In this document: one piece after another, positions 1-56,151 of the stretch
Layout of the letters: every line of letters begins with the position of its first letter
How positions within the stretch are numbered: position 1 is the stretch's first letter
NCBI GenBank assembly: GCA_041657445.1
Contig: JBBABV010000003.1
Location: forward strand, 1 to 56,151
DNA length: 56,151 nucleotides
Direction of reading: 5' to 3'
Source: Minisyncoccota bacterium
Lineage (GTDB): Bacteria > Patescibacteriota > Minisyncoccia > Phycocordibacterales > UBA9973
Made by a program: the position numbers and the translations under genes
Notes under the pieces: model-generated
What the model was told of the DNA's origin: nothing
The model's database searches: none
Seen by the model: the letters and a program-made list of their open reading frames with translations, nothing else

Positions 1-173
1 AAGAAGACCTTTTATCTTTACAAGTTAAGAATTTATTAAAGAAATACAAGAATTTAATCTATCAAAATGGTTTTCAAAATGACTATTTAGAAATACTTAA
101 CAGTGGAGAAAAAAAGAAAATAGATGAAGATACATTGCATAAATTGGATTTAGATAATACCTCTTTAAACTAA
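1..173 (+). CDS. 3' end of an unidentified CDS (5' part lies outside the window)
   Basis: Frame is open from the window edge to TAA at 171-173. Hand translation: ...QNGFQNDYLEILNSGEKKKIDEDTLHKLDLDNTSLN*. No family recognised. Confidence 0.4.
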   Translation, partial: EDLLSLQVKNLLKKYKNLIYQNGFQNDYLEILNSGEKKKIDEDTLHKLDLDNTSLN

Positions 174-203
174 ATATCAAAGCTAAATACATAGCAGCTC
201 CCT

Positions 204-430
204 TTAGTTACCCTTCAAGGGTAACACTGTGGATAAATAATAATTGTATTTCTCGACCGGTATCATGCCGTTTAAATATTTTTCTAAGTTGATTCTCTCA
301 TAGTTGTAGAAATGTAAATATTCTCCATGTGTTTTCTATGTTCGTGTTGGATTAAGATAATACTCTTGATCAATAACTCCATGAGCCCATTCTAATACTT
401 CTTCCCAGTTTTTGGTATGAAGTAATGTGA
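204..430 (-). pseudogene. Decayed C-terminal remnant of an integrase-core (rve, IS3/IS481-like) transposase
   Basis: Hand translation of the minus strand gives EYLHFYNYERINLEKYLNGMIPVEKYNYYLS...* (stop at 204-206). This is the typical FYN.ER....L.G..P.E tail of DDE transposases. The upstream part (...WEEVLEWAHGVIDQEYYLNPTRT*) is cut off by a stop and a frame change, and there is no start codon. Confidence 0.55.
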
Positions 431-571
431 AATATCATTCTTCCTTAGATTTTGTTTGCCATATTTTTAAAAAAATTTTCGCCTTTATAATTTAAGGTAT
501 TAAAGATAATTAAGTATTGTCACCCCTATTCTTCCTCAATTGTCGCCCCATAAGGGTAACTATACAATGTT

Positions 572-1531
572 TTAGGCACAGACATATGGCGGTTTAATTA
601 ATTGGTAATTCTTTAGAAATTCATTCGGCGTTTTTCCATTTAAACCACAATGTTCTAAGTCATTGTAATATATATTCCATCTTTTTAATTTAATTTGCAA
701 ATCTTTAAAGTTTTTAAACTTGTTCTGTTCGTAAAACTTTTCTTGATCTTCTCTGTGACTTCGCTCTACTGTTCCATTCTGAGCAGGTTTACCTGGGTCA
801 ATCAAATAGTGGATGATATTGTTTTCTTTACAGAAAACATCAAGAGCATGGATTGTTTTGACCGTCATATCACTTCGTTTGTTCATACTGGTGTAGTAAT
901 TAGTGAATATACTTCCATTGTCTGTTTTAATAGCTTGTATCTTGTATTTAAATACTTTCATTACTTCTTTTAAAAACAAAATTGAATGGAAATTTGTTTG
1001 ATTGTCATATACGGCTAGATATTTCCATCTAGAAGCAGTATCAATAGCTGTATATTGGAAATATCTTTTGTTTTTAACTTTTCCTGGTACATACTTAACA
1101 TCAATCTCCATTAACTCTCCCGGTTGTCTCTCTGCTTTAATATATTTGTATTTAATTTTCTTTACTCTGTACTTATGTACCAATCCTTCTTTCTTTAATA
1201 TCTTCCCAATTGTTCGTTCATGAACTTGGATCCCTTCTTTTTCTAATTGCCAGTGTATCTTTAATGCACACTTTTTTGTTTTCTTTCTTGTTTCAATCAC
1301 TCTTTCTTTAATCCATATTGGTGTTTCTTTTTCTTGAGTCTTTGGTTCTGTTGATTTAGGCTCTAATCCAGTTTCTCCTTTTGCTCTGTAGAGAGCTACC
1401 CAATGTTCTAGACTTCTTTTTCCGTGAGGACACACCCTAGAAACATCTACTAGCTTTACTTCTTTTTTCACTATTGGTAGCACCCATCTCAACCTCTCTT
1501 CTTTTGTTGTTTTAGCCATATGTATTGCCAT
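572..1531 (-). CDS. DDE transposase with N-terminal HTH and integrase-core (rve) domain, IS481-like
   Basis: 319 aa. N-terminal HTH region (VDVSRVCPHGKRSLEHWVALYRAKGETGL). Core with ...MEIDVKYV..., ...AIKTDNGSIF... and ...NGTVERSHREDQEKFY.... Single ORF with no frameshift, as in IS481-type elements. Confidence 0.8.
   Translation of the reverse strand: MAIHMAKTTKEERLRWVLPIVKKEVKLVDVSRVCPHGKRSLEHWVALYRAKGETGLEPKSTEPKTQEKETPIWIKERVIETRKKTKKCALKIHWQLEKEGIQVHERTIGKILKKEGLVHKYRVKKIKYKYIKAERQPGELMEIDVKYVPGKVKNKRYFQYTAIDTASRWKYLAVYDNQTNFHSILFLKEVMKVFKYKIQAIKTDNGSIFTNYYTSMNKRSDMTVKTIHALDVFCKENNIIHYLIDPGKPAQNGTVERSHREDQEKFYEQNKFKNFKDLQIKLKRWNIYYNDLEHCGLNGKTPNEFLKNYQLIKPPYVCA
576..595. repeat. Left terminal inverted repeat of the IS
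   Basis: 19/20 match to the reverse complement of 1549-1568. Confidence 0.75.
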
Positions 1532-1548
1532 TCTCGGATTCTATCCGA

Positions 1549-1568
1549 AAACCGCCATATGTGTGTGC
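1549..1568. repeat. Right terminal inverted repeat of the IS
   Basis: 19/20 match to the reverse complement of 576-595. Confidence 0.75.
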
Positions 1569-1620
1569 ACATTACCACAACCCCTTGACAAAATCATATA
1601 AATCTGCTATACTTATAACC

Positions 1621-2367
1621 ATGAGTAAAGAAAATATGAAAAACTTAATAAAAACATTTGGACTAGTAGGAATTGTGGTTTTTTCTTCTGTGTTTTTCCT
1701 AATTCCAAAAACTTCAGATGCAAGAACATATACATACTACCAACCAGCACCATTTGGCAACACCACACAAAATGATTATGAGGATAATAGTCAAAACTAT
1801 TTAGACAACAACCCTCTTCCATATATTACATCCATTACCCCAAATTCTGTAACTATTCAATCACAAATAATTAAAATTACAATTAATGGAAGTGGCTTTA
1901 TGAAAAGTTCAACTGTCCATTTTGACGGAAACCCTAGAACTGTGACATATATAAATTCTACTAAATTAGTAATTCAACTAAACGAGAATGATATTTCTAA
2001 AGCAGGAAGATACTACATTACAGTAATAAACGATGCTCCTGGTGGAGGATATTCAAACCCTATTTCCTTTATAGTAAGCAAACCAGCAACTACAACCCAA
2101 AGTAATTCAACAAATAATAGTGCCTATAGTGCAAGTGCGATCACTGCATACGAAAACACATTTGAAGATTCACAAAATGAGAATATAACAAGTCAAAGTT
2201 ATAAAAATCTTACTGCAAATGCTATCTTTGGATCAAAAGGATTCCTTCCAACAGGTATTTTCCAATGGATATTATTCATCATAATACTTTTAGTTATAGT
2301 ATTCGTTTGGAGAAAGTTCTTTGGAGGAGAAGCGAAATATAGTTCTACTCCATTAAAACATGCCTAA
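1621..2367 (+). CDS. Secreted/anchored surface protein with an IPT/TIG-like Ig-fold domain and a C-terminal TM helix
   Basis: Start moved to MSKENMKNLIKTFGLVGIVVFSSVFFLIPKTSDA (signal/TM). The first 32 codons of the 1525 ORF are read from the IS right end (KPPYVCA is encoded by the inverted repeat). ITSITPNSV...INGSGF...VHFDG...YINSTKLVIQL...GRYYITVIN is IPT/TIG-like. C-terminal hydrophobic anchor: FQWILFIIILLVIVFVW. Confidence 0.6.
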   Translation: MSKENMKNLIKTFGLVGIVVFSSVFFLIPKTSDARTYTYYQPAPFGNTTQNDYEDNSQNYLDNNPLPYITSITPNSVTIQSQIIKITINGSGFMKSSTVHFDGNPRTVTYINSTKLVIQLNENDISKAGRYYITVINDAPGGGYSNPISFIVSKPATTTQSNSTNNSAYSASAITAYENTFEDSQNENITSQSYKNLTANAIFGSKGFLPTGIFQWILFIIILLVIVFVWRKFFGGEAKYSSTPLKHA

Positions 2368-2384
2368 GTAATATATTAGAAACA

Positions 2385-2416
2385 AACAAAAAGTCATTCA
2401 AACGAATGACTTTTTG
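2385..2416. terminator. Bidirectional intrinsic terminator between convergent genes
   Basis: Stem AGTCATTC (2392-2399) / GAATGACT (2404-2411), loop AAAC, with an A-run upstream and a T-run downstream. Confidence 0.65.
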
Positions 2417-2438
2417 TTTACTTCCAAAGAAATTAATT

Positions 2439-2777
2439 TTAGTTTTTGAAACTTGGATTATACTCCTCAAGTTGGACTGTTCCCTCTTCTGGGTTAATAC
2501 CTTCTATGTTAAATGTGTTCAAAACTACATTAAGAATAGCCCATACTCCTATCATTATCACCAATCCAATAATTCCCCAAAGCATATGACTTTTTCCTTC
2601 AGTTCTCTTTTCTTCATTCTCAGCATTTACAATAAACTGAAAGACACCATAAAGGAAGAATGCCACAGCTAAAGCAAATAAGAGCACAATAAGAGGATTA
2701 ATAATAAGACGTCCTATATTTGCTAAAAAAGAATCGTAACTAGCATAAGCGACATTAGCGAAAATAAGATTGATCAT
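2439..2777 (-). CDS. Small two-TM pilin-like protein (TrbC/VirB2 / T4SS-pilin-like), paralogue 1
   Basis: Two hydrophobic helices separated by a charged loop: FFLYGVFQFIVNAENEEKRTEGKSHMLWGIIGLVIMIGVWAILNVV. The four neighbouring genes carry the same module. Confidence 0.55.
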   Translation of the reverse strand: MINLIFANVAYASYDSFLANIGRLIINPLIVLLFALAVAFFLYGVFQFIVNAENEEKRTEGKSHMLWGIIGLVIMIGVWAILNVVLNTFNIEGINPEEGTVQLEEYNPSFKN

Positions 2778-2786
2778 TTTAAGGAT

Positions 2787-3158
2787 TTATTGAGGAAGCA
2801 GAGGAACTGGTAGAGTTGTTCCTGTATTAAGGTCAAATGTATTAGTTACAATTCTTACCAATCCCCAAAGAGCCATGATAACTGCCATTCCTATAATACC
2901 GTAAATCATTCTGTTTCTTCCTTTTGTCTTTGCTTCTTCATCATCAGCAATGACATACTGTATTACTCCTATTACAAACACAATTACTCCTAAAGCAACC
3001 AAAAAAGGAAGAAGCACACCCAATATTTCCCCTGCCTTACAAATGATACCTTGAATGGTGTCATTTTGATCTACATAATCACAAGCATCTTGTGCAAGTG
3101 TTACAACAGGAGCAAAACCTAAAATTCCACCTAATAATATTTTTAATTTATTCTTCAT
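2787..3158 (-). CDS. Secreted two-TM pilin-like protein, paralogue 2
   Basis: Likely start is MKNKLKILLGGILGFAPVVTLAQD (signal peptide), 19 codons inside the listed ORF. Module: VIGVIQYVIADDEEAKTKGRNRMIYGIIGMAVIMALWGLV. Confidence 0.6.
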   Translation of the reverse strand: MKNKLKILLGGILGFAPVVTLAQDACDYVDQNDTIQGIICKAGEILGVLLPFLVALGVIVFVIGVIQYVIADDEEAKTKGRNRMIYGIIGMAVIMALWGLVRIVTNTFDLNTGTTLPVPLLPQ

Positions 3159-3301
3159 ACTTTTCCCCGAAGCATCGGGATTAATGTTAATTTCCGTCTT
3201 TGACGGAGCGACCACTTATTTTAATAATTTTCCTATTTATAGGTTCAATGAAATTATATCATATAAAACAAGACAATAATGCAAGAACTGTGGATATTAT
3301 A

Positions 3302-4273
3302 TTATTGTTTTACCTGAGGAATAGCATACTCAATTCCAAAAGTACCACCTACAATTTTTACTATTCCCCAAACTGAAACCATTACAGCAAGTGCAATTAT
3401 ACCCCACAGCATATATTGTCTTCCTTTTTCTTTTTGTTCTTCATTTCCGGCAGAAATTACATATTGCACTACTCCCCAAACAAACATTGCTACCGCAAGA
3501 GCAAAAATTAATGGGACAACTGACTTTGTGATAAGGCAAGTAGCATAATTAAGTAAATGATGCAATTTAGGATCTGCAGGAAGAGGATCACAAATTCCAC
3601 TTCCCCCAAGCGAAGCGGTATCTTCTAAAAACTCATTTGCAACCCCACCACCTCCACCAATATCAAATGTTGATACAACTATACTAACCAATCCCCAAAT
3701 TGAAGCAACAACAACAAGGCCGATTATACCATAAAGCATTCTGTCTCTTCCTTTTGTTTTTGCCTCTTCCTCGTCAGCAATGACATATTGGATAACTCCC
3801 CAAATGAAGATGATTATTCCTAAACTTATAAGAAGAGGGACAACTTTTTTAATTAAATTTGAAATAGTACAAATAACATACTCTATACTTCCACTAGTTC
3901 CACACTCAGAAACATCACCAACATTCGGAACCATATTAAGTGGCATATTTTGTTGGAGATCAAAAGTATTAATGACTATATTAACTAATCCATAAAGACC
4001 TACAATAACAGAAAATCCAATAATACCGTAGATCATTCTATCTCTACCCTTTGTCTTTGCTTCTTCATCATTTCCTATAACATACTGAATGACCCCCCAT
4101 ACAAAAACAATTACCCCAAAGAATATCAGTAAAGGTAAAAAATCCCCAAGTAAATTTCCGAACTTAAAAATAATACCTCCAAGAGTTCCAGTACCTCCAT
4201 CTTGAGCATATATAGGAAATGTAGGGAGAACTATAGTAATTATTAAAAACAAAATTTTATTTAGGTTTTTCAT
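3302..4273 (-). CDS. Secreted protein carrying three tandem pilin-like two-TM modules, paralogue 3
   Basis: Likely start is MKNLNKILFLIITIVLPTFPIYAQD. The module W/VGVIQYVI..(D/N)EE(A/Q)K(T/E)KGR..M(I/L)(Y/W)GIIG occurs three times (aa about 60-110, 165-215 and 270-320 of the listed ORF). Confidence 0.6.
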   Translation of the reverse strand: MKNLNKILFLIITIVLPTFPIYAQDGGTGTLGGIIFKFGNLLGDFLPLLIFFGVIVFVWGVIQYVIGNDEEAKTKGRDRMIYGIIGFSVIVGLYGLVNIVINTFDLQQNMPLNMVPNVGDVSECGTSGSIEYVICTISNLIKKVVPLLISLGIIIFIWGVIQYVIADEEEAKTKGRDRMLYGIIGLVVVASIWGLVSIVVSTFDIGGGGGVANEFLEDTASLGGSGICDPLPADPKLHHLLNYATCLITKSVVPLIFALAVAMFVWGVVQYVISAGNEEQKEKGRQYMLWGIIALAVMVSVWGIVKIVGGTFGIEYAIPQVKQ

Positions 4274-4286
4274 ATTATTTATTAAT

Positions 4287-4658
4287 TTATAATGCAAGAA
4301 CCGTCTCTGATATTAGTTGAGCAATCCCCCAAGCACCCAGAAGTATTGCAGCTCCAATCAAGGTATAAGTAAAAGATTTTTTTGCGTTGCTAATTTTTTC
4401 TGGATTACCCTGCGCTGAAACAAAAAGAAAACCAGAATAAATAACAGCAAGTGCGATAATTGGTATACCAAGTTTTACTACCCCTTCTAAAATTGTCTTA
4501 ATAAGACCATTGATTGAACTAGCTTTTATAGGATTCACTATTTTTGTTGTAGTCGTAACATCCTCTTGATCTGTATCTTGTGCAAAAGAATAAACTGGCA
4601 CAAGAATAATTGAAAGAAATAACACAATTATTAATATATTTTTTAATTTAAAATTCAT
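4287..4658 (-). CDS. Secreted two-TM pilin-like protein, paralogue 4 (closest to the classical TrbC/VirB2 pattern)
   Basis: Likely start is MNFKLKNILIIVLFLSIILVPVYSFAQD. Module: IIALAVIYSGFLFVSAQGNPEKISNAKKSFTYTLIGAAILLGAWGIAQLI. Confidence 0.6.
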   Translation of the reverse strand: MNFKLKNILIIVLFLSIILVPVYSFAQDTDQEDVTTTTKIVNPIKASSINGLIKTILEGVVKLGIPIIALAVIYSGFLFVSAQGNPEKISNAKKSFTYTLIGAAILLGAWGIAQLISETVLAL

Positions 4659-4677
4659 AGTTAAATTATACATCATA

Positions 4678-5451
4678 TTAGAATCCAATCCAAGAACCAT
4701 TATAACCTATCAAAGAAAGAATACTGTGTATAATGAGCCATGCTCCTGCTACTATTATTAACCCTACAGCAACATTTGTAAATATCTTCTTTGCCTGGCT
4801 TCTTTTTCCTTCGCTTCCTCCAGAAAATAGAAGAATTCCTCCAGCATATGCAAACATCAAGGCAGAGAGAGGAACTGCTAATTGAACAAGAATAAAATTC
4901 ATTACATCGTTTATTAACTTCATAAAATAATTAAAATCACATGGATTCTTTACTGCACCCTCCATATCAATTCCATCTTTTACTAATTCTCCCTTTTCAT
5001 ATTTTTCTGTCCCACAAGGAACAAGACCAAAAAAATTCTTTTCACTTTCATTTTTATTTGAATAATCTACTTCATCACCTAGGGGAGGAGTGTTTAATTC
5101 TATGTTTGAATCAAGAGAAATAACTACAGTGCGACTATCACTTTTTCCGCCTGGTCCCTCGCAATATAAAGAAACTTTTGTTTCTTGGTATAGAGCTGCA
5201 AGAGGCATATTATTCCAATAGGTTACATTGTATTCAATAGGTTCTTCATCATTTATTACTAAATAGCATTTAGTCGCATCGGTAGAAGACCAAGTCAAAC
5301 TTACATCTCCTCCTGGTTCTACTATCATAGGTTTAGCAGAGATAGAAACAGTAGGCTTTGGAGTTTGTGCAAAACCCACATCAAAGACAAAAAAACAAAG
5401 AATAAATATAGATAAACCTAAAACTAAATGTCCTTTTTTAAATATTTTCAT
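4678..5451 (-). CDS. Secreted protein with an N-terminal Ig-like domain and a C-terminal pilin-like two-TM module, paralogue 5
   Basis: Signal peptide MKIFKKGHLVLGLSIFILCFFVFDVGFAQT. Beta-rich region: VSISAKPMIVEPGGDVSLTWSSTDATKCY. C-terminal module: LSALMFAYAGGILLFSGGSEGKRSQAKKIFTNVAVGLIIVAGAWLII. Confidence 0.55.
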   Translation of the reverse strand: MKIFKKGHLVLGLSIFILCFFVFDVGFAQTPKPTVSISAKPMIVEPGGDVSLTWSSTDATKCYLVINDEEPIEYNVTYWNNMPLAALYQETKVSLYCEGPGGKSDSRTVVISLDSNIELNTPPLGDEVDYSNKNESEKNFFGLVPCGTEKYEKGELVKDGIDMEGAVKNPCDFNYFMKLINDVMNFILVQLAVPLSALMFAYAGGILLFSGGSEGKRSQAKKIFTNVAVGLIIVAGAWLIIHSILSLIGYNGSWIGF

Positions 5452-5455
5452 AAAA

Positions 5456-6754
5456 TTATCTCATTAAAAGTAAATTAATTTTTGAACTTGCATCTCTTAC
5501 CGACTGAGAGATACTTAAATTATTAGAAAGAACATTTTCTACCATATCCCTAAAAACGATATTTGAATCATCTGGAATAGGATCAAGCCAACTTCTTGCA
5601 AAAAGAGAAGACGAATAAAAAATTGGAAGAAAAGCATTGTCTTGATTTGCTGGTATAGAAAGAAGATCTCTCCTTGCAGGTGGAAGTTGTAAAACCTCTA
5701 CAAGACCCTTTGCAAAAGAGCCTGTAGATAACAGATTTGCTACAAGAAAAGAACTATTAAGATTTTTTGAGAATGATGATATGGCTATTCCAGTTACTTT
5801 AGCAGAAGTAATTTTGGTTTGAAGACCACGGATTTGTGGAACATTGGTAATTTGAAAATTAAGATTTGGATTTTTTTCAATAATTGGTTTAAGTTCACTA
5901 GCAAATCCAAAATAGAAAGCAAGATTACCTGAAATAAACATATCACGAGATAAAGGTAAAGACTTATTCCAAGAATAAATTTCTTTCAAAGGATTAGCAA
6001 AATTTGTATAAAATTCTAAAATTTGTTCTGTACTATAGTTACCAGTGAATTCGTGGATGGTAGAAACAAAAGAACCCTTTTTTTCTATCACTATTTTATT
6101 TCCTGTCTGCATAAAAAGCATAGAAAGAATATCTTTTGCATTTGTAACATTAGCATATTGACCAAAAGAAATAAGGCTTTTTTCTATTTTCCCTGTTTCA
6201 TCTTTTCTATTTAATATAGGTGCAAGTGTACTAAATTGGTCCCAGTATTCTGGAGGATATACTATATTATTTATGTCTAATGTTCCCCTATTATAATACA
6301 TCATAAGAGGATCAACAGTTAAAGGAAAAGCGAGAAAACCATCGGATTTTAAGAACACTTCTCCGGCAGTAGCAAATGTTTGCTTAAATGTAGAAATAGG
6401 ATAACTAGAATACGGAATAGAAAGAATCTTATTACTATATTTATAAGCAAGTTCATTGTCTATTAAAAATATATCTGGTCCTTGTCCTGAAGCAAGAGCT
6501 TCAAGCAAATCTTCATCAAAAGTATCTGCTCTTTTTTCAACATATTTCAAAACATAAACAGGATTAGCTTTATTAAAATCCTCTATGAGTTCATATATAT
6601 CTGAATTTTTTATTGTTCCCCATAAAACTACTGTTCCACCTGAACCATCTTTTCCACTTTGATCTCCAATAGGAATCATGCCAGAAAAAACCAACACACC
6701 AAAGACTGCGGCTCCAATAAAAGCAATTAAAATAATTATTTTAAAATTTTTCAC
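5456..6754 (-). CDS. Membrane-anchored extracellular solute-binding protein (ABC family-1-like)
   Basis: 432 aa with an N-terminal TM helix. Overall pattern resembles sugar-type SBPs (VVLWGT...PDIFLIDN...). The end of its reading frame overlaps the start of the preceding methyltransferase gene. Confidence 0.5.
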   Translation of the reverse strand: MKNFKIIILIAFIGAAVFGVLVFSGMIPIGDQSGKDGSGGTVVLWGTIKNSDIYELIEDFNKANPVYVLKYVEKRADTFDEDLLEALASGQGPDIFLIDNELAYKYSNKILSIPYSSYPISTFKQTFATAGEVFLKSDGFLAFPLTVDPLMMYYNRGTLDINNIVYPPEYWDQFSTLAPILNRKDETGKIEKSLISFGQYANVTNAKDILSMLFMQTGNKIVIEKKGSFVSTIHEFTGNYSTEQILEFYTNFANPLKEIYSWNKSLPLSRDMFISGNLAFYFGFASELKPIIEKNPNLNFQITNVPQIRGLQTKITSAKVTGIAISSFSKNLNSSFLVANLLSTGSFAKGLVEVLQLPPARRDLLSIPANQDNAFLPIFYSSSLFARSWLDPIPDDSNIVFRDMVENVLSNNLSISQSVRDASSKINLLLMR

Positions 6755-7271
6755 TTTTGTTTATAAAAATTATACCATAATGATGTTCTCCTGCATCAAT
6801 TTTTCTTTCCAAAGAAAAACCACCAAGTTCAAAAAACTCTATAACTTTTTCTTCTGAAATAAAATTTCCAATACTTAATTGAGAGCGAGACGGACAATGA
6901 TCTATTAGAAGAATCTTTCCTCCAGGTTTTAAAATTCTTTTTACTTCTTTGATTAGTCCTACTTTATCTTCTACTTGAAAAAACACATTTGAAACAATAA
7001 CTCTATCTACAACATTCTCACCAAGTTTTGTTCCACCAATTTTTTCTATATCCCCCCAAATAACTTCAATGTTTGATAAATGCGCCTCTCTTATTTTTGA
7101 TTTTATTGTATCTAGAAAATCTTTTTGAACTTCTATCGCATAAACCTTACCCCTTTGTGCCATTCTACCTGCAATAATAGAGTAAAAACCAGTGCCTGCT
7201 CCAAGGTCTGCAACAATCATATTTTCGTGTATCCCAAATGCTCTTAGATTGTTTTCTGGGTGGGTAAACAT
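6741..7271 (-). CDS. Class I SAM-dependent methyltransferase
   Basis: Motif I VADLGAGTGFYS, followed by the KILLID post-motif pattern. 176 aa. Confidence 0.7.
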   Translation of the reverse strand: MFTHPENNLRAFGIHENMIVADLGAGTGFYSIIAGRMAQRGKVYAIEVQKDFLDTIKSKIREAHLSNIEVIWGDIEKIGGTKLGENVVDRVIVSNVFFQVEDKVGLIKEVKRILKPGGKILLIDHCPSRSQLSIGNFISEEKVIEFFELGGFSLERKIDAGEHHYGIIFINKSEKF

Positions 7272-7292
7272 TACTTTTATTATACCTCTTAT

Positions 7293-9749
7293 TTATGCAC
7301 AAACAAGTGAAGCAATACCATCTCCAGCACGCAAACGCATTACTGTAACTCCCTGAGTCTGTCTACCGAGAGAGGAAATATCCTTCAGTGCAGTCCTTAT
7401 CACCTGTCCTTTTTTTGACATTGCAATAAGTTCCTCTTCATCTCCCTCTAATACTTTACCAACAATCAATTTTCCTGTTTTAGGTGTAACTTTTGCTGTT
7501 TTTATTCCACTTCCACCTCGTTTTTGAACTTTATATTCTTTTATATCAGTCTTTTTTCCAAAACCATTTTCACTCATTGTCAAGAAAAATCCGTTTTTGT
7601 TGTCTTTTTTAACAACTCCTACTCCTACGACCTCATCATCTTTACTAAGTTTTATACCCCTGATTCCTCCAGCCGAACGACCCATCTGACGAATATCGGA
7701 TTCTTTAAAACGAATTGATTGCCCTTTACTTGTTGCAAGCATCACTTCATCACTTTTGTCAGTAAGAAATGCCCCTACTAGGCTATCGTTTTTATCCAAA
7801 CGGATAGCGATAATTCCACTCCTACGAACATCTTTAAAACTTCCTGCAGACATTTTTTTTACTGTTCCATCTCTTGTAACTAGCATAAGAGAAAGACCTG
7901 TCTTGTCTAAATTCTTTGGCATTACTAAGATAGAGGTAACCTTTTCTTCTCCATTTAATGATAGAAAGTTCATAATTGATTTTCCTTTTGTTGCCCTCCT
8001 ACCTTCTGGAATATCATACATTTTCATTTGATACACCTTTCCTAGGTTTGTAAAGAAAAGAAGATCACTATGAGTAGAACCAAAAACAAGTTTAGTTACA
8101 AAATCTTCTTCTTTAGTTTCAAGATCTACTACCCCTACACCTCCTCTTTTTTGAGAACGATATTCTGAAGTATCAGTTCTTTTTACATATCCTCCTGCAG
8201 TAAGAACTAATACTGTTTCCTTTTCAGGTATCAAATCTTCGTCGGAGATTTCTTTTATACCACCTTTAATTATCTTAGTTTTTCTTTCATCACTATACTT
8301 TTCAGAAACTTCCGTAAGTTCATTTGAAATTATTTTCATCATTTTTTTCGGACTAGCTAAAATTTCTTTCATTTCTTTAATGAATTTTTGTTTCTCTTCC
8401 AATTCATCTAACACTGCTTTTCTTTCAAGTCCAGCAAGTTTAGAAAGCTTCATCTCTAAAATTGCTATTGCTTGAAATTCTGAAAACTTAAATTCTTTTA
8501 TAAGGTTCTCCTTAGCTATAGTAGAATTTTTTGAACCACGAATAATGGTGATAACTCTATCAATTTTATCAAGAGCTTTTTTAAGACCAAGAAGAATATG
8601 TTCCCTTTCCTCTGCTTTCTTTAAGTCATATTTTGTTCTTCTCTCTACTACATTTTGTCTATGTAAAATAAATTGCTGAAGAATAGACTTTAATGAGAGA
8701 GTTTGGGGAACTCCATCTACTAAGGCCACCATATTAAAATTAAAATTAGATTCTAATTGAGTATTTTTATAAATATAATTAAGTATTTTTTCTGGATGAG
8801 CATTTGTTTTTAAATCAATAACTATTCTTATATCACGAGTAGATTCGTCCCGAAGTCCTTTTATTCCTTCTATCTTTTTCTCTTGGACTAATTCAGCAAT
8901 AGACATGATAAGAGATGCTTTATTTACTCTGTATGGAATAGAAGTAATTATTATCTGAAAACTTCCTCCTTTTTGTTCTATTATTTCTGCTTCCCCCCTA
9001 CACACTACTCCTCCTCGTCCATTTGAATATGCATGTAACATATCCTTATAACCATAAGCAATACCTCCAGTAGGAAAATCAGGACCTTTTACAAACTCCA
9101 TTAAATCTTCAGTAGTAGCATCTTCATTTTCAATTAAATGTTTTGTAGCCTGTATTATTTCTCCTAAATTATGAGGAGGGATATTGGTCGCCATACCTAC
9201 AGCAATACCAAGAGTTCCATTTAAAAGAAGAGAAGGAACTGAAGCAGGTAAAACAGTGGGTTCTTTCCTTGTTTGATCATAATTTGGTCTAAAATCAACT
9301 GTTTCCTTTTCTAAATCTCTTAAAAGTTCAGAAGATATTTTAGACATTTTTGCCTCAGTATAACGCATGGCTGCCGCAGAATCTCCGTCTATTGAACCCC
9401 AGTTACCTTGTCCAAGAATAAGCGGATAGCGATAAGAAAACTCTTGTGCCATTCCTACCATTGTGTCATAAACTGCAGAATCTCCGTGAGGATGATATTT
9501 TCCTAGGACATCTCCGACTACCGCAGCAGATTTTCTAAATCGTCCTGAAGCAGTAAGACCCATCTCATTCATAGCAAAAAGTATTCTCCTATGAACTGGT
9601 TTTAAACCATCTCTAACATCAGGCAATGCCCGTGCAGTAATGACAGACATTGCATATGCAAGATATGATTCTCTCATTTCTGAAACTACATCTACGGGAA
9701 TAACATTTTCTCTTTTTGTTTCTTCTGTTAAATCTTTCTTTTTTGGCAT
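7293..9749 (-). CDS. gyrA: DNA gyrase subunit A
   Basis: 818 aa. [24 protein letters not shown], and [10 protein letters not shown] (catalytic Tyr region). C-terminal beta-pinwheel repeats. Confidence 0.95.
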
Positions 9750-9757
9750 ATATATTT

Positions 9758-9970
9758 TTAGTTATCTGAAAGAATACTTTCTTTAAGAATTGTAAAAGGT
9801 TTTATATCATTTTTAATTCTTTCTTTTGTTTCTGTGCTAGAAAAATCATTTTTTAGACTAATTACCCAAAAAACTATTAATACTGCTATTACAACTAGCA
9901 TTACAACATTTAAAATATGTTTTCTTGTATCTTCTGGTTGTTTTCTTAAATTATGAATTATTTTTTTCAT
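9758..9970 (-). CDS. Small single-pass membrane protein
   Basis: 70 aa with one TM helix ([18 protein letters not shown]). Tightly packed between neighbouring genes. Confidence 0.4.
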
Positions 9971-9974
9971 ATAA

Positions 9975-10610
9975 TTATAATGGCTTAATTACTAAAACCT
10001 TACCTTCGTTCCCCTCTAAATCTTTTTTCTTAATTGTTAATTTATCCACAATTTCAGCTTTTTCGTCTCCCATTTCTTTTAAGAAAGTCTTAATTGAATT
10101 TTCGTCATAATCCATTGGTATTATTATTTTTGCCTCAAGTGAGGCTGATAATTTTGCTGCATTTTTAGCATCAAGTGTGTTTTTTCCTCCCACAGAAACA
10201 AAAAGTATATCAGGTGATTCTGATAATTCTCGTGCTTCTTTAGAAATTTCGCTATTACCTAACACACCAAGAAAAACTATATTAATAGAATCAACAGCAA
10301 ATGAATATACTGTATTAATATATTTTTTTCCTTCAATTAGCACATCAGAAACTGCTCCTTGAATAAAGATTTCTTTTACTTCATAGTTTCCTGGACCATC
10401 TATAACAAAAGGCATTCTTTCACCATGTGAGAGTTGCTCTACTCCATTATAGTCAGGATGATTCACAGAAACCAAGGCTAAATCTGCTCCAAAACGAGTA
10501 GATATATCTGATTTTGAATTTTTTCCAACAGGGTTTAATGCCAAAACAGTATCACCTTGTGTAATTTTAAAAAACTGCTTTCCAAAATATGTAATAATCA
10601 TTACTTGCAT
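9975..10610 (-). CDS. MBL-fold (UPF0173-like) metal-dependent hydrolase homologue
   Basis: The N-terminus MIITYFGKQFFKITQGDTVLALNP resembles UPF0173/MBL-fold proteins. The classic HxHxDH motif is not obvious. Confidence 0.45.
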   Translation of the reverse strand: MQVMIITYFGKQFFKITQGDTVLALNPVGKNSKSDISTRFGADLALVSVNHPDYNGVEQLSHGERMPFVIDGPGNYEVKEIFIQGAVSDVLIEGKKYINTVYSFAVDSINIVFLGVLGNSEISKEARELSESPDILFVSVGGKNTLDAKNAAKLSASLEAKIIIPMDYDENSIKTFLKEMGDEKAEIVDKLTIKKKDLEGNEGKVLVIKPL

Positions 10611-10730
10611 TTTAACATATTTTTTGATACATTGAAAGCAATAATTACAAGCAGGATTTAGAGTAACCCTCTCCAGTTTTTTGGAGAAAACCTAAACCTT
10701 CATCCCGCTTTTGCGGGAATTTTAATTTAT

Positions 10731-11819
10731 ATGAAAAATGAAGAAAATATAGTTGAAAATCCGGTGTTAAAATCAATCGTTGACCGAAGTGTAGAAAAAC
10801 CAAAAGTAGAGTCATTGGTTGAGGGTCCAGTAATAATGATAAGAAAATCTTCAGTATTTGTAGATTTATCTCCTTTTGGAACAGGTATTATATACGGACG
10901 AGAATTTATAAATGCAAAGGATATTATAAAGAAAATTAACATCGGAGATACTATTAAGGCAAAAGTAGTAGAAAGAGAAAACGAAAATGGATATACAGAA
11001 CTTTCACTAAAAGAAGCAAAACAAGCATTAATTTGGAGTGAAGCTGAAAAAGCAATAAAACAAAAGACAGTATTAAATCTTGAAGTAAAAGATGCTAATA
11101 AAGGTGGCCTTATTCTTGAGTGGCAAGGAATACAAGGATTCTTACCGGCTTCCCAATTAAAAACTGAGCATTATCCAAAGGTCCTTGATTCAGATAAAGA
11201 TAAGATATTAAAGGAACTAAAAAAATTAGTCGGAGAATTTTTATCAGTAACTATTATTTCAACTCTCCAAAAAGAAGGAAAACTTATTTTTTCTGAAAAA
11301 GATAATAATCCTGAAGAAAAGAAAGAGATTCTTTCAAAATATAGTCTTAATGATGAATTAGAATGCACTGTAGCAGGTATAGTAGATTTTGGTATATTTT
11401 TAAAACTTGAAAACGGTTTAGAAGGATTAGTTCATATTTCAGAACTTGATTGGGGATTAGTAGAAGATCCAAGGACATTATTTAAAATTGGAGATAAAGT
11501 AAAAGCAAAAGTAATAGAAATTAAAGATGGAAAAATCTCACTCTCAATTAAAGCATTAAAAGAGAACCCATGGAAAGAATTTGAAGGTAAACTCAAAAAA
11601 GGAGATATTATTCAAGGAGTAGTTATCAAATACAACAAACACGGTGCCCTTGTATCCATCAAAGAAGGTGTTGCTGGATTAGTGCATAATTCTACTTTTG
11701 GCCTTGAGTCAAAACTCAGGGAAAAATTAGAACTTGGGAAAAAATACAGTTTTCAGATAACTCTTTTTGAACCAAAAGATCACAAAATGACTCTCATCTA
11801 TTTAGAAAATAAAGAATAA
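10731..11819 (+). CDS. rpsA: 30S ribosomal protein S1 (four S1 domains)
   Basis: 362 aa with repeated S1/OB units (G.I..G.V..V..FG.F...... GL.H.SE) in four copies. Confidence 0.85.
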   Translation: MKNEENIVENPVLKSIVDRSVEKPKVESLVEGPVIMIRKSSVFVDLSPFGTGIIYGREFINAKDIIKKINIGDTIKAKVVERENENGYTELSLKEAKQALIWSEAEKAIKQKTVLNLEVKDANKGGLILEWQGIQGFLPASQLKTEHYPKVLDSDKDKILKELKKLVGEFLSVTIISTLQKEGKLIFSEKDNNPEEKKEILSKYSLNDELECTVAGIVDFGIFLKLENGLEGLVHISELDWGLVEDPRTLFKIGDKVKAKVIEIKDGKISLSIKALKENPWKEFEGKLKKGDIIQGVVIKYNKHGALVSIKEGVAGLVHNSTFGLESKLREKLELGKKYSFQITLFEPKDHKMTLIYLENKE

Positions 11820-11825
11820 AAAAGA

Positions 11826-11852
11826 AAAAATCCGATTTATGTCGGATTTTTT
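11826..11852. terminator. Bidirectional intrinsic terminator between convergent rpsA and the 11837 gene
   Basis: Stem ATCCGA (11830-11835) / TCGGAT (11842-11847), flanked by an A-run and a T-run. Overlaps the last codons of the minus-strand gene. Confidence 0.6.
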
Positions 11853-12490
11853 TCTGTCTCTTTATATGTAATAGTTAGTTCTTTCTCCCCCATTCTCTCC
11901 ATTATATTCATTACTTGAGGAACATATTTGGGAACTATATAGGGTGGGTTGTATGCAAGTAAAATTCCTTCTGTATCCTTTCCTGCATAGTATTTTGCTG
12001 TGTTGGGATTTTGCCCTGCAAGATTTTTGGCAATTGTTTCAATTGCATCTTCATTTGATTTAAAACTAATTTTGCAGGATCCCCAACCAAATGAATTAAA
12101 GGTTGCCTTTTTACAAGCAAACCTACCACCAGAGGATTCTCTTACAGCAATAGCAGGTAATAATCTCCAATCAAGTCCATATTTTTCCGCTTCTTCAACC
12201 ATTTTTCTCCCTGTACCCTGTAAAGGCATATCATGTTGTTGAAAATAGGAATCAATAGCCTTTGCACGCAGAGTAATTATGGCCTCTTTTTCCTTATTAA
12301 CACTTTCCTCTTCTCCTTGGTTAAAGGAAAAAGAATCAAGAGTTTCTATATTGTTTTTTTGGATTAGTTCAATTTGTAAATTCTCTGAGTCATTCACCGC
12401 ATATAATCCTGCTGTGAGGGGAACCGCTCCTGTAAATACTGGAAACAGTGCGAGAGAATAAACTATCTGAACTATTTTGTTTTTATACAT
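11837..12490 (-). CDS. Secreted lysozyme-like / SLT-like cell-wall hydrolase candidate
   Basis: N-terminal hydrophobic signal. LPAIAVRESSGG resembles the AIA..ES catalytic motif of soluble lytic transglycosylases. Otherwise unassigned. Confidence 0.4.
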   Translation of the reverse strand: MYKNKIVQIVYSLALFPVFTGAVPLTAGLYAVNDSENLQIELIQKNNIETLDSFSFNQGEEESVNKEKEAIITLRAKAIDSYFQQHDMPLQGTGRKMVEEAEKYGLDWRLLPAIAVRESSGGRFACKKATFNSFGWGSCKISFKSNEDAIETIAKNLAGQNPNTAKYYAGKDTEGILLAYNPPYIVPKYVPQVMNIMERMGEKELTITYKETEKNPT

Positions 12491-12767
12491 AGCTTAGCGG
12501 TATGAGCTCCGCCAACAACCTTACTGTAATGTCTATATCTAAAGCAATGTAAATAAAGACAATTCTATCTTCACTGAAAAAGCCCTTAATTTAAAGGTAT
12601 TAACCTATAACTTAAGGACATATTGATATGGTAGCATACTTGTAAAGAAATGTCAATAGTTAGAACATATTATCTATTTTTGTCAAATATAGAATATGTT
12701 GAAAAATAAGGATATTTTGGCTAATAAATTTGACAAAATCTTACAAAATAAGTGTAATCTACAAAAA

Positions 12768-14024
12768 TTAATTAAGATTAAATATACTATTTGCTATTTT
12801 ATATGCTTGCCCTGCCCCCATAGTGACAAACACATCATTCTTACTATACTTAATTTCTCTTAGAAATGCTTCTGCGTGTTCAAAATCATTAAAAGATTTA
12901 CATTCTTGGCCATTTTGAGTTATTTCTTCTGCCATTTTTTCAATAGAAACAGTTTCATCCTTCTTTTCTCTAGCAAAATAAATAGGAAGAATAATTACAA
13001 AATCAGCACCAGTAAAGCATTTTGTAAAATCATCAAACAGTGCTTTTGTTCTGCTATATAAATGAGGTTGAAAGATAATTGTAATTTTCTTTTTATCTTG
13101 TGGATACATTTCTCTTAATGCCTGAATTGTCGCCCTTATTTCTGTTGGATGATGAGCATAATCATCATAAATAATTGTTCCTTCTTTTGTTTCTGCTATT
13201 TTTTCTAATCTTCTTGAAGTACCAAAAAATTTAGCAAGAGATTTTTTACTAATTTCTTCTTTGATACCTAAAACTTCTGCAACCTGAAGAGCAATAGCCC
13301 CATTTCTTCTATTATATTCACCGCTCACTAATAATTTTGGAACTTTTTTTATATATTCTTCTTTCTCAGTAATAATGTATTCGCTCTGTGAAGAAAACTT
13401 AGCAAATGCTTCTTTTATTTCATCAATATCTTTGTAATAATCTAAGTGATCTTTGTCTATATTTGTAATAACTCCTATATATGGGTAAAAATTAAGAAAA
13501 TGTCTATTATACTCATCTGCTTCTACTAGAAAATACTTACTTTTTCCCTTTCTAAAATTACTTCCGAATTTTTTTGTGAATGAACCAACAATAACAGTAG
13601 GATCAAGTCCTGCATCTATCATAATTTCTGCAATCATTGCTGTAGTGGTAGTTTTACCATGGGTTCCTGAAACTGCTATTGTTTTATAATTTTTTGCAAT
13701 CTGTCCAAGTGTTTCAAAGTAACTCAAAACCCATTTATTAGTTTCCTTTGCATTTTTTATAATTTCTGGACCACGATAAAGCCATGCATCACTATATACA
13801 TACAAGTCTGCTTCAGGTAACTCTTTTAAATCTTTCTGAAAAATAATTTCTATTCCTTCTTTCTTAAGTGGATCAAGAGTATGAGGGGTATCTTCATCAT
13901 TTATTCCCACTACTTTTATACCTTCGTTTGATAGCATTTTTGCCAGAGCAGAAATACCTATACCTCCTATTCCTATAAAACAGGCTTTCCCTATTTTTTT
14001 AAAATCAATATCTTTTATATGCAT
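12768..14024 (-). CDS. murC: UDP-N-acetylmuramate--L-alanine ligase
   Basis: FIGIGGIGISALAKML, P-loop VSGTHGKTTTTAMI, and DDYAHHPTEI. Confidence 0.9.
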   Translation of the reverse strand: MHIKDIDFKKIGKACFIGIGGIGISALAKMLSNEGIKVVGINDEDTPHTLDPLKKEGIEIIFQKDLKELPEADLYVYSDAWLYRGPEIIKNAKETNKWVLSYFETLGQIAKNYKTIAVSGTHGKTTTTAMIAEIMIDAGLDPTVIVGSFTKKFGSNFRKGKSKYFLVEADEYNRHFLNFYPYIGVITNIDKDHLDYYKDIDEIKEAFAKFSSQSEYIITEKEEYIKKVPKLLVSGEYNRRNGAIALQVAEVLGIKEEISKKSLAKFFGTSRRLEKIAETKEGTIIYDDYAHHPTEIRATIQALREMYPQDKKKITIIFQPHLYSRTKALFDDFTKCFTGADFVIILPIYFAREKKDETVSIEKMAEEITQNGQECKSFNDFEHAEAFLREIKYSKNDVFVTMGAGQAYKIANSIFNLN

Positions 14025-14048
14025 AAGAAACTTCTCTATTAAATACTA

Positions 14049-15422
14049 TTAATTATATTTCTTTATTATTTTTAAAAACTGATCTCCCCTATCATATTCA
14101 TTCTTAAACATACCAAATGAAGCAAAAGCAGGACTAAATAAAAGTATGTCACCTTTTTCTGTAGTTTTAAATGCTTCGTTAATTGCCTCTTTTAAATTCC
14201 TTGTTTTAATACTATTTTTTAATAAATTTAATTTATCTGTGCCTGTTCCAGGAAGAAGTATTACTATCTTACAATACTTGTTTATTATCTTTTGAAGATT
14301 ATCTACCTTGAGTCCTTTATCTGAACCACCCAAAATGAGAATGATATTTTTCTTTCTATTTTTAAGACTGACGGCAAGTGCTTCAATATCTGCCATAGTG
14401 GCTTCAGGAGAAGTCGCGTTATTATCATTGTATATTTTTACTCCACGAATAGTTTTTAGATATTGTAATCTACCTTCAACACCTTTAAAACCTTTCAATG
14501 AAGTAATGATTCTACTTGAAGGAACACCCAGTAATTTTGCCACAGAAATAGCACAAGCAAGATTTTCTCTCTGATGGTTCCCTGGAATATTAAAAGGATA
14601 TTTTTGTGCATCTTTAATATCTACTGTGATTAAATTACTTTTTATATTTTTGGGAATTATTTTTTTTACTCCTTTTCGTATTATAAGAACATCACCCTTT
14701 TTTTGAAATTTAAAAATGTTTGCTTTATCAGCAAAATATCTCTTCATATTATTTTTATAATAATTCATATGATCAGGAAAAAAAGAAGTAAAAACAGAAA
14801 TATGAGGAGATATTTTACTTTCACCAAATCCCTGCAATTGCCACGAATCAAGTTCGCAGACTAAAATACTTTCCTTTCTACTATTTTCTATTTTCTTTAA
14901 AATAGGAAGTGTTGCTATTCCTTTAATATTCCCTCCAATATATACCTTTTTATTTAGAAAATCTTCATTTTTCTTTAAAATTTCGTAAATTAGTGTAGTG
15001 GTCATTGACTTTCCCCGAGTACCCGTAACTCCAATTATTTTTGTTTTAGGTGAGAGTTTAGCAAAAAAAGATACATCCATTTCTATCGGAATTTTATTTT
15101 TCTTTGCTTCTTCTATATAAGGAGAGTCAATTGGCACCCCAGCTGATTTTATTATATAATCCTTATTACGAAAATCTTCAAGTTTATGTCCACCAAATAC
15201 AAAGCGGATTTTGTGTTTATGTAAAAAATCTTTTTTTCTAACTAAATTTTTAAGAACAGTAACAGATTTTTTTAACTCCTCTTCTGATTTCAAATCGGTA
15301 ATTGTAAGATTGGCTCCACATTCAAATAGAAATTGAGCAATTCCAAGACCTCTTCCTAAGAGTCCAAGTCCCATTATTGTTATATTTTTTCCTTGAAAAA
15401 AGTTTTTATATTTATAGTCCAT
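14049..15422 (-). CDS. murD: UDP-N-acetylmuramoylalanine--D-glutamate ligase
   Basis: Rossmann-like N-terminus IMGLGLLGRG, P-loop GVTGTRGKSMTTTLI, NDNNATSPEAT. Sits in a mur operon. Confidence 0.88.
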   Translation of the reverse strand: MDYKYKNFFQGKNITIMGLGLLGRGLGIAQFLFECGANLTITDLKSEEELKKSVTVLKNLVRKKDFLHKHKIRFVFGGHKLEDFRNKDYIIKSAGVPIDSPYIEEAKKNKIPIEMDVSFFAKLSPKTKIIGVTGTRGKSMTTTLIYEILKKNEDFLNKKVYIGGNIKGIATLPILKKIENSRKESILVCELDSWQLQGFGESKISPHISVFTSFFPDHMNYYKNNMKRYFADKANIFKFQKKGDVLIIRKGVKKIIPKNIKSNLITVDIKDAQKYPFNIPGNHQRENLACAISVAKLLGVPSSRIITSLKGFKGVEGRLQYLKTIRGVKIYNDNNATSPEATMADIEALAVSLKNRKKNIILILGGSDKGLKVDNLQKIINKYCKIVILLPGTGTDKLNLLKNSIKTRNLKEAINEAFKTTEKGDILLFSPAFASFGMFKNEYDRGDQFLKIIKKYN

Positions 15423-16659
15423 ATATCATTTTGTATTCCTCTTTATCATCAAAATGATTTTTTACCCCTTTTACTTCTTGGTAATCCTCATGACCTTTAC
15501 CAGCACAAAGAATTATATCCCCTTTTTTTGCAACATTTACACTATTCTTTATTGCTTCTCTGCGATTAGAAAAAGTCATTACTTTTGATAATAATTCTTC
15601 TGAAAGACCTGTTTTCATCTCTTCAATAATCTTTCCTGGATTTTCGCTTCTTGGATTATCAGAAGTAAAAACTGCGACATCAGAAAACTCAGCCCCTATT
15701 CTCCCCATTGTAGGTCTTTTAGTAGGATCTCTATCACCTCCGCAACCAAAAACAGTTATTAACTTTCCACCTTTACCTAAAATCCCTCTAGCAGTCTGAA
15801 TTACTTTTTCTAGTGCGTCAGGAGTATGTGCATAGTCAATAATTACAAGAACTCCTGAGGGAGACAAAAAATACTCAAACCTACCAGCAGGAGGAGTAAT
15901 TTTTTCAAAAATCAAAGAAATTCTTTCTTTATTTTTTTGAGAATTAGAAAATCCAAGCAGTTTACATACAGAAAAGACAGCAAGAAGATTGTAAGCATTA
16001 AATCTTCCAAGAAGTTTTGATTTAATTCTCTCTCCATTAATATCAAGTTCTATACCTGAAAAATCCATGCTTATTATCTTTCCAAAGAAATCAGCAGGCT
16101 TTTCAAATCCATAAGTAAATCTACGGGCTTTTATCCCCGCTAGTATCTTTTTTCCATTTCCATCATCAATATTTGATAAAGCAAATTTATCTTTCTGTAA
16201 TTTTCTAAAGAGTTTTTTCTTTGCACTAAAATATCTCTCAAAATCTTTATGATAATCTAAATGATCATGGGTAAGATTAGTAAAAACTCCTCCAGTAAAA
16301 TTTACTCCTGCTGTTCTTCCTTGGTGAAGAGCATGAGAAGAGGTTTCAATAAAAACATATTCGCAACCCTCTTTTAGCATTTTTCTTAATAATCTATATA
16401 ACTGTCTAGTGTCAGGAGTTGTATGAGTAGAGGGTATCTTTTCCTCTCCAATTCTATTTTCTACAGTTCCAATAAGTCCAGTTTTATAACCAAGTGCTTT
16501 TGATATTTCATATAAAAGAGTGGTAGTAGTAGTTTTACCATTCGTGCCTGTAACACCTATCACTTTCATTTTTGAAGAAGGATTTCTAAAAATGTAAAGA
16601 CTATAAAATAATGTAATTATTCTCCTCTTAATTTTTAAATTTTTTAAAAAATTTTTCAT
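15412..16659 (-). CDS. murE: UDP-MurNAc-tripeptide synthetase (MurE, meso-DAP-type DNPR motif) without the usual N-terminal domain
   Basis: GVTGTNGKTTTTTLL lies only about 35 aa from the start. DYAHTPDALEKVI, TSDNPRSENP and AGKGHEDYQ are MurE signatures. Overlaps the murD start by 11 nt. Confidence 0.85.
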   Translation of the reverse strand: MKNFLKNLKIKRRIITLFYSLYIFRNPSSKMKVIGVTGTNGKTTTTTLLYEISKALGYKTGLIGTVENRIGEEKIPSTHTTPDTRQLYRLLRKMLKEGCEYVFIETSSHALHQGRTAGVNFTGGVFTNLTHDHLDYHKDFERYFSAKKKLFRKLQKDKFALSNIDDGNGKKILAGIKARRFTYGFEKPADFFGKIISMDFSGIELDINGERIKSKLLGRFNAYNLLAVFSVCKLLGFSNSQKNKERISLIFEKITPPAGRFEYFLSPSGVLVIIDYAHTPDALEKVIQTARGILGKGGKLITVFGCGGDRDPTKRPTMGRIGAEFSDVAVFTSDNPRSENPGKIIEEMKTGLSEELLSKVMTFSNRREAIKNSVNVAKKGDIILCAGKGHEDYQEVKGVKNHFDDKEEYKMIYGL

Positions 16660-16687
16660 CTTTTAATTCCTTTTTCTAAAACAGAAT

Positions 16688-17050
16688 CTACAAAAATTTC
16701 TTTACTTCTGCATAAAGAGTATTTGATTCATCTATTATCCCTCTAATTTCTTTTTTATCTAAATTCTTATTTTTAATTTTTTCAATTAAAACATTGTATC
16801 TTTCAATAAAAGTAGGAAAAAACTGATTAAATTTTTCTAAAACTTTTTTTGCATTATCATCATTATAGTATTCCTTTATTTCTTCCTCAAAGTTTTTAAT
16901 TTCTAACTCCAGAATTCTTTTTTTTATCTTATCTATATCATTTTCACTTTCAAATAGATTGTTTATACCTATAAAAACATCAAAACAATCTCTAAAAATC
17001 GCTTCAAAATTCAATTCCATAAACTCTTCTGCTGACTTTATTTTTTCCAT
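16688..17050 (-). CDS. Hypothetical helical protein
   Basis: 120 aa, Lys/Glu-rich coiled-coil-like. No motif recognised. Confidence 0.35.
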   Translation of the reverse strand: MEKIKSAEEFMELNFEAIFRDCFDVFIGINNLFESENDIDKIKKRILELEIKNFEEEIKEYYNDDNAKKVLEKFNQFFPTFIERYNVLIEKIKNKNLDKKEIRGIIDESNTLYAEVKKFL

Positions 17051-17353
17051 TTATTTTTTAGTTATCCTATAATACTTTTGTAAAAAGATAAGGTCATTTT
17101 TTGTATTTTGAAGAGAATCTAACTGCCAGTTCTTCATTGTAGAAGAATTTTCTTTTTTTGTTAAAGATTCTTTTATTAGCGAAAGTGTAGTTGCTAATGT
17201 ACCAAAATAATCATTACTTGAAATATGAAAAAGAAGATTCATGTTTTTAGAAGGATCATTTTTTTTAAAAGAGTGAGAATATTTTTTTGACTGCTTGTCA
17301 TTTATAAACCAATATTTAGGATAATGAATTGTATAAAAAGGGTAAAAAGACAT
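17051..17353 (-). CDS. Hypothetical protein
   Basis: 100 aa. Abuts the downstream ORF with no gap. No motif recognised. Confidence 0.35.
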   Translation of the reverse strand: MSFYPFYTIHYPKYWFINDKQSKKYSHSFKKNDPSKNMNLLFHISSNDYFGTLATTLSLIKESLTKKENSSTMKNWQLDSLQNTKNDLIFLQKYYRITKK

Positions 17354-17359
17354 ATTTTT

Positions 17360-18094
17360 TTAATAGGAAACAGGAATACTTATAAAAGCATCACGAGTAA
17401 CAATAACATGATCTATTAAATCCACTCCTAGTAATTTTCCTGCATCTATTAGTTGTTTTGTTACTTCAATATCCATTTTGGAAGGAGTGATATCTCCTGA
17501 GGGATGATTATGAACAAGAATAAGTGCTACTGCAGATCTCTCAATTGCAGGTTTAAAAACTTCTCGAGGGTGAATAATACTACCATCAACTGTTCCAATT
17601 GAAATAACTTCGTCATGTATAACTTTATAGTGAGCATTCAAATATATTCCTCGTAAATGTTCCTTTGAGAGATTATGCATATCTTTTACATAATCAAAAA
17701 CCTCCCTAGCAGTGCGAACCACAGGTAAAGATGAATAATTTTTCTGAAAAAATCTTCTACCAAGTTCAGCACAAGCAACTATTTGCATTGCCTTCCCCAT
17801 CGGAATCTCAAAATTATTTGAAAGATTTTTAACATCTTTTTCAAACATAATACTTCCCTCTCCGTAGTTTTTTATTATTCTTGAAGACATTTCTAAAACA
17901 CCTTCTTTTTTTGTTCCAGTATTTAGAATTAATGCAAGAAGTTCTTGAGTAGAAAGAATTGATAATCCATGTTTTAATAATTTTTCTCTTGGTTTATCCT
18001 CTTCTGGTAAATCCCTAATTCTTAAATAATAATGCTTTTCGTTATTATCAAGGATAACATCATGATTTTTTGCTATATAATATGCTTGTGTCAT
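17360..18094 (-). CDS. radC: RadC-like JAB/MPN domain protein
   Basis: HhH-like LSTQELLALILNTG and the JAMM motif HNHPSGDITPSKMD. Confidence 0.88.
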   Translation of the reverse strand: MTQAYYIAKNHDVILDNNEKHYYLRIRDLPEEDKPREKLLKHGLSILSTQELLALILNTGTKKEGVLEMSSRIIKNYGEGSIMFEKDVKNLSNNFEIPMGKAMQIVACAELGRRFFQKNYSSLPVVRTAREVFDYVKDMHNLSKEHLRGIYLNAHYKVIHDEVISIGTVDGSIIHPREVFKPAIERSAVALILVHNHPSGDITPSKMDIEVTKQLIDAGKLLGVDLIDHVIVTRDAFISIPVSY

Positions 18095-18118
18095 AATTTT
18101 TATATTATACCACTATAT

Positions 18119-20599
18119 TTACGATCCATGGCATTTTTTATACTTTTTACCTGACCCACAAGGACAGGGGTCATTTCTTCCGACCTTTTTGACTGTTTCA
18201 TTTGTTGATTGAGTATTATTTTTAAAAGAATCTTTTGATTTAGTCTGGCTAATAGAAAAATCTATTATTTTAGGTTTTTCAGGTTCAATTTTTCTTATGT
18301 TTTCTGTATTAATATTTTCTATCAAAGTAAGAACCTGTGCTTGAAATGTTTCTTCCATGTTTTTAAACATTCTCAATCCTTCTTTTTTATATTCTACGAT
18401 TGGTTCTCTTTGTCCGTATGCACGAAGATTTACTGAAGAGCGTAAATAATCCATCGCCTCTAAATGCTCCATCCAAAGAGTATCAGTGGTATAAAGAGAA
18501 ATACGACGAACAGTTTCAAAGAATTGTTCTTCTCCAAGTTTTTCCTTTTTCTCTTCTGTTAATTTTAATATCTCTTCATTATCTTCAGATATATCATGTA
18601 ATAAACTTTCTATTTTTTCTTTGTTTGCAAAAAGCATTTTTCTTCTTCTTTCATAGATTACATTTCTTTGATGATTAAGAACATCATCATATTCTAATGT
18701 ATGTTTGCGAGAATCAAAATGAAAACCTTCTATTCTTGCCTGTGCTCCTTCTAATTGTTTACTTATAAAATGATTTTCAATTGGGGCATCTTCTGGAATA
18801 CCAAATCTACCCATCATACTTTTTATTTTTTCAGAACCAAAGATACGCATTAAGTCATCTTCAAGAGAAACATAAAATTGTGTTTCTCCTGGATCCCCTT
18901 GACGACCAGAACGACCACGAAGTTGATTGTCTATTCGTCTTGCTTCATGTCTTTCAGTACCTAGAACAAAAAGACCTCCTGCTTTTTTTACTTTTTCATA
19001 TTCATCATCAGAATGAGGATTACCACCAAGTTTAATATCAATACCCCTACCTGCCATATTTGTAGCAATAGTCACTGCTCCAAGTTTTCCTGCTTGTGCT
19101 ATTATTTCTCCTTCTTTTTCGTGATTCTTTGCATTTAGAATTGTATGCTCTACTCCTTCTTGTTTAAGATATGCAGAAAGAAGTTCATTTTTTTCTATAG
19201 AAATGGTTCCAATCAAAACAGGTTGTCCTTTTTTGTTTAATTCTTTAACTCTTTTTGCTATTGCTTGAAACTTTCCTTTTTCAGTTTGATAAATTAAATC
19301 AGAGCGATCAATACGAACCATAGGTCTGTTAGTAGGAATTACTATCACATCTAAACCATACACTTTCAAAAATTCTTCTGAAGATGTCAGTGCTGTTCCT
19401 GTCATTCCTGATAATTTCTCGTAGAAACGAAAATAATTTTGAAAAGTTATAGAACCCGAGGACCTAGTCTCTCTTTCAATTTTTACTCCCTCCTTTGCCT
19501 CAATCGCTTGATGTATACCCTCAGACCATCTTCTTCCAGGCTGAAGTCTTCCAGTAAAAGGATCAACAATTATCACTTCTCCTTCTTTTACTACATAATC
19601 TCTATCCTTTTCAAAAAGTGCTTGGGCTTTTACTGCAGTTTCTAAATGATGAACATATTTTATTCCTTTTTCGGTATAAATATTTTCTATACCAAGTAAT
19701 CTCTCTGCTTTTGAAATTCCTTCATCTTTTAAAGTGATAGCCTTTAGTTTTTCATCTACTGTATAATCAGAGTCTTTTTTTAATTGCTTAGCAATTTCAA
19801 AGAATTTTAAATAAAAATCTTCTGATTCAGAAGAGGGTGAAGATATAATGAGAGGAGTTCTCGCTTCGTCAATAAGTATTGAATCAACTTCATCTACGAT
19901 AGCAAAATAATGTCCTCTTTGCATAATCAAAGATGAATTTGTGGCAAGATTATCTCTAAGATAATCAAAACCAAACTCATGATTTGTTCCATAGGTGATA
20001 TCAGCAAGATATGCTTCCTTCCTTTCACAAGGTTTTAAAAATTCATACAGAATTTTGTATTCTCCTACCTTATCTCTCTCTTTATCTACTTCAATATGTT
20101 TGGGGTCATATATATATGAAATATTTTGAGAATTTATAACACCCACAGTAAGACCAAGAAAATTATATATTTGTCCCATTAAGACAGCATCTCTTCTTGC
20201 GAGATAATCATTGACTGTAACAATATGCACTCCTTTTTCAGTTAGAGCATTTAGATATGCTGGTAGCGTAGCAGCAAGGGTTTTTCCTTCACCTGTTTTC
20301 ATTTCTACTATTTTACCTTTGTGAAGTGCTATACCACCAATAATTTGAACCTCATAATGTCTTTCATTTAAATTTCTTTTTGCTGCTTCTCTAACAAGAG
20401 CAAAGGCTTCAGGTAGTATATCATCAAGGGTTTCTCCACTCTTCAACCTATCCTTAAATTCCATAGTTTTTACTGGAAAATCTGCATCATTTAAAGACAA
20501 AACATCCTTTTCAAGGATATTGATTTCATTAATAAGCGCTTTCTGTTTAGCAATCCAACTTGTGCTTGTATCTCCAAAAATCTTCTTTAAAATACTCAT
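18119..20599 (-). CDS. secA: Preprotein translocase ATPase SecA
   Basis: 826 aa. MKTGEGKTL Walker A, DEVDSILIDEARTPLIIS, TNMAGRGIDI. C-terminal zinc motif CPCGSGKKYKKCHG. Confidence 0.95.
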   Translation of the reverse strand: MSILKKIFGDTSTSWIAKQKALINEINILEKDVLSLNDADFPVKTMEFKDRLKSGETLDDILPEAFALVREAAKRNLNERHYEVQIIGGIALHKGKIVEMKTGEGKTLAATLPAYLNALTEKGVHIVTVNDYLARRDAVLMGQIYNFLGLTVGVINSQNISYIYDPKHIEVDKERDKVGEYKILYEFLKPCERKEAYLADITYGTNHEFGFDYLRDNLATNSSLIMQRGHYFAIVDEVDSILIDEARTPLIISSPSSESEDFYLKFFEIAKQLKKDSDYTVDEKLKAITLKDEGISKAERLLGIENIYTEKGIKYVHHLETAVKAQALFEKDRDYVVKEGEVIIVDPFTGRLQPGRRWSEGIHQAIEAKEGVKIERETRSSGSITFQNYFRFYEKLSGMTGTALTSSEEFLKVYGLDVIVIPTNRPMVRIDRSDLIYQTEKGKFQAIAKRVKELNKKGQPVLIGTISIEKNELLSAYLKQEGVEHTILNAKNHEKEGEIIAQAGKLGAVTIATNMAGRGIDIKLGGNPHSDDEYEKVKKAGGLFVLGTERHEARRIDNQLRGRSGRQGDPGETQFYVSLEDDLMRIFGSEKIKSMMGRFGIPEDAPIENHFISKQLEGAQARIEGFHFDSRKHTLEYDDVLNHQRNVIYERRRKMLFANKEKIESLLHDISEDNEEILKLTEEKKEKLGEEQFFETVRRISLYTTDTLWMEHLEAMDYLRSSVNLRAYGQREPIVEYKKEGLRMFKNMEETFQAQVLTLIENINTENIRKIEPEKPKIIDFSISQTKSKDSFKNNTQSTNETVKKVGRNDPCPCGSGKKYKKCHGS

Positions 20600-20615
20600 T
20601 ACTCTATAATAACAT

Positions 20616-20676
20616 AAAAATAAAAAACCTCCGATTTTGTAAATTACCTAAGTAAAAACAAATCGGAGGTCTTTTT
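20616..20676 (-). terminator. Intrinsic terminator (usable in both directions) downstream of the small Lys-rich ORF
   Basis: 11-bp stem ACCTCCGATTT (20627-20637) / AAATCGGAGGT (20660-20670). A T-run follows on the minus strand. Confidence 0.6.
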
Positions 20677-20685
20677 ATAAAAAGA

Positions 20686-20769
20686 CTAAGCTCTCTTCTT
20701 TTTTGTTGCCTTTTTCTTTGCAACTTTTTTGGTTACCTTCTTCTTTGTTGCTTTTTTCTTTGCTGCCAT
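20686..20769 (-). CDS. 27-aa lysine-rich small protein (candidate)
   Basis: Hand translation: ATG (20767-20769) MAAKKKATKKKVTKKVAKKKATKKKRA TAG (20686-20688). Below the ORF-track length cutoff. A strong terminator follows directly. Confidence 0.4.
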   Translation of the reverse strand: MAAKKKATKKKVTKKVAKKKATKKKRA

Positions 20770-20910
20770 TTTTTTAAAAAATTAAATTTTTAATTTAGTT
20801 TACGATAATCACGACCTTAAAAAAATAATTATCGTTAAGAACATATTAATTATCTCGCATCTATAAAACAAACACAACACATTTTTTAAAAAACTGTGGA
20901 TAACTAAAAT

Positions 20911-20940
20911 AAAAAATCTCGAGACGAACGAGATTTTTTA
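20911..20940 (-). terminator. Intrinsic terminator of the candidate sRNA / ATP-grasp 3' region
   Basis: Stem ATCTCG (20916-20921) / CGAGAT (20929-20934), loop AGACGAA. A T-run follows on the minus strand. Confidence 0.6.
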
Positions 20941-21030
20941 AAAAGTTATTTTCATTTGAGGCGAGTGATGGCGAAACTCCAACATATGTGCCTATGTGAG
21001 TGCGATCACCCGCCACAGATAAAAACAACT
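20912..21030 (-). ncRNA. Candidate small structured RNA (unknown class)
   Basis: Relatively GC-rich ~70-nt core in an AT-rich spacer. On the minus strand AAGUUGUUUUUAU pairs with AUGAAAAUAACUU, and GGCGGGUGAU pairs with AUCACUCGCC. Three G-U pairs form only in this orientation. TTGTAT-17-TATACT promoter-like motif upstream, terminator downstream. Confidence 0.35.
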
Positions 21031-21075
21031 TACTATAAGTATAGTATAAAAAAAGTGTGAATACAAATTCATTGT

Positions 21076-22269
21076 TTATATTGATTTAGCACACAAATCC
21101 CAAATCATACCCGCAATGTTTTTGGGCTTTCCTTCTAATGCAAAATAATGAAGATCAATAAAAGGTAAAGTATTGCATTCAATGATTCCCCAATTTTGGT
21201 TTTTTTCTTCATCTTCTGGATTGGGAATTATACAGTCAATTCCAACTACAGGAAGATTAGTAATTCTTCCAACCTTTTCAAGAACAGGAATAAAACTTGG
21301 ATGAAGTTCATCAAGCATTTCTTTTGTTATACCCCCAAACAATCTTCCAATACGATGTGAAAGATCAATCTTTGTATTAAGAGGAAGAACATCAAAAATA
21401 TCATAACCTTTTCTTTTTATAAAACTAATTAATTCTTCTTCTATTTTCACATTTTCTACTCTTTCTAATTTATTTTTATTTTTTTCTTCGATCAACTCAA
21501 TTATTTTTTTCTTTCCATCACCAATTATTGAAGCAGGTTCTGCACGATAAAAACCAACAAGCTTACCATCTACACAGGTAGCTCTACATACATATCCAGA
21601 TAAATGTTCTTCCATGATTGCCTGAGGGTAGATCATAGTAGCAAGCTTATATGCTTTTTGAAAATCAGAAAAAGTATAAATGTTTGTAGTTGTATGTCTT
21701 CCCCTTGATCCTACTCTTGGCTTTACTATTATTGGTTTACTAAATTTTTCAAAAATAAATTTTCTTTTTTGTTTTGAAAATGGAACTACCTCATATAATG
21801 GAATAGGGATACTTTCTCCTTGAAATGCTTTTTTAATAAAAAATTTATCGTCCCACTTTTCATCAGGTCTATAAAAATTTGCAATAATAGGAAGACTATT
21901 AAAATAAATATCTTTATCTTTTAATCTAGCACGAAAATTATCAGTATATTTTCCAAAAACGACAACCTGTTCCATTTCTATTTTTCTTCTTTTTGCTTCC
22001 TCCCAAATTATTTTTGAACGGAGAGTAACTGATTTTTCAATATCATCAGAAAACTTAATAAACTTTAAAAAACAGGAAATGTTGAAAAAGAATGTTAATA
22101 AGTATTCAGCGCCTGATACAAAAAAGGTAGGGATAAGCCTTGTCATTTTCATAAAAAGAGGATCCAGAAAAACAGAAAACAAACCACTAAAATACAAAAA
22201 TTTATGATTTGTCGGAGCATCACCACAATAAGGACATATTTGTTTATTTTTTCTTCTCTTTTTTTCCAT
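21076..22269 (-). CDS. ATP-grasp protein resembling the cyanophycin-synthetase ATP-grasp half, with an N-terminal Cys motif and hydrophobic region
   Basis: KPIIVKPRVGSRGRHTTTNI, EEHLSGYVCRATCVDGKLVGF, GDGKKKIIELIEEKN and GGITKEMLDELHP...LPVVGIDCI follow the CphA/RimK-type ATP-grasp pattern. The N-terminus carries CPYCGD plus TM-like segments. There is no Mur-ligase-like C-terminal half. Confidence 0.6.
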   Translation of the reverse strand: MEKKRRKNKQICPYCGDAPTNHKFLYFSGLFSVFLDPLFMKMTRLIPTFFVSGAEYLLTFFFNISCFLKFIKFSDDIEKSVTLRSKIIWEEAKRRKIEMEQVVVFGKYTDNFRARLKDKDIYFNSLPIIANFYRPDEKWDDKFFIKKAFQGESIPIPLYEVVPFSKQKRKFIFEKFSKPIIVKPRVGSRGRHTTTNIYTFSDFQKAYKLATMIYPQAIMEEHLSGYVCRATCVDGKLVGFYRAEPASIIGDGKKKIIELIEEKNKNKLERVENVKIEEELISFIKRKGYDIFDVLPLNTKIDLSHRIGRLFGGITKEMLDELHPSFIPVLEKVGRITNLPVVGIDCIIPNPEDEEKNQNWGIIECNTLPFIDLHYFALEGKPKNIAGMIWDLCAKSI

Positions 22270-22463
22270 AATTTGTATAAATGCAAAGAGACAGCCAGTA
22301 GCTGTCCCTTTGTTTTAGTGGCCTCCCAAAGACATATTTTTGTATTTTTTATTCCATAATAAAGCGACCTCTCTTCATTATACTACACTTCATATATAGC
22401 AAGTTAATTTTTGTGGAAAAGTAAATACTTTTTATTGATACATTAGAAGACTGAACTCCTTTT

Positions 22464-23378
22464 TTATCTTAATGTTCTTTTTAATATATGCTCCAATATA
22501 TTGGATACTTTTTCTCCGATTAGTTCGGAAGATTCCTGTAGATGAGATTTTTCACTTATATCAGGAGAAAATTCAAAATGAGAAAGATAAATATCCTTCT
22601 TTGGCCCAAGAATGAATTCAGCATTTACATAATGAGTTCTAAAAAGATTTTGATGTAAATTTTTTACCAACCTTTCTATTGTTTCTTTTTCACCATTTTT
22701 ACCATCTAGAGATGAATTTCTTAAAAAAGGAAAAACATACACATCTTTACCTCTGTAATCAAGAATTGAGTGAGTTACTTCTTTCTTACCCTTAATATAC
22801 TCTTCTATAAAGACACTTTTATTTTTCATTGCAAAAATTTCAATCGCATTTACAAGTTCTGGAACAGTCCTTATCAAAAGATATTTTTCCCTAGGATTAA
22901 GAGGAAAGGATCTAACTCTCCAAGGAGGTGAAAATTTTTCTAAGACTGCTTTTGTCTTTTTTATAGAATATCTTTCTATATCTTCATCAAAATCTTTTTG
23001 AAAAGATGGAATTATTATATGCCTTGGTATTTTTACATCAAAATTTCTTAGGTGTTCCTCAAGAATTTTTTCTTTATCTCCAGTAAAGGAAGAATATCCT
23101 CCTGAAACATTTGCAATTTTTGAACTTCTTGTAAGAATATAACAGTCATCTCTTGTAGTATCCCAAAACATATCTGCCCTATTGTAAATTTCTTTATTGG
23201 ATATTGGTATTCCCTTTTCATACCATGAACCATTTTTATCAACAAAAAAATCAATGGGCTTCCATTTATTTGATAAATGAGTAGTTAAATGTAAAAGCAT
23301 TTCACTACCTTCTTGTAAGGACACTTCGTAGAAACCTCCTGTACCTCCTCTGATAATTCCAACTTTTTTCACTTCCAT
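22464..23378 (-). CDS. ddl: Divergent D-alanine--D-alanine ligase-like ATP-grasp protein
   Basis: The N-terminus KKVGIIRGGTGGFYEVSLQEGSEML parallels the Ddl pattern K.V.VLFGG.S.EHEVSL.SG. Length of 304 aa fits, but the rest is divergent. Confidence 0.55.
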   Translation of the reverse strand: MEVKKVGIIRGGTGGFYEVSLQEGSEMLLHLTTHLSNKWKPIDFFVDKNGSWYEKGIPISNKEIYNRADMFWDTTRDDCYILTRSSKIANVSGGYSSFTGDKEKILEEHLRNFDVKIPRHIIIPSFQKDFDEDIERYSIKKTKAVLEKFSPPWRVRSFPLNPREKYLLIRTVPELVNAIEIFAMKNKSVFIEEYIKGKKEVTHSILDYRGKDVYVFPFLRNSSLDGKNGEKETIERLVKNLHQNLFRTHYVNAEFILGPKKDIYLSHFEFSPDISEKSHLQESSELIGEKVSNILEHILKRTLR

Positions 23379-23426
23379 AATATCATTTATTATACATCAG
23401 GATTAAGTAAATAATAAATAGGAAAT

Positions 23427-23456
23427 AAAAAAAACACCTATAGAGGTGCTTTTTTA
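23427..23456 (-). terminator. Intrinsic terminator after the 16S trailer
   Basis: Stem CACCT (23435-23439) / AGGTG (23444-23448). On the minus strand it is followed by a run of eight T. Confidence 0.55.
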
Positions 23457-23462
23457 TAAAAT

Positions 23463-23487
23463 GCTGTTCTTTGTTTTGTTTCGTTCT
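23463..23487 (-). promoter_or_regulatory. 16S trailer half of the leader-trailer processing stem
   Basis: Complementary to 25922-25946 over 25 positions, with one G-U pair in the minus-strand RNA. This is the geometry of an RNase III processing stem. Confidence 0.7.
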
Positions 23488-23780
23488 TTGTTCTCAGTTA
23501 AGAGAACCATAACTTAAGGTCTTTCCCATTTGTCAGATTTGTTTTAGGACATTAAAATCATAGTCCATTGTACAGTCAATTGAGCTGTACAATATCGACT
23601 CAATAATCTATTTGTAAAAGGCGAACCTTTTAACAAAAAGAGATTTTCAAATTGAATTATTCCACGACCAGCTTCCGCTAGCCGTGCCTTGTTACGACTT
23701 ATTCCCTGTCACCGAGCTTACCGTAGTCCCTGCAAACGCAGAGCCTTCGGGTACTCCCGGCTCCCTTGAATTGACGGGCG

Positions 23781-24469
23781 AATGCGATTCTTAGAACATT
23801 TCGCGTTCCCACGTAGCATGCGGATTTCCCGCACTACGCGAGCCCAATAGTTTTTTTTATTCATTACTAATTTTCTTAGAAACACTTTGCAATGGATTCT
23901 TTTTGAAAATAAACATTTCCGCAGCCCAGTGTGTTTTTGATTTTCTCAAGTAATGGCTTATCTTTTTTCCTGCATTTTAATATAAAAATGCATTCTAATA
24001 CCATAACCCATTTTATAGGAGGAGGATTTCTACATTGCAACATGAAAACACCCTTCTCCGTCAGTTAATCCTACTATATAATCTTTTGATACTATTGGTT
24101 TTGTCCTTCCCATAATAATTTAAGTATAACACTAAATCAATATGGTACTACGACTCAGCTGACTTCTCGTATGCCTTGTATTTAAAGTAAATACAAATTT
24201 CCATTAACATACGAGATCTCCCACGGGTCACATATAATTCTATTCCACACATCCTGAAGATGCTTTTAAATGAATCTTCACTCTGCTCACCGCCCATTGA
24301 TTTGGTTCAGAGTTCGATTCGCATTTTTTAATTTCGGGCTATGTTTTGTTTAGAGATCCTCCGGACCAACTCCTCACGAAATTGGACCTATCTTTCAACT
24401 ACGCTCTTCTTATAAAAGAGGAGTGGATTTTAACCACTTAGTACTATATGCTGCCGGGCGCACTTATTT
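23781..24469 (-). mobile_element. Intervening sequence (intron-like) in 16S between positions equivalent to E. coli C1399 and C1400
   Basis: The conserved string GUACUCAC|CGCCCGUCA is split. Exon 1 ends at 24470 and exon 2 resumes at 23780 (ttgacgggcg). The ends are GC-rich and hairpin-rich, and the centre is AT-rich and holds the LAGLIDADG remnant. Confidence 0.8.
23876..24113 (-). pseudogene. Decayed LAGLIDADG homing-endonuclease ORF inside the 16S intervening sequence
   Basis: Hand translation from ATG at 24111-24113: MGRTKPIVSKDYIVGLTDGEGCFHVAM* (the LAGLIDADG/DGEGCF motif). It continues KSSSYKMGYGIRMHFYIKMQEKR*, and after a frame change DKPLLEKIKNTLGCGNVYFQKESIAKCF*. An in-frame stop, a frameshift and truncation are all present. 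Confidence 0.75.
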
Positions 24470-24534
24470 GTGAGTACAAGACTTGAGAACGTATTCACCG
24501 CGGTTTAGCTGACCCGCGATTACTAGCAATTCCA

Positions 24535-24571
<37 letters not shown>

Positions 24572-24968
24572 TAGGCCGCTTTTAAACGATTAGCTCAGAG
24601 TCACCTCGTCGCTGCGCGTTGTAACGGCCATTGTATTATGTGTGTAGCCCAGGGTATCAAAGGGACATGCTGACCTGGCGTCATCCTCTCCTTCCTCCCC
24701 CACCGGAAATCACAATTAAAATAATTATGAACTCTGGTGGGGGCAGTCTCGTGTGACACTTGTAACACACAATGAGGGTTGCGTTCGTTAGCCCACTTAA
24801 GGGTACAATTCAAACCACGAACTGACGACGGCCATGCATCACCTGTCCTACTGTCTTGCGAGGTCCTGACTTTCATCAGGATTTCAATAGGATTTCTAAC
24901 CCTGGTAAGGTTCTTCGTTTACCATCGAATTAAACCACATAATCCACTGCTTGTGCAAGTCCCCGTCT

Positions 24969-25000
<32 letters not shown>

Positions 25001-25501
25001 TCCCAGGCGCTTCTCTTAACGCGTTAGCTAAGGCTCTCAGAGGGTCGATACTCCGAAAACCGAGAGAAGATCGTTTAGGGCGTGGATTACTGGGGTATCT
25101 AATCCCATTCACTCCCCACGCTTTCGTGCTTCAGTGTCAAATATGCGCTAGTATACTGCTTTCGCTTTTGGTGTTCCCCATGATATCAACGGATATTACC
25201 CCTACACCATGAGTTCCGTATACCTCTCACACTTTCTAGTTTTGCCGTTTCTTTTGCGAATCCTCGGTTAAGCCGAGGGTTTTAACAAAAGACTAACAAA
25301 ACAACCTACGCACCCTTTACGCCCAATAATTCCGGATAACGCTCGAGGCTCTCGTATTACCGCTCCTGCTGGCACGAGATTAGGAGCCTCTTATTCATGA
25401 GGTACCGTCAATAAACTTCTTCCCTCATAAAAGATCTTTACATCCCAGAGGGACTTCATCAATCACGCGGCGTCGCTCCGTCAGGCTTTCGCCCATTGCG
25501 G

Positions 25502-25532
<31 letters not shown>

Positions 25533-25921
25533 ATGGTCCGTGTCTCAGTACCATCGGTGGGGGTCAGGCTCTCACCTCCCCTAGACGTCATTGCCTTGGT
25601 AGGCTATTACCCTACCAACTAGCTGATATCGCACAGGCCATTCCTCTAGCGCAACAGAAAAATCTGCTACTTTACTCTTGCGAGACCATCGTGTATTAGT
25701 TCGTCTTTCAACGAATTATTCACGACTAGAGGGGATGTTCCTATGTATTACTACCTCGTTCGCCACTAAAAAACGATCCCAATCTTTCAATCAATTCTTC
25801 TTGTATTGCTACTCAAAGTCTTTCATGCTTTCATGGGGTTTTTCCGTTCGACTTGCATGCCTTATCCACGCCGCCAGCGTTCATCCTGAGCTAGGATCAA
25901 ACTCTAACTATAAAGTTATAT

Positions 25922-25946
25922 AGAACGAAACAAAACAAAAAACAGC
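25922..25946 (-). promoter_or_regulatory. 16S leader half of the processing stem
   Basis: Pairs with 23463-23487 (see that feature). Confidence 0.7.
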
Positions 25947-26140
25947 AATGTCTTTAGTATTGTATTAGTTTGATCTTCACTCTTGGAATTAAAAAAATTC
26001 GAAAACTTGTCTTGATATAAATAATCAAGATCCCGATTCATCGGGACACATTCTCAAGTAATAATTAACTTTAGTTTTCAAGGATCAATGACCTTCATAA
26101 ACAAAAATGCCTTATCCGAAAGGATCAGACATTAGTGTTA

Positions 26141-26169
26141 AATATATACTAAGTAATCTTTAAAGTCAA
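26141..26169 (-). promoter_or_regulatory. Candidate sigma70-type promoter for the 16S gene
   Basis: Minus strand TTGACT (26164-26169), 17-nt spacer, TATATT (26141-26146). About 230 nt upstream of mature 16S. Confidence 0.5.
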
Positions 26170-26174
26170 GCAAA

Positions 26175-26747
26175 TTAAGGCACTGAACAGTCAATATCTT
26201 CTGGAAGATATTTTGCAACACCAAAATGTGGCTCATCACCTGCTATGTAGTGGCATAATCCTACTGACACTCCTACCTCTATCCATTCTTTATACCTTGA
26301 CCAGTCAGAGGGTGGTGTAATATCTACTGCAATACCAAGAGAATGATCAGAGTAGCAAGCTGGAGGAGTCCCTCCATCCCAAAATGCATGTCGTTTAGCT
26401 TCTATTTCTATAAATCTTCGTTGTAAATATGATAACTTACCAATCTCTTCAGGATTAATATGTTCATACTCTTCACATCTATATCCTTCAGTATAAGTCA
26501 TTCCTCTCATCCATCTCCATATCTCCCAAACAGAACGAAGATGTCTAGTATATTCACTTGGACGATATACTTGCCGAATATAAAGTGATTCACCCCACTT
26601 TTTTTCAAATTCTTCTACTGCTGGTTTTAATTCAATGACAGTGTTAGACCAATCTGCTCCAGGATATGGATCAATACCATCCCACTCCACAAATCCTGTA
26701 ATGGGAGTAAGTGTGAGAACGACTGTGGCTATGAGTGTTTGAAACAT
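26175..26747 (-). CDS. LAS-type zinc peptidase (M15, VanY/D-Ala-D-Ala carboxypeptidase-like)
   Basis: SDHSLGIAVDI (S.H..G.A.D motif) and a distal GDEPHFG His motif. N-terminal hydrophobic segment. Confidence 0.65.
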   Translation of the reverse strand: MFQTLIATVVLTLTPITGFVEWDGIDPYPGADWSNTVIELKPAVEEFEKKWGESLYIRQVYRPSEYTRHLRSVWEIWRWMRGMTYTEGYRCEEYEHINPEEIGKLSYLQRRFIEIEAKRHAFWDGGTPPACYSDHSLGIAVDITPPSDWSRYKEWIEVGVSVGLCHYIAGDEPHFGVAKYLPEDIDCSVP

Positions 26748-27742
26748 TATTTTTTATTTATTGAATACCTATCAAGTATTGCTTCAAACATTAAAGGTGC
26801 AACTATCGTAGCATCTGATTCAATCACAAACATAGGAGTATCTTTAGTTAATTTATCCCAAGTTATTTTTTCATTTGGAGTAGCACCAGAATATGAGCCA
26901 TATGAAGTGGTGCTATCTGAAATCTGACAAAAATATCCCCAAGGTCTCACTTCTTCTTTTAAATCATATTTTATTGAAGGTACTACACAAATAGGAAAAT
27001 CTCCTGATATACCACCTCCTATTTGAAAAAATCCTAATCCTGGTCCGTCTTTGGAAAGTTCTTTATATTTATCATAAAGGGACATCATATATTCTACTCC
27101 TGTCTTCATTACTGATGACTTTACCTCACCCGCTTTACAATATCCTGCAAATATATTTCCAAGTGTTGAATCTTCCCATCCCGGAACTACTATCGGAAGA
27201 TTTTTCTTCGCTGCTTCAAGTAGCCAACAATGTTCAGGATTACCTTCATATTTTCCTTTTAATTCATCAGAGAGAAGAATTTGATAAAAATACTCGTGGG
27301 GAAAATATCTCTCACCTTTTGCTTCAGCATCTTTCCATCTTTTTAAAATAATTGGCTCTACTACTCTAAACGCTTCTTCTTCGGGAATTGAAGTATCTGT
27401 AACTCTTCTTTCACCTCTATTTAAGATCGCTTCATCATCTTCTTTTGTAAAATATCTATAGTCAGGATAATCTTTATAACTATTGTGTGCCACTAATCTA
27501 AACACAGACTCTTCAAGATTTGCTCCTGTGCAAGATATAGCATGAATCTTCCCTTCTTTTATCATTGGGGCAAGAGTTACTCCAAGTTGAGCTGAAGACA
27601 TCGCTCCACCCATAGCAAGAAGCATCTTTCCTCCTTTATCTAAATGCTCTTTGTAAGAAAGAGTGGCATCCTTCATCTGCCTAGCATTGAAGTTATAAAA
27701 GATATTCTTAAATAAATCTAAAATTGTGTTTTCGTTTTTCAT
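26747..27742 (-). CDS. Deoxyhypusine synthase family protein (DHS/homospermidine-synthase-like)
   Basis: 331 aa. LAMGGAMSSAQLG...HAISCTGANLEE... and GGGISGDFP follow the DHS-family pattern. Its stop overlaps the next start as TAATG. Confidence 0.75.
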   Translation of the reverse strand: MKNENTILDLFKNIFYNFNARQMKDATLSYKEHLDKGGKMLLAMGGAMSSAQLGVTLAPMIKEGKIHAISCTGANLEESVFRLVAHNSYKDYPDYRYFTKEDDEAILNRGERRVTDTSIPEEEAFRVVEPIILKRWKDAEAKGERYFPHEYFYQILLSDELKGKYEGNPEHCWLLEAAKKNLPIVVPGWEDSTLGNIFAGYCKAGEVKSSVMKTGVEYMMSLYDKYKELSKDGPGLGFFQIGGGISGDFPICVVPSIKYDLKEEVRPWGYFCQISDSTTSYGSYSGATPNEKITWDKLTKDTPMFVIESDATIVAPLMFEAILDRYSINKK

Positions 27743-27837
27743 ATTTATAGTATAGCAGAAAAATAGTAAAATAAAATAGTATAGAAAGAAAATTTTTTTA
27801 CCTTGCTTTTCTTCTTCAATTATGAGATACTATAAAA

Positions 27838-28077
27838 ATGCAGTTATTAACTAGTGCCTTACCTTATATACAGATTATTTTATCAGTGATTTTAGTAACC
27901 TCAGTCTTACTCCAGCAATCTGGAGCAGGAGTTGGTGGAGCTTTTGGTGGTGGAGATAGTAGTTTGAGATATACCCGAAGAGGATTTGAAAAATTCTTAT
28001 TCATATTGTCTATTATTTGTGGAATCCTCTTCGTGCTATCAGCTATCTTTAGTATTATGGTTAATTCCGTAATATAA
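27838..28077 (+). CDS. secG: Preprotein translocase subunit SecG
   Basis: 79 aa with two TM helices and the Gly-rich loop LLQQSGAGVGGAFGGGDS. Confidence 0.8.
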   Translation: MQLLTSALPYIQIILSVILVTSVLLQQSGAGVGGAFGGGDSSLRYTRRGFEKFLFILSIICGILFVLSAIFSIMVNSVI

Positions 28078-28102
28078 TAAGGAGTATTCTATTTATATTA
28101 AA

Positions 28103-29851
28103 ATGAAAAAATTTTTTTCTTGTATTCGTAATTTTAAGTTGTTTAAACGACAAAATTTAAAGAAAACTTTTTTATCTTTCTCAAAAAAAGAGTGGATATT
28201 ATTTTCCTTGTTCTTTATTTTGTTCATTACTAGCACTCTTTATGTTTTAAATACGGTTAATCAAAATATATCAGTAAAAGTAGCAAGGAATGGAGGAACA
28301 ATAACAGAAGGAATAATAGGAACACCAAGATTTATAAACCCAATTCTTGCTTTTTCTGATGTAGATAAAGATCTAACTACCTTGATATATTCAGGACTTT
28401 TAAGAAAAGATAGAGAAGGACAATTTATCCCTGACATCGCAGAAAAGTATGAAGTCTCCGAAGATGGACTTTCTTACCTTTTCACTATAAAAGATGAGGT
28501 ATATTTTCATGATGGAAAGGAAATAACCGCGGATGATATTATATTTACCACTGAAGAAACAAAAAATACTTTAGTAAAAAATTTGAATGGTTCAAGTTTC
28601 GAAGGGATAAAAATTGAAAAAATAGACGAAAAAAATGTAAAATTTTCAATGGATCGTCCTGATTCATCCTTTTTAGAAAAAACTACCTTCGGAATAATGC
28701 CAAAACATTTATGGGAAGGATTTCCAATGGAACTATCCCCTTTAAACACAGATCCAATAGGTTCTGGACCATTTAGAATTAAAAGAATTAAAAAAGATTC
28801 AGAAGAGATAGTAAAATCATATGAACTTGAATCTTTTAAAGATTTTGCTCTTGGAAAACCATATATTAATAAATTTATTATTAAATTTTATCCTAATGAA
28901 GAAGAATTAATAACCGCCTTGAAATCAGGAGAAGTAGAACAAATAAGTCAGATATCTTCTGAGAATGCAAAAAATTTAGAGGAAAAATACAGAATTGAAT
29001 CCTACATTTTACCAAGAGTATTTGGACTATTTTTCAATCAAAACGAAAATCAAATTTTTATTGATAAGAATGTTATATCTGCAATTAACTTAATTCTTGA
29101 TAAAAAACAAATTGTAGAAGAAGTATTATTTGGATATGGAACAGATATAAATAGCCCAATTCCAAAAAACATGAAAGGTGAAAAAATTTCAAACGATAAA
29201 AATCTATCCTATGAAGAGAAAGTAAAGAAAGCATTAGAACTTTTAGAAAAAAGTAGATGGGAAAAAAATGAAGATGGATTTCTAGAAAAAAATGATATTT
29301 TAAATAAAAAAACTATAACCACCCCGCTTTCATTTTCAATTTCTACAAGTAATTCTTCTGAATTAAAAAAAATAGCACAAATTATTAAAGAAGACTTAGA
29401 ACTTATAGGAATAAAAGTAGAAGTAAAAACTTTTGAACTTGGAGACTTAAACCAATCCGTAATCCGACCAAGAAATTTTGACTCACTTTTGTTTGGAGAA
29501 ATAATAAATCATGAATCAGATTTATTTGCTTTCTGGCACTCTTCACAAAGGAAAGATCCTGGTTTAAATATTGCCTCTTACACAAATGTAAAAGTAGATA
29601 AGATTTTGGAAGAAGCTATAACTACTCTTCAGAAAGAAAAAAGAGAGGAAAAATACACACAATTTGAAGAGGAAATACAGAAAAGTATGCCTGCTGTATT
29701 TATATATAGCCCTAGCCTTATTTACATAGTAAAAAATGATCTAAAAGGATTATCAGAAAAAAATATTATTTCTCCTAAAGATAGATTCCTTGATTCATAT
29801 CTTTGGTATTTAAATGTAGAAAATGTTTGGAAAATATTCGTAAAAAATTAA
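28103..29851 (+). CDS. ABC transporter substrate-binding protein, family 5 (OppA/DppA-like), membrane-anchored
   Basis: 582 aa with an N-terminal TM helix. GTPRFINPILA..., FHDGKEITADDI.F and GSGPF are typical of SBP family 5. Confidence 0.75.
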   Translation: MKKFFSCIRNFKLFKRQNLKKTFLSFSKKEWILFSLFFILFITSTLYVLNTVNQNISVKVARNGGTITEGIIGTPRFINPILAFSDVDKDLTTLIYSGLLRKDREGQFIPDIAEKYEVSEDGLSYLFTIKDEVYFHDGKEITADDIIFTTEETKNTLVKNLNGSSFEGIKIEKIDEKNVKFSMDRPDSSFLEKTTFGIMPKHLWEGFPMELSPLNTDPIGSGPFRIKRIKKDSEEIVKSYELESFKDFALGKPYINKFIIKFYPNEEELITALKSGEVEQISQISSENAKNLEEKYRIESYILPRVFGLFFNQNENQIFIDKNVISAINLILDKKQIVEEVLFGYGTDINSPIPKNMKGEKISNDKNLSYEEKVKKALELLEKSRWEKNEDGFLEKNDILNKKTITTPLSFSISTSNSSELKKIAQIIKEDLELIGIKVEVKTFELGDLNQSVIRPRNFDSLLFGEIINHESDLFAFWHSSQRKDPGLNIASYTNVKVDKILEEAITTLQKEKREEKYTQFEEEIQKSMPAVFIYSPSLIYIVKNDLKGLSEKNIISPKDRFLDSYLWYLNVENVWKIFVKN

Positions 29852-29857
29852 TAAAAA

Positions 29858-31768
29858 ATGACAAAAAAAAATAGACTATCATTCAGTGCAGTAAGTTTTG
29901 AGGAAAAAAATTCAGAAAAGAAAATAGAAACCTCTAAAACAAACAATACCCCAAAAAAGGATTTAAGAAGACAAAAGAAGACTTCTACTTTTCAATATTC
30001 TTCAACTAAGTTTAGAGGAAAAAGAAATACTTCTAGAATAGAGAGAAATAACTTTAAAAATTCAAATTCAATAATTCCTCCACCAGAGGAGGGTGTTGTC
30101 AGAATTATCCCATTAGGAGGAGTAGAAGAAATAGGAAAAAATATGACTGCTATTGAAATAGGAGATGATATCATCGTAATTGATGCAGGAATGTCTTTTT
30201 CAAATGAAGAAACTCCAGGTATTGATTATGTAATTCCTAATACCACTTACCTAGAAGAAAGAAAAGAAAAAATTCGTGCTTTGATTATCACTCATGGACA
30301 TTTAGACCACATTGGTGGTGCTCCTTTAGTACTTTCAAGAATAGGTAATCCACCTGTATATTCTAGAAAACTTTCTATTCTCTTAATGAGAAAGAGATCT
30401 GCTGAATTTCCTCAGTTACCTAAAATGAAAGAAAACATCATAGAGAAAGATGAAACTATTACCATAGGAAAAATAAAGGTTAGATTCTTCGGAGTTACTC
30501 ATACTATTCCTGATTCTATAGGAATAATCATAGAAACTAAAAATGGACTAATTGTCACACCTGGAGATTATAAACTTGATCACATGGATGGAGTAGTAAG
30601 TAAAGAAGAAGAAAGAGAATACTCTCGTTTTGATAAAGAAAAAGTTCTTCTTTTGATGACTGATTCAACAAATATAGAAAATGAAGGATATTCACTCCCT
30701 GAGGCCAAGGTGCATATGGGACTAGAAAACTTGATTAAGAAAATTAATGGAAGAATAGTTATCGCAGCTTTTGCTTCTCACATTACTAGACTTGCACATA
30801 TAGTAAAAACGGCTGAAACCCTTGGAAAAAAAGTGGCTCTTGATGGTAGATCAATGAAGACAAATATTGATGTAGCAATTGAAGCAAACTATTTTAAACC
30901 TAAAAAAGGAACTATCATTCCTATTGAAGAAGTAGATAGTTATCCTCCAAATAGAGTTGTAATCCTTATGACAGGAGCACAGGGAGAAGAATTTGCCGCT
31001 CTTAATCGTGCAGCCACTAAAACTCATGCTAAATTTAATCTTCATAGAGGTGACACTATCATTCTTTCTGCTTCTGTTATTCCAGGAAATGAAAGAGCAG
31101 TAGAGAAAATGAAAGATGGAATAGCAAGACAGGGAGTAAAGATAATAAGTTATCGCACTCCAGGAGAAGATTTTGTACATGCAACAGGTCATGGAAATCA
31201 AGAAGATGTAAAATGGCTACATAGAAAAGTCCATGCAAAATTCTTTATCCCAATACATGGTAACCATTATCGTCTCCAACTTCACAAACAACTTGCAATG
31301 GAATTAGGAACACCTGAAGAAAACATTATTGTCCCTGACAATGGATCTATTATAGAAATTTCTTCTGATGGAAATAAAATGGTATTAAGAAAGGAGAAAG
31401 CACCTTCTGGAATAATGATGGTAGATGGGATATCAGTTGGAGATACACAAGATGTAGTAATTCGTGATAGAAAAATGCTAGCAGAAGATGGAATGTTTGT
31501 AATAATCGCTGTAGTAGATCAAAATACTGGAAAACTTAAGAAATCACCAGACCTTATATCAAGAGGATTTGTATATCTAAAGGAAAATCAAGAACTTCTG
31601 CGACAAGTAAGAATAATAATAAGAAAAAGTGTAGAAGATATTACAATGAAATCAAAATTAATTGATTTTGAATATCTAAAATCAAATCTAGGAGAAAATA
31701 TATCTAAATTTTTGTTTCAAAAAACAGCAAAAAGGCCACTTGTTATTCCAGTCATTTTGAATGTATAA
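29858..31768 (+). CDS. rnj: Ribonuclease J with a Lys/Asn-rich N-terminal extension
   Basis: Beta-CASP/MBL pattern: IIPLGGVEEIGKNMT, ITHGHLDHIGG, HATGHG. About 75 extra basic residues precede the core. Confidence 0.9.
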   Translation: MTKKNRLSFSAVSFEEKNSEKKIETSKTNNTPKKDLRRQKKTSTFQYSSTKFRGKRNTSRIERNNFKNSNSIIPPPEEGVVRIIPLGGVEEIGKNMTAIEIGDDIIVIDAGMSFSNEETPGIDYVIPNTTYLEERKEKIRALIITHGHLDHIGGAPLVLSRIGNPPVYSRKLSILLMRKRSAEFPQLPKMKENIIEKDETITIGKIKVRFFGVTHTIPDSIGIIIETKNGLIVTPGDYKLDHMDGVVSKEEEREYSRFDKEKVLLLMTDSTNIENEGYSLPEAKVHMGLENLIKKINGRIVIAAFASHITRLAHIVKTAETLGKKVALDGRSMKTNIDVAIEANYFKPKKGTIIPIEEVDSYPPNRVVILMTGAQGEEFAALNRAATKTHAKFNLHRGDTIILSASVIPGNERAVEKMKDGIARQGVKIISYRTPGEDFVHATGHGNQEDVKWLHRKVHAKFFIPIHGNHYRLQLHKQLAMELGTPEENIIVPDNGSIIEISSDGNKMVLRKEKAPSGIMMVDGISVGDTQDVVIRDRKMLAEDGMFVIIAVVDQNTGKLKKSPDLISRGFVYLKENQELLRQVRIIIRKSVEDITMKSKLIDFEYLKSNLGENISKFLFQKTAKRPLVIPVILNV

Positions 31769-32180
31769 AGGGGTTCAGTAAATGATTCTTGTAAATATGC
31801 TCTTTATATGGCTTAAGTCTAACTATCTTTACATCAAGTCCCCTTTTCTTTAGATTCTCTTTAAGATTTTTTGTAAAATGTTTTTGATCATAACCAAGAG
31901 CAATGATGTCTGGTTTCTCTTTCAAAATATGCAAGAGGTAATTTCTATTATTACCTAACACTACCCTATCTGCAATTAAAGTTTTTTTAAGAACTAACAT
32001 TCTTTTTCTTTCGTTTAGATATGGTTTCTTCTTTTTTATCTTCAAAACATTTTTGTCTCTCGCGATAGATACTATTAAAAAAGAATTTTTAACAAGTGCT
32101 TTTGCCTGCTTAAAAAAATTAAGGTGTCCTTTGTGTAATCCATCAAATGTTCCAAATACCATTATTCTTTCTTTTTTCAT
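31752..32180 (-). CDS. Cytidylyltransferase-fold nucleotidyltransferase (RibL/FAD-synthase-like)
   Basis: FGTFDGLHKGHLNFF (HxGH motif). 142 aa. Confidence 0.7.
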   Translation of the reverse strand: MKKERIMVFGTFDGLHKGHLNFFKQAKALVKNSFLIVSIARDKNVLKIKKKKPYLNERKRMLVLKKTLIADRVVLGNNRNYLLHILKEKPDIIALGYDQKHFTKNLKENLKKRGLDVKIVRLKPYKEHIYKNHLLNPFIHSK

Positions 32181-32290
32181 TGTTTGTAATTATACATTAC
32201 TCTTAACAAAAAAAGTTTTCCACAAATAAATTAGCAAAATACAAAGAAAAGGAATACAATAAAAATCCGTTCGTTTTAAAATTCAAAAAA

Positions 32291-32373
32291 GTGATTGGGG
32301 AAACCGGTTAGATTCCGGTACAGTGCCGCTACGGTATGTCTCTTAAAAGAGAACAAGTCCGATTACCAATCAT
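32291..32373 (+). promoter_or_regulatory. Cobalamin riboswitch aptamer (short, class-II-like)
   Basis: P1 TGATTGG (32292-32298) / CCAATCA (32366-32372). Core GGGGAAACCGGTTAGATTCCGGTACAGTGCCGCTACGGTA. B12-box-like AAGTCCGA at 32355-32362. Hairpins ACCGG/CCGGT and TCTCT/AGAGA. Confidence 0.75.
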
Positions 32374-32430
32374 TTATATGCATTCCCGAGCAGGACCATC
32401 CTTCTTAAATCTTTTGATTTTTAGGATTAA

Positions 32431-32460
32431 GATTCTGCCGAAAGCAGAATTTTTTGTTTT
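32431..32460 (+). terminator. Riboswitch expression-platform terminator
   Basis: Stem ATTCTGC (32432-32438) / GCAGAAT (32444-32450), followed by TTTTTTGTTTT. Confidence 0.7.
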
Positions 32461-32518
32461 ACAAAACAGGAGAAAATGCTTTCAAAATTTATAAATGTTT
32501 CTTAATTATAGAAATCAA

Positions 32519-34351
32519 ATGAAGAAAAAAATGTATTTAAGTGTGTTGTTTGCATTATCAACTTTTCTTTTTTACACAAGTAGTGCTTTTGCAGATATCA
32601 ATATCAATATCCTTGATAATGGAGAAAGTATTTACACTAGTAGTGTTATATTCCCAGAAGCAGGGACAGTGGAGATTAATGATAATACATCTACCCCAAG
32701 AACTGTAAATTCTCAATCAGCTCTAGCCATACTCAATCAAGCTGATATATTAAGTGAAGATTTTAACATTTCAAATTTAGAATACTTTTCTTCCTATGGC
32801 TCTCTGTATCTAAAATGCATAACAAGCACTACTGGAGGAGAAAAATGTGAGACTCCCCCTTCACCAGAAGGATGGCAATATACTGTAAATGGAGAATATC
32901 CTGGAATCGGAATGGATCAAAAAATACTAGAGGATGGGCAATCATTGCATGTATATTATGGAAATCGTTACAGGGTAACACTAAATGATGATTCAATAAC
33001 AGAAGCAGGAAGTTTAACAGTTACTGCAGAAGAGTATGATTATGAAAATAATGAATGGTTTAGTAGAAGTGGAGTAGTAATTGGATTGACTCAACCAAAC
33101 CCTGATGATACATGGAATCCTATTGAAATAATAGTAAAGGAAGTTGATACAAATGGACAAGCTGTTTTTTCCTCTATTCCTTTTGGAGAATATAACATAG
33201 GTGTAAAAGAAGACTTTTATTACCCTACAAAACCATTAACTGTAACAGAAGTAATAATTTCAGGTGGTGGAAGTAGTGGAAGTCGTAACAAAAAGAAAAA
33301 CACAGATACTCCAGTTGAAGAAAAAAAAGAGATCGTAGATGAAGTAGAAGAAATAGAAGGTTTTAATATTAAAAAAGCATTTGAATATCTAGCACTTCAA
33401 CAAGAAGAAAATGGTTCATTTAATGAAGAAATTTACACTGACTGGACGGCAATAGCATTTGCTACTTTAGATGAACAAACTAACGAAAAAACAAAAATTT
33501 TTCAGTATCTTGCGACTACCCCTAGTATTGGAAAAAATATCACTGACTATGAGAGACACTCTATGGCTCTAATGTCCCTTGGACTTAATCCATACGGAAC
33601 AGGAGGAGAGGATTATATCTCAAAAATAATTAATGAATTTGATGGAAAACAATTTGGTGATTCTTCTTCATATAATGATGATGTGTTTGCTATTATAGTT
33701 CTACAAAATGCCGGCTATGAAAAGAATGAAAAAATGTTAGAATCTGCACTTTTATTCATTCTTGAAAAACAATCTGCTGATGGATCGTGGAGTAATAGTG
33801 TAGATATGACAGGAGCCACAGTATCAGCACTTTCATTATTCAGTGATTATCCTTTTGTAAAACAAAGCTTAGATAGAGCAAAAGGATTCTTAAAACATTC
33901 TCAAGAAGAAAATGGTGGTTTTGGAAATGTGTCATCTACTACTTGGGCAATAGAAGGAATAATTTCTTTAGGAGAAAAACCTAAAGAATGGAAGCATTTA
34001 AAAACAGAAAAAAGTCCCTTTGATTACCTAGACGAGATGCAAGATGAAGATGGAGGAATAAAAACAGAGGAAGGTAAAGAGGAAGAATACAAGAAAAATA
34101 GAATATGGGAAACTAGTTATGCACTAACAGCAATTTCAGGAAAAAGATGGAATGAAATAATGAGTAAATTCCCTAAAAAAGGGAATATAAAAAAAATCAA
34201 TATAATTGGGAATGCAATATCCACTGAAAAAAATATTGATACAATCAAAGAAAGTATTGATATCAATACTCAAAATCAAAAAGCAGAAGATCTAATAAAT
34301 GATAAAAACTGGTTTACTACTTTATTGAAGAAGGTCTTTGATATTCAATAA
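32519..34351 (+). CDS. Secreted cobalamin-binding candidate: DUF4430 (transcobalamin C-terminal-like) domain, Ig-like domain and alpha/alpha-toroid (prenyltransferase-like) repeats
   Basis: Start moved to MKKKMYLSVLFALSTFLFYTSSAFA. EGWQYTVNGEYPGIGMDQKILEDGQSLHVYYG is the DUF4430 signature. Repeats QQEENGSFN, QSADGSWSN, SQEENGGFGN and MQDEDGGIK are typical of the terpenoid-cyclase/prenyltransferase alpha-toroid. Confidence 0.65.
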   Translation: MKKKMYLSVLFALSTFLFYTSSAFADININILDNGESIYTSSVIFPEAGTVEINDNTSTPRTVNSQSALAILNQADILSEDFNISNLEYFSSYGSLYLKCITSTTGGEKCETPPSPEGWQYTVNGEYPGIGMDQKILEDGQSLHVYYGNRYRVTLNDDSITEAGSLTVTAEEYDYENNEWFSRSGVVIGLTQPNPDDTWNPIEIIVKEVDTNGQAVFSSIPFGEYNIGVKEDFYYPTKPLTVTEVIISGGGSSGSRNKKKNTDTPVEEKKEIVDEVEEIEGFNIKKAFEYLALQQEENGSFNEEIYTDWTAIAFATLDEQTNEKTKIFQYLATTPSIGKNITDYERHSMALMSLGLNPYGTGGEDYISKIINEFDGKQFGDSSSYNDDVFAIIVLQNAGYEKNEKMLESALLFILEKQSADGSWSNSVDMTGATVSALSLFSDYPFVKQSLDRAKGFLKHSQEENGGFGNVSSTTWAIEGIISLGEKPKEWKHLKTEKSPFDYLDEMQDEDGGIKTEEGKEEEYKKNRIWETSYALTAISGKRWNEIMSKFPKKGNIKKINIIGNAISTEKNIDTIKESIDINTQNQKAEDLINDKNWFTTLLKKVFDIQ

Positions 34352-34943
34352 TCTTTCCTGCCTTAATCTCTATCTCGTCTGCCATCCTTAAATTTTTAAG
34401 AACTTTGCTTGGTGCTATAGTATAGTGTTTTACTTTATCAAGTTCTTCATCTATTTTCCACAAGTCTTTTTCTTCTCTTTCCCATCCTTTCTTAAATATA
34501 TTTAAATTAAGCGGTCTTGAATATGAAAGAAGTGTTTTTTCTCCATTGTCTAAAAAATATTCATGAAAATATGACATAACTAATTCACGAATGTTTTTAT
34601 ATACTGGTTCACGGTAGCGAAGCACAGAATGATTTGTCTTTGACAATGCCCCCCATAATCCTTTTATCTTAAAAGGTGTGACAATATGATCAAAATCAGA
34701 CTTTCTTGTTTTTAAATGTAAGATAAGAGGTAAAAAATCATGTTCTGAAAGTATAAATGCCCCAAGTAATGCTCCTTCAAAGCAATGTGCATTATTTTCT
34801 CTTAACACTCTTATTGGTGATTTAATTGTATCTATTCCATTTTCTTCAAAATTAAATGGTATTCCATTTAAAAAATCTTGCACCTTTTTAGGAGTATTTA
34901 GTTTACTAATTAAGGACATTTCATTTTTTGTAAAAACAAGCAT
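34317..34943 (-). CDS. Hypothetical protein, possibly transglutaminase-like cysteine-protease fold
   Basis: Start moved to MLVFTKNEMS, which avoids overlap with guaA. NAHCFEGALLGAFIL ... FDHIVTPF resembles the Cys...His core pattern. Weak call. Confidence 0.35.
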   Translation of the reverse strand: MLVFTKNEMSLISKLNTPKKVQDFLNGIPFNFEENGIDTIKSPIRVLRENNAHCFEGALLGAFILSEHDFLPLILHLKTRKSDFDHIVTPFKIKGLWGALSKTNHSVLRYREPVYKNIRELVMSYFHEYFLDNGEKTLLSYSRPLNLNIFKKGWEREEKDLWKIDEELDKVKHYTIAPSKVLKNLRMADEIEIKAGKIIEYQRPSSIK

Positions 34944-34947
34944 ACAA

Positions 34948-36510
34948 TTATTCAAATTCTGTGGTTGCAGGTGGCTTAGAAGTAAAATCAAAAAACACTC
35001 TTACTATATTTTTATTTCTCGTAAGTGTGCTTATTATCTCGTCACAAATTTCTTTGTCTAAATAAAATCCTTTTACTGTCATAAAATCTATAGTTTCTAC
35101 TGTTCTTACTACAATTGAATATTCATAAACTCTACCATCTCCTTTTACTCCTACAGTTTTTACTCCAAGCAACGCAACTATAGTTTGAGAAATACTCTCA
35201 TAAACTCCATGCTTTTTAAGAATATTCGTTACATCATTATCTGCTTCCCTAACTATTTCTAATAATTCTTTATCAACAGGTACCCCTATTATCCGTAAAT
35301 ATAACCCTGGGCCAGGAAAAGGTTGCCTTTTTGAAACTAAATCATCAAGTCCAAATTCAAAAGCAAGTTCTCTTACTTCAAACTTAAAAAAATCTGATAA
35401 AGGCATTATCTCTTTTAATCCCAAATCTAAATCAACATTATGATGTGTTTTGATTAAGGCAGAATTCCCTTTACTTCCTGATTCTATCAAATCTGTAGCG
35501 AGTGTTCCTTGAATCATATGAGTTGCTTTATAATTCCTTGCTACTTCTTTAAATACTTCTCCATAGACTTTACGAAACTTGGCTCTTTTTTCTTCTGCAT
35601 CTATTGTTGTTCCTATTTCAGTGATGAACCTACTTACATATTTATCTATCACTTCAATATTTATTCCTGCTTTTTTTGCAATATCCTTTACCATCTCTAC
35701 TTCTCCTTCTCTCATTCCACCAGTATCTATCATAAATGCTTTTAACTTATCCTTAAGCGTCGGAGCAAGTATCGCTGTAAGTGTGGTAGAATCTACTCCT
35801 CCTGATACACCAATGATAGCAATACCATCGCCAAGTTCATCTTTTGTCTTTTGTCTAATTTCTTCTATTATTTCTTCTTTTTTATAATCCTTTACACATT
35901 TACAGATATTCTCTGCAAAATTTAATAGAATTTGATTATTATCTTCTGTTTGTTCTACTTCAGGATGAAATTGCACTCCATATATCTTTTTTTCACTATT
36001 CTCTATTGCCTCAATCACTGTTCCATGAAGAGATGTAGCAGTAACATCATATTCATTTGGTGCTTTTTTTACTGAATCTCCATGACTAGACCAAGCATTT
36101 ATACTTCCTTTAAGATTTTTAAAAAGTAAACTTTTCTCAGAATCAATTATATTAATTTCTACCCCACCATATGATTTTCCTTCTTTTACTCTATGTACCG
36201 AGTCTCTATCCATCATATATGCAAGCCACTGCATTCCAAAACAAATTCCGAGAATTGGAATTTCTAAATTTAGAATTTCTTTTGGTATGACAGGTGCATC
36301 TGTGTCATAAACACTTTTTGCTCCACCTGATAGTATTATTCCTTTTGGCTTGTATTGTTCTATTGAAAATAGAATCTCGCTTGAAGCCACAACCTTTGAT
36401 TTAAATCCAAGATATCTAAGACTTCTCCTGATAATCTCTGTATATTGAGAACCAAGATCCACTATTAAAATCTGTGGAAAGAACTGAGAATTTTTATTTT
36501 TACTTTGCAT
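34948..36510 (-). CDS. guaA: GMP synthase (glutamine-hydrolysing)
   Basis: GATase GICFGMQ and HPE. ATP-PPase P-loop GVSGGVDSTT. C-terminal dimerisation domain ending ...PPATTEFE. Confidence 0.95.
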   Translation of the reverse strand: MQSKNKNSQFFPQILIVDLGSQYTEIIRRSLRYLGFKSKVVASSEILFSIEQYKPKGIILSGGAKSVYDTDAPVIPKEILNLEIPILGICFGMQWLAYMMDRDSVHRVKEGKSYGGVEINIIDSEKSLLFKNLKGSINAWSSHGDSVKKAPNEYDVTATSLHGTVIEAIENSEKKIYGVQFHPEVEQTEDNNQILLNFAENICKCVKDYKKEEIIEEIRQKTKDELGDGIAIIGVSGGVDSTTLTAILAPTLKDKLKAFMIDTGGMREGEVEMVKDIAKKAGINIEVIDKYVSRFITEIGTTIDAEEKRAKFRKVYGEVFKEVARNYKATHMIQGTLATDLIESGSKGNSALIKTHHNVDLDLGLKEIMPLSDFFKFEVRELAFEFGLDDLVSKRQPFPGPGLYLRIIGVPVDKELLEIVREADNDVTNILKKHGVYESISQTIVALLGVKTVGVKGDGRVYEYSIVVRTVETIDFMTVKGFYLDKEICDEIISTLTRNKNIVRVFFDFTSKPPATTEFE

Positions 36511-36558
36511 ATTTGCATATTAACACACTCTCTTACTTTTTTACCAGTAACTATTTTA

Positions 36559-36786
36559 TCAAGATTTTAAAATATACCTACCTATAACGATAACTACAAT
36601 AGTAATCAATAGAGCATAAAGAAATTTAACTAATATACCATCTTTTGAAAATACAAAAACTGTATCAATAAGACTTCTAATAGCATCATTCCAAGCAAGT
36701 CCTGCTACCACACCAAGACCTGCCATTATGTATCCTTTAGTTTGATTTTTTAATTCTTCTTTTACTTTTGTTTTTTCTTCATTCAT
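36559..36786 (-). CDS. Small two-TM membrane protein (DUF5654-like)
   Basis: MNEEKTKVKEELKNQTKGYIMAGLGVVAGLAWNDAIRSLID.... Start chosen at the second Met. Confidence 0.4.
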   Translation of the reverse strand: MNEEKTKVKEELKNQTKGYIMAGLGVVAGLAWNDAIRSLIDTVFVFSKDGILVKFLYALLITIVVIVIGRYILKS

Positions 36787-36809
36787 ATACTTTAATAAAA
36801 GTATGCTAA

Positions 36810-37355
36810 TCATTTTCTTTTTCCATAAAAATGAACAACAAGTATTAAGACTAGCATTACAAAGAAACTAGTGAGAGAAAGTGTAGGAATTGATATATAA
36901 CCACCAAACACAGAAACAAGTCTTTGGTAACAAGACACTCCTGATGCATCACAGGGAATGTTTTCTAAATTTCCGAAATAGTAAACTATTGTCTGATATA
37001 TGGATATACTAAAACCAACTAATAGTAAAGGAAGAGAGAAATAAATGACCTGTTTGCTTCTTTTCCAAAATGCAGTTCCAAAGAGAAAAACTTGAGGAAA
37101 AAGAAAAACTCTTTGATACCAGCAAAGTGCACAAGCTAAAAATCCTATTACCTCAGAATAGACAAGAGAGAAAACTGTAGAAAAGAAAGAAATCAAAAAA
37201 CCGAGAATTAAAAAATACTTCTCAATATAATCAAGAAAAGTATTCTTCTTTGGACCAAAAAAGAACATCAATAAAGTAAATACTGAAAGTATCTGTAAAG
37301 TGATAGCTCCAATTCCAAGAAATACATTTAAACTATTGATTGCCGAAAAACTCAT
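36810..37355 (-). CDS. DsbB/BdbC-family disulfide bond formation protein
   Basis: Four TM helices. CALCWYQR (CxxC in the first periplasmic loop) and a second Cys pair CDASGVSC. Confidence 0.75.
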   Translation of the reverse strand: MSFSAINSLNVFLGIGAITLQILSVFTLLMFFFGPKKNTFLDYIEKYFLILGFLISFFSTVFSLVYSEVIGFLACALCWYQRVFLFPQVFLFGTAFWKRSKQVIYFSLPLLLVGFSISIYQTIVYYFGNLENIPCDASGVSCYQRLVSVFGGYISIPTLSLTSFFVMLVLILVVHFYGKRK

Positions 37356-37379
37356 GGAAATAAAATTAAAATAATAATA

Positions 37380-37775
37380 CTAAAGAGGAAGTTCACAAGA
37401 TGTCTTTTCTGCAAGAATTTTAAGTTCCACTTCTCCAAAAATTCTCTCTCCGTTTGCAAATTCCCAAGCAGGATACCCTTCTATATTTTTTGTTTTACAT
37501 TCATTTGTCTGTCCTCTTCCATCAAGAGTAGAACATTCTACATACGGAAGATACTTAGCAGAAGATCCAAACATATCTTTTTGTGCTTGACAATGAGAAC
37601 ACCAAAAAGCACCATAAAATACTGCTCCTCTTTCCTTTAAACACATTGCAAAATTATCGTATTTACCTTTTTCAATACTTGATAAATTTTCCCCTTCACG
37701 AATTACCACCGTTATAATAGTCCCTAATATCAAAAGTGCTATTATACCCAAAAACACTTTAATTTGTTTATTCAT
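37380..37775 (-). CDS. Membrane-anchored extracytoplasmic thioredoxin-fold protein
   Basis: N-terminal TM helix. FYGAFWCSHCQAQKDMFG (CxxC), as in the Trx domains fused to VKOR/DsbB systems. Confidence 0.7.
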   Translation of the reverse strand: MNKQIKVFLGIIALLILGTIITVVIREGENLSSIEKGKYDNFAMCLKERGAVFYGAFWCSHCQAQKDMFGSSAKYLPYVECSTLDGRGQTNECKTKNIEGYPAWEFANGERIFGEVELKILAEKTSCELPL

Positions 37776-37823
37776 TGTTCTATGTTACTAATTTATAATA
37801 AATAAAACAAGTATTTTTCCACA

Positions 37824-38228
37824 TTAAAAATATAGACCATATATTTTTGGAACAAAAATAATGATACCAATAATTATAGCGAAAAAAACAGATAAAAGAG
37901 AGGCACCCGCAGCGACATCCTTTGTATCCCTTGCATAAGGATGAAAGACAGGGGAAGTTAAATTTATATCAATTTCAATAGCAGTATTAATTGCTTCAGT
38001 TATAAATACTATTCCAATAATTAATACCAACACACACCATTCTGTAATAGAGATATGTAGAAGAAATCCAAGATATATTGCAAGTAAAGAGAAAAAAACA
38101 AAACCCCAAGTATTATGCCCCGATGCAAAAATAATTTTTATTCCCCTCCAAGCATGATTTGCACTTCTTACTCTGGCGATAATAGAAAACCTCTTTTTCT
38201 CCTTTTTTGTTAATTCGTTGTTTTCCAT
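37824..38228 (-). CDS. dgkA: Diacylglycerol/undecaprenol kinase
   Basis: SANHAWRGIK, EAINTAIE and D..K..AAGA motifs. Three TM helices. Confidence 0.8.
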   Translation of the reverse strand: MENNELTKKEKKRFSIIARVRSANHAWRGIKIIFASGHNTWGFVFFSLLAIYLGFLLHISITEWCVLVLIIGIVFITEAINTAIEIDINLTSPVFHPYARDTKDVAAGASLLSVFFAIIIGIIIFVPKIYGLYF

Positions 38229-38242
38229 TGATATTTATAAAA

Positions 38243-39955
38243 TTAAATCTTATCTTCTTCAGTATGCTTTTTTCTTTCATTAAGATATTCAATATGTTTA
38301 ATTTTTTCTGCTTCCCATATAGATTCATTCCCTACAATTCCATTACTTTCTACTATCTCTGAAGCATATTTTGCTCCAAGGTAATAAGACAAAACAACAA
38401 ATGAAGCACCAGCAGAATAGAGTTCAATAGCTTCATTGATATTATGAGATGTTACTACTATTTTCATATCCCTACTATGTGTCCTGCAGTATGAAACAAG
38501 GGAAAGATTTGTAGCAGAACGAGGAATAGTAGAAATTATCATTTTTGATTTTGCAATTTCAATTTCTTCTAAAAAGTCATCATCCTCTGCATCTCCGTAA
38601 TAATGAGGTATATCATGCTTTTTCATTTTTGCGATTGCCTTTGGATTAAAATCAACAACAAAGTATTTGTAATTCATTCTTTTAGCCATAGAAACAAAAT
38701 CATATCCTACTCGGTCATAACCAAAAATAACAAGATCAATATCATCTGAAAACTTTAACTCTTCTTTTTTTGAAACTTTTCTCCGTTCAAGTAATCTTAA
38801 AAATGGACGAATTTTAGAATAAATTTTATCTGCAAAAAGAATTAAATAAGTTGAACCTGCAATGGTAACAATGCCAACAAATGTGATAAGAGAAACTGCC
38901 TCTTGATTTATATGCCCAAAAGAAAATCCCATTGCAACAAGAATCAAAGAAAATTCACTAATCTGTGCAACAGTAAGACCAGCCATAAATCCTGTTCTAC
39001 TTTTATACCCAAGTAAGTTCATAAGGATAATAACTATGATTGGATTACCTATAAGCACAAATAGTGACAAGATAATTGCTGGAAAAATTATTTTGTCTAT
39101 ACCTGAAAGAACCATACTAGAACCAAGCATTACAAAAAAAAGTAGAATAAAGAAATCTCTCAAAGGTTTCATTCTTGAACCAATTTCTTGTGCAAAAGGT
39201 GAAGCAGAAAGAGCAACACCAGCAAAAAGTGCTCCAACTTCTATGGAAAAACCAAAGTGATTAAAAATAATTGCTAGTCCAATACCCCACGATATTGCAA
39301 AAAGAAAAAGTAGTTCTTGAGAGTCGGCAAGAAAATTAAGAAGTTTAGGTAAAAAATACCTACTTGCTAAATATAAAACAACAAAAAACACTACTCCTTT
39401 CAATAAAAGAAAAGAAGTCATTTCTAGTAAATTAACATCTCCTTTTGAAGATCCCCATACAGAAACAAACAACAAAACTAATGTTGCAAATAAATCTTGA
39501 ACCAAAAGAAATCCAATTGATATTTTTCCATACAACTCCCCCAAATCTCCTCTATCTGAAAGAAGTTTAAGAATGATAATTGTGCTAGAGAAAGTAAGAG
39601 CAAGAGATCCGTATAAAGAAACTGCAATAGAGAAACCTAAAACTTGTAAAATCAAAAAACCAAAAAGAGAGGTAAATACTATTTGCCCAAGTCCTGTGAT
39701 AAGTGCTGTTTTTCCTACCTCACGAATAGTATCTGACCTTAAATGAAGTCCGATTATAAAAAGTAATATAGCAATACCAAACTTTGAAAAAAGTTCAATA
39801 TAACCTTTTGAATCAATGAAATTGAGAAAATAAGGACCAACTATTACTCCTGAGATAATATATCCTACCACTAATGGCTGTTTTAATAGCCTCATTATAA
39901 ATGAAACAAGAGTAGCGACAAGTATTATTAATCCAATTTCTATAAATATATCCAT
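38243..39955 (-). CDS. CPA2 cation:proton antiporter with a C-terminal RCK/TrkA-N domain (Kef-like)
   Basis: 570 aa with about 12 TM helices. Followed by the Rossmann-like segment LVIFGYDRVGYDF. Confidence 0.75.
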   Translation of the reverse strand: MDIFIEIGLIILVATLVSFIMRLLKQPLVVGYIISGVIVGPYFLNFIDSKGYIELFSKFGIAILLFIIGLHLRSDTIREVGKTALITGLGQIVFTSLFGFLILQVLGFSIAVSLYGSLALTFSSTIIILKLLSDRGDLGELYGKISIGFLLVQDLFATLVLLFVSVWGSSKGDVNLLEMTSFLLLKGVVFFVVLYLASRYFLPKLLNFLADSQELLFLFAISWGIGLAIIFNHFGFSIEVGALFAGVALSASPFAQEIGSRMKPLRDFFILLFFVMLGSSMVLSGIDKIIFPAIILSLFVLIGNPIIVIILMNLLGYKSRTGFMAGLTVAQISEFSLILVAMGFSFGHINQEAVSLITFVGIVTIAGSTYLILFADKIYSKIRPFLRLLERRKVSKKEELKFSDDIDLVIFGYDRVGYDFVSMAKRMNYKYFVVDFNPKAIAKMKKHDIPHYYGDAEDDDFLEEIEIAKSKMIISTIPRSATNLSLVSYCRTHSRDMKIVVTSHNINEAIELYSAGASFVVLSYYLGAKYASEIVESNGIVGNESIWEAEKIKHIEYLNERKKHTEEDKI

Positions 39956-39980
39956 ACTTAATTCTATTTTATCATTTTAT

Positions 39981-41102
39981 TTATTGATATTGAATATATA
40001 TTGGTATCGGCCTTAATTTTAATAATTCCTCTGGTGTAAATAACACAGTTCCTGGATCCCAAATATCGTTTTTATAAAAAATTTTAAATCCTGTAAATTG
40101 AACAGGCTCTTGAAAAATAAATCTCTCATATGTGTTTTTTTTCTTAGCTTTTCCTCCCCAACCATCCATATGTATTACAACCTGAACTTCTTCTTGCGGT
40201 TTTATCTCTTGAAAATTTGTAACCATTTTTTGGGTATATCTATGAATTACTAAAACCTTTGGAGGAAGATTATTCTCCTTAACTAATTTAGACAAGTATT
40301 CTATCGCATAATTTATATCCTTTGCATCATATGTTCCCACCACCTTCCCTGGTCTTATAGTCCCCTTCATAGAAAACTCTGGATCAATACCAAGATGAAC
40401 ATTAGGAAGTTTAAGATATTTCTCATAAACAGGAAGCTCGTTTTCTAATGTGCTAAACCCTACTTGAAAATCCAAAAAAACTATCGCATCTATTTTTTTT
40501 GCTATTTCTAAAACTTTATCTATTTCCTTTTGAGGCATACGAAGACGATGTTTTCCATCTTCTCCTGGGTGAAGTTGAGCAGTTACTGTAATATAATGAA
40601 GAGCTGGTTGCACAGGAATTTCTGGATCGGCTTTCTCCCATTTTTCAACTTCATTCATAAGGCGAGACAACATCTCCTCTTCAGGATATTCTCCTAATAC
40701 TCCCATTTTTGTTGAATACAAATTTCCATAATATGCAATTATTCTTTTGAATGGAAGGATCGCTCCATCTTTTGGATAAGGGGCATCTACGGGCCATAAG
40801 TTTGGCTTCACTTCTTCTTGTCCTTCCACTACAGTTACAGGATTATTTGCCAATCTTTCCAATAATCTATCATACAATTCTTTATCAAGCGGAGGAAATA
40901 AAGGCTTTTCAATAAAAACCTCTTCTACCCCATGAATAGATGTAGCCATACCTTCTTTTTCATAAGAATCCTTTATCCCTAGCCAGTTAGGAAAATACGA
41001 AACAATAATAGACATAAAAAATACAAACACTAAAACAAACCAAAAACGAGCACTCTTGAGTGCATGCTCTACAGAAGAATAGGTTTCCTTTTTATTTTCC
41101 AT
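39981..41102 (-). CDS. Membrane-anchored hypothetical protein
   Basis: 373 aa with an N-terminal TM helix. The alternating beta/alpha pattern (FLDFQVG, GIDPEF, VIHMDGWG) suggests a TIM-barrel-like hydrolase, but no family was recognised. Confidence 0.35.
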   Translation of the reverse strand: MENKKETYSSVEHALKSARFWFVLVFVFFMSIIVSYFPNWLGIKDSYEKEGMATSIHGVEEVFIEKPLFPPLDKELYDRLLERLANNPVTVVEGQEEVKPNLWPVDAPYPKDGAILPFKRIIAYYGNLYSTKMGVLGEYPEEEMLSRLMNEVEKWEKADPEIPVQPALHYITVTAQLHPGEDGKHRLRMPQKEIDKVLEIAKKIDAIVFLDFQVGFSTLENELPVYEKYLKLPNVHLGIDPEFSMKGTIRPGKVVGTYDAKDINYAIEYLSKLVKENNLPPKVLVIHRYTQKMVTNFQEIKPQEEVQVVIHMDGWGGKAKKKNTYERFIFQEPVQFTGFKIFYKNDIWDPGTVLFTPEELLKLRPIPIYIQYQ

Positions 41103-41140
41103 TACAATGAGTATAACAGAAATATGTTATATCACAATAA

Positions 41141-41875
41141 TTATTTAATATAATCTGCTATTTCAGAAAGAGATAAATAGAAAGGCATAGCTCCAAGAAC
41201 TCCAGGACCAATTTCATATTTATCAAAATAAATTGTTAAGTTTTTTTCATCCATGGACCAATCCAAAAATGATTCAAAGGTAAGATCTCCTATTTCTTCA
41301 AGAAAGATATTGTTATTACTTGCATCAAGAGAATACCAATCAAATAATTTACTTTTTACAAAAAGGGTAAATTCATTTAATTTCTCTTTTTTTATGATAT
41401 CTGAAAGAGAAACAATATCTCCTGATTTTATATCAGAAGTAAATACAGTATAAATATCCATACCATTTGCTCCTCCTGTATAATAATATTCACTAAAAAC
41501 AATTGATTTCGTTTTTTGACCTTCCTCTATTTTAGCTTTGATGTCTAAGATAAAAGTGGCAGGAGGACTATCCACACCAAACTTCTTTTTCATTTCTGGC
41601 ACTTCTGCATCTGCTCGTTGTTTAAAATTTGAAACAGTTTCTTCTATATATTTTTTTGCCTTTTCAGCAAGCATTCCAAAACCAGAAATTTCTGGAACAG
41701 ATCCATAAAAATTTTCTTCGTTTATTTTCCTTTCTGATATATTTACCACATCAGAAATATCGTTTATCTCAGTTTGAGTTGGCTTTTTTATTAAACCATC
41801 TCTAAAGAAATAAAAAAAGACAATTACTATAATTAAAAGAACAAAAATTATAATAAATTTCCCTTTTCTATTCAT
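41141..41875 (-). CDS. Membrane-anchored DUF3298/DUF4163 (RsiV/PdaC-like) domain protein
   Basis: N-terminal TM helix. ...YYYTGGANGMDIYTVFT...LTIYFDKYEIGPGVLGAMPFYLSLSEI matches the DUF3298 C-terminal pattern. Confidence 0.6.
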   Translation of the reverse strand: MNRKGKFIIIFVLLIIVIVFFYFFRDGLIKKPTQTEINDISDVVNISERKINEENFYGSVPEISGFGMLAEKAKKYIEETVSNFKQRADAEVPEMKKKFGVDSPPATFILDIKAKIEEGQKTKSIVFSEYYYTGGANGMDIYTVFTSDIKSGDIVSLSDIIKKEKLNEFTLFVKSKLFDWYSLDASNNNIFLEEIGDLTFESFLDWSMDEKNLTIYFDKYEIGPGVLGAMPFYLSLSEIADYIK

Positions 41876-41906
41876 CTATATATTATACTCATAATAAATT
41901 ATTTTT

Positions 41907-43283
41907 CTACTCACTCTTTCGCAAAAAATATGCAAGAATAGGAGGAACTAAAAGGGTAGTAAAAATAACCATTATGACTATTACAGAGAATAACTCATCA
42001 GATAGAACTCCAAGCCCCATACCAATGGTAGCAAAGATGAGTCCTACCTCTCCTCTTGGCACCATGCCAAAACCGATGATATTCTTGTTTACATCTTTAC
42101 CTGCAACAAATCCAGTAACATATTTCCCAAAGAAAGCAACTATAGTAATAGCAAGTGCAACAAGAAGAATTTTAAAATCAAACAAAGCAGAAAGGTTTAC
42201 ATTTATACCTGTAAGAACAAAGAATATCGGAATGATAAAATGTCCGATTGGCTCAAGTAGTTCTTCAATATGCTTTTCGGTATAGTGTGAAGCCTTTTTC
42301 TCAAGTCTTTCTTTTTGTTCTCCTGTTAGATTAACTGCTTCTTCTTCTAAATCAAGAGCTGATTTTGGTTTCTTAAAATGTTTAAAGTGAACTGGATCAA
42401 GGATAAGTCCAGCAGCAAATGCTCCCACAATAGGGGCAAGCCCTATAAGCCCTGCAACTGCTGAATAAAATAAAGCGAAGACTATAGCAAGAGTAATCTT
42501 TGCACCTACTCCTGTATTTATCCTTGAGAAGAATTTACTAATATATGGAGCACCAAGTTTACCTATCAACACAGAACCTACGAGAAACAAAACTGCTTTA
42601 GCGATAATCCAAGATATTATTCCAATACCAACTGCTCCGACAGTAACCAAAGCTGACACCACAGCAAGAATGATTAAACCAAGAACATCATCAATCACAG
42701 CTGCACCAAGCACGATTTGAGCTTCTTTTGTTTGTAGTTTTCCAAAATCCTTAAATACTCTAGCCGTAATACCTACTGATGTAGCAGTAAGGGCAGCACC
42801 CAAGAAAAGATGAGCATTAAAAGATGCTTCAGGAAGAAGCCAAGGACCTACAGCAAATGCCCCAAGAACAAAGGGAACTATCACTCCTACGACAGCTACA
42901 AGAGATGCCTTTATACCCACCTTCTTCATGTCAGAAAGATTTGATTCAAGACCGACTTGAAATAGAAGAATGATTACACCAAGCTCCGCGAGAAAAGAAA
43001 CAAAAACATCACTTTTGATTGGTTCAAAGAGACTAATTCCAATCAATCCTAGATTTCCTAGTAACACCCCTATAAGAAGTTCGCCAAGAACTGATGGTTG
43101 TTTAGCTTTCTCAATAAATCTTCCAAGCATCGCAAATAAAAGCACTACTCCCATCCATAGAAGAGTTTGGACAGGACCATGGGCTCCTTCTTCTCCTCCA
43201 CTTGCAAAAGCAAAAGTTCCTAATGAAAGAACTGCTAATCCGACCAAAAAGAAAACAGCAAACTTATTTTTAAAATAGTTCAT
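41907..43283 (-). CDS. CPA2-type Na+(K+)/H+ antiporter
   Basis: 458 aa, polytopic. LGELLIGVLLGN and DDVLGLIILAV are typical Na_H_exchanger motifs. Confidence 0.75.
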   Translation of the reverse strand: MNYFKNKFAVFFLVGLAVLSLGTFAFASGGEEGAHGPVQTLLWMGVVLLFAMLGRFIEKAKQPSVLGELLIGVLLGNLGLIGISLFEPIKSDVFVSFLAELGVIILLFQVGLESNLSDMKKVGIKASLVAVVGVIVPFVLGAFAVGPWLLPEASFNAHLFLGAALTATSVGITARVFKDFGKLQTKEAQIVLGAAVIDDVLGLIILAVVSALVTVGAVGIGIISWIIAKAVLFLVGSVLIGKLGAPYISKFFSRINTGVGAKITLAIVFALFYSAVAGLIGLAPIVGAFAAGLILDPVHFKHFKKPKSALDLEEEAVNLTGEQKERLEKKASHYTEKHIEELLEPIGHFIIPIFFVLTGINVNLSALFDFKILLVALAITIVAFFGKYVTGFVAGKDVNKNIIGFGMVPRGEVGLIFATIGMGLGVLSDELFSVIVIMVIFTTLLVPPILAYFLRKSE

Positions 43284-43358
43284 TTGTTATGTTATTGTTT
43301 AATAAATTTTTAATTATGCCTAGGATAGCATATTGATTAATAATTTTGCAAATTCTTT

Positions 43359-44558
43359 TTATAAGTCAAGCGATGAAGCTCTTTTGATCGCATCTTTACC
43401 ATATTTCTTGCGAATCTTATCAGCAGTTTCTTCTATTATTAAAGTCTTAATGCTTTTTTCTTGTTTTCCAAACAAATCAAGTGGTGCTTTCTCTTCACGA
43501 ATTAGATTGTGAAGAATTATCCCTGTTGAACGAATTCTATTTTCATTGGGTAAAAGTCTTTCTACTTCTTTTTCTATCCTATTTAAAATTATTCCCGGAT
43601 CAGCAGTATATTCTGTTAGCTTTATTTCTCCAAAATAATGCTTAAAATCAGTATCCTTGATAAAAAAAGAAACTTTATTTGTAAGAAGAAAAATTTTTCT
43701 TAGGTGTTCACAAGCCCTTTCAACATTCTTAGCCATTTCTCTCCAAATTACTTTCAAATCAGAAGACGATGGTCTAAATGTAGAGGTAGATTGAATGGAC
43801 TTCTGATCTCTAGGGTCAATATTCCCTTCTACTTCATAAACACTTTCACCATTTAATTCTCTATGAAGTTCTTCTAGACTCTTTGAGAAATGTTTTTCTA
43901 GATCACTTTGCGAATAATTCACAAAGTCATATGCTGTCTTCATTCCTAATCTTTTTAAATCAGGAACAGTTTGTCTACCTATCCCCCACACATCATCTAT
44001 GGGTGTTCTCTTGAGTGCATTTATTTCATCTTCTTTTGAAAGGAGCATTACTAAACCATTTGGCTTTTCAAGTTTTGATGCCTGCTTTGCAAGTGCTTTT
44101 GTCCTTGCAAGCCCTAGGGAATATGTCACTCCGAGAGTCTTTTCAATTTCATTTTTCAATTCCAGCATAAAATCTTTCGGAGTTCCAAAATACTTAATCT
44201 CTGACGGCTTTACTAGAGCAAAACATTCATCAATACTATATTCTTCTACTACTCCTGCATATGAAGAGAGGATTCTGTGCATTCCTTCTTTTATCTTGTG
44301 ATAGAGTGGAAAATCGTGATCTAGGATAACGACTTCAGGATATAGCTTTTTTATTTGAAATACAGGCATCCCTCTCGTCACTCCTATCTTCTTTGCCTCT
44401 CGGCTCATAGCTACCGCTATACCACTATCACCTCCCACTATTACCGGCTTCCCTTTTAATTCAGGTCTTTTAGTCAGTTCGCAAGCGACGAAAAATGCAT
44501 CCCCATCTGCATGTAAGAACAGGTCATTTTTCATATGTTCATCGCTCCTCTTTTCCAT
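43359..44558 (-). CDS. dinB: Y-family DNA polymerase IV
   Basis: HADGDAFFVACE (compare D.D.FFA.VE), SIDECF and GIGRQT. Confidence 0.85.
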   Translation of the reverse strand: MEKRSDEHMKNDLFLHADGDAFFVACELTKRPELKGKPVIVGGDSGIAVAMSREAKKIGVTRGMPVFQIKKLYPEVVILDHDFPLYHKIKEGMHRILSSYAGVVEEYSIDECFALVKPSEIKYFGTPKDFMLELKNEIEKTLGVTYSLGLARTKALAKQASKLEKPNGLVMLLSKEDEINALKRTPIDDVWGIGRQTVPDLKRLGMKTAYDFVNYSQSDLEKHFSKSLEELHRELNGESVYEVEGNIDPRDQKSIQSTSTFRPSSSDLKVIWREMAKNVERACEHLRKIFLLTNKVSFFIKDTDFKHYFGEIKLTEYTADPGIILNRIEKEVERLLPNENRIRSTGIILHNLIREEKAPLDLFGKQEKSIKTLIIEETADKIRKKYGKDAIKRASSLDL

Positions 44559-44678
44559 TTAGGTATTATAACCCATATCAAAATCCTTGCCTTAATAAGC
44601 ATAGAATTCTCTCAAAAAGAAAAGGGTCACCTATTCAAATTCTAATAATAATCTTATTATCAAATATTCTAAAATAGC

Positions 44679-45497
44679 TCAATCTAACAGTCCATATTCT
44701 CTTAATAATTCATCGTTTTCATTTGAAATTATCAACCCTCCGTCTTTCTTCTTTTTAACTAAATAATGCAAACACACTTGGGGTAATTCATCGTTTTCAA
44801 TAGAGAGAAACTGTGGTTCGATGGTGAATTGTTCTTCACCATTAAGAAGCCAATCAGAGTGATTGTTTATAAATTTCCTTTCGCTTCGTATTTTCTCAAT
44901 CAACTCACTTGAAAGAATTCTGTCTTGAATATCTAGAGGATTAATCATTGGAACACTGTGGCCAAGATCAAGAGACACGGAATCAGAAACACTAATTACA
45001 GAATTTCTTAAACCATATTTTGAAAATATCTTCTGCGATGTTTCAAACAGTGACTTTGAACTATTTATTAATCTTAATTCATCTATTACCTCTCTCGTTG
45101 CTTTATGACACAATCTAAAATGATTTATAACCCTCTCATCTTTACCGAAATACAGAGTAATATCAAAATCACCCAAAATACCAGTCTTCACATCAACAAA
45201 AGAAGAATATGCAAAAAGCAATCCCCTTTCCCAATCAATTTCTTTTTCACTCGGCCAATTTTCCTTTTTTCTTAATGAATCAAAGTTTATTCTTTCCACA
45301 TCTTCATCAGAACCAAAGAGAATTGCAATTCCATCTGGAGGTGGTGTATACCATCCATTTTTTGTAAGAGCAGAAGTACTTCTTGCTTTTTCTAACCATA
45401 AATCACGAAATAGAATTTCACTTACTCCCTTTTTTCCTTCTAGTTCATTGAGTGTTTCTTTAAAGATTTTAAGACTGATTTTTTTTCCTTCGTTCAT
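44679..45497 (-). CDS. Hypothetical protein, possibly a degenerate M24 (pita-bread) fold
   Basis: GDFDITLYFG, LGHSVP and FTIEPQ loosely follow the M24 metal-ligand order. The last Glu ligand is not evident. Confidence 0.3.
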   Translation of the reverse strand: MNEGKKISLKIFKETLNELEGKKGVSEILFRDLWLEKARSTSALTKNGWYTPPPDGIAILFGSDEDVERINFDSLRKKENWPSEKEIDWERGLLFAYSSFVDVKTGILGDFDITLYFGKDERVINHFRLCHKATREVIDELRLINSSKSLFETSQKIFSKYGLRNSVISVSDSVSLDLGHSVPMINPLDIQDRILSSELIEKIRSERKFINNHSDWLLNGEEQFTIEPQFLSIENDELPQVCLHYLVKKKKDGGLIISNENDELLREYGLLD

Positions 45498-45539
45498 TGA
45501 ATTTGATTATATCACCTTTCCTTACTTTCTATATATTTT

Positions 45540-46151
45540 TTACCTAACTTTTTCTTCCTCTTTTTTCGGTTTAGTAATTATCTTAAGCACTAAGATCAAA
45601 ACAGTAAAGTCAAAGATAAAAAGATAAAATGGGTATGCAAGCTCGCTGAAAGTAAAATACTGTGCAGAGAAAAGACTAAATATTCCAGAAAAAACATACA
45701 TTATCCATATGAAAGGTGTCTCAGTATTAGGATTCTTATATGTCTTAAATATAGTAGGCATACCAAATGAAAGATCTGCGATGATAGCACAAATGATAGC
45801 AATGACAGGCATATCAAGTGTCTGCCACAAAATCAAACCAAGTATCCCTATTCCAAGAAAAATAAAGTCGTAGTATGTAGTAGACCAAACTCCTACTTTT
45901 TTGTAAATAGAATACCCTCCAACCATCAAGCAACATAAAGTGTTTGCAAACACTATTGCTACGGTCCAAACCCCTCCCTCTGCAAGCATTGCAAATGCAC
46001 CTATTGCTGTGATAGAAGCCCAACCAAAAGAACTTATTAAATGTGGACAAACTCTTCTCTTATGTATATCTTTGAGATAAAACAGACTTCCTAAAATAAC
46101 TAAAAAGGAAGAGAGGATTCCGAATGTTGCCTTAACGAATATGATTTCCAT
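45540..46151 (-). CDS. Polytopic membrane protein, unknown function
   Basis: 203 aa with about six hydrophobic helices. Confidence 0.45.
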   Translation of the reverse strand: MEIIFVKATFGILSSFLVILGSLFYLKDIHKRRVCPHLISSFGWASITAIGAFAMLAEGGVWTVAIVFANTLCCLMVGGYSIYKKVGVWSTTYYDFIFLGIGILGLILWQTLDMPVIAIICAIIADLSFGMPTIFKTYKNPNTETPFIWIMYVFSGIFSLFSAQYFTFSELAYPFYLFIFDFTVLILVLKIITKPKKEEEKVR

Positions 46152-46183
46152 TTAATATATATCTTTGTTATAAAAAATCATTG

Positions 46184-46708
46184 TTAAATTTTCCTAGAAT
46201 CATATGCCCAGTGAAGAATTGCTTGTCTTTGCACTGGGCGACATGCTAAATCTCCTGCTCTGCAATTCTTGCCAACCTGAGCAATATGCCGTCTGATAGC
46301 TTTCCATCTTTTTATCTGTCTTAAATCTTCTTCTTTTAATCTTCTACCCATATAGTACCTACAGTACCATTGAAACCATCCTCGTGGATCGTGGTGTTCA
46401 TTTATCCATCCTTTTTCTTGCCATATCTTAAGTGACTGACTAGCATGTTTGTGAAAATAATTAAGTTTGTCGTCATGATGTCTTGGTGAGAGTTTCGCAT
46501 TAGTAAACCAACTTTTCGGAAACTCTTTTTTACAATCAGTCATATACTTGCCTCCAAAAACACCAAGCTTAAGCATTTCTCTTGGAGTAAGTTCTGGTTT
46601 GAATTCTAGATGAAAGTTTCTACCTATCGGTTCGGAAAGTTCATATCTGTATCCTTTCTGAAATTTATCATTTATTATCACTATCTTTCTTTTTGTTTTT
46701 AACTTCAT
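46184..46708 (-). CDS. Conserved-looking basic hypothetical protein
   Basis: 174 aa. Motifs LTPREMLKLGVFGGKYM and DPRGWFQWYCRYYMGRR...RQIKRW. Family not recognised. Confidence 0.4.
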   Translation of the reverse strand: MKLKTKRKIVIINDKFQKGYRYELSEPIGRNFHLEFKPELTPREMLKLGVFGGKYMTDCKKEFPKSWFTNAKLSPRHHDDKLNYFHKHASQSLKIWQEKGWINEHHDPRGWFQWYCRYYMGRRLKEEDLRQIKRWKAIRRHIAQVGKNCRAGDLACRPVQRQAILHWAYDSRKI

Positions 46709-47108
46709 AAATTATTTACCTAGTATACACCCTACTAAGGAAAAGAGTGATTCTCATCACGAGGGTGTAAGTAATTCTTACTTCAACAAAAACCATTCCA
46801 TAAATCAGAGTGACTTTTGTTTTTCAAAATAGAATTAACTTTTATTGTATATGAGGAGAAAGACTATTGCATCCATTCGTTACTATTGGTTCATATAAAC
46901 CCTACAATAAATGTAATAATTTTCATAAAAATTATAGATTTTACCAACTTTAACAATTGACCAATCCTTTAAACACACCCAGTATTCATATTCTTCTAGA
47001 GCTTCCATGTTTAAAAGATTAGAATACCCGAAAAATAATCACTTGATTTACTGTAAGAAAGTTCCTCTGCCCTATTAATTTAAATTGATTATCTTATGCT
47101 CTAAATAT

Positions 47109-47480
47109 CTATTTTAAAAGGATAAAAACATCAGATATTTCGGGATAAATAGCAGATGCTGTATATTTAAGAGCATTAAAGGAATTCTTAAAATATTTAC
47201 TTTTTACATAAACACGATACTGAAAAAAGGTACTTTCTCCGATTTCGTAAAAATATCCTTGTAAACCAGTTTTATCATACGATTCAAATATTCTGAATAA
47301 ATCCTTATCTAAATTATAGAATTCTGTCATGTCAATAAGGGAGTACTTGTTTTTATAAGCCATCGATTCCATCATAAATGCATTTTTTGCATCTTCTTCG
47401 CTGTCTACTGGTCTTATAATTATAATCATGATATTTTCAGAATTTTTTTTGTCTTTCAATAAAAATATTTCTGAAAGCAA
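47109..47480 (-). CDS. Hypothetical protein, possibly 5'-truncated
   Basis: The listed start is TTG. The same frame stays open upstream to about 47,615 with no ATG, GTG or TTG. Confidence 0.3.
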   Translation of the reverse strand: MLSEIFLLKDKKNSENIMIIIIRPVDSEEDAKNAFMMESMAYKNKYSLIDMTEFYNLDKDLFRIFESYDKTGLQGYFYEIGESTFFQYRVYVKSKYFKNSFNALKYTASAIYPEISDVFILLK

Positions 47481-47620
47481 GGAATTGTCCTTCTCATAAT
47501 AAAAATCATTCTCTTTTAAAATTTCTTCATTAAGGCCGATTTCTACTAATTGATTATAGTTGAGAATAAAATTATCGCCTATTATTAAATTTTGATTAGA
47601 ATCTGTTCGAGTGCTTTACT

Positions 47621-48100
47621 TCATTGATTCTTTAAAAAAGAAAATACAGTGAAAAGAATAGTAGAAAGAAAAAATACTACTATAACAGCAGTATAAATCA
47701 TAGTTTGGTTTATTTTTTTGCGATAAGCATCTTTATCTTCTAGCTTTTGTGTTGAATCTTTCCCTGGTCCATATTTATTATCACCTGGTTCACTCTCCAT
47801 TAAATTCAAAACAATAATTATAATTGGACCTATTATTGGAAGTAACTGAAAAAGAAGTGTCCATCCACTTTTTCCTATGTCGTGTAGTCTTCTAATATTA
47901 ATCGCTATACTTGGTAACAGGACGGCTAAACAATAAATATAATAAATTAAATTGATATTTGTTTTAAAAATAAGTTTGCCGAGAATATAAAGGAACAAAC
48001 CAATAATAAAATTGAAAAGGGCAAAATACCAAAACTCTGGCAAGGAAGCTCTTCCTTTTAATACAAAATATTTTTTTAGGGCCTCAATGTAATAGTGCAT
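47621..48100 (-). CDS. DUF805-family membrane protein
   Basis: GRASLPEFWYFALFNFII and RRLHDIGKSGW are DUF805 signatures. Confidence 0.75.
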   Translation of the reverse strand: MHYYIEALKKYFVLKGRASLPEFWYFALFNFIIGLFLYILGKLIFKTNINLIYYIYCLAVLLPSIAINIRRLHDIGKSGWTLLFQLLPIIGPIIIIVLNLMESEPGDNKYGPGKDSTQKLEDKDAYRKKINQTMIYTAVIVVFFLSTILFTVFSFLKNQ

Positions 48101-48206
48101 TTAAAGATTTGTTTAAAATTAATTGTTTTTAATACTTTTATTATACTACTTTTCAATATATATAATTGAAGGGTGTTATTAATACACCTCTTTATTATAG
48201 CCCCCC

Positions 48207-48641
48207 TCACAATAAACAACAATCCTTATTACCTTCTGTAATACTACAATAATCACTGTTTATCGGATTTATATTTAAAAGTGCAATATCTGGAACATTT
48301 TTCCATAATTCCCTTAATTGAATAAAGAAATTTCTAGAAAAATCATAATCTCTTCCATAGTCCATTGGATTCCAGTCATCTCCCCACCAAGACTTATGAC
48401 AAAAAACTTTTTGCTTATTGTCTTCCGAGAATACTGAAATCATTCCTTCATTATGATTCGGTGCATCACATTTTCTTTTATACAATACCCTTTCATTTCT
48501 ATAAGCCATTCTCCTCACCAACCGACACTCCGGACAAAAAGTCGGTGGAGGGACTTTGATCTTTTCGTAAAAACTAAAATCCTCTGGCTCTATAGTGAAG
48601 TCGTGCTTACAATTCTGACATTGTCTAGTTTCGACTTGCAT
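48207..48641 (-). CDS. Zinc-ribbon protein, probably C-terminally truncated
   Basis: CQNC...CPEC ribbon followed by a Cys-rich region. Ends abruptly at ...NKDCCLL*, followed by non-coding DNA. Confidence 0.4.
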   Translation of the reverse strand: MQVETRQCQNCKHDFTIEPEDFSFYEKIKVPPPTFCPECRLVRRMAYRNERVLYKRKCDAPNHNEGMISVFSEDNKQKVFCHKSWWGDDWNPMDYGRDYDFSRNFFIQLRELWKNVPDIALLNINPINSDYCSITEGNKDCCLL

Positions 48642-48717
48642 AGTTATATTTTATACTTTTTTGTTTGACAAAGAAAGTGGTTTTTGCTAGTATTTTACTA
48701 CACTACGAAAAGAACCC

Positions 48718-49263
48718 TTATGCAGGAAAGTCTGCATCGGGGGTCTTTTTATTTCTAGTCTCTAATGTCTCACATCTGTCGGAAAGATATGAAATACTTA
48801 TTCCTATCTTTTTTAAAAGAATTGAACATCTTTTTGCTGGACTTGGAGAAATAATCACCTTTATTTTTTCTTTTTCCATTAAGAATCTTACAAGCGGTGC
48901 AAAATCTCCATCGCTTGAAACTATTATTGCTTTATCAAATACTCCCTCTATATAATCTTTCATTACCTTCACCACCATATCTGAATCACAATTACCTTTA
49001 GCCTTTTTTATACGAGAATAAACAACTTCTTTAAAAATTAATTCATAGCCAAGATTCCATAATTGCATATAGTGCATAGTATGTTTGGGTATAAAACCAA
49101 GAAATATGTATGCTTGCTTTACAGAATATTTATCTTCAAGCCAAACTCTAAAATGTCCATAGTTAAAATTCCAAGAAAAGTGCTTAGTAGCATTATAAAG
49201 ATTCGCTCCGTCAATATATGCAAAATTATTATTATGTTTTTTATTTGGATTGTTTTTATTCAT
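48718..49263 (-). CDS. NYN (LabA-like, PIN-related) domain protein
   Basis: FAYIDGANLY, CDSDMVVKVM and IVSSDGDFAPLV. Confidence 0.75.
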   Translation of the reverse strand: MNKNNPNKKHNNNFAYIDGANLYNATKHFSWNFNYGHFRVWLEDKYSVKQAYIFLGFIPKHTMHYMQLWNLGYELIFKEVVYSRIKKAKGNCDSDMVVKVMKDYIEGVFDKAIIVSSDGDFAPLVRFLMEKEKIKVIISPSPAKRCSILLKKIGISISYLSDRCETLETRNKKTPDADFPA

Positions 49264-49341
49264 TATCCCTGTACAATCCTCACAGGGATTTTAGTTATTT
49301 TTTATGAGAGTATTATATTCCTTGCAAAGTAAAAAGCAAAT

Positions 49342-49842
49342 TTAAGAAACCTTGCCGTACCCAAGCTCTACTATTCTTCTTCTTGCCTTGTCTATGAAAT
49401 GTAGCCAGTGGTCAAAATTCTTCTCACTATTATTCTCTTTCCAGATTTTAATCATATCTTCATAATCCACATATACAAGTTCAAATTTCTCATGTGATTC
49501 AAGATTCCTCTCAATCGTCTTGTCTGATTTTAGAATCACTAAAAAACAAGTAGATTCTGCTACACGATTTACTCCTCTTAAACTATTTGCATAGTGACAC
49601 ATCACTGTGTCTATCTCTTCTACCTGAAGAAAATCATACAGCCCACTTTCTTCCTTTATTTCCCTTTTTATACTCTCTTCTTTTTCCTCATCTTTCTCAT
49701 ATCCTCCACCAAACAATCTTAAGATGTTCTTACCATAAGTGTCTCTACCAACTGCATATTTCTGTCTTGAAGGAGAAAAGACGACAGCACAAGCCCCATC
49801 TCTTCTCTCTTCATTTTCTCTTTTTATTCCAAATTCTAGCAT
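49342..49842 (-). CDS. NUDIX hydrolase
   Basis: Nudix box GGGYEKDEEKEESIKREIKEESGL. Confidence 0.75.
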   Translation of the reverse strand: MLEFGIKRENEERRDGACAVVFSPSRQKYAVGRDTYGKNILRLFGGGYEKDEEKEESIKREIKEESGLYDFLQVEEIDTVMCHYANSLRGVNRVAESTCFLVILKSDKTIERNLESHEKFELVYVDYEDMIKIWKENNSEKNFDHWLHFIDKARRRIVELGYGKVS

Positions 49843-49862
49843 TGTAATTTAAGAATCAGTTT

Positions 49863-50453
49863 TTATAATAAATTTATTCTCTCTGTAAAAGAATTAGTGT
49901 CTTTGTAAAGAAATGCTTGCACCCCAAGACTTTTTGCAATATCTACATTTTCTTTTCTGTCATCAAAGAACATTATTTCTTCCGGTAAAAGTTTGAGAGT
50001 ATTAAAAACATAGTCCCAATATTCTTTTTCGCATTTATCATAACCAATATCACAAGTACAAAATACCCCATCAAAATGGTCCTTCATTCCCAATGTATTC
50101 CATGTATAATCTTTTCTATATTCTTCTTGACGAGTAGCAATATAGTATTTTATTCCCTCTTTTCTTTTTGCATCTATTAAATTCAGAATTTCTTTATTGA
50201 TTTCACTTTCTCTTTTAAACCAGGATGAAAGAAATTCATCTGTTGTTCCTATGTAATTCCATTTTTCAAGATATGATTTTATTACTTCTTTTAAATCTGC
50301 TTTTCCAAATGAGCATTTTTTAAAATCGTTCTGAAAGAATTCTAATACTGATTCATAGGGAATATTATTTTCTTCAGAAAAATACTGGCTAAACAATTTT
50401 TCTTTTTTTCTTATGATTATTCCGTCTAGGTCAATAAATATGGCTTTTATCAT
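49863..50453 (-). CDS. HAD-superfamily hydrolase
   Basis: Motif I FIDLDGIII and a distal FFDD motif. Confidence 0.7.
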   Translation of the reverse strand: MIKAIFIDLDGIIIRKKEKLFSQYFSEENNIPYESVLEFFQNDFKKCSFGKADLKEVIKSYLEKWNYIGTTDEFLSSWFKRESEINKEILNLIDAKRKEGIKYYIATRQEEYRKDYTWNTLGMKDHFDGVFCTCDIGYDKCEKEYWDYVFNTLKLLPEEIMFFDDRKENVDIAKSLGVQAFLYKDTNSFTERINLL

Positions 50454-50601
50454 TCTTGGATTATAACAAAATTAAATTAAAAAGTATTGGCTGGCCTCCT
50501 CGGGTTCGAAGCTTTTGCTGTTATATCACATAGGGTTTCCAAAGATAAATAAGTATAGCATTTTGACCCTCCTCGGAATACTTAACTTCTAATAATTATG
50601 T

Positions 50602-51066
50602 TCAAAACTTAACCCCTGAGACTTTAAGAACCTTGGCTCTAATATCACAAGCTGTGTTCAGTAAAACTTCTGCTTCTGCTCGATCCATTTGCACATATGT
50701 TCCACCGAATTTAGTGTCCAGTGTATTTTCGTATTCTTTAATCAAATCTATCAAAAAACTATTTTTTGAAATCTTATCGAACAGAGGAATAATTGAAGCA
50801 TAGTCCTTTATGACATCTGATGTGCGATGCCGATACTTAAACGGATCAAAAGTACTATCATAAAAGGACGCCAATGCCTTTACAAGACATTCCATACTCA
50901 TGCTTAAAGCAAATGGAGGTGCATAAAATATCGCAACTGCATTCATGTTCTGTTTTTTATAATTCTGAAGAGTCTCGTATGTATCTATCCATTCTGTTCC
51001 TGCAGAAAGAAATTGTCTCCACAGTGGAGGAAATGTATCATTAAACTTAGTAAATTTTGACTTCAC
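50602..51066 (-). CDS. Hypothetical helical protein, weakly HEPN-like
   Basis: GTG start 14 nt after the stop of the upstream gene. ECLVKALASFYD...YRHRTSDVIKDY loosely resembles the HEPN helix pattern but has no clean Rx4-6H motif. Confidence 0.35.
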   Translation of the reverse strand: MKSKFTKFNDTFPPLWRQFLSAGTEWIDTYETLQNYKKQNMNAVAIFYAPPFALSMSMECLVKALASFYDSTFDPFKYRHRTSDVIKDYASIIPLFDKISKNSFLIDLIKEYENTLDTKFGGTYVQMDRAEAEVLLNTACDIRAKVLKVSGVKF

Positions 51067-51080
51067 AGAAATTTTTTATA

Positions 51081-51650
51081 TTACAAGCCCAACAATTTAT
51101 GAATAGTGACCGGATCTAATCCAAATTCTCCTCCAAGTTTCAGTGCCATGGCTAGTATGTCTGTGATACTTTTTACTGTTGATAGAGAGGATTTTAACTT
51201 TTCTAAAAACTTTCTTTCTTTTGTGCTTTCTGTATGCTTAGGCATTTCTAAGATTATTCTTTCATGTAATTCAAGTATTATATTCTGTGATTGAAATTGA
51301 TTCTGAGACTGGTGCTGATTTATGACGGTACTTGGCATGCTACTAAAAGGAACTATTTCATCTGAAAAATATTCTCCGTACAGTCGAGAAATAAGACCTC
51401 CGAGCTTTGACCTATAACTTAATAAATCAAAATATTTTCGCATTGAACGATTCCATTCGGTAGTCCTTATTACTTCTTTATATCTTGAATAATCTTTCTG
51501 AGATACTTGCTGAAGCTCATCTATCGAAGAATTAAGTTGATCAACGAGTGAGGTATCATCATAAATCCTTTCACGACCTGAAGTTGCCTCAGGTGCTTGA
51601 GAAAGATATCCTTGTAACTCACTATATATTGGTCTGATTGTATTTTTCAT
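51081..51650 (-). CDS. Hypothetical protein (first gene of a two-gene cassette)
   Basis: 189 aa with a Gln/Ser-rich linker (QHQSQNQFQSQN). GAGGAG lies 11 nt upstream of the ATG, which is unusual in this window. Confidence 0.4.
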   Translation of the reverse strand: MKNTIRPIYSELQGYLSQAPEATSGRERIYDDTSLVDQLNSSIDELQQVSQKDYSRYKEVIRTTEWNRSMRKYFDLLSYRSKLGGLISRLYGEYFSDEIVPFSSMPSTVINQHQSQNQFQSQNIILELHERIILEMPKHTESTKERKFLEKLKSSLSTVKSITDILAMALKLGGEFGLDPVTIHKLLGL

Positions 51651-51823
51651 AAATTTTAATACTCCTCGGACTCTGAACCTATCTCAAGATTGCTCATCTC
51701 TACGCTTCGGCTCGAACGTTTTTCGTAGAAAAAAAGATTAATAATTAATACGTACGCTCCACGTTCTCAATTATTTTAAACTTTTTACTACGCTCTACTA
51801 ATGTGGAATTTAAAAATGGACTC

Positions 51824-51868
51824 GGAAAATGGAAACAAATATTTTGGGGATTAGGATTTCCATTTTCC
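51824..51868 (-). promoter_or_regulatory. 12-bp perfect hairpin in the long leader of the 51081 cassette
   Basis: GGAAAATGGAAA (51824-51835) / TTTCCATTTTCC (51857-51868), with a 21-nt loop. Confidence 0.4.
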
Positions 51869-51949
51869 TCGACTCTCATCTTTTGGCGAGATTTCAAATT
51901 CTACCCGCAGGAAAAATCTTAAATCAAAATTCAAAACATTGTCTCGGGC

Positions 51950-51958
51950 ATTATACCA
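51950..51958 (-). promoter_or_regulatory. Extended -10 promoter element (TGGTATAAT)
   Basis: Minus strand reads TGGTATAAT and is followed directly by GCCCGAGAC. About 290 nt upstream of the 51650 start codon. Confidence 0.45.
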
Positions 51959-52009
51959 TTTTTCTATTTTGGTGGTTACGCAAAGTTTTTTGACATCACC
52001 CCTCGGCAT

Positions 52010-52033
52010 CCGCCTCGGGCATTTCCGCTAGGG
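52010..52033. repeat. Outer inverted repeat, left arm (24 nt perfect)
   Basis: CCGCCTCGGGCATTTCCGCTAGGG is the reverse complement of 52298-52321. T52009/A52322 extends it to 25 bp. A further 9-bp pairing joins 52037-52045 to 52272-52280. Confidence 0.9.
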
Positions 52034-52056
52034 CTACGAGTGCCTAGATTGCAGGA

Positions 52057-52125
52057 GCGGGCAAGCGAATAGTCGAACGGCTCAAATACCGGGGAAATGA
52101 GCCGTTCGACTATTCGCTTGCCCGC
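52057..52125. repeat. 28-bp perfect hairpin with a 13-nt loop
   Basis: GCGGGCAAGCGAATAGTCGAACGGCTCA (52057-52084), loop AATACCGGGGAAA, TGAGCCGTTCGACTATTCGCTTGCCCGC (52098-52125). Every position pairs. Confidence 0.9.
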
Positions 52126-52132
52126 ACTTCTT

Positions 52133-52156
52133 GGGGAGAGGAAGTTTCCTCTCCCC
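52133..52156. repeat. 10-bp perfect hairpin
   Basis: GGGGAGAGGA-AGTT-TCCTCTCCCC. Confidence 0.85.
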
Positions 52157-52161
52157 GGGTC

Positions 52162-52191
52162 GGGCTCTCCGACCAAAGTCGGAGTCTGCCC
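52162..52191. repeat. Hairpin with an internal loop
   Basis: GGGC...CTCCGAC-CAAA-GTCGGAG...GCCC. Confidence 0.7.
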
Positions 52192-52297
52192 TCGCCATCC
52201 TCACTCTACGTTTTTCAATATTATGTTTAGTGAGTAGCTTTCGCTTTCGAGAACTCATTGCAATTCGGGTCAGGCACTCGTCCGTCAGTCATGGACA

Positions 52298-52321
52298 CCC
52301 TAGCGGAAATGCCCGAGGCGG
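52298..52321. repeat. Outer inverted repeat, right arm
   Basis: CCCTAGCGGAAATGCCCGAGGCGG, perfect complement of 52010-52033. Confidence 0.9.
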
Positions 52322-52404
52322 AAAATACATGTGCTTGACCCACCCTCCCATTCGCGCACAAAACCGCCGTGAGGAAAAGAGGAGACGGCTTGCTCCCAGC
52401 AAAA

Positions 52405-52572
52405 TTACAAATCATCTTTCAGCTCAACCGCTTCTTCTTCGTCTAATCCTTCCTCGTCCATAATTTCTTTCACGTGTTCAGCTTCGTTTTGTTCTAATCC
52501 GTAATTTTCCTTTAGTTCCAAAATTTCTTCGTCAATTTCTTCTTCGTTTTCTTTTTCAAGTTCTTCGTCCAT
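52405..52572 (-). CDS. 55-aa highly acidic small protein (candidate)
   Basis: Hand translation: MDEELEKENEEEIDEEILELKENYGLEQNEAEHVKEIMDEEGLDEEEAVELKDDL*. The ATG begins 2 nt after the stop of the wHTH ORF. Below the ORF-track length cutoff. Confidence 0.5.
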   Translation of the reverse strand: MDEELEKENEEEIDEEILELKENYGLEQNEAEHVKEIMDEEGLDEEEAVELKDDL

Positions 52573-52574
52573 TT

Positions 52575-52982
52575 TTATATTTTAGAATAAAAAACCGAAT
52601 GCCCAGTTTTTCCGGTTTGCTTGATTCTATTTTCTTTTTCTAATTGTGAGAGATACCGAGTTGCGGTTGCATCTGAAACATGAAGAAACTTTTCCACTTC
52701 GTCGTTAGTGATTTTAGATTGTTTTAGAAACATTGCCATAACTTTATCCAACTTTTTCCTTTTCCGAAATTGAATTGCATTTTTTGCTTTCTCTAACAAT
52801 TCGCGAATTGAATTTTTTGGTGGAATGATTGCGGGAGTTGGAGCAGAAACCGGTTCGGGTTTGATCGGCTCAGGTTCGGGAACTAACGGCTCATTTGGTG
52901 GGATTTGAGCCGTTTCCTTGTCCGCCTGAATGTTTTTGCTTTCGGCAGAGGGTTCGGCACTTCCACGGGCTCGGGGACAGGT
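52575..52982 (-). CDS. C-terminal winged-helix (DeoR-type HTH) part of a frameshifted gene
   Basis: The listed ORF 52575-52799 starts at TTG. The frame stays open upstream to 52982 and reads ...SAEPSAESKNIQADKETAQIPPNEPLVPEPEPIKPEPVSAPTPAIIPPKNSIRELLEKAKN.... HTH: ITNDEVEKFLHVSDATATRYLSQLEKENRI. Confidence 0.55.
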   Translation of the reverse strand, partial: TCPRARGSAEPSAESKNIQADKETAQIPPNEPLVPEPEPIKPEPVSAPTPAIIPPKNSIRELLEKAKNAIQFRKRKKLDKVMAMFLKQSKITNDEVEKFLHVSDATATRYLSQLEKENRIKQTGKTGHSVFYSKI

Positions 52983-53233
52983 TCATTTTGGGCTTGTTTT
53001 TCCTCAATTTTCAGTTCTTTTTCTGACTCCGTAGGGGTAGGATTTGAGAGTGGTATATCATTACTTTTCACTGAAAAGTCGTTCCCGGGGGCTTCTAGGG
53101 CCTCAGGGGGCATAACGGAGGGTTCAGAATATGCTGTATTTTCAAGGGTAGGCTCGGTGGGCTCTTGGGGGGTTGGTGGAATAGGGTTTTCTTCGGGAAT
53201 TGGGTTTTGAGTTGTATTTGGGTAGTCTGACAT
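52883..53233 (-). CDS. Pro/Glu-rich N-terminal part of the same frameshifted gene
   Basis: 116 aa. The composition is natural up to ...PVEVPNPLPKAK, then turns into an out-of-character basic tail TFRRTRKRLKSHQMSR*. Overlaps the wHTH frame by 100 nt. Confidence 0.5.
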   Translation of the reverse strand: MSDYPNTTQNPIPEENPIPPTPQEPTEPTLENTAYSEPSVMPPEALEAPGNDFSVKSNDIPLSNPTPTESEKELKIEEKQAQNEPVPEPVEVPNPLPKAKTFRRTRKRLKSHQMSR

Positions 53234-53274
53234 GTGTATATTATACCAAGCTTACAAATAAATTATTCTTTATT

Positions 53275-55434
53275 TTAAGACTTTTTAACTTTTTTATACT
53301 TAAAACACAAAGTCCTGTAAGGCAATACGTAATGTATTTTAGTTAATTTTTTTGCTAAACTTTTAACCCGATCTTTGGATTTTAAATTAATTTCTTTTTC
53401 TTTTACACAAGCAATAATGACTTCCGATAAAATTTGCAAGTCTTTATTTTTTAACCCCAATCTACATAATTCTTGTACTCCAAATCTAAGACCGCTTCTG
53501 TTTTTTGAAGGTATTCTCATTGGCAAAGTAATTATGCCTATAGAAGCTAATTTTTGAGTAATTTGCACTATATTCGGGACATCTATACAAATTTGATGAG
53601 TATTTGTTAAATTAGGTAACGGGCCAACGACATTTAATTCTTTATTTAAAAGATTTGCAAAAAGTTCTGTTTTTTTCAAAATATCTTTTGCATATTTTAT
53701 ACCGAATTTTTCCATTTCAAGCACAGCAATAAGCAATGCCAACAAACTACCAGTGTGAACACTTGAAGTGTTTTTAACAAATTCTGAATCAACTAAATTA
53801 TAAAGTTTTTTGTTATTTAATAATACAATCGATTTTTGAGGACCAGGAAAAGTTTTATGGGTACTACCTCCAAAAAAGAAATTTTGTGATTTGGGAAATT
53901 TAAAAATATGAGTAAAGTAAAATAGTTGTAGGTGTGAAATATCGTAATAAACGATCCATGTTTGTGGAATATTTTTTATTAGTTTTTCTATGTTTAATGG
54001 ATTAATTGATACTGTATGATCTAAATAAATAAAAACTTTTTCTTCTTTCCATTTTTTAACAATCCTAATAAGATCTTTGTAATTCAAATCCCAGGTATTA
54101 AAATCAAGATTTAAGGTTTCAACTTCAAAACCATGTTTTAAGGCGATACCTTTAGTTTTACTATGTCCTCCACTTTGTATGTTCAAAATAATAATTTTAT
54201 TAGCAATCTTACTAATTGCGGACATAATGATGTCCATATTGTGAATTCCGGAGAATCCTTTAGTAATAGAAAATTCAACACCATAAATTGAACAGAGTTT
54301 ATGCTCTAAAATTGCAATAATTTTCCCTAAATTTTCTCTCCCTGGCATAAAATATCTTGACCCAATTTTAGATTTTATTACATAGCGATTATTACTTTTT
54401 AAAGTATATGCACTTGAGGCTAATTCGCTCATTACGTTTTCTGAAGGAATTAGAGAAATTGTGTTAGATTCTTTGTCAACCTCATCTGAGATTAAATTTA
54501 TTATTTTTTTGTCAGATAATTTTTCGTATTTTTTACTAGATTTATTTATCTTATCGTTACTGATATTGTTATTCTTTTTTATTTTAACTAATGCTAAGAA
54601 GTTCCAAAATTTAGGCCATGATTTATTTACAGAACTAGGATTTTTAAAAACTAGTTTTTTGTTATTAATTACTCCCCACATTGCAAGCGCTTGTACAACC
54701 CTATGATCTTTTGAAGTTATGTTGCCAGTATCCTCAGCCTCTTTTATGGCAGATTCCATTTCTTGTATTCTATTTGTTTCATGTCCAATTAAACTTGGCC
54801 AGAATTTTTCACCATTTTCTTTGTTTATAAAATTAAAAACCCTGGCAAAACAATAATCATCTGAACATAAGGGTGCGTAATTTGACTCTTTATTATTTAA
54901 TAGATCATAAAAAGCATGGGCTTGCCTTTCAATTGTCCCGTCGTATTTTGGTTCCCAACATAAGCCTTTTTGGCGACATGTTTGCCAATGTTCAACTGCA
55001 TCATATGTTTCTTTTAGTTTTTGTGGCGGATTAACTAACCTTTCTTTGTCTCCACATATTACTGTAGCAGTAGCCCATTGAGTCGTTTCATTATCGAGTT
55101 TTAAAAGTTTATTTTGATTAAAATTTATAATATTAGGATTGTTGGTAATTGATCTATTTTTCAAACTTCCTTCTTTTAGAAAAGTTTTATTAAGCTTGAA
55201 TTTCCAAGACGCAAATTGAAGAAGTCTATATAATGTTGCTGACTCCCCAACATTTATATCCTGATTATTTTGCCACGCTATACTTGCGTTTTTTATTGCT
55301 AAAATATCATCGTTGATGTCTTCTTGATTATCAATAAATTTTTCAATGTCAGTATAACCATTAATAATATCTAAAACACCAATTCTTGTGAGCCAAGATT
55401 TATCTAATGGTATAAATTTATCGAATTTTTTCAT
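53275..55434 (-). CDS. Fusion protein: N-terminal reduced EPSP-synthase/MurA-like domain plus C-terminal SHMT-like PLP-dependent domain
   Basis: N-terminal part: IPLDKSWLTRIGVLDIING (compare PGDKSISHRALLLAAL), VGESATLYRLLQFAS (compare G.SGT..R.L), KDHRVVQALAMWGV (compare DDHRIAM..A.AGL). C-terminal part: LIPSENVMS (compare ASENF.S), GGHSKT (compare GGHLTHG), YYDISHL (compare DMAH), GGSTHKTFPGP (compare TTTHKTLRGP, PLP lysine), SGLRFGVQELCRLG. Confidence 0.65.
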   Translation of the reverse strand: MKKFDKFIPLDKSWLTRIGVLDIINGYTDIEKFIDNQEDINDDILAIKNASIAWQNNQDINVGESATLYRLLQFASWKFKLNKTFLKEGSLKNRSITNNPNIINFNQNKLLKLDNETTQWATATVICGDKERLVNPPQKLKETYDAVEHWQTCRQKGLCWEPKYDGTIERQAHAFYDLLNNKESNYAPLCSDDYCFARVFNFINKENGEKFWPSLIGHETNRIQEMESAIKEAEDTGNITSKDHRVVQALAMWGVINNKKLVFKNPSSVNKSWPKFWNFLALVKIKKNNNISNDKINKSSKKYEKLSDKKIINLISDEVDKESNTISLIPSENVMSELASSAYTLKSNNRYVIKSKIGSRYFMPGRENLGKIIAILEHKLCSIYGVEFSITKGFSGIHNMDIIMSAISKIANKIIILNIQSGGHSKTKGIALKHGFEVETLNLDFNTWDLNYKDLIRIVKKWKEEKVFIYLDHTVSINPLNIEKLIKNIPQTWIVYYDISHLQLFYFTHIFKFPKSQNFFFGGSTHKTFPGPQKSIVLLNNKKLYNLVDSEFVKNTSSVHTGSLLALLIAVLEMEKFGIKYAKDILKKTELFANLLNKELNVVGPLPNLTNTHQICIDVPNIVQITQKLASIGIITLPMRIPSKNRSGLRFGVQELCRLGLKNKDLQILSEVIIACVKEKEINLKSKDRVKSLAKKLTKIHYVLPYRTLCFKYKKVKKS

Positions 55435-55445
55435 TTTTATTTGTA

Positions 55446-56006
55446 TTAAAAAATTTCAGCAATACTTTCTGGTCCAATATATAATACTTTTCGCAAATTT
55501 GGATATTTTTCAAAATCTAAATCAGCAAATCTTTTTTCCTTATCATCTATAAAAACAACCTCATCATCTTTAAACTGTTCGCATATCGTTTCCACTGGTC
55601 CCTTTTTTGTATCTAAAACAGTGAAAATTTGAGCAAAAAGAGGCTCAAGACCAGTTCTTTCTACTTTTTCAAGTTGATATTCTTTTACCCCGTGAGTTAC
55701 CATATAACAATCTTTGGACTCTAATTTTTTTATTTGATTAATGAGTTCATTATTAACAAAATTTTTGCATTCCTTCATTATTTTTTCAGATAGTTCCTCT
55801 TTACTTGTTGAGGTAATATTCTCACCTTTTAAAACTGAAGCAACTAGATTATGAAGAACCCAGCCTTTTTCTTTTTCAATTGCATAATATTTTTTTACTT
55901 TGTCATATGAAACTCCAATTTCCTCAAAACACTTATACATGTGTTTTTTAAATTTCTCTGTATTAAAAAACAAGACATCATCAAAATCAAAAATATATTT
56001 AGTCAT
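55446..56006 (-). CDS. HAD-superfamily hydrolase
   Basis: Motif I FDFDDVLF and a distal FIDD motif. Confidence 0.65.
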   Translation of the reverse strand: MTKYIFDFDDVLFFNTEKFKKHMYKCFEEIGVSYDKVKKYYAIEKEKGWVLHNLVASVLKGENITSTSKEELSEKIMKECKNFVNNELINQIKKLESKDCYMVTHGVKEYQLEKVERTGLEPLFAQIFTVLDTKKGPVETICEQFKDDEVVFIDDKEKRFADLDFEKYPNLRKVLYIGPESIAEIF

Positions 56007-56038
56007 GTAAATGATATTAACATAAGGCTCTAGACTAG

Positions 56039-56151
56039 CTAAGCATTAATTATCTCTTTTAATATCTTAAGTATATCATTCTTAAAATTGTATCGCAATT
56101 CGCATTCTTTTAAATGAAGCAAGAATGTTTTTCTTGATACCCCATTGAATT
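56039..56151 (-). CDS. 3' end of an IS1595-family-like transposase (5' part lies outside the window)
   Basis: Hand translation: ...FNGVSRKTFLLHLKECELRYNFKNDILKILKEIINA* (stop at 56039-56041). This matches the characteristic C-terminal F.G......YL.E.EFR.N pattern of IS1595/ISXO2-like transposases. Confidence 0.6.
   Translation of the reverse strand, partial: FNGVSRKTFLLHLKECELRYNFKNDILKILKEIINA

Follow-up and report, generated by a model that had tools for sequence, protein, structure and literature searches.

A probable compact group II intron with a decayed LAGLIDADG endonuclease gene at position 1400 of the 16S rRNA gene of a CPR bacterium

An insert beside the decoding center

What kind of element splits the 16S rRNA gene of this genome next to the decoding center, and how might the rRNA be rid of it? 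The genome (754 kb, 97% complete) has a single 16S rRNA gene, located on the minus strand of the window (the whole 56,151-nt stretch of DNA analyzed here), with its 5' end near 25912 according to cmscan. Because an insert interrupts the gene, the cmscan alignment to the 16S model ends at 24417, and the remaining 3' part (CGCCCGUCAA ... AAGUCGUAACAAGG) resumes at 23780 and downstream. A first-pass annotation, made from the sequence alone, had placed an insert of about 690 nt between C1399 and C1400. We found 689 nt (24469..23781, minus strand) separating C1399 (24470) from C1400 (23780), and these boundaries are correct since the 16S genes of the same genus are unbroken there. Indeed, the gene runs CTTGTACTCAC/CGCCCGTCAA without interruption in two same-genus genomes (L032 and L033), the intron-free site in same-genus genomes reads ...GTACTCAC/CGCCCGTC, and the insertion site was empty in three of three. 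The flanking exons are:

24470 to 24480, minus strand: end of the 5' exon, CUUGUACUCAC (16S 1389-1399), placed from uninterrupted same-genus 16S genes
23771 to 23780, minus strand: start of the 3' exon, CGCCCGUCAA (16S 1400-1409), placed from the sequence and the same-genus comparison

The G+C content of the insert was 42% in what we describe below as domain I, 30% in the endonuclease remnant and 52% in domains V-VI, in line with the GC-rich ends and AT-rich center reported at first pass. The same 16S gene also carries a second, short expansion in the helix 6 region (approximately 25768-25838, minus strand), where cmscan counted 65 nt vs 12 in the bacterial model.

The first-pass annotation had proposed a comparison with relatives and an Infernal scan with the Rfam intron models, and we performed both. 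The insert was matched in 42 of 401 genomes from the same order, always at the same 16S site wherever both exon anchors could be placed, and it measured 420 to 1029 nt in such loci. The empty site TTGTACTCACCGCCCGTCA was present in 188 of the 401 genomes, including all three from the same genus; this tally includes one unpublished genome (G250). Intact endonucleases of 143-153 aa were found among the relatives.

Ribozyme anatomy and intron class

The Rfam scan (cmscan, E up to 10, over 23600-24600) returned a sole intron match, RF01998 (group-II-D1D4-1) at 24197..24103, which scored 32.7 bits (E 6e-4), 2.3 below the cut-off of 35. At the homologous J2/3-domain III spot, 7 of 17 related introns reached the RF01998 cut-off, with scores of 35.1-45.4 bits. 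RF00029, the Rfam model of domains V and VI, had no match in the window at E up to 10, and no group I family was matched over 23600-24600 at the same threshold. Two other RNA families, SL2 and SNORA22, gave weak chance matches far under their cut-offs and were set aside. We then delineated the following features, all on the minus strand:

24464 to 24469: 5' linker AAAUAA, 6 nt, ahead of GUGCG; every aligned homologue has a linker rich in A, of 6-7 nt or, in a few copies, more
24459 to 24463: GUGCG, the group II 5' consensus motif, from the sequence; it starts 6 nt inside the insert
24220 to 24458: domain I (RNAalifold on 23 homologues)
24458-24454 paired with 24229-24220: helix I(i) (covariation)
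24438-24422 and 24421-24402: IA hairpin and IB hairpin (RNAalifold, homologue alignment)
24392-24355: subdomain IC, with a GUGA tetraloop at 24377-24374 (homologue alignment)
24344-24247: ID stems (RNAalifold, homologue alignment)
24286 to 24291: GGUGAG of the ID3 terminal loop, proposed as EBS1; it can pair with exon CUCAC(C)
24161 to 24219: domain II, with stem CUCGUAUG (24215-24208) / CAUACGAG (24173-24166) (covariation)
24103 to 24160: J2/3 (AGCUGA) and domain III (GUCGUAGUACC ... GGGAAGGAC) (sub-cut-off match to RF01998)
23834 to 24113: domain IV, the decayed LAGLIDADG_1 gene (comparison with intact relatives)
23808 to 23843: domain V hairpin, 36 nt, with a CGC triad at 23840-23838 whose G forms a G-U wobble, a bulge of 2 nt and a loop containing GAAA
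23781 to 23807: domain VI, with basal stem GCGA (23804-23801) / UCGC (23787-23784) and tail AUU (covariation)
23788: candidate branch point, an unpaired A located 8 nt from the 3' end (A at -8)

Compensatory changes among relatives support these helices. RNAalifold predicted 55 pairs in domains I-II from 23 homologues, 42 of them with compensatory two-sided changes; one pair of helix I(i), for example, is CG in 13 homologues, UA in 6 and GC in 4. In the domain II stem (alignment columns 375-382 / 444-451), compensatory changes occurred in 6-11 of the 23 sequences. For domain V, 8 of 16 predicted pairs had compensatory changes (RNAalifold on 23-24 copies), the triad pairs C-G, G-U and C-G were unchanged in 24 of 24 copies, and the same hairpin was also the minimum free energy hairpin of the single window sequence. 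Each of the four basal pairs of domain VI was standard in 69-74 of 75 family members and took 3 to 4 different standard forms, and all 75 have an A at -8 from the intron 3' end. The 3' ends of these 75 members read AAU (52), AUU (19, the window type) and CAU or GAU (4). Under the preferred boundaries, the window copy ends in UU and lacks the canonical terminal AY. At the 5' end, the alignment column of GUGCG holds AUGCG, AAGCG, CUGUG or ACGCG in homologues. Two ORF-less relatives (L008:1223-1772 and L030:1080-1625) have approximately 60 additional nt between domains V and VI.

The GUGCG motif and helix I(i) also account for a string, CGCCCGG, that had been noted as a near-copy of the 3' exon start. 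The string does lie at 24460-24454, where it consists of the CG of GUGCG and of CCCGG, the 5' strand of helix I(i). Its reading as an exon copy was abandoned: the motif and the covarying helix argue against a target duplication, the partner strand (24229-24220) changes with it, and the string itself varies among homologues (GCGCGCAG, GTGCCCGG, GCGCTTGG).

Exon recognition is proposed to involve the loop of subdomain ID3. The end of the 5' exon, CUCAC, would serve as IBS1, being complementary to GUGAG of that loop, and the EBS1 column reads GGUGAG or GGUGGG in 23 of 23 aligned copies. Since the exon target is invariant, the putative EBS1-IBS1 pairing is beyond the reach of covariation. Another GUGAG, at 24377-24373, was considered as EBS1 and dropped, the alignment showing there a GNRA tetraloop (GUGA or GCGA) that caps subdomain IC.

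Taken as a whole, we are highly confident that the insert is a compact IIC-like group II intron in which a homing endonuclease gene replaces the reverse transcriptase, and that it belongs to a family occupying 16S position ~1400 in many CPR/Patescibacteria. The mode of removal, left unclear at first pass, is clarified by this group II anatomy, namely GUGCG, domains V and VI and covarying helices. The insert has the CGC triad of domain V, which we take to be typical of class IIC, and its ORF-less relatives are 420-570 nt long. Other IIC traits are absent: the insertion target is an rRNA strand instead of the region following a terminator-like hairpin, and the ORF codes for a LAGLIDADG endonuclease, not a reverse transcriptase. 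No group II maturase (GIIM) domain was found in the genome. Two RVT_1 genes located elsewhere in the genome (C10:16212-16901, 357 aa; C23:3030-3644, 331 aa) are without a group II maturase domain and may be diversity-generating or other retroelements.

LAGLIDADG genes reside mostly in group I introns, and group I introns occur at other CPR 16S sites (PMC11270868). An insert of the group I or archaeal (bulge-helix-bulge) type, the usual association of this nuclease family, is nevertheless extremely improbable here: no group I model was matched at E up to 10, and the helices kept among relatives correspond to group II domains I-VI. The first-pass annotation was right that group I splice-site marks are missing.

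A different possibility is that host RNases excise the insert without ligation, as RNase III does in some 23S genes, leaving a two-piece 16S rRNA and a ribozyme relic. Bacteria with fragmented rRNAs do exist, and the published CPR transcript data, as far as they are cited in PMC11270868, are described merely as inserts removed from transcripts. Nevertheless, compensatory changes hold the ribozyme core across dozens of lineages and ORF-less copies keep this core; such conservation is to be expected only where the RNA has to fold. Moreover, the decoding-center strand would be cut by a break at 1399/1400. We thus consider excision without ligation very unlikely.

For a group II intron at this site, we propose that the pre-rRNA would fold into the ribozyme and that loop GGUGAG (24291-24286) would pair with the exon CUCAC. 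This EBS1-IBS1 pairing would define a 5' splice site located six bases ahead of GUGCG. Either A23788 (branching) or water (hydrolysis, which is common in IIC and linker-bearing introns) could perform the first step. The intron would then be removed and the exons presumably ligated to CUCAC-CGCCCGUC.

The endonuclease gene and the homing cycle

The AT-rich center had been described at first pass as a decayed LAGLIDADG ORF with a stop, a frameshift and a truncation, and comparison with relatives allowed us to map a TAG, a +1 shift and two deletions. The remnant YIVGLTDGEGCF is in frame over 24113..24033 and is closed by TAG at 24032-24030, while DKPLLEKIKNTLGCGNVYFQKE lies in a second frame. The Pfam model LAGLIDADG_1 (PF00961) matched the DKPLLEKIKNTLGCGNVYFQKE fragment with an E-value of 3.9e-5; in the window copy, only fragments matched this model (24.9 and 15.9 bits). 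A profile of intact relatives matched the window remnant at E 3.5e-20. These relatives are single-motif proteins of 143-153 aa; L004, the copy that we compared with Pfam, scored 87.9 bits on PF00961. Approximately 90 of 152 codons are left in the window copy, spread over three frames. On the minus strand, and numbered as in the 152-aa relatives, the remnant reads as follows:

24113-23964: residues 1-50, including TAG at 24032-24030 (TGG in close relatives)
23968-23963: +1 frameshift, one extra A in the run
next frame: residues ~51-73 (comparison with relatives)
deletion 1: residues ~74-98, with loss of the invariant RxNHxxCYRY block
between the two deletions: a short PLQSVSK stretch
deletion 2: residues ~111-145
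C-terminal end: KKTIGLA retained; the last A-run is one A too long

In the window copy, the endonuclease gene is dead. The deletion of residues ~74-98 may be the product of an event between two FQK-coding stretches that resemble each other. The ORF opens inside the 3' strand of domain III (AUGGGAAGGAC, 24103-24113) and closes with UAG (23836-23834) within domain V, on its 5' strand, so that it fills domain IV and overlaps both adjoining domains. The conserved protein termini are thus encoded by conserved ribozyme helices. The ending ...GLA followed by UAG inside the domain V 5' strand is common to the window copy and MGRTKP-type relatives; four relatives starting with MQNL finish with ...MH instead of ...GLA. 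Outside the window, a second, related LAGLIDADG gene with an intact frame of 165 aa (C2:64719-65111, minus strand) is nested in the genome's 23S rRNA gene.

We searched a profile of the intact nucleases against contigs representing one genome per species and obtained 308 relatives. The best 80 were almost all Patescibacteria by their record titles, with groups including Paceibacterota and Nomura-, Kaiser-, Giovannoni-, Wolfe-, Zambryskii-, Vogel-, Niyogi-, Harrison- and Doudnabacteria. In at least 73 of these best 80 further species-level genomes with the endonuclease, both exon flanks were present at the same 16S site. One record (L110), titled "uncultured Gammaproteobacteria", has the CPR-type exon UACUCA. 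The protein database yielded 2892 endonuclease clusters at E up to 1e-5, and among the best 120 of them, those carrying names were all CPR. The ORF was intact, decayed or missing depending on the family copy. Hence, empty sites, intact ORFs, decayed ORFs (as in the window) and ORF-less ribozymes were all found, which is the classical homing cycle.

Past spread would have occurred at the DNA level, with a LAGLIDADG dimer cutting intron-less 16S alleles and repair copying the intron in. With its nuclease decayed, the window copy would no longer be able to home, placing it at a late stage of a cycle of invasion, fixation, nuclease decay and loss. The intron would persist only because its ribozyme, still constrained, must keep working in a single 16S gene.

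Splice register, significance and known systems

To describe the splice junctions, we compared 85 distinct introns of the family, which fell into three states:

state c, 48 introns: CUCA / 7-nt linker ... AAU / CCGCCC, with C1399 from the 3' exon
state b, 22 introns including the window: CUCAC / 6-nt linker ... AUU / CGCCC, with C1399 from the 5' exon
state a, 15 introns: C on both sides, the boundary being ambiguous by one base

None of the 85 introns lacked the C on both sides. State b has a different EBS1 loop and is without the GU between subdomains IC and ID. As one alignment column fully separates it from the others (22 of 22 vs 63 of 63), state b probably forms a single clade. The subtypes may differ by a one-nucleotide splice offset (1399/1400 in b, 1398/1399 in c) that accompanies the remodelled EBS1 loop and the 2-nt IC-ID loss. 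This would amount to natural intron sliding in which the invariant decoding-center sequence is kept. In subtype a, with C on both sides, the two registers are equivalent, and this subtype could bridge b and c. Together with the retention of the branch-point A in the family despite the 5' linker, we give this reading an even chance.

The same intron could also have its splice sites behind CUCA and ...GCAU and a linker of 7 nt, CAAAUAA, which would produce a mature 16S rRNA with U at 1399. Such a register would agree with the 7 nt that separate CUCA from the GUGCG-type motif in most subtypes and would give the intron a canonical AU end, and U1399 is still able to wobble-pair with G1504. However, uninterrupted 16S genes with U1399 were found in 0 of the 401 genomes of the order vs 188 with C1399. 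C follows CUCA in 22 of 22 introns having a single C on the 3' side, and the C was never absent from both sides among the 85 introns. In addition, with 1399/1400 boundaries, the domain VI stem with its 3-nt tail and the A at -8 are uniform across subtypes. We therefore regard splicing to U1399 as unlikely, given that no uninterrupted U1399 gene was found in 401 genomes and that only a register difference between the subtypes leaves domain VI with a uniform geometry. The 1399/1400 boundaries, with C1399 supplied by the 5' exon, remain our preferred reading for the window copy.

The insert has little importance beyond correct annotation, where it explains the truncated 16S model call at 24417. 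Organisms with such inserts can be overlooked or mis-sized by 1392R/1492R-type primers and 16S surveys. The window copy is also a clean example of the late homing cycle, with a dead nuclease and a ribozyme still constrained. The register offset between subtypes is an only mildly new point; along with the retained branch-point A, it would be of interest to specialists of group II introns, provided that RNA data bear both out.

Canonical IIC introns such as Oceanobacillus iheyensis I1 have a small ribozyme of about 400 nt without ORF, a CGC triad and a short exon pairing, traits common to the window intron, although the pairing there is putative. Unlike the window intron, they begin right at GUGYG, carry a reverse transcriptase gene and are inserted downstream of terminator hairpins.

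Group-II-intron-like inserts of CPR 16S genes located solely at position 1400 have been described as 16IS9 (Tsurumaki et al., 2024, J Bacteriol; PMC11270868). Of 53 such inserts, 39 had LAGLIDADG genes, 14 had no ORF and none encoded a reverse transcriptase. The window insert belongs to this published class, and the link drawn at first pass to CPR rRNA insertions is upheld. Both share the CPR host, the 16S site, a group II-like RNA and a single-domain LAGLIDADG_1 without reverse transcriptase. Nothing essential is different in the window copy, which is intermediate in that its gene is present but wrecked. PMC11270868 classed inserts by Rfam models and holds no description of the linker, domain VI or the one-base subtype offset. 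Since position-1400 introns are already published in CPR, the window insert is real but ordinary. The features singled out at first pass as unusual have likewise proved familiar: the site is published (PMC11270868), copies with a degenerated ORF or none are common (PMC11270868, PMC13190283), and a 5' linker before GUGYG is on record (PMC13190283, PMC4424553).

Splicing upstream of GUGYG in linker-bearing introns has been reviewed in PMC4424553. Among the introns of fungal mitochondrial rRNA genes, group IIB1 members that carry LAGLIDADG genes and 5'-terminal insertions have their splice site 1-33 nt upstream of GUGYG (Toor and Zimmerly, 2002; Mullineux et al., 2010; Li et al., 2011; all as cited in PMC4424553). 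These introns resemble the window intron in combining a group II ribozyme and a LAGLIDADG gene within an rRNA gene. They differ in their IIB1 backbone and AGC triad, and their nucleases, located in domain III or IV, often have two motifs, whereas the window intron has a CGC triad and a single-motif nuclease in domain IV. The branch-point A is gone from many linker-bearing fungal introns but is kept in 75 of 75 members of the CPR family.

The rns-1396 family of Thiotrichaceae (Liu et al., 2026, GBE; PMC13190283), for which that paper gives Salman et al. (2012, PNAS) as the earlier source on the Thiomargarita introns, combines a IIC backbone with a single-motif nuclease in domain IV; it has no EBS2 and, in all members, a 5' linker between exon and GUGYG. 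Compared by description, the rns-1396 introns of Thiomargarita and other Thiotrichaceae and the window intron share the 16S location (~1396-1400), a IIC-type backbone, a single-motif LAGLIDADG in domain IV and the 5' linker. Their hosts are Gammaproteobacteria, whereas the host of the window intron is a member of CPR. PMC13190283 gives the bacterial family only from Thiotrichaceae, whereas CPR genomes yielded far more copies (308 loci, 2892 protein clusters).

Follow-up and report, generated by a model that had tools for sequence, protein, structure and literature searches.

Bacterial RNAs that exceed 300 nt and have a complex, conserved fold are rare, and the large bacterial RNAs of solved function are ribozymes or the cores of major RNA–protein machines. 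OLE, ROOL, GOLLD and raiA exceed 300 nt, are multi-branched and restricted in lineage, form G+C-rich islands in A+T-rich genomes, and combine conserved loops and covarying stems with a function that cannot be deduced from sequence; a dedicated protein may be linked to them, as in the case of OLE and the Oap proteins. A retron msr-msd is bounded by closing inverted repeats, carries short hairpins and then a single long, nearly perfect one, and lies among defence-type genes, its typical length being three to four times shorter than that of the element described here. The Correia, REP and ERIC sequences are MITE-like, measure 35–160 bp, reach tens to hundreds of nearly identical copies, have target-site duplications, and give transcripts that fold into RNase III substrates. 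The sso of rolling-circle plasmids, Frpo of the F plasmid and the phage G4 origin are ~150–350-nt non-coding blocks with several near-perfect hairpins.

We analysed a stretch of 56,151 nt from a Minisyncoccota bacterium (the window), in which a single ~400-nt element shares all the above traits of OLE, ROOL, GOLLD and raiA. It differs from these RNAs in matching none of their Rfam models, in the invariant sequence of its 25-bp closing helix, in its near-G-U-free stems, in the presence of 2–4 diverged copies per small genome, and in its probable partner, a winged-helix protein whose disordered tail is acidic. The region is one copy of a conserved family of ~400-nt structured elements in Paceibacteria/Nomurabacteria-type CPR bacteria, which we regard, with a probability of about 0.55, as a stable structured non-coding RNA. 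The family is previously undescribed; a full-text literature search returned no description of such an element in Patescibacteria or Parcubacteria.

The GC-rich nested-hairpin region had been singled out in a sequence-only reading, and all inverted repeats named there were found (Table 1), the second helix and the short perfect hairpin each being one base pair longer than given (10 instead of 9 and 11 instead of 10 bp). The two GAAA loops on the minus strand, the acidic mini-ORF beside the element and the extended −10 site at its edge were likewise located, and the limits proposed were nearly exact, the 5' edge of the family, GGGAG, lying at 52397. With a G+C content of 0.61 at 52000–52199 against 0.32 in the whole window, the region is indeed an island in AT-rich surroundings, comparable to stretches of the 16S gene (0.52–0.60). 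Folding energies of −216 kcal/mol (+ strand) and −219.8 kcal/mol (− strand) compare with shuffle averages of −135.5 and −145.9 kcal/mol (z = −13.6 and −10.7), and 0 of 100 shuffles was as stable. An independent Logan assembly (L001) was 100% identical to the window over the part it covers (51640–52156) and terminates within the element.

Table 1. Features of the element and its upstream genes in the window; RNA letters are those of the minus strand.
Feature	Position	Strand	Remark
Upstream partner gene, acidic P/E-rich disordered N-terminus and C-terminal winged helix	52575..53233	-	
55-aa very acidic ORF between winged-helix gene and element	52405..52572	-	Subset of loci only
5' edge GGGAGC	52392..52397	-	AU-rich sequence before; 8 nt past stop of acidic ORF
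Optional 5' insert hairpin, GCCG...CGGC, pyrimidine-rich loop	52364..52389	-	Fold; some copies only
P0 stem UGUGC/GCACA, closing conserved G-rich loop GCGAAUGGGAGGGUGGGUCAA	52330..52360	-	Compensatory variants
P1 5' arm, 25-bp closing helix	52298..52322	-	100% complementary to 52009-52033
Short hairpin GUCC-AUGACUGAC-GGAC between P1 and P2	52280..52297	-	Conserved
P2 5' arm, 10 bp	52272..52281	-	Pairs with 52036-52045, 100% complementary
Two GAAA loops, in UCGAAAGCGAAAGCU	52237-52250	-	
AGCGAAAGCU mini-hairpin, GAAA loop	52237..52246	-	Nearly invariant
A-rich segment (...CUAAACAUAAUAUUGAAAAACGUAGAGUGAGGAUGGCGAGG)	52192..52236	-	Mostly unpaired, conserved
Hairpin GGGC-AGA-CUCCGAC-UUUG-GUCGGAG-A-GCCC	52162..52191	-	CTCCGAC 52166-52172 with GTCGGAG 52178-52184, read from sequence
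GGGGAGAGGAA / UUCCUCUCCCC hairpin, 11 bp	52133..52156	-	52133-52143 / 52146-52156; nearly invariant in family
Long hairpin, 13-nt loop	52057..52125	-	Perfect 28-bp stem, 52057-52084 / 52098-52125, 100% complementary
Apical 10 bp of long hairpin, GAACGGCUCA/UGAGCCGUUC	52075-52084 / 52098-52107	-	Conserved, as is the 13-nt loop
P2 3' arm	52036..52045	-	Pairs with 52272-52281
P1 3' arm	52009..52033	-	Pairs with 52298-52322
3' tail GGAUGCCGAGGGGUGAUGUC	51991..52008	-	Conserved
Part 2, downstream non-coding	51690..51990	-	Conserved within subgroups only; mosaic between subgroups
TGGTATAAT in part 2	51950-51958	-	Promoter-like −10 site
AAUGCCCGAG in part 2	51943-51952	-	Second complement of P1 5' arm
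Part 2 hairpin	51824-51835 / 51857-51868	-	Compensatory variants GGAAAAGCGGAA, GGUUUUGCGAA, GGCAGGGCGAA; loop conserved

Searches against Rfam 15 gave 16S as the only gathering-level match of the window, and at E ≤ 10 only chance matches to miRNAs and snoRNAs on 51700–52650; nothing was found on the element in 13 homologous loci (gathering) or in L012, L013 and L019 (E ≤ 1). The families without a match in the window and these 16 loci include RNase P, tmRNA, SRP, 6S, OLE, ROOL, GOLLD, HEARO, raiA and group I/II introns. A tmRNA, already discounted by eye in the sequence-only reading, was rejected as ARAGORN found neither tmRNA nor tRNA in the window, the closing helix has 25 bp and there is no T-loop. 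An integron attC or gene-cassette site, an imperfect palindrome behind every cassette ORF in arrays beside an intI integrase, was also dismissed, with ~400 nt as opposed to 57–141 bp and no tandem same-strand copy: no genome or metagenome locus carried a second copy of the element on the same strand. A tyrosine integrase was not a conserved neighbour in these loci, and ATGCCCGAGACAATG, for which a second att-like copy was sought, occurred once in the window.

Across genomes and metagenomes of the Paceibacteria/Nomurabacteria type, pattern scans and nhmmer led to ~165 homologous copies, ~50 from GTDB genomes and 114 from contigs of metagenomes. Two independent sequence patterns served to recover them, with confirmation by nhmmer; the GGGGAGAGGAA / UUCCUCUCCCC hairpin as search pattern recovered 114/120 true copies from metagenomes. 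Single genomes carry 2–4 diverged copies, and one 813-kb contig holds three full copies and one remnant, from diverged subfamilies. The suggestion that the element might be young, a one-off or an assembly chimera is contradicted by this spread over many Paceibacteria lineages. As CPR bacteria have minimal genomes, in which the element and its usually linked protein gene take up ~1.5 kb or more per locus, the maintenance of 2–4 copies of a 400-nt element argues for a real function.

Conservation starts at (A)GGGAG(U/C) in 30 other loci, whatever the upstream gene. Inserts comparable to the 5' hairpin of the window were seen in L132, L147, L160, L196, L206 and L208 and are missing from most other copies. 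The P0 stem varies as CGUGC/GCACG, UGCAC/GUGCA or GUGUG/CACAC around an unchanged loop, and most copies have a G-UAAU-C hairpin inserted at P0. P1 is the most conserved block of the family, with one pair exchanged from C-G to A-U between subfamilies (23 vs 12 sequences); in P2 one pair alternates between U-A and C-G (19 vs 16 sequences; 39 U-A and 70 C-G among 116 copies). As the hairpin linking both helices, subfamily A has GUCCAUGACUAAAGGAC and subfamily B has GUC-UGGGCUAAA-GAC. Within the AGCGAAAGCU hairpin C124, A127, A128 and G129 are invariant and their neighbours at least 90% conserved (36 sequences), while both subfamilies share UAAAC, UGAAAA and GGGG(A/U)U(G)GCG as blocks of the A-rich segment. 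The hairpin at 52162..52191 has a UAAU or UACU loop in most copies. Towards the 3' end, the stretch GGAUGCCGAGGGUG of the tail is at least 90% conserved and the similarity common to all copies fades ~310–350 nt past the P1 anchor, so that the core likely ends near 51991..52008. For part 2, motif counts were based on regular expressions too strict to inform.

P1, P2 and several loops are thus almost invariant, and the stems of the G-UAAU-C hairpins covary freely. The two UAAU/UACU hairpins were paired in 96.5% of cells, compared to 60.0% in shuffles, and both sides had changed in 145 cells, compared to 38.5. The covariation score, calculated without phylogeny correction and with out-of-register hairpin windows omitted, was 0.976 against 0.233 for shuffled data; none of 500 shuffles attained the former value, and slid controls did not exceed 0.30. 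Of the distinct stem sequences, 35/39 (the inserts at 52162..52191, with at least 5 bp) and 47/47 still fold. Base pairs are therefore kept beyond chance, and the compensatory substitutions that the sequence-only reading had associated with a functional RNA are present.

The types of base pairs are less typical of RNA. The stems are 93–96% Watson–Crick, with G-U in 9 of 376 cells (2.4%) of the UAAU/UACU hairpins, and a second way of counting gave G-U to A-C ratios of 9:6 and 33:31. In 47 tRNAs of the same loci G-U made up 52 of 1015 pairs (5.1%) and A-C was absent, a zero behind which the stem rules of ARAGORN may conceal some mismatches. As G-U is about as frequent as A-C in the element, the RNA signature (G-U tolerated, A-C purged) is missing, which poses the question whether the stems are selected as RNA, as DNA, or made palindromic by a mutational mechanism. 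Strand evidence from G-U pairs in RNAalifold was discarded because the 14 'U-G' cells in P1 stem from a U that is bulged in subfamily B. In 28 of 31 copies folding is more favourable for the sense than for the antisense strand (mean difference 6.5 kcal/mol), a gap that may be due solely to the G-richness of the sense strand and in which the relatedness of the copies is ignored.

A co-oriented gene for the winged-helix protein lies upstream of the element in ~40 of 50 genome loci and 52–56 of 98 metagenome loci (~55–80%). It is a single ORF of ~170–300 aa in some 35 other loci and is split by a frameshift in the window (116-aa ORF, 52883–53233; 74-aa ORF, 52575–52799). The protein, modelled by AF2 with a pLDDT of 89, shows its closest, though weak, likeness to eS25, an rRNA-binding winged helix and ribosomal protein of archaea and eukaryotes, by structure (Foldseek E 1.6e-3, TM 0.6–0.72) and by sequence (Pfam E 1.2e-3, below cut-off; PDB phmmer E 0.01); this likeness does not reach any significance cut-off, and the scores of MarR/ArsR DNA binders are almost as good. 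PADLOC and Pfam searches with the neighbouring proteins returned generic winged-helix matches only, and the recognition helix is nearly invariant. The 55-aa acidic ORF had tblastn matches in L046, L049, L052, L098, L161, L200 and L207 and belongs to no Pfam or PADLOC family. That the element always follows the winged-helix gene was true in a first set of copies selected by P1 and was withdrawn, as ~40% of the metagenome copies follow other genes; the protein is therefore not an obligatory cis neighbour.

From homology, conserved structure, orientation and this linkage, a non-coding RNA may be envisaged that is transcribed from the minus strand of the window, from GGGAG at ~52397 to ~51990, in the direction of the upstream gene and either by read-through or from a promoter of its own within the AU-rich sequence that precedes GGGAG. 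The lack of a terminator behind the element counts against this reading. The nearly invariant P1 and P2 would clamp a multi-branched core displaying the conserved loops, namely two G-UAAU-C loops (in most copies), GAAA, the 13-nt apical loop and G-rich P0. We infer that a partner could dock onto these loops, the most likely candidate being the acidic-tail winged-helix protein, to give an RNA–protein pair, and that the P1 duplex might serve as an RNase III-type processing site releasing the core. It is quite a speculative extension that the element and the eS25-like protein form a new Paceibacteria-specific ribonucleoprotein, with several paralogous RNA–protein pairs per tiny genome and a task of its own. 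If true, this task might be, for example, on the ribosome or on nucleic acids, and the RNA would represent a new class of large functional bacterial RNA.

An element acting at the DNA level is an unlikely alternative that we retain, given the near-pure Watson–Crick stems without G-U excess, so different from the tRNAs of the same loci. Its hairpins would act in single-stranded or cruciform DNA, as recombination site, for priming or as ssDNA promoter, or the element would be an operator array for the winged-helix protein, with the palindromes kept perfect by template-switch correction and not by selection on RNA. The perfect stems had been taken as traces of a young or DNA-level element; conservation across many Paceibacteria lineages refutes youth, whereas the DNA-level part gained from the base-pair types and from the long hairpin, whose lower 18 bp are perfect in the window copy only. 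Its 28-bp stem is an outlier, as the longest perfect stem has a median of 10 and a next longest value of 19 bp (89 copies); the 3' half matches L049 and the 5' half is rewritten to match the 3' half, as if an imperfect stem had been converted locally to a palindrome. The element also shares with sso, Frpo and the G4 origin the orientation dependence, subsequent co-oriented island genes and a mini-hairpin of the type GCGAAAGC, reportedly (Hirao and colleagues) an unusually stable DNA mini-hairpin of phage origins. The boxes ATGCCCGAG are putative double-stranded DNA sites for the winged-helix protein: there are 4–6 ATGCC(C)GAG-like boxes, of which one is inverted and one overlaps with the −10 box in the promoter-like site downstream; the sequence of P1, conserved on both arms, would also suit a dsDNA-binding protein. 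A large serine recombinase ORF was present in 13 of 114 metagenome loci, in 10 of these 0.2–2 kb downstream, and many contigs break within the element.

Several observations oppose a function as DNA. In 90% of loci the element has the orientation of the upstream gene, and a conserved multi-copy sequence explains the contig breaks equally well. As the stems of the variable hairpins are not conserved in sequence and the recognition helix is nearly invariant, those stems cannot be its operators. In contrast to the origins, the element resides on chromosomes, in part with conserved synteny (the window and L013 both have an SHMT gene close to it), neither a Rep nor a relaxase lies in its vicinity and no −35/−10 pair is recognisable within the stems. 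No relaxase, Rep or transposase gene consistently accompanied the element in genome or metagenome loci, and tblastn with five serine recombinase ORFs from related loci found no match in the window. Blastn ('distant' mode) against phage and plasmid collections gave no match, and two pattern scans of viral contigs yielded 0 copies, one returning 0 hits and the other 4 that were due to chance in GC-rich contigs lacking the element.

It is more doubtful whether the element is a cis-acting 3'-end module that stabilises or terminates the upstream transcript as an insulator, with part 2 as an outward extended −10 promoter. The nearest upstream ORF is co-oriented in 119/132 loci at a median gap of 57 nt and the upstream genes are mutually unrelated (LeuRS, P-type ATPase, methyltransferases, RT); TGGTATAAT or TGATATGAT follows ~50 nt past P1 in 38 of 66 copies, and variable island-type genes lie downstream. 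However, 400 nt with invariant loops far exceed what a terminator or stabiliser needs, the window sequence has no U-tract behind any hairpin, only 42 of 67 downstream ORFs are co-oriented and 25 are convergent, and such a module would serve only 2–4 genes per genome.

A non-autonomous foldback or MITE element, as considered in the sequence-only reading, here with P1 as terminal inverted repeats, is highly improbable. Perfect 25-bp 'terminal' repeats ~265 bp apart that are also the best conserved part, and several copies per genome behind unrelated genes, fit this idea. With Correia, REP and ERIC sequences the element shares multicopy occurrence, an intergenic site just after genes, inverted terminal repeats that would give a long RNA duplex, and an outward promoter-like box at one edge. 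Against it, 400 nt with internal domains and conserved loops, an interior under structural constraint and only 2–4 copies per genome, from diverged subfamilies, differ from such repeats; conservation extends beyond P1 on both sides (~75–100 nt upstream, to GGGAG, and at least 20 nt downstream), no transposase is nearby, and the flanks of the window copy, GGCA and AAAT, show by eye no target-site duplication.

A retron msr-msd, DGR RNA or other template or guide RNA with its enzyme encoded elsewhere is hardly tenable. In its favour, the minus-strand layout (closing stem, short hairpins, one long near-perfect hairpin) resembles a retron ncRNA, and Watson–Crick-pure stems would suit a product copied into DNA; in geometry, the repeats and fold are compatible with a long msd hairpin and msr hairpins enclosed by a1/a2 repeats. 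Like a retron the element lies among defence-type genes, but its sequence is conserved across genera, an RT is not adjacent in the window or in >90% of loci, and neither Rfam HEARO and group II intron nor other guide or retroelement families match. Of the 114 metagenome loci with the element, 98 have 400 nt or more of sequence upstream, and 5 of these 98 carry an RT-like ORF upstream within ~2 kb. In L147 and L151 the RT ORFs are of the DGR type, recognised by their YxDD motif and each with an Avd-like ORF, and stop 188 and 761 nt before the element, respectively; in L174 an RT-like ORF stops 42 nt before it. RT was not among the conserved neighbours of the genome loci, nor were IscB/TnpB, Cas or IS110-type genes among those of genome and metagenome loci; that the window holds no RT, as noted earlier, agreed with tblastn using five RT-like ORFs from related loci, which gave no match.

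Returning to the structured RNA, a mutual-information search for pseudoknots was dominated by the subfamily signal and gave, beyond the known helices, one weak long-range candidate (model columns 310–364, 75% canonical). The neighbours of the element in the window include 189-aa and 154-aa proteins without family assignment; synteny via the downstream 189-aa protein was rejected, as its family occurs in unrelated R-M/Abi-like neighbourhoods of many phyla without the element. At sites of the element, defence and mobile islands accumulate together with serine recombinases and a tRNA-Thr(CGU) gene; the element may therefore be used as a landmark for variable regions of these genomes.

Homologues of the 74-aa winged-helix ORF upstream of the GC-rich nested-hairpin element were traced to their contigs, where a similar GC-rich block was found downstream of the gene; the block of one such locus, L019, shares 71% identity with the window element over 374 nt. 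Species-representative genomes were scanned with a 16-nt block of the closing helix (P1) as pattern and nhmmer as confirmation, which led to 97 matching stretches, about 50 of them with the whole element and nearly all of these from Paceibacterota/Nomurabacteria MAGs. With another block, the GGGGAGAGGA hairpin, as pattern, the element was detected in at least 114 metagenome loci (114/120 among the matches listed). The window holds one copy, and several diverged copies can occur in a single genome: an 813-kb contig carries them near 15.7, 355.6 and 406.5 kb, together with a winged-helix gene near 343 kb that has the element's 5' leader only, and other MAGs have two or three copies each. Two subfamilies, A (the window type) and B (distinguished by ~60 nt of inserted GC-rich sequence), can occur together in one genome. 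Contigs commonly end inside or at the element, in metagenomes and MAGs (loci L001, L013-L017, L044-L046, L059, L073, L083, L086, L090, L102 and others), which fits a multi-copy sequence that is near-identical between paralogues and co-occurring species; the element is therefore probably under-represented in binned genomes.

The nested perfect stems described in the sequence-only reading were all recovered by a repeat finder (table below), the CTCCGAC/GTCGGAG hairpin and two minus-strand GAAA loops could be read directly off the sequence, and the island reaches 61% G+C in AT-rich surroundings (32% for the window). Both strands fold more stably than dinucleotide shuffles, by 10-14 standard deviations. 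An assembly chimera, a possibility named in the sequence-only reading, is ruled out because L001, an independent Logan contig ending inside the element, is identical to the window wherever the two overlap. Novelty with respect to Rfam also stands, as no known family was found on the element in the window or in 16 homologous loci; the sole match at gathering threshold in the whole window was the 16S gene, and a permissive scan of 51700-52650 gave only chance miRNA and snoRNA matches. ARAGORN detected neither tRNA nor tmRNA in the window, no similar DNA was found in phage and plasmid collections, viral contigs, scanned twice by pattern, yielded no genuine copy, and a literature search led to no description of such an element. 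The family is undescribed in Rfam, in the collections searched and in the papers searched. Closest in kind are the orphan large structured bacterial RNAs. The family is set apart from these by the number of copies in a small genome, a 25-bp clamp of invariant sequence, stems almost devoid of G-U pairs and a winged-helix protein as partner.

Coordinates of the element and of other features in the window
Feature	Position	Strand	Remark
Start of conservation	52397	minus	GGGAG, whichever gene is upstream
P1, outer stem	52009-52033 / 52298-52322		perfect, 25 bp
P2, inner helix	52036-52045 / 52272-52281		10 bp
Long hairpin	52057-52084 / 52098-52125		perfect, 28 bp
Short hairpin	52133-52143 / 52146-52156		11 bp
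Winged-helix gene	52575-53233	minus	116-aa + 74-aa ORFs, divided by a frameshift
Acidic ORF	52405-52572	minus	55 aa, MDEELEKENEEEIDEE...
Downstream non-coding block	~51990-51690	minus	~300 nt
Extended -10-like box	51950-51958	minus	TGGTATAAT
Covarying hairpin of the block	51824-51835 / 51857-51868	minus	conserved loop AUCCUAAUCCCCAAAAUAUUUG
Downstream gene pair	50602-51650	minus	189 aa + 154 aa
719-aa ORF	53275-55434	minus	
16S gene	24417-25912		
Stretch without ORF >=70 aa	23379-24416	minus	~1 kb, just downstream of 16S
G+C island	23637-23862		within this stretch
group-II-D1D4-1 match	24103-24197		32.7 bits (gathering score 35), E 0.0011

All-against-all comparison of 41 loci placed the core common to all copies at about -50 to +310 of the P1 anchor. 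Read on the minus strand, it begins with the short stem P0, which shows compensatory variants, closes the G-rich loop GCGAAYGGGWGGGUGGG and, in most copies, also includes a G-UAAU-C hairpin. P1 and P2 are nearly invariant in sequence, with one pair each switching between the subfamilies (C-G/A-U and U-A/C-G, respectively). Next come the nearly invariant mini-hairpin GCGAAAGC and an A-rich stretch that is conserved and unpaired. The second hairpin, which most copies cap with G-UAAU-C and the window copy with UUUG, is followed by the GGGGAGAGGA hairpin, the long hairpin, where conservation is limited to the loop of 13 nt and the 10 bp at the apex, and the 3' tail GGAUGCCGAGGGUG. For the two UAAU/UACU hairpins, 35/39 and 47/47 distinct stem sequences fold. 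When pairs were formally counted in 47 distinct windows of 20 nt, with 13 of 60 regular-expression captures left out as out-of-register or false and without phylogenetic correction, 96.5% of cells were paired (60.0% in shuffles), 145 were changed on both sides (38.5 in shuffles) and the covariation score was 0.976 (0.233 in shuffles), a value reached by none of 500 shuffles; slid controls gave 0.30 at most. The structure of the element is thus conserved and not merely predicted.

The 28-bp perfect hairpin is found in the window only; over 89 copies, the median length of the longest perfect stem in this hairpin is 10 bp, and the runner-up to the window has 19 bp. Compared with L049, a near-identical copy, the lower stem is almost unchanged in its 3' half (one base differs) but not in its 5' half; an imperfect stem thus appears to have been rewritten into a perfect palindrome in the window, which is what intrastrand template switching would do. 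No other copy is as stable as that of the window (-184 kcal/mol, about -150 for others). Pairing in the family's stems is strikingly Watson-Crick, with G-U in 2.4% of cells in the formal count; in tRNAs of these loci (47 examined), G-U makes up 5.1% of pairs. G-U and A-C mismatches are rare to a similar degree (9:6 and 33:31).

The closest gene upstream has the same orientation as the element in 119/132 loci (median gap 57 nt), the downstream gene in only 42/67. This upstream gene encodes a winged-helix protein of 170-300 aa in ~40 of 50 genome loci and, among the matches listed, in 52-56 of 98 metagenome loci. A conserved N-terminus (MPDDQNTTQNPI...) precedes a long acidic P/E-rich disordered region and the C-terminal winged helix, which shares 62-84% identity with the window copy in aligned homologues and 64-91% in tblastn matches. 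The winged helix was modelled confidently (pLDDT 89); by structure and by sequence, eS25 ribosomal proteins come out closest, among MarR/ArsR regulators and Z-alpha domains, with all these matches below strict significance. In ~35 other loci the gene is a single ORF of 170-300 aa; its split in the window could reflect a pseudogene, a sequencing error or an internal TTG start. The extremely acidic ORF inserted between gene and element, without Pfam or PADLOC family, takes the same position in seven loci (L046, L049, L052, L098, L161, L200, L207) and is missing from most. Elsewhere the upstream gene is unrelated (LeuRS, P-type ATPase, methyltransferases, DGR-type RT/Avd), and some of these loci retain the last ~20 nt of the winged-helix gene.

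We favour, at a probability of roughly 55%, a stable structured non-coding RNA that is made from the minus strand and works together with the winged-helix protein. This reading is in line with the G+C island, conserved loops carried by covarying stems, strict co-orientation with the gene upstream, linkage to the winged-helix gene and better folding of the sense strand (28/31 copies). Such an RNA would partner this protein, and P1 may be a site of RNase III-type processing. What speaks most against a simple RNA is the Watson-Crick purity of the stems, which would suit a hairpin element acting at the DNA level. Such an element would also agree with the ATGCCCGAG boxes that recur, with the window's conversion to a palindrome and with the serine recombinases nearby; we consider it rather unlikely. 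A cis-acting 3'-end and promoter module is doubtful, and a MITE-like element, for which a defining feature was tested and found lacking, is more doubtful still; both account for fewer facts, as does a retron or other RT template, the least probable reading, which also lacks a tested defining feature.

The non-coding block downstream of the element is conserved within subgroups only and mosaic between subgroups and loci, and beyond GAGACAAUG it continues in one of two ways; it also contains a second stretch complementary to the 5' arm of P1 and a repeated AAUGCCCGAG. Regions further downstream are variable, with frequent R-M or defence genes. A large serine recombinase ORF occurs in 13 of 114 element-bearing metagenome loci, among the matches listed, and lies 0.2-2 kb downstream in ten of the 13 (L119, L161, L173, L178, L200, L201, L210, L217, L223, L230). 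Considering the 55 genome and metagenome loci with >1.5 kb of downstream sequence, seven have a co-oriented tRNA-Thr(CGU) 250-1000 nt downstream and one further ~2 kb away (tRNA-Thr loci include L178, L210, L151, L057, L186, L108 and, at ~2 kb, L191). An integration hotspot may thus follow the element. The gene pair directly downstream in the window has no Pfam or PADLOC family; the 189-aa protein has >250 homologues across many phyla, adjoining methyltransferase/restriction-like, HATPase/Ymh and ABC-ATPase genes, and may belong to defence islands. Just upstream of the element, DGR-type RT ORFs (YxDD motif) and Avd-like four-helix ORFs were observed in two metagenome loci, L147 (RT ORF ending 188 nt before the element) and L151 (RT plus an Avd-like ORF that ends 40 nt before it), and other RT-like ORFs in three (L174, L183, L192), which may be a coincidence of island-rich neighbourhoods.

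Elsewhere in the 56-kb window, neither a 23S gene nor tRNA genes were found, and the ORF-free stretch next to the 16S gene contains a near-threshold Rfam match. The 719-aa ORF combines a C-terminal SHMT-like domain (Pfam E 7e-13) with a weak N-terminal EPSP-synthase match; in relatives (contig L013), SHMT is a stand-alone protein of 417 aa.
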